DNA of 64,000 nt from Lama glama (lineage: Eukaryota), in assembly GCA_028534125.1 (NCBI GenBank), contig CM052843.1, positions 3,286,001 through 3,350,000 on the forward strand, read 5' to 3'. Below the pieces are notes generated by a model that made no database searches, was not told where the DNA came from, and was given only the letters and a program-made list of their open reading frames with translations. Shown one piece after another: positions 1 to 64,000 of this stretch. Position 1 is the first letter of the stretch, and every line of letters begins with the position of its first letter. A program made the position numbers and the translations under genes.

Positions 1-62
1 TGTGTGTATGTGTGTATGTGTATGTGATGTGTGTACACATATATGTAGGATATATGTGTTAT
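1..62. repeat. (TG/TA)n degenerate microsatellite
   Basis: tgtgtgtatgtgtgtatg... Confidence 0.85.
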
Positions 63-1568
63 ATGCTGCTTTTTCAGCTTTCTGCCTTTTTAAAGATAAG
101 CTGTTTTTCTGCATTTTTGAGACAACTAAGCCTCAAAAGATTCCACAACTTGTCCAACTCACATAGCTTTAAATGGTAGGGGCAGATGTTATTTCCAGTA
201 GAACACAAGCTAGCAAAATTTGCTTTTAGGAAATGTTATTGAACATTAATATGTATTCCGAAAACTGTGGCAAGATAGGAAATATCAAATATGCACCAGG
301 TATTCTGAATACTTATTAGTTTCCGGTTGACAAGAATTCTTATCGGGTTTCCAAAGGCCTGAACGTTCATTTCATCCCAGGCAACCCTGAAGCTTGCACT
401 TTTTCCATGTTCAGAGCGAAGATAGCAAAGGTTCATGGGGGGAGATCCAGAGGTAGAGAAGGGCTGACTGCCGCCTGGTTTGCATGTGTGGGAGTTTTAA
501 GCACTGGGAACAGCCAGGCACAGCCCCCTGACTGCTTTGGTGACAAAGGCACACAGAGTGGGGGTGAACTGAAGATGCCCTTTTGCAATTCGAACGCTGC
601 CTGGATACAAACTTCGTGCCATTCGAGGAAAACGCATTTAGGAATTAACTTCCAGAATATGGGGCCTGAATGGTGAAAGGTCGACACCATTTAGACAATT
701 AATCTCTTTTCCACTGTGATCCTATCTGTTGCGCTATGAATAAAATGGAAGGAAGCCATTTTCCCCTTTCTTTCCATTTCTGATTTAATGAAATGCTTTC
801 AAACCCTTCCCCATTTCTTCTGTCACAGATTATTAGACTCAGTGTAGCCTGAACAGGTATAACATTAGTTCCATCAGAAATACTGCTGTTAATGACTTTC
901 TTTGCTTGCTCAAGCACAAATTTCTCACACTGATATTTATCAAATGATCAGAGTCTTTTATCTATTTTTTAGGTTTTTTATTCTGAAGAGCTTTGAAAGT
1001 TCATCACACTCAATATTTTAAAAACAGACTGTAAAAAAAATCAGTAAAGTCTTATGCATAGAATATACTTGGTTATAAATCACCTACATATGGAGCATTA
1101 AAAAAATCCAAAACTTGAAAAAAATATGCTAGTCATTTGATGCATAAAATGCTTAGGCCACTAAATTCAACCGCCTCTGGAAAAGACAGTGGGAGATCAG
1201 TATCTATAATTAACTAACCCTTTCCAGAAATGTCTATTAATCTATCCAATAAATACAATGTTGGAAAATCATCTTGCATAACTTGAATATACTTTAACAC
1301 TTTAGATGAATGAATTACCTGACAGATCTAAGAAACAGCTTTTGGTATTTCCATATAGAATATTACCTGTGAATAACATTTTAGATTTAGAATAAAGATA
1401 ACATATAACTAAAGGTTCCAGTGTTTTATTGATTCCATATTATAGAAAACAGGAAATACTTCTAACATACAGATCTGGAAGAATAAAATGATAATTAAAA
1501 AAAAACTTAGTATTCATGTAATGTTAGTGCTGAAAATCAGTATGGTGTCAGGGATCCCATATTCATTC

Positions 1569-2182
1569 TGAGACAGGAAGGGGGCAGAGCACAGCCACTC
1601 AAGGACTGCTACAGCAATTAACATCAAAATGGTGAAAGATTCAACCCCAAGTAGCCCTTGAGGCTCAGGATGATGACAGATTTAACTTCTAGCAGATCTT
1701 GAGCTTCATTATATGCTCGTTTTAATGTATTAACATAGTGAATAACATGCCCACAGGCACCGAGGCAGTCCCAAGGCTGGCCACAACAGGTCAAAGGGTG
1801 GGAAATGGCCAACTTCCTGGGAATCCCAGCCTCTTCCCTAGGCTACTTATTAGCATATAAAGCCACCAAGCCCATAAAAACTGACAACACTAACATGCCT
1901 CGTGCCCCGACGCGCCTCTCTCTCTCTGGAGACGGCCCACGCTCTGTCTATGGAGTGTGTACCTACTTTTAATCTGAGCACCCAACCCCCACACCTCTTG
2001 GCCTTTCTCCTGCCTTTCAGTGTATCTCTCTGAATAAATCTACCTTTACTCAACTGTAGCTCATTCCTGAATTTTTTCCTGCACGAAGCCAAGGACCCAC
2101 ACTTGGCAGGGCACGTCCCAGGGGCTCAACCGAAGCCTGGGACATGGCCCTCCTCATGCCCCACATCTGTTTTCCTTCATCA
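1569..2182 (+). mobile_element. Solo LTR, ERV1-like
   Basis: TG...CA termini, TATAAAA near 1856, AATAAA near 2033 followed by a U5-like segment, GC-richer than flanks; TSD not resolved. Confidence 0.75.
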
Positions 2183-2892
2183 GTTATTTAATAAGGTGAA
2201 GTGAATTACTTCTACGTGCATCCTTTGAATATGAAGACAGGTAGGAAAGCTTTAAGACATTAATTTTCAGCTGGTTGTTAAATGCAGCGAACACACTCAC
2301 CTGAACTCTATGTGCTTCATTGTCTGGAGTCTTCACTGACACACAACTGCCCATCTAAAAGCAGTAAGCAGTGAAAAGGCCCCAGAGAATTCAATGGAAC
2401 ATGCATATTACATGCCATGGTGCACAAAGGTAGCATCAGAAACCAGGAAGGGAATGTAGACAAAGTCTGGTGAAAATTTCATGACTCAAAATGATTTTAA
2501 AAAATGCCCTTCTAACCAATGCAATGTGTAGAGTCTTTATGTTTCTCCTACACTGAAGGTAATTCTGGTTAAAAATGATCCTTCTAAAATCAAATGAAGC
2601 AAATCTACACCTACTAGGCAATCAGTGAATTATTTACTTCTCATGAGTGACTGACAGAAAAACCGAAACATTTTCCAAAATACGTAATAAGTTTTGCTGA
2701 GCATACTCGTAAACACGTGTTCACATATTGCAAAGTTATTTTCTTATAGAAATGAAATTCTTTCTTTTGGTTATCTTATGCTTTACATCATTTCCTCTAA
2801 TTACTTTTATTTCTTAAAACTATTGTGCAATTTCTCTCATCAGGATCTTACAGTTTTCAGAAGACAAGTCTTTTGCCTCCTTAGATAGGTTT

Positions 2893-3016
2893 AAGACATT
2901 AATGAAAGGCATTGAAAATGATGCAAATAGATGGAAAGATTTATCATGTTCTTGGATTAGAAGACTCAATACTGTTAAAATGACCATACTATCCAAGGCA
3001 ACCTACAGATTCACAA
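2893..3016 (+). mobile_element. Isolated internal L1 ORF2 fragment
   Basis: Translates IENDANRWKDLSCSWIRRLNTVKMTILSKATYRF, matching the L1 ORF2 post-RT motif WKxIPCSWxGRxNIVKMxILPKxIYRF. Confidence 0.9.
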
Positions 3017-4914
3017 TCTACCTTGTACTTACATTCCTACCCACCCTTAATAGGTCCTCTATTTTAAATATCTATCATATTAATTTCCTTCAGTGAATTC
3101 CAAATAGACCTTTTAATTGGAAAGTTCAAATTTAAATAATGATGAAGGGGTGCTTAACAATGAGCAATCAAATAACTATGAACTTAATACTCCAGTCATT
3201 GTATTTGTTTCATGGACGATGCTCAGCTTGAAGAATATGTTTTAGAACGTCTCTAGAACGTAAGCTTCCACTGGAGAGTGAAGTGTCTTTAACCCACCAC
3301 CCTCCACTAATGAGGCTTCTTCTTTCTCATTTACTGTCTTTTACTCATGCTTAAAATGGTGCCTGTGCATAAGAATCATCTAATAAGTATTTGTTGGCTG
3401 CCTGAATCAAAATGGCATGAATGGAAAAACACACATCTAAGCTAAACTGCTTCTGCTGCAGAAAACTCAACATCACTAGGACCCTCTTTCCAAGTTTTTA
3501 GCCCTAGGGATTTGAGAGTAATTTATAAGAGGAGAAAGATCTGTTTGCATCTTAGAATCCTGGGAGTGCCGAGTTAATATTTGGGTAGACACCATGAGGA
3601 CTATGGTATGGGTTTTGTCATTCTGGCACAAAATAGGCATTCTGAGCATTCTGAGCAAACCTCATGTGTGGACTCTTATAAGAACACTGTGTTATCAATA
3701 TGGGTCTGTAGAAACTTACTCATCATTAATGGAACATTGGGAGTTACCTCCTAGGCAGTCAGAATATGACAGCTCTGTTCCACATACAGAACTCCTTATA
3801 TGTGTGTTGTATGGGATTGAACACTTGAATGGGAATCCCTGCCCGTAAATGACCCTTGTATTCAGATCAATGTGAGGGACCCAAGTTCCAACGGCAAGGG
3901 TTGGGTGACGGGTGGTGGGGATAGAGTAAGACCCAAAGACTAAACCATCAAAACCTAGAATTTGGCAAGAGTAAATATGCATGACTAAGTAAATAATAAG
4001 ACACATCCTTCTTCCAAAACAGAGTAAGTATGCACCTTCTTATTTCTTGGCCACTTCATTTCTTCTTAGTATCTATCCCCATAGAAATGAAAATAACTTT
4101 TTCCAAATTTAAAATCACTGTAACTTTTCTCAGAGATTTCAAGTGGTTCTATCTACAAACCTCTCTATCTCAGTTCAACAGAGATTATCTCAAAAAAAAA
4201 AAAAGAATCTTGATGTGTGACATAAGATGGCTAATAAAATACACTGAAATTTTAAGACAAAATTACAAGGGAATGTGTAATAACACCAAAATCAAATCAT
4301 TTACATTTTTTTCTTTTCCAAGTTATTAAAATTTCCTACAACTATTACTTCCACTAAACTTTGTCACTTAGGGGGAGAGATTAAGTTTGCCATGCACAGA
4401 TACTCTTAGCAGGGATTTTTATGAACACGATCTGATTTATTCCTCTCAATAACTTGCAAAAACTTCCTTTAACAGATGTGGGAGTAAGTCTCAGAGTGTC
4501 AGTGATTTGCTTAAGGTCCTCCCACTGTTAAAAGGCTTGTCCATCTACAAATGAAACTGAAATAACCCTTCTTTGAACTGAATTTCTAAACTTACATCTG
4601 CACTTCGTAAGGGTAAGTGAAAATGTTTTCTCTATTTGAAAAGGACAAAGAGACCAAATTCCCCAGACCACTTTTCTTACAGAGTGTCTGTGTGGAGGTC
4701 TAGTAAATCTGGGTCCTTCCTCTAACTTTTGATAAAGAAATAAGTCTTATTGGGGATTAATCCCACTCTGTAATGTTTACAGTGTAGAGATATCTCCAGG
4801 ATCAAGAGCCAAATAACCTCAAGATAAGTGATAATGTTGAATTTTACCTGAGCCCTGTGATCCTAAAAAACAGTGAGGCTTAAGCCCCACCCCCCACCTC
4901 CAACTCCACCCTTT

Positions 4915-5466
4915 GTGTTTCGGAAAAATCTTACTGCAAAGAACAATCCTTTGGCTACAACTCTGACAAGACCACTTGATGCTTCCTTGTTCATCTGTGA
5001 CACAGCTAGACACAGACCCTCCAAATTCCTATTCTTGGTCCCATACACAATGAACTGAACTATTTTATCCCTGCTGATGAATGAGAACAAAATACATGTT
5101 AACCATACTTTGGGTCAACTTCTCCCCTTCCAGGACTCTGAACTTTGGCTCACCATCAGCCTGAGCTGATATACCTCATCTCCAAAAGGGTCTCTCCTGG
5201 AAAACAGGCTGGCCCCAAGATAAAACATTACAGATATGATGTACTACTCAATGTGCCACGCCTTCACCCCACTTCCCAACATTCAGGTCCTTCTAGCCTT
5301 TTTAACCCCTCTCTGTACAAAGAAAAACTTTTTTGGCTTAACTCTTGAGACGCTTGCAGATTTTATGGTCAGGACTGTCTACTGCAGTAGTCCCATCCTC
5401 CCTTCCAATAATCCTTTTCAAAGAAAGCATCTCCTTACTAAGTCCATATTTGGTTTTAACTTGACA
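4915..5466 (+). mobile_element. Old ERV1 (MER4-group-like) LTR remnant
   Basis: LTR-like R/U5 end (ttatggtcagg...gcagtagtccc...ctccttactaagtcc...ttgaca); boundaries approximate. Confidence 0.55.
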
Positions 5467-5579
5467 TACGTAAAAGCATAGCTCTGGAATTAGCTTTGAG
5501 ATCCCTTAGAATCTACAAAGGAGACTGTCATGAGGTTCAATGCTTTGTCTCTTGGGGAGATGACTGATGTCCAAAATGT

Positions 5580-6085
5580 GTGAGATTTTGTTCTGATGAG
5601 CAAGACAGCTTGTCTTAACTTTCTTCCTGTCTATTAAGCCCAGGGCCTCCATTTCTGAGAGCATTTACTTTAGAGAACTTGGAGGTATAAATTCTTTCTC
5701 TGCCCCTTTGAGGTGTAAATCTCCCAGCCCAGCCCCCTGCCAGTTGCACAGTTTAGGTATTTCTTTCTCAAGGACCTGGATGCCACCCCTTTGAAATGTA
5801 ACCATCGAGGAAAATAGGGCCCCCTATCGCTCAGTCTCTGCGGAAGGGTCAGGGCCTAACTTAGAGAAGTGACAGTTAGCAAACACAGATGTTCTAATCA
5901 CCTTGACCAACCCCCACCCCCACCCCCAGTGAGTCCCAGCACTTAAACTCTTTGCTGCTTCTGGTTTCAACAGAGTTGAGTTCCAACTCTCTCCTCCACT
6001 GTAACAGTCTCGACCCCTGCTGCCATGGTCTTGAATAAAGTCTTTCTTGCCTGTTTAACCCTATCCAGTGCGATTTTTCTTTACC
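5580..6085 (+). mobile_element. MER31/MER34-like ERV1 solo LTR
   Basis: gagcatttactttag...ctctgcccctttgag...ttgaaatgtaa...agcaaacacagat...gagttgagttc...ttgaataaagt; clearly homologous to 27187-27815. Confidence 0.8.
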
Positions 6086-7164
6086 GTTAACGTTGTGGTC
6101 ACTTTGGTGTGCTCCTCACATGCATGTACATGTGTGCATGTTTGCTCAAGAAATTCCACGTTCTGTTCTATATTGGCAGCCTAGGGTCTTTTTTGTTGGC
6201 AGGGTTGTTTTATTTCTCCGACAATTTTCATAACTAGCCTTTTGAAATCTGACAGCATTAATACTTCAGATTGCTCTATTTCCTCTAGTACATTACAGCG
6301 TTCCTAGAAAAGTAGCTCTGTCCCTCTATTTTTTAAATATATTTAAGGCTTATTTTTGGATGGCCTCTTATTTCTGAAGGACTTCAGAACCTCTCTATTC
6401 TCTTCCTCTTTTGTTTCCTCTCTGTATAGAGACTCTGGGATTGTGAAAAGATTTTATTTTGTTTAGGTGTGCACTCTGGATGTATTATTCTGCCTCTTAA
6501 CATTATTGGAGGCAGTTTGGAAATTGCTTGTCTCCTGAAATAGTTTTCACATCTCAAAATCCCTTGGCTCTAAAGCCCACTTTTAAACACCCAATTGCCC
6601 TCCTGTTGCAGTTAGAATCCCCGCATCTAGCATGTATTTATGGGCAGACTTTAGTTTTAAATTCTCTGAAGTTTTATTCTTCTGAACTTGTGATTTTTGG
6701 TTTTTTTTTTGTGCACTTTTGGGGCTTAAATTGCAGATGAGGCAGCTTATTTTCTGGTTTGTTTTATAATTTGGTCTTCTAACTCTGCTAACTAAATTGA
6801 GGTTACTTAAAATTTGCATTTTTATCCCTCATGGAAGGTAGTAATACAGAATCACCAAAAATCAACACGAGCAAGTCAATACTGCTGTGTTGACTTTGAT
6901 GTACTGGCTTTAAGCCTCCTTCTGTTGTTCCTCCTCAGTGCCTTTAAGATGCAGGCTGCTGCCTGAATGACCTAGTGGATAAGTCGTAATGAAAACTCTT
7001 TGTTCCTCCGCTTAGTATAATAATGCTCTAAATCACAGAGGGCATGCACACACACGTAATATTTAGAACACCATCTGATTACAATACACACTTAAAATGC
7101 ACTTAAAAATGAGAAGAGGGCTCCTAGTTTGAGGTCATCTGAGGACACTTTTCTCTCTTTCTTT

Positions 7165-7420
7165 AACAAACATTCATTAGCATTAACATGTGCTAAGCAC
7201 CACACTAAGGAAAAATACCAAATAAAATAAGCCCTGAGAAATTCACAAGCCAGTGAGCCAGAAAGAAGGGAAATCACACTAATTACAATAGAGCGAGTTA
7301 AGTGCGATGGGACATGTACGGTGTGGCCTAAGAAAGAAGCAAAGTCAATTGTGTCTGGGACAGACTGGGGGCCTTGTTCAGGGATGGATTCATGACATGT
7401 GACACTGGTCTTGAAGAAAC
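7165..7420 (-). mobile_element. L2 3' fragment
   Basis: aacaaacattcattagc...tgtgctaagcac... pattern of a reversed L2 3' end. Confidence 0.6.
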
Positions 7421-7854
7421 AGCACGTGCTGGCCAGTCAGATGAGATAACGAGGGGGGAAGGATTTTCAAGGATGGAGGAAGCGCATGTAGAAGGAGGGT
7501 GAGATAACGGGTCAGTACTGTCAAGTAATCCAGTGTCCCTCTGTTCCACCCACCCCGCCCATCTCCATGTGTCCTCCTGGACGCTGAAGACTGGGCTGTG
7601 CATGAGGGCTCCAAGACCAGAGACCATCCAGCTTGCAAGGGTTTTTAGGCTAGCAGGCGATGGACATTTTCAAAAGGTCGTAGCAGCAATGAAGTGATTG
7701 GCCTAACAGGGTTTATGCGGGTTACAGAGGACACCCCTAATTCTAACTAGGAATATCAGGAAGGTTTCTAGAGGGTTTGGTGTTAGATAGAGCTGAATAT
7801 TGAAATAAAAATGGATGTTCCCCAGGATGAAGAAGAGAATGACATTCCAGGAAA

Positions 7855-8440
7855 GTCAATCCCTGCCCCCAGCTCTCACCCTTCAGGCAAATTTTGTTCA
7901 TTTAAATGCAATCCCACAATATTGTACTCTTTTGTACAAGGCTTCTCTCACTCAGCATAATGTCCCTAAGATTTGTCCACATCGTTGCATGTATCAATAG
8001 TTTGTTCTCTTTCATTACTGAGTACTATCTGTTGTACGAATAGACCACAGTTGGTCTATCCATTTTCCAACTGATGGAGTGTTTCTAGTTTGAGGATACT
8101 ATGAGCGGAACTGCTAAAACTTTCTTGTACAAGTACTTCCTAGACACATACTTTCATTTCTCTTGAATGCTGAAGAGTTGAATTGCTGACGCATTATGTC
8201 TAGTTTTAGAAGAAATTGCCAGACATTTCTAAATGGTTGTAACATTGTATCTGCCTAACCGCCATGCTGGAGAGTTTCAGGGCTCCACATCTTTGCCAAC
8301 ATTTGATCCTATGTGTCATTTTTGGCCATTCTGGGGGATGTTCAGTGTTACTTTATTGTTTTAATTTGTATTTTCCTGAATACTAATGGTTTTAAGTGAG
8401 TTTTCATGCACTTATTTCTTCTTTGGTAAAGTTTCTATTC
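7855..8440 (-). mobile_element. Old L1M 3' region
   Basis: ctcactcagcataatg...gttgcatgtatcaatagtttgttc...ctccacatctttgccaacattt, typical of antisense L1M 3' sequence. Confidence 0.85.
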
Positions 8441-8529
8441 ACCCTTTCTTCTTCATGTACCATGTGCTCTATCTATCAAAGTCTATCTATCTCTTGCTAC
8501 ACACGTAAACATCTTTGGACTTTTGCTTG

Positions 8530-8840
8530 GGCCCCATCCCCAAATATGCTAATTTAATTGTTACAGCTTGAAGCCCCTGTCATTGATATTTATAAAAGAG
8601 CACCTTGGTGATTCTACGTGCACCCAGATTTGAAAACCCTATTGCTGTAGTCCAGAGATTTTCAAACTGTAGGCATCAGAATCACCTGGAAGGCTTGTTA
8701 ATACACAGGTTGCTGAGATTCACCCCCAGATTTTCTGATTCACTGAGTCTGAGTTAGAGCCTGAGAATTTGCATTTCTAACAAGTTTCCACATGATATGA
8801 TGTGGCTGGTCCCGGAACCACCCACAGAGAAGCCCTGCTT
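8530..8840. mobile_element. MER5-type hAT-Charlie elements (fragment plus near-complete MER5A)
   Basis: catcagaatcacctggaaggcttgttaa...gcctgagaatttgcatttctaacaagtt. Confidence 0.85.
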
Positions 8841-9237
8841 TAGCCAAATGCATCAACCAAGTTCTCAACAGACACCAAAGTCTTTCAAGCCTTTGCTCTT
8901 GGTATGTTCTGTTCTCTGCTGGTGATGCCATCTAAGCCTTTGTTTTGCTTGTATTTGCTTTTTCATTCTTTAAGAACCAAAAGGGAAGGTCACAACCTTT
9001 GTGAAGTCTGTTCAGATTCCTTTGCTGTGTCATTTCACTTCCCATCTTCTACTGTCGAGATGCATGTGACACCTGCACTTATCACACTGATTTGTTAATA
9101 CCTGTTTGTTTGTTCCGGCTGCAACACTTCCTTCTTCTGCCCAGTGAGAGAGCTACAGAGTCAGAAGCCACTCTGCCTTGTTCTTTGACTCTTCAGCAAC
9201 TAATAATACCTGGCACACTACTGAGTTTCCACTATTT

Positions 9238-9463
9238 TTAAAAATTTTCTATTCCTTTTCTTGTTTAAATTTTATTATTGTGGTATATAGGCAGTTTACA
9301 ATGTTGTGCCAACTTCTGGTGTACAGCACAGCACTTTCAGTCTTACAGGGACATGCACACACTCTTCTTCACCACAGGTTACTACAAGATGCTGAAAGTA
9401 GTTCCCTGCGCTGTGCACTAGAAACTTGTTTATCTATTTTATGGATATTAGTTAGTATCTGCC
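9238..9463 (-). mobile_element. 5'-truncated young L1 3' tail with 14-bp TSD
   Basis: TSD agtttccactattt at 9224-9237 and 9464-9477; body tttacaatgttgtgccaacttctggtgtacagcac. Confidence 0.9.
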
Positions 9464-9488
9464 AGTTTCCACTATTTCATTTAAAAAT

Positions 9489-9989
9489 TGTGAATGAAAA
9501 ATACCACAAGCCGTATTAGTAAACAAAGAACGCTGAAGCCATCGAGTCATCAGCGGCTGCCGCCACCCCCCAGTGAAGACAAGCCTGCAGCCCGGCCTCT
9601 GTAGCCACTCACAGTGGTGCCCCCTGAGGGGACTCAGAACAAGAAAGGACAGGACACTGGCCCTGGACTGCTAGGTGCTTGTCAAAGGAATGAATTCAAT
9701 GAGCCCAAATGTCTGCTCCCTCCCATACACAGAAAAGCACTAAGTTCTTTAACTTGAGATGCCTGGTTTTCTTCAGTTAACAAGTGATCTTTTAATGTTC
9801 CAACAACTACCCGGTCTTTGTTGTAAAGCTCCTGTACATCCTAGCTCCGCCCTTACCTCCTCGGAGCAGCCCCTCAGGGAGATCCGAGAGGCTGTCATTC
9901 CAGGCTTGAAGGGGTTCGAGTCCTCAGAAATGTCCGCCAAATAAAACATGACTCTCATCTTTTAGGCTGTGCATTTATTTCAGTTGACA
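9489..9989 (+). mobile_element. ERV1 solo LTR with 4-bp TSD
   Basis: Begins TGTG, ends TGACA, flanked by AAAT at 9485-9488 and 9990-9993; AATAAA near 9939. Confidence 0.85.
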
Positions 9990-10499
9990 AAATTTATTGG
10001 TGTTTTACTGAATAGGTGGCTGGATGACCATAGAAAATGTGATATATCAGGCTTCTCACATGCTCAGGTTCTTTAAAACCACAATTGACCATCTGCTATT
10101 AAATTGGTGGCCAGATCACTGAGCCAGAGAACAAATCTATATCAAAAATGAAAATAAAAGCCATATATCACCACGGGCTACAGTCACTGTTATCTTTTCA
10201 AAAAAAAAATCATAAAAGGACTTGTAAAGGGATTCTTTTGAATTGAATAAGGCAGCAAGTATAAAAATCAAAGGAAAATTTAACAAGATGAAAGCAAAGT
10301 ATGATTCTTCCCAGAATATTACATTTGTTTCCTGAAGGCTTTCTTATCGGATAAGAAGTGATTTTAAACAAATTTGAATCTCTAAAGACTTTAAAGACAC
10401 AAAGTTCCATATGAAAATTGTGTTGCTATAAATGCTGCAATGTTTTATTGAAAGCTTCACCTGCAAAATGAAATAATGATAATGCCAATAATGATAACT

Positions 10500-10660
10500 A
10501 AAGCTGCAATTTACTTCTTCAGTTGCGTCGAGACTTTGTTAAGTGCGATTCAGGAATTATCTCATTCAGCCCTTACCAGAGGCCTATTAGTGGGGTATTA
10601 TTATTCCATTTTCATAGATAACAATACAGAGGCTGAAAGGAAGTAACGTGCGAAAGGTCA
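10500..10660 (-). mobile_element. MIR
   Basis: atctcattcagccctta...tattattattccattttcatagat...gaggctg core. Confidence 0.75.
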
Positions 10661-10682
10661 GTATTCCAATCTATTTCCATGG

Positions 10683-11039
10683 AGTGCTGCCAGGTAAATT
10701 ACAGGCAGCTCAGCTGAATCTGAATTCTAGGTAAGTCACAAATCATTTTTTAAACCTTGATTTATTTTTTATTTATTCTTTAATTTTGTTGAGGGGGAGA
10801 TCATTAGGTTTATTTACTTTAGTGAAGGCATTGGGGATCGAACCCAGGAACTTGTGCATGCTAAGCACACGCTCTACCACTGAGCTACACCCTCCTCTAT
10901 TTTTTTTTTTTTGTTGTTTGTTATAAGTGTGTCCCATGTAATATTTAGGACACAATTATATTTGAAAATTATTCATTGTTTATCTGAAATCCAAATTTAA
11001 CTGGTATTCTGTATTTTTATTTGCTAAATCTGGAAACTA
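10683..11039. mobile_element. MER53 palindromic hAT MITE split by a SINE
   Basis: Left arm tgccaggtaaattacagg...gaatctgaattc; right arm tgtttatctgaaatccaaatttaactgg...ctgtatttttatttgctaaatctgg. Confidence 0.8.
10748..10896 (-). mobile_element. Camelid tRNA-Ala-derived SINE (Vic-1-like)
   Basis: Minus strand gggtgtagctcagtggtagagcgtgtgcttagcatgcacaagttcctgggttcgatcccc (A and B boxes) followed by aataaacctaat and an A-rich tail. Confidence 0.9.
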
Positions 11040-11239
11040 CTTCTATGTCACCCCAGAAAAATTTGCATCAGACCACTCGGTTGGCTGCATTGCATCCTAA
11101 TTCTCTCTTAGGTACAGGCAATGCCCAATTTATTTACATGCAATTTATGGGATAAACTTCAAACATTTAGCACAGAATCATAGCCCTTTATGATTTGGGC
11201 TCCAGTTTCCTGTTTTCCAAATTCCAAGGTGCTTCAAAT

Positions 11240-11545
11240 ACCAAGGTGTGAGGCAGGAGCTGAACGGTGTGTGTCTGGAGGCCAGTTTAGCTGCTGTGGG
11301 CTGAGTGGGAGAGAACTTGGAGCCAGGTCAGAGAGGGCACAGGGAGCAGATAGCACAGGGCTTTGCAGATCACTGTAAGGACATATGTTTCTGTGAAGTG
11401 GGCACCTAATGGAGAGTTTAAAACAGAATGACATGGCCTGGCTTAAGCTTTAACAGGACCAAACTGGCTGCTGCTCGGAGAGCAATGTGAAATAAACAAA
11501 GGCAGAAGCAGGGAGATGTTGCAAATATTCAGGCACCAGCTCAAG
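11240..11545 (-). mobile_element. L2 fragment
   Basis: ggccagtttagctg...gtcagagag...gcagatagcacagggctttgcag...ggagagtttaaaacagaatgacatg. Confidence 0.75.
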
Positions 11546-12037
11546 TGGTTGCTTTTCTCGAGCTGTTGGGCTTCAGGGATTTTGTGCCTTCAGGCTTCAT
11601 GATGCTCTGGGTAACAACTTCCAACGTGGAGCCAGAGAGAGGGGCATCATTCTCCCAGCTTTACTGTAGAACCTGGTGTGGTTTCACACGGAGACCTGAA
11701 GGGGTTACATTCCAGAAGCACCTTGTGGGTGTTGCATCTTTGGGTGCAGAAAAGACAGCCTTATTGGCAGAGAGCAGTGTTCTATCACAAGAAGCAGCAG
11801 CAAAGACTCTCAGGGGAGAGCAGCTCGGGGTGGGGGGAGAGGCAGCAGGAGCATGTAATCAGACATGATCCACTTCCTGGGACCTCCCGCCCCCAAACAA
11901 CTGGCAGAGACGGGGTGGGGGTGGCAGAGTGGTGGGCTTTTATTATTAATTTAATTCTGACCTAATTTATACCATACCTAGATAGGCGTGGAAACATTAG
12001 TGTTAAATAATTAAATGAATGAATTTAAAGAGGACAA

Positions 12038-12318
12038 TAGAAAATGAACTATGGTTACCAAAGGGGAAAGGGCGAAAGAAGGTAAATGAGGAGTTTAGGA
12101 TTAACAGATACACATCACTATATATGAAATAAACAAGAACCAAATGTATAGCACGGGAACTAGATTCATTTTCTTGTAATAACATATAATAGAAAAGAAT
12201 CTGAAAAAAATATACATATATATGTATGTATATAGATAACTGAATTACTTTGCTGGACAGCTGAAATTAACATTGTAAATCAACTACACGTCAATAAAAA
12301 ATAAAATTAAAAAAAAAT
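12038..12318 (+). mobile_element. Cetartiodactyl-type L1 3' end with A-rich tail
   Basis: tatggttaccaaaggggaaagg...gtatagcacgggaact...aacattgtaaatcaactac...aataaaaa; imperfect TSD aaagagg(ac/ga)aat. Confidence 0.9.
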
Positions 12319-12384
12319 AAAGAGGGAAATAAAATAGAACATATGGAAGAGAACACTAATGCCCTACAACAAAACCACAACTAC

Positions 12385-12600
12385 TTAGCAGATTTTTAAC
12401 TGGATGTCTACTCTGTGTTAGGCATGTGCTTTTTAGACGTTACTTCAGTTACGCCTCACAACAGTCCCAGGTCAAGCATATATTATTATTATGAACCCCT
12501 GTTACAGATGAAGGACATAGAAAACTAGCTTGTGCAAAGTTAAGGAGATTTGAATGGCTTCTGTTAGACTGTAGATAGATCTCATGTTTTTAACAACTAG
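12385..12600 (-). mobile_element. MIR
   Basis: ctactctgtgttaggc...cctcacaacagtcc...ttacagatgaagg. Confidence 0.65.
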
Positions 12601-15600
12601 CCATCCACCCTCCTGGGGGAAAAAAAGTTTACCCTAATGGGCCAGGCAGTTTTTTAGCTAAAAGAAAAATAACTGAAATCAAGGGAGGTGCCAAGAAGAG
12701 CAAGTCTGAAATTCACTGTGAGGAACACTTGCCACAGAGGGATCAGAGAATCTGAAGAGGTAAGATTTCAAGGTGCAAAGCCAGAGCAGAGATGTCTGCC
12801 TGCCACACCTTTTGCCTCACATCCAAGGCTTAGCCATGTCTCATTTCTGTTGAGAAGGGACGGCCAATGGCCCTGGCCATTCATGCCTCAGTAGCATGTC
12901 ACCCTGGCCAGATCACCCGCAGGACACGTGCACCGTGACTGTTCATCCTATTGCTAACTCCACCCAAATCATGGACGGTGGCTTTCCTTATGTCTTTAAT
13001 ATCTACTGTCAGGAGAATAGGGATGATAGCATACGATGGGTTGACAGAGTTTAAGATGAAGGTCTTTGAATACAGGCTCAACTCAAACAGGCTAAGTCAA
13101 CACTTTTCTTACTCCCTTGTGACATGTACCCCTAACTAATCCAGTGGGCACCACTACCTTTGGGAATGTGTCTCCCAAGTTCTTGTTTGTCCTCTAGCTG
13201 GCAGTTAGTCCAAATGATGATACGAAAAAGAGATCGAAGCGTGATTGATATGGGGGAATATCCAGGTGAAGGATTTCATCAGGAAAGAAACAAAAAGCTT
13301 CAAAAAGAGGAAAACGTTTTCAGCCTTGTTCATAAAGAAAGACCAAGAACAGTGATTAGAATGCTTCATGCGTTCCAGGTTTTCAGTGGTGTGTCAGAAT
13401 GCCTGCTTTGAGTTCTCTTCAACTACGGCATTGGATTTGCAGTCCAGACCCTTTCCATTGTGCACAGAAATTCAATAGTCTGTAAACCCAGGCGACTCAG
13501 TGCATAGTTGAGTGTTTTGTTAAATACTGAAAGATGTATTACAATATAGTACTCAGGTTGCATGCCTAAGTCTTAACACGATCCAGCTAGGTAATTCTAC
13601 TGTGGATTCTTACTAGTTTTTGCCTGACTTGATTGTGTGTAGTCAGCAAAAGCAAAAGTAATTACAAGTAGAATTCGAAAGAGCTCAAATTCTCTTTAAT
13701 GTATTTAAGTGTTGGTCTTGTCTACAGTTTCCTTTGGGAACTGATATAGCTCTGTACTTTCAAACCTCAGCCTGATAAAAGTACAGATTCCTGGGCTCTT
13801 CCCCAGATAACCTACATCAGCATTTTTAGCAAGCACCTTACGTCTTTGGATGTAAGTCAAAAACTTTGCTTTGGAAAACACTGACTAGCCTCTCTAAGGC
13901 TCCTGAACATAGCTGACAGCCTATGACATCCTCAAGGGTACACGGGCACCTTTCTCCTCTGTTTTCTCTTATACACGTGGGGAGAGTTCATTGATGCTTT
14001 TGAGTTAGCAGGGTACTGAGCACTCACTCTTCTGTAGAATTCCATTATGCACACACTACTTTTACTATGGATTATGTTATTTAATCTAAAAGGGGATTAC
14101 AATTTTGGTCGATATGAAAAAAGTAAAAGAGCTTGAAAGGTAAATGTCTTATTTGTGAAGTTTTTAATAGTTTTATCAAAAAAATATATTTACCTCTACT
14201 GGTCTGTTAGTCTGTTCACCCACCCATAGACCCACCTACCTACATATCATATGAAATATCTAATGTATTATGGATATTAAATATATTTTTCCATAAAATA
14301 ATCTGGGAACAGTGAAGGACGATTTGAATAGTCCTTCCTCGATGTTAGCTTGTGCTCTTCCTTAACTCGGCATCCTTGGAGGTTAATTTCTAATCTCACT
14401 TCTGCCAGGAGCCTTTGCAGATCATCCCAGCTACGTGTGATTCCTCATTTGTAAACTGTTTATCTCTCCCATGGATCTCATCATAATATATTGCTTTTTT
14501 TTTTGTCTGTAGACTTTATCCTCAGTTAATTTATAGCCTTCTTGAGGGGAAAAAAAAGATTTCCTTCTTTATTCCCATAGCAAAAATCTCATTAGTGGTC
14601 AATTGATATATATTTGCTAATGGATTTACTCAGAAATGAGGATGGTAGCGGTTTGACAGTGTATGTATAATGCATCAATATAAAGTTCAATTTTAAATAT
14701 ATTCAAATCTTAATGTATAGGTACTAATGAAATATATAGCATAAATTAGCCTTGGCTAGCTTCTTATAAATCATTAAGTCCAAGTCTCTTATTTTTTACC
14801 TAAGGAAATCAGTCTTCTATAAGGCACTAAGCTACTTGGAAAAAGGAACCATTTAACTAATACATTTCATTTTGCACTTAAAGCAATAGTTTTATCTCCA
14901 CATTCTTTGTAGCAGCTGGTTCACATACCACAGGAACCCAGATGTCAGCTGCATGTATTGCTTGATGGAAATCAATTTCACTAACTGGCTATTCAGAACA
15001 AAACGAGGCACAGACAGTGGTCAGTGCACATGCCTCCCGCTTCACACATGCTCCACAGGGGTGCCACCACTTCCAGCTGTCCCACTGACACATTTTGCTG
15101 GATCTCTTTGGCTTCAGATACAATTCTTGTTTCCCATTCATTTCAGTCTCTTCGAGCAGCTGACTGAGCATGTGGATACCAGCTCTTTTTTTTGGTTCCT
15201 ACTAGATGCACTAAATACCTAATTATTTTGTATCCTGACAATCTGTAATCATATCTGACCTTCCAAAAGAGAAGATTTATGTTTTTTGACTTTCCTTTTT
15301 GGGAACCAAGGGTGATTTGGTTCATGTGGTCTGGAGAAGAGGAAAGAGCAGACACCAGAACATGGGATTTTCTCTTGGCAAATCACTGGGAGGGACTCCC
15401 CAGTCTCCATTTGGACTGCTCAGATTGAGTGTTTCACTCACCCTCACTCATTGTTTTCCAAGTGTTAGCAACAAAATGAGATTCTAGAGATGGTATCCTT
15501 GTCTCCCATTAGCTCCCTAAGACCTAGTGACAACGCGAGAGTTGAGGGACAAAACCTGAGCATCCCCAGGCAGCAATGCTTCTAATCAGTTACTAATCAG

Positions 15601-15899
15601 CACCGTGGTTCAAAATTGTTCCCTTGGCTGTGTGATCCACCCTTGCTCCTTTATGGTGTTCCCGGAACACAGATTCACTTAGCGGAAAGATCAAACAGAA
15701 TGGATTTTAGACATTTCTGATCTCACTGTACTATTTTGCAGATAAGAAAGTTGAGACTCAGAGAAGTTATGTGTTTAAGGTGATACAATCGGATTGGATT
15801 TAGCTCTGGGACTAAAGTTGGTCTTGCTATCTCTTTGATGACAGCTGACTTTTCGTAACTGTCCTACTCTTTCACTTCTATCTGATATTTGGAGTGATT

Positions 15900-16990
15900 T
15901 CATGCCCAAGTAGATGGCCCATCTTGCATCTGAGCCTCCCAGTTTCTTAAATTCTCCATATGCAGTGACTTTCCTTCTGATTGCACTTCCATGACCCGCT
16001 CCCATGGATTTTCTCATCACCTAACTGTCACACCTCTGAAATGTCTCAGTATCTCAGTCTCTGAGTACTGCCATCACTTTTCTCTCATTCATTTCCTTTC
16101 TTCCGGTCCTTAATGGCATAGAGACTTTTATTCCCCCTGCCCCCTTTTTTTTGGGCCTCTGTTTTCTCCTTCCCAGCCCCCTCCTGTGTTTCCTTCCTTC
16201 TCTGCTCAGGTTCAGTCCCATGATTCACCTAGTTTGCAGCTCTTTTCAATAATGTTCTCAACTCTGTTTATTGTTTTTCTTTGCACTTATCTGACAAAAA
16301 TCCAACTCCAAACCTGCTGACTCTCTCCATGCTTCCGCCAAGGCTGATGAAAGCCGATGGAGAAAGTCCCACAGCTGGACTGAGGGGTGCTTCCTCAGCA
16401 GTGGTCCTCAAGGAGAACCCCATTCTGCCAGTATCAGTGTGACTTGAGAACTTGTTAGCAATGTGAAATCCCAGCCTCACTCAGCATACTCAACCAGAAA
16501 CTCTTGGAACGGGACACAAGAACTTTAACAAGTTCTTCAGGTAATTCTGATACACCTTAAAGTTTGCAAAATACTACTCTTTAATTCTTGGTCTGTAACC
16601 TCAACTGACTATGAATGCTAACTGTCAATGTTTCTGTGTTTTCCAAATTAGTGATCTTCTATGTTTTCCATACAAATCTCTTCAAATCTTGTCCAATCTC
16701 CACAAATCTGTGATAATCCCCATCTCTCCTCACTCTCTAGAGATTATCACCCTCTGGCTTAGAGTTTGTGCTTGAACTCCCTCAAGTACCTGCCACCAAA
16801 TCTCTCAGACTTCCTTCAGTTCGCTGCAGTGAAAGTGTCCTTCTCCAGGTTGAAAGCCAGCCTACACACACACTTGAGTTCTAGACTCCATTTCCATCAC
16901 CACCGGGGACTTTCCCCCTTTCTCTTCACCAAGTCCTCGCTCTCTCTCTACTGGCATCTTGCATCCAAATTCATAATTTACATTCACACA
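15900..16990 (+). mobile_element. L2 internal fragments interrupted by a MER5 element
   Basis: Pyrimidine-rich L2-like sequence on both sides of the MER5; boundaries approximate. Confidence 0.5.
16398..16580. mobile_element. MER5-family DNA transposon
   Basis: cagtggtcctcaag...gagaacttgttagcaatg...tttaacaag...aggtaattctgat...aaagtttg. Confidence 0.85.
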
Positions 16991-17004
16991 CTTGAAGATT
17001 TTGA

Positions 17005-17765
17005 GTCGAAGTGTGATAAAAAGCACTGCTGGGGTTTAAGCAAGGGAGTAGCATTATCTGAAATACAGTTTAAAAAGATTTTTATCCTTCTTGTGTGGAC
17101 AATGGATGGCATGGGCTGAAGCAAAAAAATCACTTTAGCTGTAGTGGAGATGTAACTAGCCTTGGGCTATGATGTGGAGGTAGAATTAACAGGGGAAGGT
17201 GGAGCAAATCAAAGGTATCCTAGTCCTTTTGGTTTTAACGACTGTGTCAGTGATGATGTTGTTTACCAGAATGAGGAAGACTGGAAAGGAATAAGATGGC
17301 TGGAAAAAAATCAAGCATGTTTCTAGTCTGTTAAGTTTCAGTTGTTTTTTGGAGATCTGTGAAGAGATAGGCATCTAAATACCTGAGTCTAGAATTTCAG
17401 GAAGAGATCAGGAATAGAAATCTAGATTTAGGAATCTCTGACTTACAGATAATCCTCAAAGCTCGGATTTTTGATGAGGCCGCCCTGGGAAAGTGTGCAG
17501 ACAGAGAAGGTGACCTGTGACAAAGCCCTGGGCTACCCCATTATTTAAAATGCGAGCTGTGGAGGGAGGCTTCTAGCACAGGTCCCCGAGAATGAGCGAC
17601 TGGTATTCTGAGAAATTCTCCTAACCCATTGTTGGCCAGATTCTGCTGAGAGGTAAATTAAAATGAGAACAGAGAGGTAATCATTGGAAACGGCAACACG
17701 GAGGCCTCCAGAGGGCTCCGGGAAGGCGACAGCAGAGGTCTGATTATCACGAGTGGAGGAAATGA
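17005..17765 (-). mobile_element. L2 fragment
   Basis: ggggtttaagcaagggag...ggaggtagaattaacagg...gagtctagaatttcaggaagagatcagg...caaagccctggg. Confidence 0.8.
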
Positions 17766-18150
17766 TGTTGTTGGGTTAAAGTCCTGCTTAAGGAGAAGCT
17801 GAGACCCCTGTGTCAGCTCATAGTTTCCAGAAATCAAAACAATTCGAAAAACAGGTCCTGAAGTCCTTCAAACCGATGCAGACTTTGGCAGAAATAATGG
17901 TGATTGTTAAAGGCTCTTATCTGAAAGGTTTAAATGCAGGTACCTTGCAACATAAACAGAGCTGGAATGTTAAAATATCAATATAAAATTCCGTAAATGA
18001 AACTATGGACAGGGTAGTTACCAGGCCAGAACAACCACCATGACAAAATGAGCTAAGTAACAATGGGTGTTAAAACAAACTGGAATCAGATTATTACCTC
18101 GGACAAGACAAGTTTAACATGATTGGTCCACAGATAGTTGAGAGTTGGCA

Positions 18151-18172
18151 ACACACACACACACACACACAC
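18151..18172. repeat. (AC)n microsatellite
   Basis: 11 AC units. Confidence 0.95.
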
Positions 18173-18919
18173 CCCTCTTCATCATTTGTATTAGTCAATC
18201 CCTTTAAGATAGTATATTTAATTTCATGGCTGATAAAATATGAGAGATAGCATCCTTATCAGCATGTAGTTGCCAGGTCCCTGGTGTGTTTATACAGGAA
18301 AGGACATCTGCAAATGAGCGGTATAATGATTATACATTGGGAAAATAAAACATGCAAAGAATCAAGTCTCAGTCAGATTCACAACTCATAGAAACCAGTT
18401 ATCAAGCAGCACAGACACTGAGGATGGTGACATGGTCACACACCAGAGGGTCATCTCAGTGAGCAGAGTGTACAAAGGACTGCTGGCCGTAGGACTGATA
18501 AAGATATCATCAGTGAGTGATGCTATCAAATAACAGAGGAGTCATGTATCTTCCAGGAAATGATCATTTGCTGCCAGGATATTATATCCACACAGAGTTC
18601 ATGTGTAATTGCACAAACACAAGACTCTTTTCATGAAGAAGCATGTGGGAAAGAGAATCTTTCACTCGGGACTATAAATATACCTAATCTCGTACATAAT
18701 ATTCCTGTTCATTCATATATTCCCTCATATTTTACATTAGCAAGAATAGACTGAGCACTTATTAGGTGCAAAGCACTGTCCAATGTTGTCTTAAATATAT
18801 GCACATATAGAAAGAAAGAAAGCAGCCCCCAGTAATTAATCTATATTTTAGAATGAATGAGTTGCTGACATGCTGGGACTGTTACCAAAAGGTGCGGGCA
18901 CCAAATGTTTGGTTCCTAC

Positions 18920-19092
18920 CAGCTCATGACCCCCATCTTCATCGAAGTCCTCCTCTATCCCATCAGTCATCTCTTCTCCATCCGCATCTGGCCCTCCTTC
19001 AGCGGGCTCCTCTGTAGAGTGATCTGCATTCTCTGACACACATTCATCTTGGATCAGCTCTATACTCTCTTCCAATTGCTTCTTCTGAGCTT
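18920..19092 (-). CDS. RALYL: RALYL penultimate acidic coding exon (173 nt; EAQKKQLEESIELIQDECVSENADHSTEEPAEGGPDADGEEMTDGIEEDFDEDGGHEL)
   Basis: gctttctcccccccag|AA GCT CAG AAG...CAT GAG CTG|gtagga; overlaps ORF 18848..19075; matches the recalled RALYL acidic C-terminus. The terminal FLQIK* exon was not found and is presumably left of the window. Confidence 0.96.
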
Positions 19093-20391
19093 CTGGGGGG
19101 GAGAAAGCAAATGACTACTACCTTGGGTTACTCAGGAGCCATTTGGATAAACCATGAAAAAACAGTCTACGAAAGGGTAAATACTATACTATTAAGGGTG
19201 GGAGGAAGATAAAGGAATGTTATGTTAGTGTCGAATTTATTCAATCGTGTAAATTATGTGCATATATCTGTGTATTTACATGTAAGCATATTATTTTTGA
19301 ATGGAGTTAGCGAAAACTGGGGAATCCAGATGGTACTTGCATATAAAAAAATAATGATTTACATAAACAGAGTGATCTCTCTGGCTGTATATAGTCCTTT
19401 CTGATAAAGATGTTCTCTCTGAGGAGAAGGTATAGCAAAACAAAAAAAAAAGGGTAAAATTCAGATAAAACAGAACTTGTTCACAACTCAAGGAGGATGA
19501 AGAAAGCTCACTGACAAGTTCAAAATAAGTGAAAAAGACAAAAACTCAGGGAGGAAAAAAGTACAAAAGCAGATATGTTATCTATTAGACAACAGGTCCA
19601 CGTGAACAATTCTTTGGAATTCTTGTCTAAGTTCTGTTGGTAGACGTGGTTAACGGCAATGGTTAAAAATAAAATTCTGGTGTGAGAAAGCCCGGGGTTC
19701 AATGTCCAGCTTCATCATTTACTGGCTTCGTGATGCTGAAATGGTGACCCCCTCCTGGTGCCTCAGTTTTGTCATCCATACAATCAGGAGAGCTACATTT
19801 TAACTACCAGGCTTTGGGATAGTGAGTCAAAGTGTTTAGGATAGTGATTTGCAAATAACAAGTGCTCAACAAATGAAGCTAAATTCTACACTGGAAGAAT
19901 TTTCTCTAATACTAAGCTGTGTGTGTTCCGTTTACAGAAATTTGCCCAAATGGGAATTATGCTGACAGCTTAATAATTATTTCCCCTAGTGGCTCATTTT
20001 CATCTCCTGTGAAAATACCAAGAAGCACTGGGTATTGAACAAATCAGATAATCTTATGCACCACCTTGACTTATTCCCACGTGTACAAGGCTACCTCAAA
20101 AGGTGGATGGTTTTCACTCATTTGATTATTGTTATTTTATCAGATGACTATCCCATTATTTGATTTGAGTTTTAAAAGATGTTACACTTTGAGCTTATTT
20201 ATTTATATTATATAGCAAAAAGGAAAGTTTATGGAGTCAAAAGATTTGGAGGTTTTCATTCCTAGTCTTTTTCATAAAGTGAGTTAAAAGGAAAACAAGC
20301 GTTCTTATACACAGTTTTACTCAGCAAAATCTTTTCGAACACAACTAATATGTAAATCAATAAACCAATGAAAGTCATGTATAAGTAAGCA

Positions 20392-20770
20392 GAACACTGT
20401 ATCTTTTGAAGTCTGCTGACTCCTCAAGTCAGAATGACCAGTGACCACAACATTTCCTTTGTGAGCAAAGTGAGTCAGTTTGAGATTTTTTTTTTAAAGA
20501 ATATAAAAGGAACCAAAAAGCTAGCAGTTTGTGCCTAAAAGATATCTCTAATGTTATATAAATCATGAATTTCAACAGAGAAAAAGGGTTCTTTTGGCTT
20601 CAAGTTATTGAGTGTTCACAAAGTGTTGACTGTGCGATATTTGGTAATTTTAGACCTTGAAACATCCTATAGGGCAGGCTTCACAGAGAGAGAAATTGAA
20701 GCATTATATGTTCAGTGAGGTACCCACAGTTACTAAGGACAAGAGTTGGAATTCCCACCTAAGGTTTTCT
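20392..20770 (+). repeat. Local duplication copy A (paralogous to 25392-25772)
   Basis: Collinear match, e.g. aaaaggaaccaaaaagctagcag and atctctaatgttatataaat identical in both copies. Confidence 0.95.
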
Positions 20771-20813
20771 TCCATAAGTCGTTTAAATTGTAGTAAGTTA
20801 CTTATATAAATAG

Positions 20814-20999
20814 NNNNNNNNNNNNNNNNNNNNNNNNNNNNNNNNNNNNNNNNNNNNNNNNNNNNNNNNNNNNNNNNNNNNNNNNNNNNNNNNNNNNNNN
20901 NNNNNNNNNNNNNNNNNNNNNNNNNNNNNNNNNNNNNNNNNNNNNNNNNNNNNNNNNNNNNNNNNNNNNNNNNNNNNNNNNNNNNNNNNNNNNNNNNNN
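20814..20999. other. Assembly gap
   Basis: N run. Confidence 0.99.
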
Positions 21000-21007
21000 T
21001 TAGAGAA

Positions 21008-21170
21008 CATTTTATTGCTAAAAAATGATAACCCTCATCTGAGCCTTCAGTGAGTCATCATCTTTTTTGCTGGAATAGGATTTGAAATGTTGTGAGAATT
21101 ATCAAGATGTGACAGAGAGACAGACGTGAAATGAGCCAATGCTGCTGGAAAAATGCCGCCGATGACTCTA
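21008..21170. mobile_element. Internally deleted Tigger1-derived DNA transposon fragment
   Basis: ttttattgctaaaaaatg...catctgagccttcag...tgtgagaattatcaagatgtgacagagagac...gctggaaaaatg. Confidence 0.8.
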
Positions 21171-22204
21171 AATCTATTCTTGCATTTCAATTCTTCAAAT
21201 AATAAAGTTTGTGTATTAAAAATAAGACAGAAGTATGGGGTTGTGCCCTGGCCCTGCTGCAGAGGACAGGACTCTGGTTCCAGCTTAGTTACTCACCAGT
21301 GGAGTTACACGCACTGGATCGAGTCTGTTTTGGCTACTTGGACAGGTCATTTAAACATATTAAGTCAACTTTTCCTCGTCTACAAAAAAGCTTTCAAAAT
21401 AATATGTACATTATGAGGATGAGTTAACTTTATATTTGGGAAACATTTTGCAGACTACGAAGCCCTACACAAATGTATACTGTTAAATACAAAAGGGTAC
21501 CCTCTTCCTTGTGAATAACTCAAAACATCAGCAAAACAACAACAAGCCTGAAACAAGAGGCCTCATAAGATCAGAGAATAATAGTAAAACAACTTGTGGG
21601 GCTGAGGCTGTTCAGAGAAAGAGTTGGTAGATCCAACCAAGGCTAAAAATAATTACTTCAGGCATCTCAGAAACGACACAACCCTGGCACTTTCTCTTCG
21701 CATTTACTTCGCGTGTACAGACAGACTGTATATTCCTTGATGTCTTTCTATCAACTTATTAACTTCAAGTTATGAGAACATAACTAATGCAGGGATGATG
21801 TAAATTCTGCTTTTAAAGCTATACTTTATCTTCATATGCATATCCGAGTGTCCTGATGGAAGCACGTGGTGTCAATTCCCCTTTTTCTCTGATGTCTACA
21901 TAACTCTGACCATAGAAAGTTTTATGATGACTGCAGAATGGCTACTGTAAAACTTAACCAAGATTTTTTTCTAAATCTAGAAAATGATCATCCAAATTAA
22001 ATGGGGAAATAGTGAGTTAAGGGGGAATAAGGTTTAATCCAGAAAAGATGACCCAATTATCTGGATTAAAAGGAAAGCAAAGCAGGCAAGAGATAAAACC
22101 AAAAACATTCTGAACTTAACTAGGTTTCAGTCATCTCATCAGCCTTCACATATCATTGCTCTTTACAATTCTAGACCTTTAACTGAGGCTGATCAACCTA
22201 CACA

Positions 22205-22950
22205 CATATGAACCAGCCATCCCTCTCCTGGGCATATATTTGGAGAAGATAAAAACTCTAATTCAAAAAGATACATGNNNNNNNNNNNNNNNNNNNNNNN
22301 NNNNNNNNNNNNNNNNNNNNNNNNNNNNNNNNNNNNNNNNNNNNNNNNNNNNNNNNNNNNNNNNNNNNNNNNNNNNNNNNNNNNNNNNNNNNNNNNNNNN
22401 NNNNNNNNNNNNNNNNNNNNNNNNNNNNNNNNTTTCATTTTACATTTTAATTACTACAAAAATAAGGTTATTTCTTAACCATTTTCACATCAAATAAAGA
22501 GTATAAAACTCTAAAAAAAAGAATGAAATAATGCCATTTGCAGCAACATGGATGGACCTAGAAATCATCATACTAAGTGAAGTAAATCAAACACAAATAT
22601 TGTATGATGCCATTTATACGTGGGATCCAAAAAATAATATGAATGAATTTATTTACAAAACAGAAACTGACTCATGGACCCAGAAAACAAACTTATGGGT
22701 ACCAAAGAGGGAAGAGGGGGGAAGGATAAATTAGAAATATGGTATTAACAGACACACATAAGTAAAATGGATGAACAATAAAGAGTTACTGATAGCACAC
22801 TGAACTATAGTTAAATCTTCTAATAACCTATTATGGAAAAGAATAAAAAAATTTCATATATATATACACACATATATATATGAATCGCTTTGTTGTACAC
22901 CTGAAACTAACACAATATTGTAAATCAACTATACGTCAACAAGAGTTACA
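22205..22950 (+). mobile_element. L1 ORF2 C-terminus/3' UTR, split by a gap and a short non-matching segment
   Basis: ctcctgggcatata...caaaaagatacatg; MPFAATWMDLEIIILSEV; 3' UTR ending cacaatattgtaaatcaactatac. Confidence 0.9.
22278..22432. other. Assembly gap within an L1 region
   Basis: N run. Confidence 0.99.
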
Positions 22951-24779
22951 AAAAACAAGCTGTGATGGGCAGACGAGTTTGAACGCTAAAAAAGTCTGGA
23001 ATCCTCCGACATTAATCACACCTTAAGCTCTACTCTGTTGTCTCTGTGGTTTTGATCCTGTGGACCACACAATGGATTTGGCTACTCTGGTTTGATCTTC
23101 TACTCTTTCTCCTAAGAAAGATTTCTGTACTTATCACCTGACCCCCTCACTTCTAGCCCCTCTGGGTCACCATGTTGCTTGTTCAAAGGCCCTGGCTCTC
23201 AAGTCCTGGTATCAGTATTTTAAGAAAGAGAAAGGAAGGGAAATTTGGAATTGGACAATTCTTATTCCATAAAATATGTCCCAAATTTTACAACTTTTCC
23301 TAAAGCCAGCCGTTCTCAATTTTGGGTCATTGTGTTTATTCTTTTGTTATAATACATAAATGGACTTCTGTTTAAATTCATACTATATTGGAAATCCACT
23401 TGGTCTGGCACATCTGCTTCTCTAATGAGTTCAGAAATATTTGTTCTCTGAGAATCATCACTTTTTGATGTTGAAAGTAATAATCTTTCTTTCTTTTTTT
23501 TTTCTCTAGAGAATCTCTGGTCAAAAAACTGTGGTGGATTTTTCAGAAAATCCAGTAGGACCACATCTCAGAGATGCGTAGTCCTCATTTGGCTTTGTGT
23601 TACTGATTTGTTTGAGTTATCCTTGGAACCCAAGCTGACTTTCCTCATCTTCTTAGCTGTGTACAATCCCTCCTCCTTTGGTCAACCAAAGCCCAGAGTA
23701 CGCAGTTCCCCTGCTGTCTTGACCTCTTCTCATTAGTGTTTAAGCCTCCTTGAAACTTGAGCTATTGCCTCAGAATGTCACTGTCACACTCTAAGGGGAT
23801 AATGCTGATCTATACAAGCCAGATTGTACACAAGTCAGTTATCAAGAAGTATTTTAATGTGCTCTGTTCTCCTCACTGAACGCCTTACATGTAGAAGAGA
23901 TACAGTTATTAGAATACAGGACATGAGGTCCACACTTTTGCTAGTTACTGGTTCTATTAACTGTAACTTTCTTTTCTAAAAGATGCGTATAAAAATAACA
24001 TCTTTCAGAGGGCTGCTGTATGCTCAGAGGGTGAAAAGGAGATGAATGTGTTTTTTAAAGTATAAAAGCCACACAAACATGTTAACATAAGAGGCTCAAA
24101 ATAGTTATTGACTTAAATCTGTTTTGATTACTTGATTACTATAGATAAATTGTCCATGTCAAAATAATTCTTCACTACTGATCATTAGGAATCATATATT
24201 TTGAAGACAATTTTGGCTTTGATGTGGTTCCTTAATTTCTGTTTAAACAGACATAGTATTTTAAGTTACTCTCTGTTTTTTGTATCAATGTACAACATAC
24301 CTATAATTCTTTGGGTGACCTTTATTTCAAAGGCAGTTGTGTGTATTAATATAGTTCATTGCAAAAATCCCTATAACATCCTCATTTATCTATTCATTAA
24401 TTTGGAAGATAAATGCATGGAAGACATTATTGGGGTTGAGAAAAAAAAAGGCTTTAATTACAATGGCAATTGATTCAAAGGATTTTAACAGAAATACAAT
24501 CAGCCTGTGCTTTAGTAACATGGTCATCAAAGATTTTTGTTATTACCTCAATAGGAAAGTAAGTTCCATGAATAAAACCACACATAAAAGCACATCTTGT
24601 TAAGCTGCTGGTTCACAGTTTAACAAGCAGTTATCCGATTATGATCTTGTTGAAATAGAAAGAAACAGAGAGACTTATTCTATTTTTATGAATAACTATC
24701 TAATTTTACTACTAGAAATGAGTAATATTTTAAAGTTTATTTCTTAACCTTATAACAGTCTCTTTACCGGCATAATTCT

Positions 24780-24923
24780 TTTTTTAAAGACACTAAATTT
24801 TGGGGGAGGGGGTGGTAGGTAATTAGGTTTATTTATTTATTTTAACTGGGGTACTGGGGATTGAACCCAGGACCTTGTGCATGCTAAGCATGCACTCTAC
24901 CATTGAGCTATACCCTCTCCCCC
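24780..24923 (-). mobile_element. Camelid tRNA-Ala-derived SINE with 9-bp TSD
   Basis: ggggtactggggattgaacccaggaccttgtgcatgctaagcatgcactctaccattgagctataccc; TSD cataattct at 24771-24779 and 24924-24932. Confidence 0.93.
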
Positions 24924-25391
24924 CATAATTCTCTTTCTACTTATCATTTTTACTTTTTATTGTGAGCGAGTATATGTGTGTATGTGCATTTATGTCTCTA
25001 TGACTAAAGCTTCTTTGGGATAGAAACCTTTTACTCACTGTTGTATCCTTGGAGGCTAACTCAGAGGCTTACATGCAAATCAAATATTTGCTGAATATAT
25101 TCATGAATTTTTGTAGAACTAAAGAATGAAAATAAATGTCTGGGTGTCAAAGTCCCACCACAGAGTCAAAGTGATTTCTGAATTTGGCACCATCGTAGCA
25201 AAAATATAAATCCAAAGCGAAGCTCAAAGAAACTTCCGTGTATAGAACAGTCCCACACCACTAAGGCAAAGTCAGTTGTGGGGTCTGAGAGTTTCTTCAA
25301 AGGAAAATGTCCGTGTGTACGAGTATACAAGTCTCCTGGAGAAACATAACATGTGAAATCTTCAAGTGCTCGTGGGCGGAGGGCAATCGTC

Positions 25392-25772
25392 GAACACTGA
25401 CATCTTTTGCAGTCTGCTGACTTTTTAAGTCACAGTGAGGGGTGACCACAACATCTCTTTTGTGAGCAAAGTGAGTTAGTGAGATTTTTTTAAAAAAGAA
25501 TAAAAAGGAACCAAAAAGCTAGCAGCTTGTGCCTAAAAGGTATCTCTAATGTTATATAAATGATGAATTTCAACAGGGGAAAAAGGGGTTCTTTTGGCTG
25601 CCAGTTACCGAGTGTTTACGAAGTGCTGACTGTGCGATGTTCAGTACCTTTAGACCTCGAAACATCCCATGGGGCAGGCTTATTTCTCATTTCACAGAGG
25701 GAGAAATCGAGGCATCATAAGTTGAGTGAGGTACACTAAGTACAAGAGTTGGAATTCTCACTTAAGGTTTCC
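25392..25772 (+). repeat. Local duplication copy B (includes a MIR in its right half)
   Basis: See copy A. Confidence 0.95.
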
Positions 25773-27186
25773 TGACTCAGCAGCCTGGGCTGTTTTCAAA
25801 CAGAACTTTAGAACAAAAGCCCAGTTTGACACACCTGGAGAGTGCTTCGAACCTCTTCAGGAACCAGGCAATTTAATATTCAAGAATGAAGAAGTCTGTC
25901 TAGTTAGGGGCACGTGCTTGAACTAAACGATGGCTATGAAAGTAGGAGAAACTCAGGGGGCAGGTAAGTATTCCTGCTCAAGGGAAAATGCCTCAGGCCT
26001 TAAAATGCTCTGAAAGAGAGAATTTAACATTAAATTTCAATCCTTATATTCAAATATTTTTTCTGTACATCTCATCTCTACTTCAACATGTACATATGAT
26101 TTAGAAAACAAGATAGAATTGCTGGGATTTATGTTCAAAGCATTTTTATTAAATTCAATTTGCTGTACAGCTATTATCATTAATATAACTCTGAAAATTG
26201 GTTGAGTTGGCAATTCAGTTTTTTGACATGCTGGTTTAATTACCAGCTAATTGCTAGCTGAATTGTACTTCGCAGATGGTTGGAAAGAATGTTGATATAA
26301 AAACAGTCATGTTATCCGTCAGAGCCAGCCAGTATCCTGAAATCACTGTTTCTGCATAGCAGTATAAACTGAAATTTTTAAAAATTCTACATTATAACAC
26401 CTGTGTAGAAATATGAATTTAACTCAATGATTCCAGAAAATGCCGTTTAGAAAGATGCACTTATTATGGCTCGTATTACTAAAAACATAAATGAGCATCA
26501 GGAAAGTTATATGGAAGGAATGCTTTTAGACTAAAATATCCGTTACAGAGGTACATTCCTGGCGAAAATGGCCTCAAAGTTGCTCGCAAGAAGTACCCTC
26601 GATAGTTGAGTTGACCACAGATTCAATATAAATCACTTGAGAATTACTGAGATATTGTGTTTCTTTAAATCTCACTGTAATTTTAGGGGCTAGGTATTAT
26701 TTTACCTATTTTATACATTTTATAAGGTCCTTTCCAAATTTCACACAGCTAGTAAGTTTGAAGACTAGGTCTTTAGTAGGAGGGGAACCTAGTTCTGTCT
26801 GATTCCCAAGTCTGGGGCCTTGGATGCTTTAGTAGTGTAGATCTATTTGCCATAAGGAAGACGAATTAGGGAGGAAAAACTAGAAGCAGAGAGAACAGCT
26901 AAAAGGTCTTAAAAAAAATACGGTGAGTGCAACGGAGCAAATGAGATGGCTTGGGTATCGGCAGTAGCACTGGAAAAATAGAGAGAAGGGATGGAGTCAA
27001 AAGATTGCCAAGGTCAGATGTTGAAACACTGGCTGGAATAGGAATAGAAGATGACATTGAGGTTGGCAACATGATTGACAGGATTTACATAACAGTGACG
27101 TGACAGAGGCCGGGCATGGAGAGAAGAGTATATTTAGATGAGAAAGTGAGGAGAAAGGGTTCCATTTTGAAAGACTGTGGTGGAGT

Positions 27187-27815
27187 TGTTACCAAGACAG
27201 TCTTAATAATCCCCTTGGCTTGACTGAACTTCAGACAGATTTCTTTCTTTTTCTTTCCTTTTTTTTTTTTTAAATTGAAGTACAGTCAGTTACAATATGT
27301 CAATTCCTGGTGTACAGCACAATGTCCCAGGCTTGCAGATACACACATGCATTCGTTTCATAAGACTTCTTTCTGATTGTGGGCTCTGATTTCCTTTTTA
27401 AAGAGCATTGATTTTAGAAAATTAGCAGTTGTGAATTCTTTCTATGCCCCTTTGAGTTGTACATTTTTTTTTTTATAACCCAGGCATGTCTTCTCAAGAC
27501 CTAGAGGCCTTCTCTTTGAAATGTAATCATCAGGAAAAGACAGGACTCTTGTCTCCCAGTCTCTGGGGGAAAGTAGGAGCTTAACTTTCATAGAATCAAT
27601 CAGCAAACACAGATGGCCTCATCATATTGATCAGCCTCCCTACTGATGTCCTCCAATACTTTTCCATTTGCTCACTCCAGCGTTTAAAATCCCTCCTACC
27701 TTTTGTGTTAGTAGAGTTGAGTTCAGTTTCCATCCCCTATGGCAATAGCCTTAATCCCTATCACAATTGTCTTGAATAAAGTTTTCCTCGACATTTTTAA
27801 CAAGTGTCCATGACA
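27187..27815 (+). mobile_element. MER31/MER34-like ERV1 solo LTR inserted in an L2 and carrying a nested L1 tail
   Basis: TG...CA termini, ttgaataaagt, homology to 5580-6085. Confidence 0.8.
27249..27362 (-). mobile_element. Young L1 3' tail with TSD
   Basis: Poly(T) then aattgaagtacagtcagttacaat...; TSD aga(t/c)ttctttct at 27237-27248 and 27363-27374. Confidence 0.88.
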
Positions 27816-29219
27816 CGTATCTGAGGCAGACACAGGAAGGAGATGGAGGGTTAAAGGTGGATAAGGTCACACAATGGGGAGCTTGTCCCAAGTTCAAGTT
27901 TCATAGGATCACTTTTTTCCTTTTTTGTTTGAAGTGAATTCCTAAGCTATCAGGAGTCACTGTAACAAGGTATGGGGACATCATTTTGGCTTCTCTGTAC
28001 CTTGAATTGTTTGTGTGGCACCCTGTCTCTTCTTGTGAGATTGTAAACTCCCTGAGAACCAGGTCACGTTTTCTCTTCCCTTTCTAACCAACACTGTGTA
28101 CTATGTATCGGGCACAACTGATTTTCAGCCATTTATACCCTATTTTCTTGCCACTCTTTTATGCTGGAAACTTGCATCATCAATGACTAAGAGTAAATTG
28201 GGAATGAGAGATGCATTAGTGAAAAGTAAATGTTAACTACCGAATAATTAGCTTGCCACAAATAAACATTAGGTGAATGTCCTCTTAGATTTAATAAGGA
28301 GGTACTGAGCATTTTAAAAGAATTTTAATATATATCTCTCCACTTTCCATAATGCAGTGTTGACAACATACAGCCCTGACTTCTTTTGATAAAGAAAATA
28401 CAGAAAATGATCGTCTTATCTCCATAGATATGAATACGGTTCAGGAGAAAATTACTAAGAGAATGAAATTACTGATTAAATAATTCCACTTTCTTCCTGA
28501 CTCGGTAAAGTAAGAAAGGCACAAATACCAAAGGCCTAGGCCCATCATTTAAAAAATAACTGTCTCATGACTGGGAAAAGTTTGAACACGTATAAAAATA
28601 AGGTGACAGTCTTCCAAGAAAAGAGAACGCAAGCTCTGAATTTTAGTGTTCCGTTTATAGATGATCATCTAAGAAGCTATGTGAAAGGTATTATTCATTG
28701 AGGGAAACTGGAAGTTATAATATGATGGAATAAGGATCACACTTTTCTCTTTGAGGCGATTTATATTTAAATGAGTTCTCCATAATCCTTTAAACTGAAG
28801 TGCAAATTGGTTATCAAAGTCCTTTGCTGTAAGGGTTGTTCTACATAATAACGAATTTCACAGAAGTTCCTCAAAGGGAAATATTGATTTAGGCAACATC
28901 ACAGGATATTTCAGTCCTAGCAACACTTAAGATTAGTGCCAACAGACAGCATATAAAACACTTTCTAAAAGTCTACATTTTTCTCTTAGGAAGTGTAGGC
29001 AGCATATCTTTCCTCAATAGAAACCATAACAGAAATTTTTAAGAAAAATTATCCTCTTTTATCTATTATCTGTCATTTCTCATCCACATTAACTTAACAA
29101 AAGTTAGTGAGAATCCACTGTGTGCTAGATATATGGCTTATGTTTTTTTTTTAAACTGGTTACATGAAAGTAGTAGGAAATATTCATTTGCCCGTATATG
29201 TGATGTTATGTATGATGGT

Positions 29220-29420
29220 AATACCACCAGCAGCAAATAGGTTCTGTTCCTCAGCCTTTACCAGGTACTACACTATATAACTTACATGTGCCACTTCACT
29301 CATTTCTCACCATGTGAGGAAGCCATTGCTACCCTTGTTTTATACATGAGAAAACTGAGGCTAAGTAGTGTGTGAGGATTTGAACCACAGTTCATTTCTC
29401 TCACCCATTAAGCTGTAACA
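29220..29420 (-). mobile_element. MIR
   Basis: ttttatacatgagaaaactgaggct...ggatttgaacc. Confidence 0.75.
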
Positions 29421-30640
29421 CACCCTCACCGCTGGCTTCTTTTCAGTCTTGAGCCCTACATATCTCATCACCAGGAGGAACGCTCTAGTCTTCTCCCCAG
29501 TGATTCAGTCAACAAACGGCCAGGTTCCTCTTTGTTGTGTGTGACTCAGGGGCCCTGATCCCAACTGGTCCTCATCAGTTAGTTGTTACCCAGGTAGCCT
29601 CACTTCAGGGAAATCCTGGGGTCAGGCTCTGGGTGGAGACCTAAGTCGATCACAAACAAGCTGCGTGGCTAATGGAAAAATCGATTTACTTCCTTGAACC
29701 TTCGTTTTCTCATCTGCAATATGAGGAGCTGGATTTGATCAACGGTTTTCAAACTACATATTTTATTTTAGAAAAAGCGAAGTCCTTTTGGCAAATGAAG
29801 TCTTACGCTGAATTCTAACATACCAAACAGATAGATACAGGCAGAGCTACACTATTTGGAACAAGTGCTGGATTTGGAGGAGGTGTGAGCTCACCTACCT
29901 ACTGAGTCTCCTTCCAGCCCTCATCTCATCTCCAAGGAGCCTCCGAGGCATCTAAGACCTTGCAGAATACAATTTGCAAATTACACACTAGCTCACGCCT
30001 AAGCTTATGGCAGTCCTCATAGTCTATGATTTTATACCTGTTGCCATAAAAAAGGGTAAAAAGAATTGTATTAGAGTGGAGCTAGGGTCAGAGCTGAAAT
30101 TCAAAGGAGAGAGAATATTAAGTCAAAGAACGTCATCAAATGACGTGGCCTTGGGTGGCCAGGTACACTGTTGATATTGAGATCCTGAAACTATGTTCTG
30201 AGGTTTTTGCAGAGTTGCAGCAATGCGAGAGTTGGGCTTTATAATCATAGTTTTTGAAATCTGTTAAATTCTGCTGCAGTTAATTTAATGAAATATAAGT
30301 ATAATTTTAGCCTGATGGCAATATTCCATTAATTGATTTTATTTTCTTAAAGGTTACTTGATATTGAGATAAAAACTTTTAATTATGATCCAACTGTTGC
30401 TTATTATTGGCATCAAAATACTTCTTTTTTTCCACTCTTTTTAAAAATGTGAATTTTAGGCAAATTGGCCTACCTTCTCTAAAAAGTTAAGAAACCAGAT
30501 TCCATCATTGCAACGTAGGCTTAAAGACTGTATTCACGTATCTGTATTAAACTCTGTTAAACTCAGCCAGTGTCCCCCTGGACGTGTGCTATCTCTGTGA
30601 TTGGCAGTGTTTCAGTGGTTTAATTCCAACATGTCTGCGG

Positions 30641-30796
30641 NNNNNNNNNNNNNNNNNNNNNNNNNNNNNNNNNNNNNNNNNNNNNNNNNNNNNNNNNNNN
30701 NNNNNNNNNNNNNNNNNNNNNNNNNNNNNNNNNNNNNNNNNNNNNNNNNNNNNNNNNNNNNNNNNNNNNNNNNNNNNNNNNNNNNNNNNNNNNNNN
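30641..30796. other. Assembly gap (156 N), probably hiding the RALYL coiled-coil exon
   Basis: N run. On the minus strand the sequence entering the gap is ...gcatttgacattctgttacattc|N, resembling an acceptor region. The hidden exon is inferred, not seen. Confidence 0.6.
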
Positions 30797-32619
30797 GAAT
30801 GTAACAGAATGTCAAATGCACCACAACTCACTCAGAACACAACCCAGAGACACCCCAAGTTTTCTCAAGACTGGGTCACATCACACAGCATATTTTTCAA
30901 TCTTATCCGTTTCTCATTGTGTCCAGTGATCCTGGAATATGGGATGCCTTTGCTAGTTACAGTGATTCTCAGTGATGTGAGCATCTGATACAAAATCTCT
31001 TTGCTGAAGGTTATGCAATGAGATAAAGGAATCCAGAATCATTTTATACAATAACTAAATGATACTGAATTCACTTTGCTCAAATAGTAGACTAAATCTG
31101 TACTGTAAGATGCATTCAGACTGAGGAATGATTAAATCATGACAGGTAGGTTAACACTGCTTTAAGGACTATGTTGTAATATATATTTTAGCAGTCAGTG
31201 ATTATTTTTAATCCAGTTCCTTGGCGGCTGATTGAAACCAGGACAAAGCATTTATCCTCTAAAGAAATGTCTTAAAAGCTGGAGAACTCTTTCCAATTTA
31301 CTGAACTCTTACTGTTCCACAGATTCTTTATAAGAGATTGGGGCAACGGGTGCTGGGGCTGGAAGGAAAAGAAATTCGCTAACGTTCCCATTGATATTTT
31401 CTACGGCAGTGGTGCCTATTCCAGGTTTTGGGTGTTTAGTATCATTTCAAAGAAAAAAACATGGCCCTAACACAAGACTGACTACTTTTAATTTTGCCAG
31501 GTAAGGATGTTGAAACAGCAAGCATTCTACTATCACTGGTAACAATTACTGTATACAGAAAGGGGCTTAACAAGAGGTCAGTTTCCTACTACAAGGACAA
31601 TTCTTTTAATGGAGAATGTTTATGTTTATGAGGCATTCACAGCACTGTTTTTATTTTCTCATTTCTCTGAGAACCACAGGAAACTTTGTCGTGAACCCTC
31701 AACAGAGATCAAAGACTTTTTAAAGCTGTAACTCTAGAAGAGCTGAACCTGCCTTTGTTCTTTCAAGAAGTGAGTTTTGGGGTGTCCATGGCTCAGTAGA
31801 GAGCTATGGGTCACTATTTGGGGTTCAGATCTTGATTTCAGTCTATTATGATTCTCTGCCACTTTTCCCTTCAAGTTTATAATGATTTTGGCTTGGATCT
31901 TCAATCCTGAAGAAATTGAGTGTCTAGTCTGATACTTTAGTCTTCAGGAATTGTTTGTAAGTAATAAAAACTAAATGCAATATATGTTCACTTGAAATAG
32001 AGCTTTCTGTCAACTCAGATGTAGGAAATAATATATATGATAAATTATGCATCAATGTGCATTAATTGCTCAAAGGAAGAAGAGATTTTTCCCAATATAT
32101 AAACATAAGAAAATGGCGTCTATTATAAAATCCAGAAATTTTTCATAATGAGATTTTTATTTATGATATAAAGGACTTTGCAAAATAAAAACTGCAAGAG
32201 TAAATAACCCTGTATAGAGTTCCTATTATGAAGAAGCAAACTGAAAAGAGAACACAGTTTAAACTAGAGAATTGCTCCTGTGTCAGTTATTTCAAAGACA
32301 TCAAAGTGCCATTGTTGAATCGCAGTGAAATTTGCAAAATATCTTCTGTCACAATTGCAAATTGATTCTGCTTTGAAGAATGATTTTCATTCCCTTTGAT
32401 GGAAGCATGTCATGTAGTTTTACTTAAACCTATCGAATTTAATAGAAAATATTTTATCTTAAAACATTAGATTTCAGTGCAGGAGAAATGAGACTGTGGC
32501 TGGAAACTAATAAAATATATTTTTTAGTTAAGTGGAGTCCCTCCTCAGCCCAGGAAAGAGGTTCACTAATTATCTCCTTAAAAAAAAAACCCATAAACAA
32601 ATAAATCACTAATACCCTA

Positions 32620-32754
32620 TTTTTTTTTTCTTTTTTTTACTGAAGTATATATAGTCAGTTACAATGTGTCAGTTTCTGGTGTACAACATAATGTCCCAGT
32701 CATGCATAGATATATCCATATATTTGTTTTCATATTCTTTTCCATTAAAGGTTA
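32620..32754 (-). mobile_element. Young L1 3' tail
   Basis: Poly(T) then agtcagttacaatgtgtcagtttctggtgtacaacataatgtcccagtcatgc; imperfect TSD ataccc(t)atttt. Confidence 0.88.
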
Positions 32755-33719
32755 TACCCATTTTATAGAAACTATCTTACAAACCAGCTAGAAAGCTGGG
32801 CTCACCAACTTCTAAGTGTCCAGGGAGCCAAAGCTTCCTCTGAGTGGAGACTCCTGGCTGACACCGCAGCAAAGCCTTTTAAGACTAGAGTGGGATCATT
32901 ACAAAATCTGGGTCTACTTAGTTAATGGGATTCAAGCTTAGCTACAACAGGAATGGAATCCAGGCATCCTGTCTGCCCTTTCCTGGTCCCTGCCAGGGAA
33001 TGCCGAATCAACCTCCAGCCCTGTGCAAACTGCCCAGCTCCAGGCTTGGAAGGGCCAGCAGCCGATACTCATCACGGTCCTGCAAAGCAAGACTTAGAAA
33101 CAGTCTTCCTTTGCGAACTTTGTTTCCCTAGCGCACTTCAGCGCTGTCCTTGGGAGAAGGCTGCCCGCTCACCTGGCCCAGGTGGCTGTGGTCCTCTTGC
33201 TGCCTCCTTCACTAGGATTCGTTATCTATAGATGAGGTACGGTTTTGTGCTTTCATGTCTGGTTTCCAGATGGTATCACTGGGATGAGCCGCTGTATGTC
33301 TGATACGGCTCTCTCTCTAATCTTCTCTGCCTTTTTCTACTTTGGGCGGTTTCCTGTTAACAATTTCTCTACTGTACTGCAGATGTTTTTACTTCCTCTA
33401 TCAAAATAGATGTGTATTTTACAAACCTAGAATTTTAAAAATCTTTGCAACTATGATCTTTTTCCAAAAATTAAAGTCAGTTCAGAATTAAGGAGAGCCT
33501 TAGGTGTAAAGCATTCTTGTCCATTTTCTTTTCTTTTTACATCTTCTTCCTTTCATTTCCATTTCTATTGCACTCTTAATTGGGTGCTCCAATTCACCCA
33601 GCCTCTTACATAGTGCACTCAAAGTAAGATATATAAAAGTCATAAGCCCTTCCTACTGAATACTTCCATGATGACCCATTTCTATAGGAAAAAGACCAGA
33701 AACATACATGCACCAACTC

Positions 33720-34272
33720 TTTTTTTTTTTTAAGAATAGTAAAGGAGTTTATTAGGGTGTGCTGCCATAGACAACAGCTGACCACAACGAGAGGTGCCTG
33801 TGTGAGCACTGAGGGCCCGTTGGGGGTCTTTTATAAGGTTGGGTCACAAGGCACCTGATCGGCTTGTGCACAATGCTCTGATTGGTTGCAGGTGAGGTAA
33901 GAGGTTTAGGGTCCATGAAGGGAGGTGGGGTTTGACTCTGATAAGGTGGGCTGAAACAAGCCGGCCTGAGCTATTGTGAGTTTAGGCCCTACCTAGGGCT
34001 ATTGGTTTCTTAGGGGAAACGCGTCCAGTAAAGAACGTACTTTATCCGTTGAGGGACCACAGGCAGACATCTCAGAGCCCGGGAGTGGAGGTCCCTGGAC
34101 TTGGAAGGACATCAGTTGGCCCCACATTCCCCCCGACAGACTGGCAGTGACAAATCTTTCTGTATCTACTTCCTGCTGAACTGTGGGCGTCATGCTGTCC
34201 CCGTCTACAGTGCCCATCTGCCCGGGGCTGTGAGTCCCCGGCATCCCGGCAGCCGTAAAGGTGGGAGCAGAG
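33720..34272 (-). mobile_element. Processed (polyadenylated, U5-less, 5'-truncated) ERV1 retrocopy
   Basis: Minus strand order: CAGCAGGAAGTAG (34178-34166), GGGGGGAA (34134-34127), TGTGGGG LTR start (34126), CCAAT x2, TTATAAAA (33836-33829), AATAAA (33753-33748), A12 (33731-33720); candidate TSD at 33707 and 34273. Confidence 0.72.
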
Positions 34273-35159
34273 TGCGTGCCAACTCCTTAAACTGATGTTC
34301 AGGGTCTGCTCCAAAGTATATTTGCAGTCATATGTTCTATTTCCTCTCGAAGCAAGCTCTACTTGAACAGAACGGTTTAATGCTTAATCAAATAGTGTAT
34401 GGAACCAGGGAGACTCCAGTTCACATCCACGCCCACTGGAGAGTCACTGGTCGTCACTAAGAGTCAAGTTCCTCATCTTTAACTCACATCCTTTGTCTTA
34501 AGGGCTTCTCATAAACATTTAATGCGATAATGCACATAAAGGACTTAGTACCACGATCAGAGTATCATCAGGCACAACACATGGTAGAAGCAGAAGCTAT
34601 TATTACTATGACTACTACTACTATTATTTACATGCCTGTTCCAGCAAAGACTCTTTCTCTCCCCAAGTACGTCTACCTGCCTTTTGGAGTTTAGTTTAAG
34701 TCTTGCCTCCCCTATTAATTCTTCTTTGATTAACCCACTGGAGGGTGCATCTCTCATCTGTAACCTGTTTAACAGCATCTCACATTTACTGCTAGACACA
34801 CATTGTCTGTGTTCTGATAAGGTCCTTCTCCTCCTCCTGCCTGGGGAGGCTCCTGGTGCTCACCCACGAGCTCCTGGGCGTTGAAGTCTGTCCTCCTTAG
34901 TTAAACAATGATATTAACAGCTTTAAGAGGAGGTCCGAAATCAGACTGGTACCTAATGAAAATTTTTGTCTTCTCATCATATACTGGGATCCACAAAAAA
35001 TTATTCAGATTCCTGGTTAATTATTTAGATCTCTGATGATACAACATTTTAAAAAGAAAGACATTTTCGCTGGTTGTCTGAAGCAAGACATATTAATGGA
35101 TTTACCCCATCATAGGAGCTCTACCAGAAAACTCTTCTGAATCAATAGGGTGCATCCAA

Positions 35160-35250
35160 TTCCTTCTTTCCTCTTTTCCTCCTTCCCTCCCTCCTCTCTC
35201 TCTCTCCTCTCCCCTTTCTTCCTTCCTTCCTTCTTCCCTTCCTTCCTCAT
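35160..35250. repeat. (CCTT/CT)n low-complexity tract
   Basis: Polypyrimidine simple repeat. Confidence 0.9.
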
Positions 35251-36059
35251 CTTTTTGCATTCTGAATAGATAACTCAGTATATTAAGCACAATGAGAAAT
35301 TATCACATACCAGAAGATTTGTAGGAATGTGTATGTAGATATGGTTGCTGCATGCCAATTTCAAACAGACCAACAAATTTTATTAAAAGCTTTGTGTATG
35401 TGCCAGGCACTTACAGTTGAGTTGACTGACTAACGGGGAGATAGATAAGCAAGCAGGAAGTGCAAAAAGAAAATTAGCATGGAAATACGCCTTTTCTCCA
35501 TCAGAGGCACTATGATGAAAGAGTAAGAAAGTAACCCATGCCTGTGCAGCAATTTTTTTGCATTTTTCCCAATTCCACCATAATACTCCAAATCCACGAT
35601 TCTCATCTTTAAAGATATGCTGCAGAGAATATAACATCCTTATTTACTTTTTTTCTATAGCATATTGGGTAGAGTGAGGAGTTTCTTTTACTGAGAATAA
35701 TACTGAATACTTTTAATCAACTTGCTTTTATGCAACTGTCCCCTAATGCAGACGAGCTAGAGGCTTGGGAAAATTCAATCTAATTACTGAAGATTAAGAA
35801 TTCTGCAGTGCAAAAATCGTGAATTTGAGAAAATTGCTTTATTTCTCGGTCAGCTCAAAATTTCCTTCTCTTGTCTCATCTTCTGCTTGACTTTCTAATT
35901 ATCTTACTCTCTATGTAGTTACATTATTTCAGCATCCCTGAGATGAGCCTTGTGAGTTCAGACATCCATCCCCTTGTTTCTGTCGTTTTCAACGGTCGGT
36001 CCTACACTCTCATCTTCTCCACCTGGTAAATGCCATTTGATACTTAGATATTCAGCTTA

Positions 36060-36945
36060 GGGAGGGAGATCTGTCATTTTACGTAGGGTGATCAGGGAAA
36101 ACTTCACTGATAAGGTGACATTTGAGGAAAAGTCTCAGGAAGGTGAGAAAGCAAGTCATGGGAACGTCTAGAGATGGTGGGATGAGGGGAAACAGAATGA
36201 TAAAAGCAAAGGCCTGAGACAGGAGTGTACTCTGGGGTGTTTAAGGGGCAGCAAAGAGGCCAATGTGGCTGGAATGGACAGAGCAAGTGGAATGTGAGTA
36301 CAAGAAGTCAGGAGGTAAGGCGGAGACTTGAGAAGAGAAAAAGGGCATGGAGAGGCGTGTACAGAGTTCTGCTGGCCAAAGTAAACACTGTAGCTTTTCC
36401 TCCCAGTGACGCAGGGCTCACTGCTTTACTTCAGGAGCGTCGTTCTGACTTCGAGTTGTGAAACGACTGTAGAGGATAAGGGTGGAATCAGCGAGATCGC
36501 TAAGAAGCCTGTGGAAATAATTCAAGGGAGAGGCAGCAGGAGGTCGGATTGGACCAAGGTATCAGCAGTTGGGCTGTGAGAAGTAGATGTATTCTGCTCG
36601 GATTTTAAAGATTGAGGGGAAATAATCTACAGATCATCAAAGTAAAATGTAGGTGACAGAGAGGAGTCAAACAGAACTCCAAAATTTTTGGCCTGCGTAA
36701 CCAGAAGGATGGACTCGCCATTTGCTAGGATGAGGAAGATTTCCAGAGGTTGGAGGTGAGGGGGAGGATCAGAGGGTCCATTTCAAATTTGTTAGTTGTG
36801 AGATGCCTATCTGTGTCCAAATACAAGTGACAAGTAGGCCTGGAGTTTATAGGACAGATCAAAGGTACAAAAATAAATTTGGGAGTAACCGGTTAGAGGT
36901 GGCATTTCAAGTTAATACAGAGGATGTCTGCCCTGGTCGTTGAGT
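36060..36945 (-). mobile_element. L2 (long fragment)
   Basis: tcactgataaggtgacatttgag...caaaggcctgagacaggag...gaggccaatgtggctggaa...gaggagtcaa...tgagatgcctat. Confidence 0.9.
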
Positions 36946-37599
36946 ATACACACTCAATAGAAGACATCAGTAATATTATCTTCAAAGGAAAGTGTCTTTT
37001 ACTCATTCCTCTAGATAAATTCTATAGCAACAACAATAAAAATTACAGACAAAAGAAAACATACTGCCATAAAAATCTTCAGTTGTCCAGTTGAGTATAA
37101 TAGTTTGTTTTTGTATGGGTGATTATAGAACTTGAATTTAGAATTATTCTTCAAGATCAGTAAAGTGATAAGTGAAAAAAAAAACTAACAAAGCCCCTAG
37201 GATAGGTTACTTGTTTTATGGATACTAGAGAAGCTAGGAGTCAGGTTAGAGCAGACAGGTATCTTAAATATTTTCCCTAAACTATCACTGTACTTTTTAG
37301 TTAGAAAGAAGAAAAAAAGCCACATTAAATCATTTCAGACCTGCTCTGTCTAAATAGATCATTGATTTGGTGATAAATGTTATTACATTTTGATACAGTG
37401 AACAAAATGATGTTTGTGCCTTTTGGTGTGACATGAGATATAATCCAAAAAGGAAATTACACAGAATGACACTATCCTACTGTATCAAAAAATGTGTGCA
37501 TCTCTGGTTTCTGTGGTAAAAAAAAAATCCCAATTTATTTTAATCATCTGTGGGGTGAGTCTATGCAGGGACAAATAAACTTCAGCTACCTGTCTAGAC

Positions 37600-37810
37600 T
37601 AGTGGTTCTTAACAGAAGGTAATATTGCCCTGCAGGGGACATTTTACAATGTTTGGAGATGTTTTTGATTGCTACGACTTGGAGAGGGTGGTGTTACTGG
37701 CATCCCGTGGGCATCTGGTCTGCCAAATAGCCTACAATGTATGGGTTAGCCCCCAACACCACATCGTAGAATTATCTGATCAAAAAAGTACCAAGACTTA
37801 GAAACCCGGA
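37600..37810. mobile_element. MER20 hAT-Charlie
   Basis: agtggttcttaac...caggggacattttacaatgtttggagatgtttttgattg...tactggcatc...cctacaatg. Confidence 0.88.
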
Positions 37811-37920
37811 TCTGAACAGTTACATACTCTCCCTCACCTACACCATGCTTTTTATGAACTATAAGAAAATTGTAAAATGTCTGTAATCACATGGACTTTA
37901 ATAATAATTCACATTAATTT

Positions 37921-38177
37921 TTTACATAAGTATAGTCAGTGTACAATGTTGTGTCAATCCCTGGTGTTTAGCATCATATTTCAGTCATCCATATATATAC
38001 ATATACTCCTTTTCATATTCTTTTCACTACAGGTTACTACAAGATCGAATGTAGTTCCCTGTGCTATACAGAAGAAACTTACCTATTCTATATATACCAG
38101 TTAATATTTGCAAGTCTTGGACTCCCAGTTTATCCCTTCCCACCCCTTTTACCCTCAGCTACCATGAGATTGTTTAT
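37921..38177 (-). mobile_element. Young L1 3' end with 16-bp TSD
   Basis: TSD taattc(a/t)cattaattt at 37905-37920 and 38178-38193. Confidence 0.9.
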
Positions 38178-40849
38178 TAATTCTCATTAATTTATGTTAC
38201 TCTTCCATTTTAACCTCCACCTTGACATTTAAATAACAAAAACTAAAGAAATACATGTAATTTGCATAGAACCGAATTTTTCAATCGTTTTTATATACAC
38301 TGTTTCAACAACAAGAAACCTGAGAATCTGACAAATTACATTACATTCTCAAGGCCCTGTAGTGATTTTGCGTAAGGCAGTCATCTGAACAGGGGGAGTT
38401 CAGGTCTTCTGCCTACAAACTCTATCCTCTTTATGGCGCCAGGCAGCTTCATTAGAAGTAAAAATGTGATTGTCAGTTTTAGGTCTTTCTCTTATTATGA
38501 ATTAAGGAACCATAGATTTTTTAATTCAGGTACATCCAGAAAAAAAAAAAACCAGTTTTTAATTCCGTCACATCCTAAAAAAAACAAGGATCACTGGTTT
38601 CTGTAATATGGATTTTTCAGAAATCTATCAGTATCACTACAATTTGTCTGTCCCTTTCCTCTCACTCACATGTTTTAAGCTAGTTTAATATGCAAAAGTT
38701 AATTTGACAGCCTTGTAAATAGTTTTCGAAAGCCAGACTTTAAAGGATTTTGCTAAAAGAAATTGAAGAAATTAGTGTAATTCTCCATTTATATATGTAA
38801 ATATAATTTGGCAGTTATCACTCTTATGGATGGAATGTCCTAGAAAAAGCAATTATATATATGTGCATGCATATGTATTCATAATGCCTATGCATATATA
38901 CATCAATACCAATTATTTGTATATACTTTCAGAAAGAGAAAATGAAATGGAGAATAAAGTGTATTATTTTATTCAATAACTATTCATTAAAGTTACTAAT
39001 TAAGCCGTATAATTAAGAGTCATGTGAGCGAAGCAGGGACTGGCTGAGCAGGGGATGGACAGAACGATGCTGAGTGGTCTGACGTACACTCGACCCCTCC
39101 GTACCCTGCAGGACCCACTCAATCTTGGCCCGCCCCGACGTCCCAGGGGTCAGGTATGCACAGGTGCACTGCAGCCACATCCCGCAAATGAAATACGGAC
39201 AGCAGCAGCTTAAGAGTATGAAGAGTCCAGGAGGCGGGCGAACTCTGAAGCCAGGTGCTTATCCGGTCCATTTTTTATGGAATTCCAGAGGGGGAGGACA
39301 ACAGCATCTCCCTACAGACCCAGCAACCAGGCTACTCATTAAACACCTGCTGTGTGCATCCAAGCATCTAGCATTTCACTAGCAGCTGCACATACACCAT
39401 TTCATTTAATCCTTAAGATAAACATACAAAGTATGTATCATTATACTTCGTTCTGTGGATTAGACTAGTGAATGCTAGAAAAGTTAAGTAATGCAGAGAG
39501 GCAACAGAGTCAGGTTTAGAGTGGGATGCCTGACTCACAGCTGTGGTTTATGTTCGTCTGATTGCTTTTTTTCGCCCTGAGTCTGCCTCCTTGGTTTCAC
39601 AGAGTTTACAACTAGTGGAGGAAAAAGAATATGTAAACAAGTCGTTATAATGCATAAGTACATCAATTATGTAAAACAATGGAGCAGTAAGTGAAATGTG
39701 CCTATCACATGATACTGAAGTTAATTTTTGGTCTTCCCCTCCAGATTGTAAGACCCTGCCAATGAAAGATGCTGTCTACTTTGTTTATGGAATATTACTT
39801 TCTTGGAGGTCACATCTATTTCATCTATGGAATATTAGTTTGGCAGTAACTGAAATTATGTCAACTATGTGGGTAAAGACAAAAGCAAAATTAGGTTTCG
39901 TGTGGTTAGGTGACAGATCATGAAAATATTCATGAAAACATGGGGGCCCTGAACTATGACTGGAAGGATACTTTGGCTGTCAGAAAGCCAAAAAGGTCTT
40001 CCAAGTTAAGGAAGCAGAAAATCTTAAGGAGCTTGAAAAAGTATATGAACACCTTGGCTTCTCTTAGACCCTGAAGTGGAGGCCGGAATTTGTTCCCTTG
40101 TTTCATTAACTCAAGAATATTCTAGAACTAAGTAGCATTTCTAAAGGTGTAATTCATAGTCAACTATGAAATATACAAAAAACAAAAAGTAAAATGCAAA
40201 AAGCAAATGTAATATTGGTGACACACATTCCACAAATATTTTAGAGTATTATATTGTGCAATGCAAAAATAACTTGAGGGACAAATTTGGAATGCACAAT
40301 GCAGAGATCAGATGTCCATAAAAATGGCTATAAAATTAAGCAGAAGGCTTAGGTGTCACAATAGGAAGAGAAACGACTGATTTGGCTTTAGCAGCCAGAC
40401 TTTGCCCTTACAGCCCAAAAGGGTCCAAACTTGTTTCATCAGAATAACATTACCTGAGTTCGACCTTGAAAGACAGGTGAAATTATTAATAATGTTTATT
40501 TGTATATCAGACAGTGCATTGATAACACATTTCTTGAGATAAAAGAGCTTTCAGATGGAGGTAGATGAGCATGGGTTTGGAAGCATTAAATAAGTGTTCA
40601 GTTAAACTAGAGAAGGGTGGTGGTGGAGAGGGGGACTGGATGCAGAAGGACCAGATCAGGCATATCTGGAGAACAACACTGAAGAGTCTGGTTTCTTACT
40701 TGGTAAATGATAGTAGTTTTGAGTTTTGAGTGAGGAATTGACGAAGCATTTGGTTTCAAATAATCCTGCATTTGGGCACGTAACTAATGAGATTGAGGGA
40801 GAGCAGAGTCAAGAAAACTAGTTTTAAGAGACTATTAAGAGTAGACAAG

Positions 40850-40903
40850 AATTTGACACAACATTGTAAAATGATTATAAATCAATAAAAAAGGTTAAAA
40901 AAA
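40850..40903 (+). mobile_element. 54-bp L1 terminal fragment with 14-bp TSD
   Basis: atttgacacaacattgtaaaatgattataaatcaataaaaa; TSD taagagtag(a/g)caag at 40836-40849 and 40904-40917. Confidence 0.88.
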
Positions 40904-40994
40904 TAAGAGTAGGCAAGGATTTAACGTCTATGTGCCGTCAAAAAAAAAAAAAAAAGAATGCTAAGATGTGAAATAAGGTCTCTGCATTTCTATA

Positions 40995-41520
40995 TTTTAA
41001 AACAGTTTTATCAAGATATGATTGACATACAATTCACCCACTTAAAGTGTACAATTCAATGTGGCTTATTTTTAGCATATTTACAATATTGCTCAACCAT
41101 CACCACAATCTAACTTTGGAATATTTCATCCTAAGGGAAATCCCATATTCATTAGCAGTCAGCCCCCATTCTCCTCTCTCCTCCTCCCCTCAGTTCTAAG
41201 CAACCACTAGTCTATTTTCCATCTCTACAAATTTGTCTATTCTGGATATTTCATATGAATGGAATCACGCAATATGTGGACTTTTGTGACTGACTTTCAT
41301 CACTTAGCTTGTATCAGTACTTAATTTCACTTTATTGATGAATACTATTGCATGTTATGGAATATTCACATTTTATTTATCATTTCATCAGTTGATGGAC
41401 ATTTAGGTTATTTGAACTTGCTGGTAACTAAAAGTAATGCTGCTTTGAACATCTGTATACAAGTGCCCGTGGGAATGTATGTTTTAATTTTTCTTGAGTA
41501 AATACTCTGGAGTGGAGTCA
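40995..41520 (-). mobile_element. Old L1M 3' end
   Basis: aattcacccacttaaagtgtacaattcaat...caagcaaccactagtct...tctggatatttcatatgaatggaatc. Confidence 0.9.
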
Positions 41521-42309
41521 CGGCAAAAAAATAAAAATACATAGAGTGGTCAAGGATCTGCTGATTAGGACCAGATTGAGGAAAAGAGCAGACGAGGAAG
41601 AGGCAGAAGTGAGAAATGTCAGGGTTTATCGACGGGGCTTAATGCTCACCAGCTTTTATAATCCCACAGTGGAGTGATTAGATCTTTTCTGGAACTGCTG
41701 GTGGAGCACAAAGTAAAACATAAATTCTACAGCAGAACCGAGAAAACCATCTCCAGTGCTCGCAAGCTATGTTGATATAAAGATGTTGTTGAACATCTCA
41801 TTTGCCTTCTTTTCCTTCGATATTCTAAAATCTGGTTCTATTAATGAGCCACATTAAAGCCTAGTGAAGACCCAGGCACAGATGCTCACAAATGTATTTA
41901 TTTCTTACAAAGACATTGTGATCGTTTTGGTGGAGTTGCTGTGTGTCTTAAGCATTCGGTGGTGGTTTTAGCAGAGATTTATTATTCTCTTTATGCAAAG
42001 TGCTCAGCAGCCTCCAGAGAGTGAAGCCACGTGTGTCTGAGAAGCTCAGTGTGTTTACCAGAATGAGCTGAACGGGCCTGCACCTCATTCTCTTCAATTA
42101 GTTACTTATCTAAGAAAAAATATGCAGGAATTTGGCCATTAAAATGAAAAGAGCTGAAGGAGAGGCCAAGACCTCCACATTCTGTTTAGGTTTTACGTGC
42201 ACATAACCCTGTGCTGTGGGATAATTCTGTACCACTCTTCAAATCTTATATATTAAAGCTCTGCCCGAAGACCTTCCAGAATAAAACTGGATTCAGACAT
42301 TATTGTTAT

Positions 42310-42820
42310 TATTATTATTGCTATTCTGCTTTGTTATTAAGATTTTGTTGTTAAGACATTCATAGTGGGACTCTTGCTCTGAAAGCTTTACATGTGTTAA
42401 CTCATCGAATCCTTGCAAAACCTTTATGGAGTGTATCCCACAGATGGGGTAAGATTATCATTCCCATTTGATAGATGAGGAAACTGAGGCACAACAAAGT
42501 ATCTTGTCCCTAAATACATAGCTAGTGATTGGCAGAGCTATTACACACAGCAATTTCACATCGCAGACTCTTAACCACATCACTGTCACCACTACTACTG
42601 TTTAACCTCACTGAAAGTGCATTATTTGACAAGACTTGCCCAAGAACTTGATAGGCGTAAGCAATTTAATTCCCATGACTATTGGATACATAGTACTATT
42701 ATTTCCATTGCACAGATAGAAAGGGGAAGCAATAGGGGTTAAAGGACTTCTCAAGGCCACAGTGTTCCTACGCTGTGGAACACGAATTCCAGCCCAATCT
42801 GACACGCTCCTCCCCACCCA
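42310..42820 (-). mobile_element. Two tandem MIR elements
   Basis: cccatttgatagatgaggaaactgaggcac; ccattgcacagatagaaagg...aaggccacag. Confidence 0.8.
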
Positions 42821-44057
42821 GGTGCTGTCTCCTGGAAAGAAGGGGTCTCTCTTGTTCTCCTTACAAATCCTCCTGTCCTTCTAAACTCAATTCAATATCC
42901 TCTATGAAGCTTTCCCTAACCTCTCTGACCAAAAGTAATTTCTTTCCTTAAGACCTAAAAGCAGAATACATACTTTGGCCAAGATAACGGGATGTTGGGG
43001 GCTGTTTAGTGATACTTTTCTGGATATTAACACTGTTCCTCTGATTGATGCTTTATTTCTATACTAAAATCTTGTGTGTTTTAGGGGAGGAAAAACCAAC
43101 ACAACAACAATTCCTTAGAGTTGGGGATAAGTTCTCAATGACGACTATTTATGTGTAATTGCACTGTCTTTAACTGTCTATCAGGTGCTTCCGAGATTTC
43201 ACCTTTGTTCTGTCACCTACCCTGTCACTACAGGTGCACTGACGGGACCCCAAAGGCATCAAGACTTATCAGGATTAGACATTAGGATTTAGATTAATTA
43301 TTTAAAGAAACTGATTTAATATCTTTTTTTTTTTCAGAGGGCACTGATTTTTCCACTAAGAAACTCAGCTAAAGCTCATAGGTTTTCACGTCTTCTCTTT
43401 TGTAAAGGCTTCTTAGCAACATCCCATCTTCTATATCTTATGATTCCACGACGTGGGAAAGAACAAGTTGATTATAGTTTTAGTTCAAGTTGATTCAAAA
43501 AGGGAAAGAAATACCTAATGGTAATCCAATTTTTCAAAAGAACAATTCATTTTAAACACTTATCTGTATTCAACTTGGGCAAATTATAGTGTTACTATAT
43601 TTTTTCTTTCTATGGTTTTTCTTCTTAGTGGAATTCAGTACTATTAAAAATTCTAAAGTAAGAAATGACAAACTGTTCAAGCTATAACATTAATTTCTTC
43701 CTCCTGAACTTGCCAAGTCATTAAATATTGGGAAACAACTATTAATAAAAGAGCAAAATATATACGTCAGTAAATGTTCATTCACTTAAGCCAGTATTAA
43801 CACAGTCTATTTCCCACTTCACTCAAATTTTTCATGTGTGATTTGAATTTGAAAATTATTGTTATTCCTGAACAGTAGGTTGATTATAAAAGTACTATTA
43901 CATAATGAATATTGATATATACACATTAACATTTGAATATTAAGATATTTGCTTCAAAATAACCTCTGGAAACTACTCTTCTCTGCAACACTGGGGTATT
44001 TGGCAATCAAGTGGCTGAGGTGTACAAAGCGGCACTTGCCCAAGAGTGGCCACCAAC

Positions 44058-44315
44058 CAGTGGTTTTAAATCAAGGTGGCACCACATCTCCTTAAGGAAG
44101 ATTTAGAAATGTGTACGTGTATGTACAGTTGTTACAAAAACTGAGGCATTTAAGGTTTGAGGGTCAGGGATGCTAAATGTTCTGCGAAAGCTTAGAATAC
44201 TCTTACAGAATGTAGACCTACCAAAACATCAATAATGACATATAATTGATATAATAAATTGATATAATTAATATAATAAATTAATATAAATAGTACAATA
44301 ATTGATAAACATTAT
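44058..44315. mobile_element. MER20-related hAT element
   Basis: cagtggttttaaatc...gggtcagggatgctaaatgttctgc. Confidence 0.55.
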
Positions 44316-44954
44316 TTCAAAAGTGACTACAGGGCAAACCTACAGATCCTTAAAATATTTCCATTTGAAATTAACTTAATGCTAACAAAGTCTTCTGTAA
44401 ACCTAGCAGGAAATTCAATGTTACATTTTCCACAGCAAGAACCAAATTCAAGAATTTTCTTTGCTTTTGACAATAGTCTGAGAGCAAGTAAGACTCTGTT
44501 TAAAAATTGCTGCAGAAAGTCATTTTCTTTTATTCCTAAGACTCAGAAAGGGAATTCATATTTTTTGTCCACAGAATAATTAGATAAATAGATAAGTAAG
44601 TACACAGGGAACTATAAATCTATGAATTTGTCATTTTGGTTATATAATTAGCTAAGTCAAACTCTGAATGCACCAGACTTAGTTACCAGAAGCATCAATG
44701 CTTCACGTAACTTTTTTTGCATGTTCTCATATATTTCAACAGCATTTTTAGTATTTCTGATGATACTAAGGTACAAAGTCACACTCTACAGTAGACAGCA
44801 TTTAGGGATGAAAATGAAGAAACATGGGTCTAGTGTTGATGCCACCATTACTAACCATGTGACCTCTGTGCTTATTCGTCAATAAAATTGGAATAACAGC
44901 AATTGCCTAACTTGTCTTAATAGACTGGGATTCAGAGTAACTACAAAATCCCTG

Positions 44955-45360
44955 CAATGTCCTAACAGGCTGCCGTGGAATTCACCCTCCTACCTCTCTG
45001 ACCTTATTTCCAGTCATATTTCCCTTTCCTCGCTCTGCTGCTCTGGTTTTCTTGCTGTTCTTTGACTCTTAACAATGTAACATCTCTGCACTGACTGTTC
45101 CCTCTGCCCAGATGCTCTGCCTCCTACGGCTTCAAGTTCAATCTTGAGCTCCCTTAACTTCCATGGGGTCTCTGCTCAATGCCACCTTGTCAGAGAGGCA
45201 ATCATATACCAGCCTATGAAATACTCTGCTGCCAGCTTTCTCTCTCGCTTTATTCTACTCTGTGTATGACACAGTGATGATCTACTTTATGGGATCTCAG
45301 ATTTTACTTTGTTCGCTATTGTCTGTCTCTCTTCTGCAAGAATGTTATCTCAAGAAATGC
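44955..45360 (+). mobile_element. L2 3' region
   Basis: ctacctctctgaccttatttcc...gactgttccctctgcc...tctctgctcaatgccaccttgtcagagagg. Confidence 0.8.
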
Positions 45361-46034
45361 AAGAAATTTTGGTATCCTTTCCTTGGGAATAATATTCTAA
45401 TAGCAAATTAGAGTTTTTTTCTGAATCTTCCTACATAAAAGTTTAGCAATGTGCTTAGTTGGAAAGTTTATATCTCTACTTTTTGCTAATTAATGTGAAA
45501 TTACATAAATATTATTTTATTTTTATGGCATTACATATGTTTTCAGATGCATAACTCTCATTAGTTAGAATACTATGACAAGTTACACTTTTAATATATC
45601 TGCTATAATTATTTTAATTATCCCAATGCTCAAATATTCAAAACATGCACTAATTTTGTATCCTATTTCCGTGAAAAGATACTATAGGCACTCTCTTTTG
45701 AAGCGAAATTCTTCCTTCACCAAAGGCAACACATTATATTTCAGGACTTTTAACGTCACAGGCTAGGTGGGCCAAGGTCAAGTCTTTTGCTCTTATAAGA
45801 CAGTTTTCAAACGGGTCCGAGTTTTTGCCAGTCATGTTTGTGCCCACGTCTCCCGGGGCAGTGTAGTGTGGCGGAGAGCAGAGGCCGTTTCTTATCCATT
45901 TTATGTTTCCCTAATACCTTGTACACAGCAGGCGCTCCATAATTATTGACTAACGCATTGAATATAGACATTCGTGCGATGATAAGCACCCCCACCCGTC
46001 TTTAAAGGAGAACGAACTAAAGACGATTACTTAC

Positions 46035-46198
46035 ATTTCGAGCCGGATGAAGAAGACCCGCTGGCTGTGGACCTCGATCCCCCTTTCATGGAAAAGACTC
46101 CTTTCCCCCTGCGAGTTGTTGCTACGGCCACTCGGGGGCGCTTCAGCGGAATTACTGCGCGGGGAGGCGGAGGCACACGCCCGTGGTAATCAAAGAGC
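46035..46198 (-). CDS. RALYL: RALYL internal coding exon (164 nt; [54 protein letters not shown])
   Basis: tgtgaag|G CTC TTT GAT...TCG AAA T|gtaagt; open frame of 54 codons, CpG-rich, containing the hnRNP C/RALY-family PPPP and PLKRPR (NLS-like) segment. Confidence 0.97.
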
Positions 46199-49100
46199 CT
46201 TCACAAAACACACATGCGACTGAGTTGGTTTATGCCCAAGTGTTCTGTGCAATGTGTGAAATGATTAAGTGAATGGTCTTGTTAAAAAAAAAAAGGTCAA
46301 TAAATGCTTTTGTCACGGTTGCTGTTCTTACTCAGGAAGATTCCTTTTTCACTAAAGAAACAAGATGCTAGTGAAATCTATGCTTGCTGGACATTGGGAT
46401 CCGACCCTCCAACAGGTTTCATATCTTTAAGATATGAAAGGACAGAGAGTTTTGCTCCAGTAGTACCATGCCATTTGTTGAAATCACGCTGACCTTCACT
46501 CCCAAGTACGTTTCTTTGCTTGATTGAACAGATTTACCCTTGTTAGAAATCTTCCTTTTTACACATCAGACACTTCTTGGCACATTAATTTGAAACCAAG
46601 AAAAGATCGCGTAGAATCAGGAACAAAGCAAAGAAAGCCACTGTGTGATCAGAAAACAGCTCAGAAGGAAAAAAAAATTAGATGTAGGACTCACTTAAAG
46701 AGAACAGCTATGAGGGACAAGCTCTGTCTCTGAGAGCTCTAAGTAATGAAAGGCTCTTCTGACTGCAGAGAAAAAACGAGGCTGAGTTTGAATGAAAGGG
46801 CCCTCGCACGAGCGGAAAACTTTGCTGACTAAAGTACTAGTGGGGAAATATTTATCAGGATAACTTTTTATTATTCTGACCATTTGATAGACATGCAAAT
46901 TGAGACTGCAGGTATTTGTCATTAGCTGTTAAAAATTCCTCTAACAAAAAACAGTGCCAATGAAACTCTTTGAAAGCTTCTGTGAAAAATGATGTTCACC
47001 ACAATCAACGCATTTCCCTTCAACAATGAAAGGAATAAAAGTGTAAGACTATTTGCTCATTTATATAAATATATAATTAATAGATTCAAAGTTTCATATT
47101 ATACCGCACACACACACGATACATTTCTGTATGACTCAGCACATGCAAGCAGCATAAAAGGGTCAGAGAAAAATATGATATATATACTCATTTATTTTTA
47201 AAGCTGTTTGTCAGTGAAGCAGAGATCTATTCTCGTTACCACCCACTGTAAAGAAAATAGCATTAGTGACTTAGATTGATGATTGTTACATATTTTACTG
47301 TGCCATGATTATATGGGTTATATTTTCATAACTGCTTTAAAACAGTCAATAAAAATAATCTAATATGGAAGCTAGAAATGAGAAAATTAGAACAGAGAGG
47401 AAATATTTGAAGCCTTCTATAATAGGTTATGTCCTAAAATTCCATCTCATTTACACATACAGGTGAAAATGTGATAATCCTTTTTTGGGGGGAAAACAAT
47501 ATATGAAATATAATTACAATTAAGAGACACTGGCTTCCAAATATTCACTCAGAAACATTTAAAACTATGACACAATGGGGGAAAAAGTTGCATAGAGACC
47601 ACACTTGAAGCAGAACTTGGTCTAGGAAGGTCTTCCCCATTAGAGAGGTAAAGTGTCCAAAAACGATTTGGAAACATGCTGGGGAAATACTAAGAGGTGT
47701 CTGGAAAGGAAAAGAAATGAGACGAGACAGAGTTCAAGAGAGGTGCCTTCCTCTGTGAATAACAGAGTCCATCAGAGCCAAGGAACTGCCGGCGAAGAAC
47801 AGGTCGTGGATGTCAACACATTGTAATTTACTCCAAACAGCGTAGGGAGGGTGAGGCTGCAAGGGGTCACGAAGCCCATCCTTACCACCAGGGCCTCGAA
47901 GATCAGAAGGGTCAACTAAGCCTGCCCCTCATCTCAATCACAAAACAAGGTCCACATTACTTATTTATAAGTTGAATTCACAGAGCACCTTAAGTCAGTG
48001 AACCAAAATATGAAGGCGCATTTCATGAGCTATATACAACACCCAGAGCTACCGAAGGAAAAGAAATGGGGCAACTGACTGAGCTTTTCCAGGGTAGAAA
48101 TTGCTCCTTGAGAAGAAAGGCAGGCTCCTTTGGAGGAACCGTCTCCGCAGGACTTGAAAATAGCAATTTAGCAGGTTCATTAAATAAGGTAATCTATACT
48201 TTGGGTTATGAAAAAATATGCAATGTAAGAATGCTACACTGGAAATTCAGGCCAAGGAAAGCTACTGTAATTCACTGCTACTTCAGTTAACAATGCAATT
48301 CGATATTTTATAGGGAATTGAAATGTTTATCAATATTTCTATTGCTTCCCCCAGCCAAAGATTACAAAGCTTCCAGTGTTGGTCAGGCCAGATACCATGT
48401 TGAGAAAAAGAGAGCTTTCAGAATGGGATGTATATTTTAGGAACAAACTCAGTATGTATTGTGTCCTTTGTTATAAATCACTGTAGGGAGTGGCCCTTGT
48501 TCGCTGAATATTTTGATGTGATGCTTCAAAGAAAGATGACTTCTTTCTCACCTGGAATCAGGGAAGGTTTTGCCAATTCTTTCTGCCCTCCTGCTGGGAA
48601 GATATGCAGCATCAGAACTTAACTTTTAAAAAGTGATATGTAATCCATAAACAAAGCTAAAATGGGCACTTCACATGAGAACAGAATTTTTAATTTTAAT
48701 GGAGTTGGGGTGTTTGTTAATTTTCATTGGGCAAAGTTGAGCTTACCAGAAATACAGTGAAGACTGGGTATTGCCCTAAAGCATAAAAATACAACATGAT
48801 GAGGATGGGAATTTGGGGGGCAGTTTTTGGGGAATTGCAAGATGAGATGTAGGGGTTCCTTTAAATGCAGAGGGAAGTAGGTGAAAGGCAGTCTGTGATG
48901 GAGACACAAGTGTTGGCTTTCTCATCAGAACCCCATCTATAGCAACTCAGAGAAAATGGTCCAACAAAGATTGCCACTCAACAGAATTAAATGGAATCCA
49001 AATCTTGAAGGTCAGTCAAAAGCTTAAAGTGTCTTCCTTCCTCTCGTTTTTTTTTGTTGTTGTTGTTCTTTCCGCTCTCAGAATTATATTTACTTTCCTT

Positions 49101-51289
49101 CTCTTTGATGATTCTTCATTTTCCCTAATACTGTTAGTCAGAATACTGTGTTCCTGTAATATTTACTTGTCAAATAGATAATGATTTATAATGAAGCCAG
49201 ACACCTAATTCTCTCTTCCCCAAGGTCTATTTTAAAATAAACATTCTAAAAGACCTACTCTCAAGCAGTAAATAAAATAGATGTAGTCAGATTTTAATAA
49301 AAGCAACCCATTGAGGAAATTTGAGGGTTTCTACTTTTCATGTGCCCATTTCTTGTTTGGAATTCTGTTTGCTTTATAATTAAATGTCTGAGACATGTAA
49401 TTTCATTATCAAGCAAAAGCTAAAAAGCGGTAAACAATTTAATATTAATTTACTTGCTAAAAAACCAGATACACCTTGTCTCTAGGAAGAATAAAGATAT
49501 TTAGCTTTTAAAACTATTTTAAATATAGCTGCTTTTTGGATACAGGCAATTTAACGGCATATTGACATATAAAATGAATATAATTTTGAATTCTTGTTTT
49601 TACTAAAAGCTTGTTATTATTAAACTTTAACAATAATAAAGCAACATTTAAAGAAATACACGAAAAAACACAACTCCCAAACTCTCACCCTAAAACAATT
49701 ACTGTCATTCTCTAATCCTTTCTTCCTACAAGCATGCATATTTTTCGCATAATTGAATTCATAATATATGTACAGTCATGTATCCTAGCTAATTCTCTTT
49801 GATTTACATTAAAAACATTTCTGAAGTTTGCTAAATGGCCTTCCTAATGTTTATTTTAATTGCTCTGGTGCATTTTCTCCAGTAGAAACACCACAGTCTA
49901 ATAAATCATTACCTGATTGTTGGGTTTTGATTCTGAAGTCTATGTTTCACTGTCAACTAATGTGATTTTAAAATTCATGAAAAAAAATTCGGAAAATGTA
50001 ATATTTGCATGTAATTTTGTCAGTGAACACTAAATTTCCCTTTATGTAAACAGCAATTTAAGAATTGGTAAGTGCTTGTTTTCTCCTAAATTTCCCTCAT
50101 AAAAAGAATTCTTCATTTTCCCTACTTATGAACCCAAACTTACAGTCTCTATGTGGTTAAATGGTAACAAAAATATGTGGTCTGGACTTGGGGCTAAACA
50201 AGTGGCCTGCTCAGAGCCCAGATCTGACAACCAACACAAGGCCATGTTCTCATTCGGGCCTTTTAACAGATAAATAAGAATCCATGTGTCTCATTCAACC
50301 TTGCACCCTTCTCCTTAATATGCTTGACTTCACATAAACGTGGTCTAAAAAACCCCACAGAGGTACCTATTCATTTTTAAGAAACGATATATTTGAAATC
50401 CACATGAATGATTCTTAAAGCCTCCTAGAATGTCTGTTTTCTGTACTGTCCGAACTACTTAAAATTCATACAATCTGTTTATAATTTCCACCTTGACTTC
50501 AAATAAGCTTTTGGTTACAACCGAACCAGAAGGTAATTTTTAAAGGCACACTTCAGTAGAGACCAGCAAATGAATAATTCTTATTTCTGTTTTTTGTCAT
50601 TAAACTTTCCCAAGATTTTCAGTGAAGCAGCCCCTGTCCTGGATCCTGTACAAATGCTTCTTGCACACGCTTTGAAAGGCAAGCTGATTGAAATCCTCAG
50701 TGATCTTTTTGGCAACATTTTCCCCTTAATCTAATCTTTATATTTTGCACAACTTTGCTATCTGCTCTATCTTGTATCCAGCTTCGGGTAATTAAAAACT
50801 AAATGCATTCAAATAGCAATTGGGAGATTATACATCCATCAAATAATTCTCCAATTAATTCTTGTAATTCTGTAACGTGTATGTTGTTAAGCCATTTTGT
50901 CCATGAAGGAAACTTGGGAAAAAGAGAGGCGATGACTTGCCCAAGTTTAACCAGCCAACACACGCATATCGTGGCCTGAAACTCATCTCCTAACTCCAAA
51001 CCACATCCTCTATCAACAATGCCATGCTATGGTTTCCAAATGTTTAAAGTAGAATCCTGTTCTACCAGATGGTATTTTAAATCTGCACAATGAAACCAGC
51101 GTTGCTTCTTGCTAATATGTTTTTCCAATATTCATGAATATCGACTGTGCTCTCCAATCAATGATCTGAAACAAGTGCAACTTGACTTGGGAGTTTTTTT
51201 CACTAACTGCGACTCTGGTAGCTTCTTTTATGTTAATTTATGCAAGGTCAAAATGGATTCAGAACGTGAGCGATGCTCATTTGAATCTC

Positions 51290-51455
51290 ATATATATATA
51301 TGCTTTATATATATAAGCACTTTATATATGCTTTATATATATAAGTATATTATGTAAATATATCAATGTAAAAAATATATAATATTATATATAAGACATA
51401 TAAGCACTTTATATATACGCTTTATGTATATATGTATGCTTTACATATATAAGCA
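51290..51455. repeat. TA-rich degenerate tandem repeat
   Basis: Recurrent tataagcactttatatat(g/ac)gcttta units. Confidence 0.8.
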
Positions 51456-53164
51456 CCTCTGGCACTTCTTTTTCTCTGTGAGAAGTTTACTCATTACAGG
51501 AGGTTATAGAAGGCTTAGGGCTTTTCCTGACACTACTGAAAAAAGGCTGGATTAAAACCGTTACTATCTCGGATATTGGAAACATTCCCTGGGGGTATTC
51601 AATATAATTTCAGATACACTTCTCTTTTTGCTTTACTGGGAAGAGTATAAATATTTATGCTCCTTTTTAATAACATGTAATGTTCTTCATTTAGAGTCAT
51701 ACTTGACCTTTTAAAAGAAAATGCCATGGAATGCTGTAAATTATTGGGCAATGTTTCGTGTAATTTAAAAAGATAAAAGTTTATAATAACCACTTAAGTC
51801 TATTATTTAGTGATACTCCTCATGATCCCTGAAACCACGGATTGACCCTAAGTGAGTTTTTGGAAAAGTTACTGCTGGATGAACGTCTCAGAACACTCAC
51901 ATTAAGGTGGAACTCTGCGTAGAGAAGTTTTCTAAGCTAAAACAATTTAAGGGTTGAAAATCCCCAATCACATTAGGACCTCAAACCTGTTAAAAGGGAC
52001 TAACCATGGGAGGTGAATGAGTGTCTGTCATTAACATTTTATCTCTCAGCTTCAGACTCACCTTTAGTCATGTCTGGGGTTGGGACTCTGCAACTATATT
52101 CCTGGGGGCGCCAGCTGGCTCCTCGCTCGGCTCAGCCAGTCAAGGACCTGAGAGGGAGACCGCAGGGCTGGAACAGGAAGAGAGGACCTGGTCCTTCCTG
52201 TTTCGCTTCCTGTTTTTGCTTTGGCTTCCTGTTCCTGTCAGCCTTGTTTACTTCACCCTGGCAGCAGCAATTCATTCCAATAGGAGCAGCTGAGTCTGGT
52301 TTGAGTAATTCTGCAGTATTTGTAGAACAATCTCTTCACACTCCCCCAGAGAGCCCGGGACCAGCCAGCTGTTACTGTCTCTGTCCAGGTCTGGGCTTCC
52401 AGCCCCACGGTTTCCCCCTCTGGGACCAGATACAGCTGCGGCAGCTAAGCAGTTACCAGAATTTGGGTCTCCTACCATCTGCCACACTCCATTTGAGGTA
52501 GAAATTCTTTAAATGAGGAAGGAAGTCACATGACAGAAAATACTTAGGAAATTATAATGCAAAAATAGTTTCATATTGACAGACTAAAAGATAATGTATA
52601 TTAATTGAAAACTTTACTCATAGCAGTGAAGACAGTGTTCTGTCTGCATCCTGGAAAAAAAGCATATCAGGAAATGTTTTTAAAATTTCAAAAACTAAAA
52701 TTTTCAGATGTTTTAAAGACTATCTAAATGTCATGTTTTGTTCATAGTAAATGGGGTTATTTTAATGCTATGAGATCTTCACATCATTGTTAGGAAAATT
52801 TATTATAAGCTATTTAATATTTAAAATAAAATATAACATGGAAATTATAAAAATTATTTGAGCAAATTATCCTTAACGATTCAGATTTGGTCATAAAGGG
52901 ATGACTAGAGAAATCACTTGCTTAACCCAGTAGTTTGCACATAGTGGTAATAAAGGTATGGCTGTAGATCTGGTTTCCGTGTAGATAAGGCTGTTTCCTT
53001 TTATGTAACATCATTGACTGGTATTGCTCCCCTTCTGTTTTGCATATCCACACAGTAGGTTACTGAATATAAATGGATACCTAGTTTATGATGGTAGTTC
53101 CATCACTAATTAACTATGTGACTTTAAAAAAAAACAATATGTCTCTAAATCTAAGGAGATGAAT

Positions 53165-53555
53165 TAATAACGTGAAGTGAGTGTCCTCTGTGTCTGAGAC
53201 AATGTTAATGCCCGAGGATGCAACAATAAACAAAACTGAGCATCTTTCCTGTCCTCGTGGAGAAGGGAAGGCAGACATAAACCAAATACCGTCATTGTAG
53301 AAAGAAATACAGCAATAAAAATTAGGAGCAGTGCCGTGAAGGAACAGTACGGGTGCTGAGAGGGGACCAGAGGAGCCTCATTTAGTCTGAGAGAGGTGTT
53401 CACGCTGAGATCTGAAGGGTGAAGTAAGGTAACTAGATGATGGAGGGAGGTAGGGGGAGAAGGAGCAATACAGAGGAAGGTCCTGGGGCAGGAAGGAATA
53501 CGCTGTTTTTGTGGAGCTGAAAAAGGATCTGTGTGGCTGGAGCAAAGAGAAACAG
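53165..53555 (-). mobile_element. L2 3' region
   Basis: gtcctctgtgtctgagac...ggcagacataaacc...gctgagatctgaagg...tgtgtggctggagc. Confidence 0.8.
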
Positions 53556-53723
53556 ACCTTTACAAGGGATTATGAAGCTTCTTCCCTATTTAAAATGTCT
53601 ATTCTGTTCTTCTAAGCTTGCATTTTTATGCTTTGGGATTTTTTTTGTTTGAATAGAACTTACAATTAAAGGCTTAAAAGATATTTACCTCATTTTTTTT
53701 GGTGTGGTCCAATGATCTATGTG

Positions 53724-54773
53724 CAGTCAGTCTTTGCTTTGCATAGCTCTACGATGATGAATTTCAATTACTAATGCTTATTTAAATAACACCAGTCCCC
53801 AACAGCACAAATCAAATTTCAGCTACCACATACATTAACTGTGAGTAATTTTATGAAGTCCTAGCTTTGCTGCTAGGTTTTCAGTCCACGAATCACTAAG
53901 TAAATAACAGATGGGCAGGAGGAGCAGAGACCAATCACATCACCCCTTTCAAAGTCTGTCAGTGATTTGTCACTGCTTCTGTTAGTTCACACACAAATAG
54001 CAAATGTGTAGTTGTGTTGTCTCCTTGTCTTGCAGTGATAAATACATGCGGCATTTTATAAGAATGGGTAGTCAAAAGAGGGAAGGAGTGCAGGAAAGAA
54101 TCGAAGAGTGACACTGGAAAGAAAATTAAAATTACATGTAAATTGAATTATAGGAGAAATAGCTGACTACAGGGATACAGACATCCTTCCAATCCAGAGT
54201 CTCTGGAGATGGAACCAGAGGAACGTCATAAAATGAAACATATTGACATAAACGAAGAAATTGGTTGTGATGCGCTGAAAAGAGATGAAGATGTCCCAGA
54301 GGAAGTGACACAGGCCAAAAAAACCACACACACATTGAAGAAATCTCAAGTAGTTTACAACATTGATAAAATATCAAAGCTGATCCAGTTTTAGGAGTAT
54401 GACAATCCACCAAGGATAAAAGAGATGCTTGCTCCATATCATAAAATGAGAAGTACTACTCAAAGTAACTTTTGGTAAGTCTTTTTTACAAAGAAATAAA
54501 GCACACTAATTATTGGTATTTTTGTATTACTGTACAAAAATTCTAAATTACAGTGTACTAAATAACCATTAGTTTCACTGTATTTTCCTGTATGTGTGCA
54601 TAGGGAATTTACATATATGTATACATGTGTAAATAGATGTATTTATAACCTAAGAGTTCTTAAGTTTTTAATGTTTTGACAAAAAATTTTAAAGATCAGG
54701 GAAAATCCTGTTTTCATATCACTTTGCATGGTTTCCGTTTTTGGTCCCACATTACTGAGCAAAGCAAAAACTG
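53724..54773. mobile_element. TcMar-Tigger non-autonomous element (~1 kb)
   Basis: Imperfect terminal inverted repeats cagtctttgctttgc ... gcaaagcaaaaactg; internal acidic transposase-like remnant (EEIGCDALKRDEDVPEEV). Confidence 0.7.
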
Positions 54774-55181
54774 TTCATAGTTTTTGCTGAATCTAGGTGT
54801 CATATGAAAGCAGACATGTTTTAGAAGGTTGGAGTCGTTTTCTAAAAATCTCTCAGTCTTGAAGAATTCTAAGCCAACAACAGACCTGGAAAATCACATT
54901 GGTTAATTAAATCTTTAGAATGTCATCCAAATATTAGAAACCAAATTTTAGGCTTTAAGTACCTCCAAAGTCTGAAAAATCCAAGATCTGATATACTTCA
55001 GTAGGTACAATGAAAATAGGAAAATCTGTCCATCTTACATTTTATTTAGCCTTAGGTATTTCTTTTTCACTATAGAATATTATTTAAAATGTATTAATCG
55101 AGAATATTTGTGAATGAAATGTGCAAAACAGTTACAAGGTAATATAAATCAAAGGGAAACAAGGATGAACAATTTACATAC

Positions 55182-55229
55182 CGGTTGTAGAAGTCATCTC
55201 TGTAGTAATCATAGTCAAAGACGTAACCA
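55182..55229 (-). CDS. RALYL: RALYL internal coding exon (48 nt; GYVFDYDYYRDDFYNR)
   Basis: Minus strand reads cctag|T GGT TAC GTC TTT GAC TAT GAT TAC TAC AGA GAT GAC TTC TAC AAC CG|gtatgt. Canonical AG/GT; the peptide matches RALYL as I recall it, and the split codon CG|G joins the next exon in frame. Confidence 0.96.
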
Positions 55230-57979
55230 CTAGGGAGGGAAACAAACAATTAGTCGTTGACATTTGTTTTAATCACATTAACTTTGGTATCCATTTCTAC
55301 TGTAATAGCAACACATTTATGTTACTTTTAAATATTTATTTTTCCATGTAACTCTGCCTCTGAAGGGTTTACAAGAATATGTCCAATTGAACATGGCACA
55401 TCAAACTCTTCTTATATGTTTGACAGTGTAGAGACTGATGATGGTTTCAGTCATCTGGAATGGAAGATGAGAGCAGATAGCAAAATAAATTTCTGTAATA
55501 CCTGTAAGACTTATTTTTTCCCAGATAAGACATGACATAGTTATCCCTTCTTCCTAAGGTATGTGTAATGAGGCTAACTAAAAAATAAGCAAATAGTATA
55601 GAAATAATATAAATAAAAATGTTTAATGACCCATTCCGTAAGATTTAAGCAATTAACAGTGTTCTAAAAAATATTGTGAATTGTGGAACATTTTCAACAG
55701 ATTAGATATTTAAGTCTTAGCAATTTGGCACCACCTTTCACCTGTCATTGTCAAAAATAAATGTCTAAATATTTTACTAAATTCTCCAGCAAAGATAATT
55801 TGGCAGCATGATCTTTGTAATATGGAAGGAAAGCTCAGGATTCAATCACAGCAATAGGAAACTCTCTCTTCCCACGTGGTTGGTTTAGAGCAGCAGCTGA
55901 CACGGTTATCACATAGTATTTTGCACACACACTTACAGTGCCCTTCAAATAATGAATTGATGCACTTAATGAAATTGAACAGCTGTTCACTGTACAAAAG
56001 GGCAGAGATGCTATCAAATTCTTTCTCAAGAGCTTCAAACCAAAACCCAGGGACTGAAGAAAATTAGCACTGAGTGCTCTGATTTATTGGCCAGGCCCCT
56101 CATCTGTGATCTGATGGTCTTACACAGGAGCTCGGAGCTCTTAGCTTGCCACGGGCCTACTGAGATTCATGTGGATGATCAAGGGTGTGTGATTAAGGAA
56201 CACATTTAAAAAATAACTTCTCCAGAGAGCATCACTTTTTAAAAGACTTTCAAGATTTTTAGCATCCAGTGGGGCCATCACATAGACTTCCCTAAAATAC
56301 CACCCACATGACATGATAATTTAGCCAATATCTGAGAGAAATGCCTCATCAAGTGCTTCATCTTTCATATGCTTTACATGAAAGCTAAAAGGAAGCCACC
56401 ACCGAGGGTTGCCCACTGTTGAGTCAAACCACAGGCCCTGTTGCGTTGTTTTGAAGTTGAACGTGGCCTGCAGGTTCTAAATGGTGAGTTTGAATGTAAG
56501 CTAGTAATAAGTTCACAAAAGAAATAATAAAATTTCTAAAAACATAAAACATTTGGGAGTTGGTGTTTCATTTTAATATATATCTTAGCTAGCATGCCAA
56601 AATATAGCCACTCACTGTATTTTTTTTCCTGCTAAGCTCTCAAAGCATAAGTGACACCTGCTTTTTGTTAATATTTGGCCCCTATTGGTAATGCTGTGAC
56701 AACTGATTTGTTCTGCAGAGTTAAGCAGGAAATCTTTTGAATCAAAAAGCATTCTGTACTTTGAAAATGTCATTAAAGGTGCTGAAAAGTTCACATTTTG
56801 AGGTTGATGAAATAAAGATCAGTCATTCTTGGCTGGATGAACAGAATTTAATTGGGAAGTGAGGCTTTAAAACTTTTGCCAACATTTTCATAATGCAAAT
56901 CTGGAATTCACAATGCCTCTAAAAGCAATAAATAATATTTTATGTACATAATTATTTTCCTGAATAATTAAAGCTCTTATTTAGGTACTCATGATTCAAA
57001 TGAATATGAAATTCAGAAGAGAGCATGAAATGTTAATATGCATGAAATTGGCAGCTCTTTAAGCAAAAGCCCCACGCTGGACTCCATTCCAAAATGACTA
57101 CCAATACGCTGTGGGTCTTTGTGGCGATTACATCACGTCTCTGTGTTTCAGTTTTCCAGTATTAAAAGAGTTATAATATCTGTTTTCTCTATATGAGAAT
57201 CTGTAATGATTCAATGAACAGAAAATTAAGGCTCATCAATACCTTGAATCCTCTAAGAAGAGTGCTTACTGCCAGGAAATTACTTAGATGATCAAGTATG
57301 ATTCAACTTGAAGTATACTTAAGAAGTTAAAAAAGACAGAAAGAACTTATTCTTTTCAAAGAAGCTTAACTAGTTTTCATTCCTTTGAAGTGGATTGATT
57401 TTGGATGGATGAAAGCAAAGCGCTTCATTTATTTTGCGTCCTTATTTCTAGGAAGCAATTGTTTTCAGGACAGATTTTTTAAAGTATGAGGCTAAGATCT
57501 CATTTCCAATTGAATCGACAGCACTCTCTTCATGCAGTGTTTCTACATATGACATCTACGTTATCTGAGCCACCGTTTCTATCGTATTCATAGACACTTT
57601 CGATAAGTACATCTTTCATCAGTCAGATTATATGCCTACCCTTCCCAATGTGTTCCTAAAGGATAGTGCTGGTTTTTCTTTAAAACAATAAGGAAACAGT
57701 GGCAGTTGTGTAAGTTCATATACCTGTCAAAGCCTGATTCTTTTAGATTTGATTCCATAATATCACTTAAGATTAGTTCTTCTCAGGAGTAGGGGTTTAT
57801 GTATGCTAAGTTCAGTTATTTATTTTCTCATATACAGGTATTTGATATCTACCAATTAGTTTGGCTAAGTTAGAATTGTGTGCTTGGAAGTGATCCTCAA
57901 ACCTCCACAGATTTTCAAGTCTCATTAGACTTGCCTTCTGAAACCATATTCAATATCTTGTAGTGACCTGTGGTGAAGA

Positions 57980-58108
57980 AGAGCATGAGAATGGATGGAT
58001 GCATGTCCTATGTGCCGGAAGCATTGTGTGCACCAGAAATTGACACGACATCGTAAACTGACTGCACGTCATAAAAGTACATAAAAATAAAGTAAAATTA
58101 AAATTAAA
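57980..58108 (+). mobile_element. Young L1 3' tail with 9-bp TSD
   Basis: caccagaaattgacacgacatcgtaaactgact plus A-rich tail; TSD tggtgaaga at 57971-57979 and 58109-58117. Confidence 0.88.
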
Positions 58109-59544
58109 TGGTGAAGATTGCTATGGCCAGGAGTTTAGAAGATACAGTTAGATTATTGAGCCAATATTATTAAAGTTACAATTTTAACATTTTATCTTAA
58201 ACAGACATATAGCCTGTATGAGATCAGATTTGTTATTGAGTTGAATGGATTTAATGACTAAATAGGTGCTTTTTACTTTTACATATATTGATATCAAATG
58301 ATAGACTAATTTTAAATGCCTTAATTTATTACGGTCAAAGATCTCATCCAGACTTTGGGGAGAGGCTGCCCGTGATATATAATGATACCAATTCTCAAAG
58401 TGAAACTGATACGAACAGTGACATTTGGCTTAATGTGACACTTTATTACATGAACGAATTTGACAGTAGGGGAAGTGCTGATAACACTTTCTTGAAATAT
58501 CATGAGCTATAAAGTCCTGCACCACTGCTTTCTTTATAAGCAGAACTTAAATAAATCTATTTAATGATCCTATGTATTTTCTTCCCTCCGACTAACACTA
58601 CATTCCTGCCTGCTATAATCTGCAATTACTCCCTTTTCCCTGAGGAGAACATTTCACTGAAGAAATAAAAGCCATTTCAGTTGCAATCAGCCCCTCTGTT
58701 CCCCAAGACATTTTTAAATTGTTAAGAATTGAGGAAGGCTCTTTGATGATGCAACTGTATTTTATTATTGAAGACTGACTGAATTCTTGCTTCAGAAAAA
58801 AACAAATGTGTCTTGGAACCCATGCGTTCAAGGCACCACTGTCAAAATATATACATATGTGATTGATTACCCAATTTATTGGTGATATTTTTGTATGCCA
58901 TCAGAGTGCAGTTTAAATGATTTTGACAAGTACTGAAGAGTGTCATTGACAAGTGCAGAAATAAATGATGGGTTAAAGCTTTCAAATGTTTTTACAGCAT
59001 TTCACTGAGTGGCAGGTTGATAAATTAAAATTACAGTTGTAGCATCAGGCTTGAAAGCACAACTGCTTTGGATGACAAAAATAGCGCTGTGGCAACTGTG
59101 TGTACTCTCCAGAGAAGTAGCCTGGAGGACCTTGGGAAAAAACAAAACCAGTGCCGGTGCTAAAGGAATCATTAATTTTGTGCTAGCATGGCACTGAGTC
59201 TGAAAAAAACTAAAAAAAAAATAGATTTTTAGAAGAGGAAAATTGGCTTTATCCCATTTTCCCTTTTTCCCTGGAGACCTAAAGAAAATTGAAACCACAC
59301 CATCAAAAGATAGGCATTGAACTGACCATTAGTGATTACCTGATGTCAGATGAGCATATTTCAAGCTTAGGGGCAGTGTCTTGTTAATGTCTCCATTGTT
59401 TCTACACCTGGATTTTATCTTGTCATTCTGTCACCGTGATTCCAGCAAATTCAGTTGAGAAAATTCTGAGACATCACTGTCACTCACTGATGCTGATATT
59501 ATTAAACAAAATATTTCATCATCAGGCATTTCCTTTCCATTCTT

Positions 59545-60200
59545 TTTTTTTTCTTTTAGGGATTTTATCTTATTTTTTTTTGACAAAGGAAAGTTGTCTA
59601 CACGTAAGGTATACAACATGATGTTTTGATACATATACACATTAGGAAATGGATTCCATCAAGCTAATTTAACATATCCATCACTTCACATACTTTTTTT
59701 TGATGAGAACACTTAAGATCTACTTTTATTTTTTTTAAGCAAATTTCAGGTATACAATACAGTATTGTTGACTGTAATTGCCATTCTGAAACTGTAAATT
59801 CCCCAGAACTTCATCATCCTGCTAAATGAAACTTTGTTGCCCCATTTCCCCCTCCTCCCTGGCAACCAATTCTATTCTCTGTTTCTGAGTTGGGCTATTT
59901 TAGCTTCCACATATACATGAGATCATAAGGCATTTGTCTGTGTCTGGCTTATTTCACTTAGCATAATGTCCTCCCCAAGTTTATCCACAATGTCAAAAAT
60001 GCCAGGATTTCCTTCTTTTTAAAGACTGAATAATACTCCATTGTGTGTATGTGTGTGTGTATGTATCTATCTATCATATTATCACATTTTCTCTATCCGT
60101 TCATCTGTCAGCGGACACTTTGGTTGTTTCCACATCTTGGCTATTGTGAACAACGCTGCAGTGAACATGGGAGTACAGGTACCTCTCGGAGATACGGATT
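59545..60200 (-). mobile_element. L1MA-type 3' end running into a gap
   Basis: tacaacatgatgttttgatacatatacac...tggcttatttcacttagcataatg...ttccacatcttggctattgtgaa. Confidence 0.92.
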
Positions 60201-60397
60201 NNNNNNNNNNNNNNNNNNNNNNNNNNNNNNNNNNNNNNNNNNNNNNNNNNNNNNNNNNNNNNNNNNNNNNNNNNNNNNNNNNNNNNNNNNNNNNNNNNNN
60301 NNNNNNNNNNNNNNNNNNNNNNNNNNNNNNNNNNNNNNNNNNNNNNNNNNNNNNNNNNNNNNNNNNNNNNNNNNNNNNNNNNNNNNNNNNNNNNNNN
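60201..60397. other. Assembly gap at the edge of an L1
   Basis: N run. Confidence 0.99.
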
Positions 60398-61329
60398 CCT
60401 TTCCAACAGGTGGAGGGGATTCCACCCTGCTCAAGTCCTGAGTCTTTTCACGTCATGCTGCACTACTGCAACAGCTTCCTAAGTGGCTCTACTGTGACCT
60501 CACTTTGGAGAACATCACTCGTCAGTGAAAAGCAAAGCAGAGGCACAAGTCCACATATAACCATCCAGTAACTCTCCCGAATCCACAGAGTGTAAAGGCA
60601 GTTCCCTGCATTAGAGAAATTTCTCAGCATTCAGCTACGGCGTTAACTTGCTCATCTGATCTGTCTCAGGTCTCTTCATGGGCCTTCAAGCTTGCGAGGC
60701 TGGGGGTGTGATGTGCCTGGCGCAGTCTCCTCTCCGCTGCCGCTCGCCCGGTGCTGCCTTCCAGGAAGGCTCCTCTTGATACCGCTCTACTGAATTCCTA
60801 CCTCACCTTGAGGATCAACTCAGGTCCTGTTTTTCTGTCTTGAAAATATTCCTGGCCGTCTGGCCAATTTCTTCAACGTCCCAATTCCTAGATTAAGACA
60901 ACCTCTTAATTCCTAAATGGTCGGTAAACACCAGTCGATTTACAGCAGTCATATAATTCTGTTTTTACTTTTTGATGCTCTGTTACAACTGTCCCTAAAC
61001 TGGTATTGCTTTCTTGGTTTTATGCTATTATTAAGGTTTTAAATATTGTGCTTTTTAATACAAATCTAAGCACATTCCCAAACTGTCTTCCTGTCTTTAC
61101 GCTATTTTTATTTTTTTCTTGTCTATCTTCCTCAAAGGTCTCCCGAGGAAAGCAGTTCTTTACTGCTCTGCTGATTGCATTCTCTTCTGAATTTCTTTTC
61201 CAAGAATTCAGTTCTGTTAGTACTCTTCTAGAATATTCGGGCTTTTGGACTTAATTAGTTGGAATTTCTGTAATTCAGAGGAACTCACTCTTTTGGGAAA
61301 GATATATCACTTAGTTGTTGCAAACTGTT

Positions 61330-61550
61330 GATAGCAATTGATATTTATTTCTTGTGTGCTGTGTGTCAGATACTGCTCTGAGCACTTTGCAACGTTATCT
61401 TATTCACAACAGCCTTAAGGGTTAGTTACCACCTCAACGGAGAAAATGAAGGCTCAGAGGAGTTAAACGAATTGCCCAAGGCACCGTAGGAGGAAATGGC
61501 AGGATGAGTCTCAAACCAAGGAAATCAGATTGCAGAATTTAGTCTCTTAA
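61330..61550 (-). mobile_element. MIR
   Basis: tgtcagatactgctctgagcacttt...gaaaatgaaggctcagaggagttaa...gcccaagg. Confidence 0.8.
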
Positions 61551-64000
61551 AACAGGTAGCTAATGGTATAATAAATAATGTGTAGTATCTGTTAGTAAAT
61601 ACAAGGTCTCAAACAAAACCTGGACAAAAGTAAACTTGGGTAAATCTTTGACTACTAAGAGTGTCAGAGTTTAAAGGACATCTTTATAACGACAGCAGAA
61701 GTATACTGAAGATCCAAGTTCAGTTCCAGGTCTAGAAAGAAAAGGGTGAAATGATCTCCAAGGAAAATTATTTAACAAAGTATAGCTGTTAGCAATTACG
61801 GGAGGAATACTTTTAATTGCAGGGCGAACTTTGCTGCCCCGGCAGTGTTAGGTCCCTCTTGTTTGGACTTAATAGGATAGATCTGGTATCTCTCAGGGGA
61901 TGCAGAAACTCCAGGCTCGGCTGGGCCCCTCGCAGAACCAGTGCCTCCACTGAGAGAAATAGAATCATTTTGGTATTTGCATCCTTGGTGCGTTTTTGAA
62001 TGCCTCTCAGCCAAGCCTGAGAAACAATATATTCTGAGCTATGTCAATAACAATTGTAAACTCTTCTGAGTTATTTAAATTATTCTAATACATTGGGAAA
62101 AGTCTGAAAAAAAATTTACCCATGCGGTAAATAATCCTCCTTATGTTAAAACTACTCATACAAAAATTCATCAACTGAAAAATTGGTATGAATTAACGTG
62201 TCAATTTCAAAATAACAACGGATTCACATAAAGAGTCTTTGCAAAAGGTTAACTTCATGCTAAAGAGATAAGAAGAAATAATTTACATGGAAAATTTCAT
62301 TTAGTGCCTTGGCCCACTCTTAAAGTGGCTCAGTGTCTGCAGAGTGTCGACAGTCACTTGAACTTGAAGGGAACTCGTGCAATGTCTCGGCATGTCCTTC
62401 TGAATCATGAATCTCAAATGTCAAATGAACAGGAGCCTCCTTTTTCCCCTCAGCTCTATTTTTCAATAAAAAGCTGTAAAAAGCTTTTTCAAGGCAAGAC
62501 TAGTTTTAAACTAAGATTTATTGTCTTAGAATTTTAATTGAGACCATCTCTTGGTTCTTGTTCACTTTTCCAAATGCAAAGTTGATGTCTGTTCTCTCTC
62601 AGCTTATTTCCCAAATCAGAATCCATCTGATGCCACATACAAGAAAAACATTTGCCAGAGGAATTTTCTGAATTGCTCTAAAATATAGTGCTTTGAGGAT
62701 GAGTAGAATATCGGCTCTTTAGTATTCATTTAACATTCAAGCCTAAACTCCCTGCTAGAAAACAAAGTTGATTAAGTGATATTTTTTACTTTTAGGTGAG
62801 TGAGATAGGAAAGAACATGAATTTTTAAATCTACTATTTAAATGTATTATATTTGTAATAAAAAAGTATTTTAGATTATGTATTTTAATAAATGTATATA
62901 TGTAATATATATTACTTGTAAATAAAACATTTGTGTTATAAATTTATAATTTTAAATATAAAACATTTTCTTAACATATAATCCAATATTTAGTAGATAT
63001 GAAACTTCACTATTTACTAATTTAATATAATCAGAGCCTTAGGTTTAGGACATCAGAATGAGTTTTATGTACCTGAGCACAGGCAGTGTGCTCCGTGTGC
63101 ACCACGGTGACTTCTATGGCGCGCCTTCTGGTCTCCTTCATCTATCCTGGTCTCAGATGGCTGCACTCTGAGATCAGCGTGTCCACCTCCACCATATGCA
63201 TCCAAGACACGGGGAGACCATGAGAGGCTGTATTTCAAAGACCTTCTGAAGTGATTCTACAGACCATAAATGTCTACAAGAACAACCTGTCTATGTTCTT
63301 ACAGGAAGGATGAGGGAGGTTCCAAGCAAGATGTAGACAATGGGTCCAGGCCTGGCTGGTACCAGGATTATCTAGATAGACTTGGAAACATTGTATCTCT
63401 CAACCTACCTGGATGAACAGAATCAGACTCTGGGATGAGCCTTCATGCCTCACTCGAGGCTAAAGTTTATGTTTAATTTTTCCTAATGATATTATTTTAC
63501 TAATCATTTACTGGTATATATGAAAGAAAGTTTCTCTTACATCAACGCAGGGCTGAAGGTCTGAGATCTGAGATTTCACTTAACTTCCTTTCACAATTCC
63601 CTAACCTTTTAACCATCTCCTAACCTTTAACAAGCAAATATTTCCTTGTGTTATAACTTTGACAGATTTTTCCATTGGGCTATTTAGTTTGTATTTATGT
63701 CTGTGACATTTAAAACTTTTATTTCATAATTACGGTAGCGCATTTATCAAAGGAGGAATTCTGCTCCCTAATTTACATTAAGAAGAGACGCACGTAAAAA
63801 TGTATCAATATTTCTTCCCATTTAAAAAACTTAAATGACAATTAGTGTCGATCATTCAAATGCAAAACAGAATATCTGTCATCTTTATTCCGTTCACAAT
63901 TTTCATTTCTTTCTATTATAAAAATTTCTTTTGATTTCCACATGCAAGTCAAAGCGTACCTTGTAAAAGTGGCATTTTTTTCTCTGAACTATTTCAGACT

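Follow-up and report, generated by a model that had tools for sequence, protein, structure and literature searches.

A processed copy of a short, provisionally class I endogenous retrovirus in a camelid RALYL intron, and a family with many R-only copies

An insert of approximately 560 bases on the minus strand of the window (the whole 64-kb stretch of llama DNA that was analysed), lying at positions 33707-34288 in an intron of RALYL, is very probably a DNA copy, cut short at its 5' end, of a polyadenylated RNA from a short, non-coding endogenous retrovirus (ERV). The copy was most likely reverse-transcribed by LINE-1 (L1), at an estimated age of 25-45 million years. The locus would represent a processed ERV copy of the HERV-W-like type; what appears to be new is the family to which it belongs, in which many copies consist of the R region only.

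The insert is made up of internal sequence, polypurine tract, U3, R and 12 A (Table 1), and when the sequence was re-read all features listed in an earlier note on this DNA were found in place. That U5 is missing, as the note had proposed, follows from 22 solo LTRs of the family, which run beyond the position of the A-run and into U5. The junction between internal sequence and LTR, predicted at 34126, was confirmed by the genome's own copies, with solo-LTR matches beginning just past GGGGGGAA. In the internal part, positions 114-229 of an exon probe aligned to 34267-34158 and positions 253-281 to 34159-34131, and there was a small deletion relative to another copy, L003. As the copy is cut inside the last exon, its source RNA may have been either spliced or unspliced. 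Both CCAAT boxes reported previously are present, but only the one at 33885 is shared; the box at 34005 is private to the insert, and reads CTAAT in L002-L005 and L025. No other copies of the family were found elsewhere within the window.

Table 1. Features of the insert and of the surrounding RALYL exons (window positions)
Feature	Position	Strand	Remarks
Target-site duplication, 5' copy AAGGAGTTGGCACGCA (= flank tgcgtgccaactcctt)	34273..34288	minus	Preceded by TT; L1 endonuclease-like TT/AAGG site
Last internal exon, 3' part (~140 nt)	34135..34272	minus	5' end cut ~110 nt past the splice acceptor of the family
Polypurine tract GGGGGGAA	34134-34127	minus	Solo-LTR matches begin directly after
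U3 of 3' LTR	33808..34126	minus	Starts TGTGGGG at 34126; shared CCAAT 33885-33881; TATA TTATAAAA 33836-33829
R region	33732..33807	minus	Begins GCTCAC (start base of full-length and R-only copies); AATAAA 33753-33748
Poly(A) tail of 12 A, replacing U5	33731-33720	minus	Begins 16 nt after AATAAA
Target-site duplication, 3' copy catgcaccaactcttt	33707..33722	minus	Shares 3 A with the tail
RALYL exon upstream of insert	46198-46035	minus	Peptide 100% identical to alpaca RALYL; AG...GT borders
RALYL exon, further upstream	55182..55229	minus	Borders by eye; translation matches part of P0004 (alpaca RALYL isoform)
RALYL exon downstream of insert	19093-18851	minus	tblastn extent

Relatives of the insert were sought in its own genome. 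From the 1,022 candidates of a first search, 40 were scored and 30 loci retrieved, the 22 solo LTRs being among these 30; the solo LTRs begin with TGTGGGG/TGTTGGG or nearby, and in the eight printed in full U5 is ~85-90 nt long and ends in CAACA or similar. The search with the internal part gave 67 candidates, 40 of which were scored; 30 large-contig loci were examined, and 10 small-contig or mirror matches were left out. Two-LTR proviruses accounted for five of these 30 internal-bearing loci, were mostly about 3.7 kb long, and had short duplications of about 5 nt where readable (L073, L075). Assuming about 2.2e-9 changes per site per year, their LTR-LTR distances of 0.13-0.20 (0.10-0.16 without CpG) translate into about 25-45 million years. 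In one LTR variant (L105, L066, L097, L102 and L164) R has a tandem duplication and contains two poly(A) signals, ATTAAA followed by AATAAA; retrocopies of this variant end at either signal. L191 and L203 look like members of a sister family of LTRs whose TATA-to-R spacing is shorter. Seven contigs (C44481, C82399, C89065, C90176, C104619, C125728 and C405702 of G000) matched twice in opposite orientations, which suggests mirror-image assembly artefacts, and were counted once where examined.

A Pfam scan of 18 read-through frames from six copies (stops as X) detected no pol, env or significant gag, and the frame reading TPTVQQEV, pointed out in the earlier note, belongs to no recognisable gene among them; the CAGCAGGAAG motif is compared in that note to gamma-like env ends, and no env was detected by the scan. 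The only coding trace was Gag_MA (E 0.028, below the cut-off), and the open gag-matrix stretch had three unnamed homologous proteins in two homologue searches, with a Gag_MA E of 0.007 for P0001. Because this weak gag-matrix match is the sole coding trace, the element is considered non-autonomous, and the family is only provisionally placed among class I (gamma-like, ERV1) ERVs, a placement suggested by its TG...CA LTRs, tRNA primer site, polypurine tract and integrase-type duplications of about 5 nt. The primer site of L084 matches tRNA-Ile(AAT) plus CCA at 16 of 18 nt. The family was not placed in ERV-W, given this primer site, which is Ile and not Trp/Arg, and the lack of a pol for placement; primer type itself is described as a weak classification marker (PMC6995185).

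The expectation that other copies in the genome would end in poly(A) at the same position was met by 17 of the 30 internal-bearing loci, which carry an A-rich tail at R/U5; eight have U5 (including the five two-LTR elements) and five could be assigned to neither group. Eight loci (L003, L025, L062, L072, L080, L084, L085 and L088) are full length from the start of R: they begin at GCTCAC, ~25-30 nt past the TATA box, and on reading by eye their tail is followed by the matching duplication. Four copies (L003, L025, L066 and L067) are spliced, L025 with extra middle exons, and the corresponding splice sites in unspliced copies read CCAG/GT, GG/GTGAG and TTTGAG/G. For the 5'-truncated long copies, one clear target duplication (L077) was obtained out of 13 tried; most of these copies were without an automatic duplication call because later insertions blur their 5' borders. 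Judged from the copies sampled, the family RNAs taken by L1 would include an unspliced ~3.6-kb RNA, a spliced ~1.4-kb RNA and an ~80-nt R unit, the last being the commonest.

Some loci depart from this pattern. L083 (G000:C8:37671202-37681201, minus strand) starts at R behind an L1-like target and ends in a complete 3' LTR with U5; it may have arisen by recombination between a processed copy and an LTR, or from a read-through RNA. When 3' transduction was looked for behind it, the following ~8 kb contained no convincing pair of tail and duplication. C-rich runs, possibly decayed tails, follow R in L067, L081, L088 and L097, replacing or preceding the A tail. At L068/L216 (G000:C8:62221000-62230000) the copy stops where the 3' R begins, and ~4 kb away there is an R-U5 match on the other strand, possibly as a result of an inversion.

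With respect to the window copy itself, the insert could also be an ordinary provirus remnant from which U5 and the 5' part were deleted, with an A-run and a flank match arising by chance. The two copies of its duplication do differ at 5-6 of 16 letters, so that reading them as a duplication requires CpG decay, and a looser score, blind to CpG and position, gave a p of only about 0.02. When position was taken into account (a 7-nt exact match ending within 8 nt of the homology start), however, the frequency was 59 in 126,524 window positions, so that the duplication is more than a chance match. The note had further explained three differing flank dinucleotides by decay of CpG. The comparison covered four related DNA runs, from organisms A-D and three studies. 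All of them contain both insert junctions (in run X7, the left junction with ~30 letters on the element side), with no empty site among them, and one of the four, X7, has a C at 34277 that restores one predicted CG, the right copy reading tgcgcg...; this fits the explanation, but only two of the three dinucleotides are CG in any copy. The A-run, moreover, occupies the same R/U5 position in those 17 of 30 internal-bearing loci and in dozens of pattern matches, and the family's proviruses have duplications of about 5 nt, as against 16 nt for the insert. Taken as a provirus remnant, the window copy would be a most improbable coincidence.

Target-primed reverse transcription of ERV RNA by L1, followed by 5' truncation, is almost certainly how the window copy arose, the anatomy being read directly and the enzyme deduced from it. 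The L1-processed reading given in the earlier note agrees with the missing U5, the poly(A), the long duplication, the TT/AAGG cut site and the sister copies, which display R starts, GT-AG splicing and 13-17-nt duplications. By established L1 biology, the L1 ORF2p would have nicked the target at TT/AAGG, and L1 would then have primed on the poly(A) tail and proceeded through R and U3 into the internal part, stopping after ~140 nt of it.

Copies consisting of R only were recovered by several routes. When the genome was searched with patterns of R plus A7, 56 loci were left once duplicates had first been removed and 55 after one twin was dropped (a few small-contig matches were left out), with 1, 0 and 1 matches for reversed-pattern controls; most of these loci are without U3. 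Out of 37 loci examined in a 3'-anchored sample, 17 begin exactly at R, and a 5'-anchored sample of 24 distinct loci, from which two sister-family LTRs and one gap were left out, yielded 17 R-only and four full-length copies among 21 informative loci. In total, 40 non-redundant R-only loci were obtained. Capture-recapture gave an estimate of 55-80, which is a rough lower bound, because the samples have anchors in common and all but one of the four patterns require seven A.

In R-only copies a target duplication is followed by ~79 nt of R, frequently with one extra G in between, and then by poly(A) and the second duplication. Judged against 1,332 mismatched pairs, duplication scores lay above the 95th percentile at 24 of 37 U3-less loci, and an endonuclease-like motif was found near the start of 19 out of 30 loci, compared to 195 out of 1,350 control windows. 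The base before R was G in 30 of 39 R-only copies versus T in 15 of 22 solo LTRs; in 12 R-only copies one G (and in two, a T) lies beyond the duplication. In L1 and SVA, an untemplated 5' G has been interpreted as a copy of the cap (PMC4859970; PMC2912911). The extra G does not fit a templated U3 base, as T prevails at U3/R joints, including those of L003 and L062, both of which have T at their own 3' joint yet carry an extra G at the 5' end. Two further copies, L093 and L155, begin at the same spot 9 nt inside R, perhaps at a second start site. The possibility that R-only copies are a self-propagating SINE was dismissed, given that the upstream TATA/U3 is missing, there is no promoter within R, and several LTR subtypes are represented; for the same absence of TATA/U3 and the same spread of subtypes, R-only copies look like dead ends derived from several sources.

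The R-only copies probably go back to capped RNAs that were initiated at the LTR promoter and cut at the AATAAA site of the same LTR. AATAAA follows the start by ~55 nt, so that a short capped, polyadenylated RNA can be produced from an LTR that lacks a suppressing splice donor, and the source could be, for example, solo LTRs with no splice donor downstream, which are abundant in the family (118 U5-bearing R ends found). Short polyadenylated 5'-LTR transcripts have been demonstrated in foamy virus, according to the account in PMC3694450. Among the 21 5'-anchored loci there was no R-U5-flank read-through copy, which would be proof of a solo-LTR source. Copies of the U3-R-poly(A) type, such as that in the window, are promoter-plus-R units and could act as secondary sources of RNA.

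An unlikely, though serious, alternative is that R-only copies are 'solo R' elements, formed when full-length G-R-U5-internal-U3-R-poly(A) copies collapsed between their identical R repeats, just as solo LTRs form from proviruses; the sequence between the repeats would have been lost while the copy was inserted or later, by recombination or by single-strand annealing. The product would be identical, including the extra G, which therefore does not discriminate between short RNAs and recombined full-length copies, and the duplication. Full-length processed copies do exist (eight resolved), and solo LTRs are very frequent, the 118 U5-bearing ends comparing with 55 overlapping poly(A) matches, which come from 16 chromosomal loci and from small contigs. 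With its ~79 nt, however, R is well short of the ~200 nt that efficient homologous recombination in mammals usually needs, and about half of all insertions of the 1.4-3.6-kb RNAs would have to be full length. Furthermore, 5'-truncated copies cannot collapse and should share subtypes with the R-only copies, but two R subtypes were found in 14 of 40 R-only copies and in none of the 18 longer ones (p 0.003 by Fisher's test, post hoc), a test that depends on 1-3 letters and includes at least two doubtful calls (L124, L174). This asymmetry, the only result separating the short-RNA origin from its rivals, also speaks against a jump from R to R, whereby the L1 reverse transcriptase would copy the 3' R, move to the 5' R of a looped RNA and run off at the cap. 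Proteins that bind the cap and the poly(A) tail keep the two ends of an mRNA close to each other, template switching by L1 is known, and the product would be the same; but the subtype mix of the longer copies would be expected and the observed mix differs, no other jump products occurred among the loci read, and we consider such a jump improbable.

As to the host gene, the placement of the insert in a RALYL intron in sense orientation, which the earlier note had recognised, was corroborated by exons on both sides, both on the minus strand (Table 1). The insert is located ~12 kb into an intron of ~27 kb. No RALYL exon was found in the 10 kb beyond the window start, the next exon being inside the window, and a tblastn match to a 15-aa stretch of alpaca RALYL isoform P0004 at 52661-52617 (minus strand) is possibly a small alternative exon. 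The copy is probably inert and of no consequence. Its sense orientation, intact TATA, one shared CCAAT and AATAAA, a GU/U-rich host stretch ~35-55 nt past the AATAAA, and its retention in all four related DNA runs would be compatible with an active sense promoter or a premature poly(A) site for RALYL, for the sake of which the copy had been kept. Against such a role, which we regard as very doubtful, the copy is as diverged from its relatives as these are among themselves (non-CpG K2P of 0.12-0.19 to most), and U5 is absent. Word shares of 0.12-0.28 in four RNA runs are word matches only, and no sign of expression.

The processed pseudogenes of HERV-W have, in the published descriptions consulted, R-U5 at the 5' end, U3-R at the 3' end, poly(A), a TT/AAAA-type site and a duplication, with frequent 5' truncation (PMC5016936; PMC5537654) and spliced forms (PMC6995185). 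The camelid family is like HERV-W, as described there, in those ends and in tail, site type, duplication, truncation and splicing. The window copy has four of the five HERV-W-type characters, namely no U5, poly(A) at R/U5, a duplication at a TT/AAAA-like site, and 5' truncation. By the HERV-W figures given in those sources, processed copies outnumber proviral ones in both cases, 135 to 65 for HERV-W in human and 17 to 5 two-LTR elements among the 30 camelid loci. The camelid family differs in its host, its short non-coding element, the gag-matrix remnant and a tRNA-Ile instead of a Trp/Arg primer site, and in its dominant R-only class, of which these HERV-W accounts make no mention. Family-wide mobilisation of ERV RNA by L1 has, according to PMC5537654, been described only for HERV-W, called there the sole HERV group specifically mobilised by L1, with unknown determinants, while the ERV-W relatives of New World monkeys (platyrrhines) are stated to have formed no processed copies (PMC6995185).

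Sporadic L1 retrocopies are on record for the HERV-K(HML-2) rec-like locus at 2q32.1 and for HERV-H (in the account of PMC3590776), and for ARTenvV in Hippotraginae, an artiodactyl case (likewise in PMC9604959). These, as presented there, similarly show L1 hallmarks on spliced ERV RNA, but concern single or few loci and no R-only copies, in contrast to the family-wide spread in camelids. In foamy virus, HIV-1 and MoMLV, by the account in PMC3694450, an AATAAA inside R, as also found in the camelid LTR, gives rise to a short capped polyadenylated transcript unless suppressed by a splice donor; premature polyadenylation is known in that account from RNA in cell culture, whereas in camelids it would be preserved in the germ line as a DNA fossil by way of L1. 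Short alpaca ERV1 clusters without recognisable coding domains are described as two-LTR elements (PMC8605555), and resemble the camelid family in being short and non-coding. No report of an R-only or solo-R class, or of processed copies of this family, was found in the literature searched, though older papers and repeat libraries may mention them.

It seems to us about evenly balanced whether the wider picture holds, in which a camelid ERV unrelated to HERV-W by its primer site has spread largely via L1, its commonest retrocopy being a cap-to-poly(A) fossil of an ~80-nt RNA and forming an undescribed class of R-only retroposons, probably unrecognised in other mammals, human HERV-W included. 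If so, that RNA would be the premature polyadenylation product of solo or 5' LTRs, and R-only copies would show with single-base precision where LTR transcripts start and are cleaved. A further family in which this mode of spread is general, in camelids, would also offer an independent comparison as to what makes ERV RNA an L1 substrate. Under either origin of the R-only copies, standard annotation would file them as LTR fragments, which would distort solo-LTR counts. The R-only copies matter either way, being germ-line fossils of short capped LTR transcripts or evidence that processed copies are reduced to 'solo R' elements through their 79-nt repeats.
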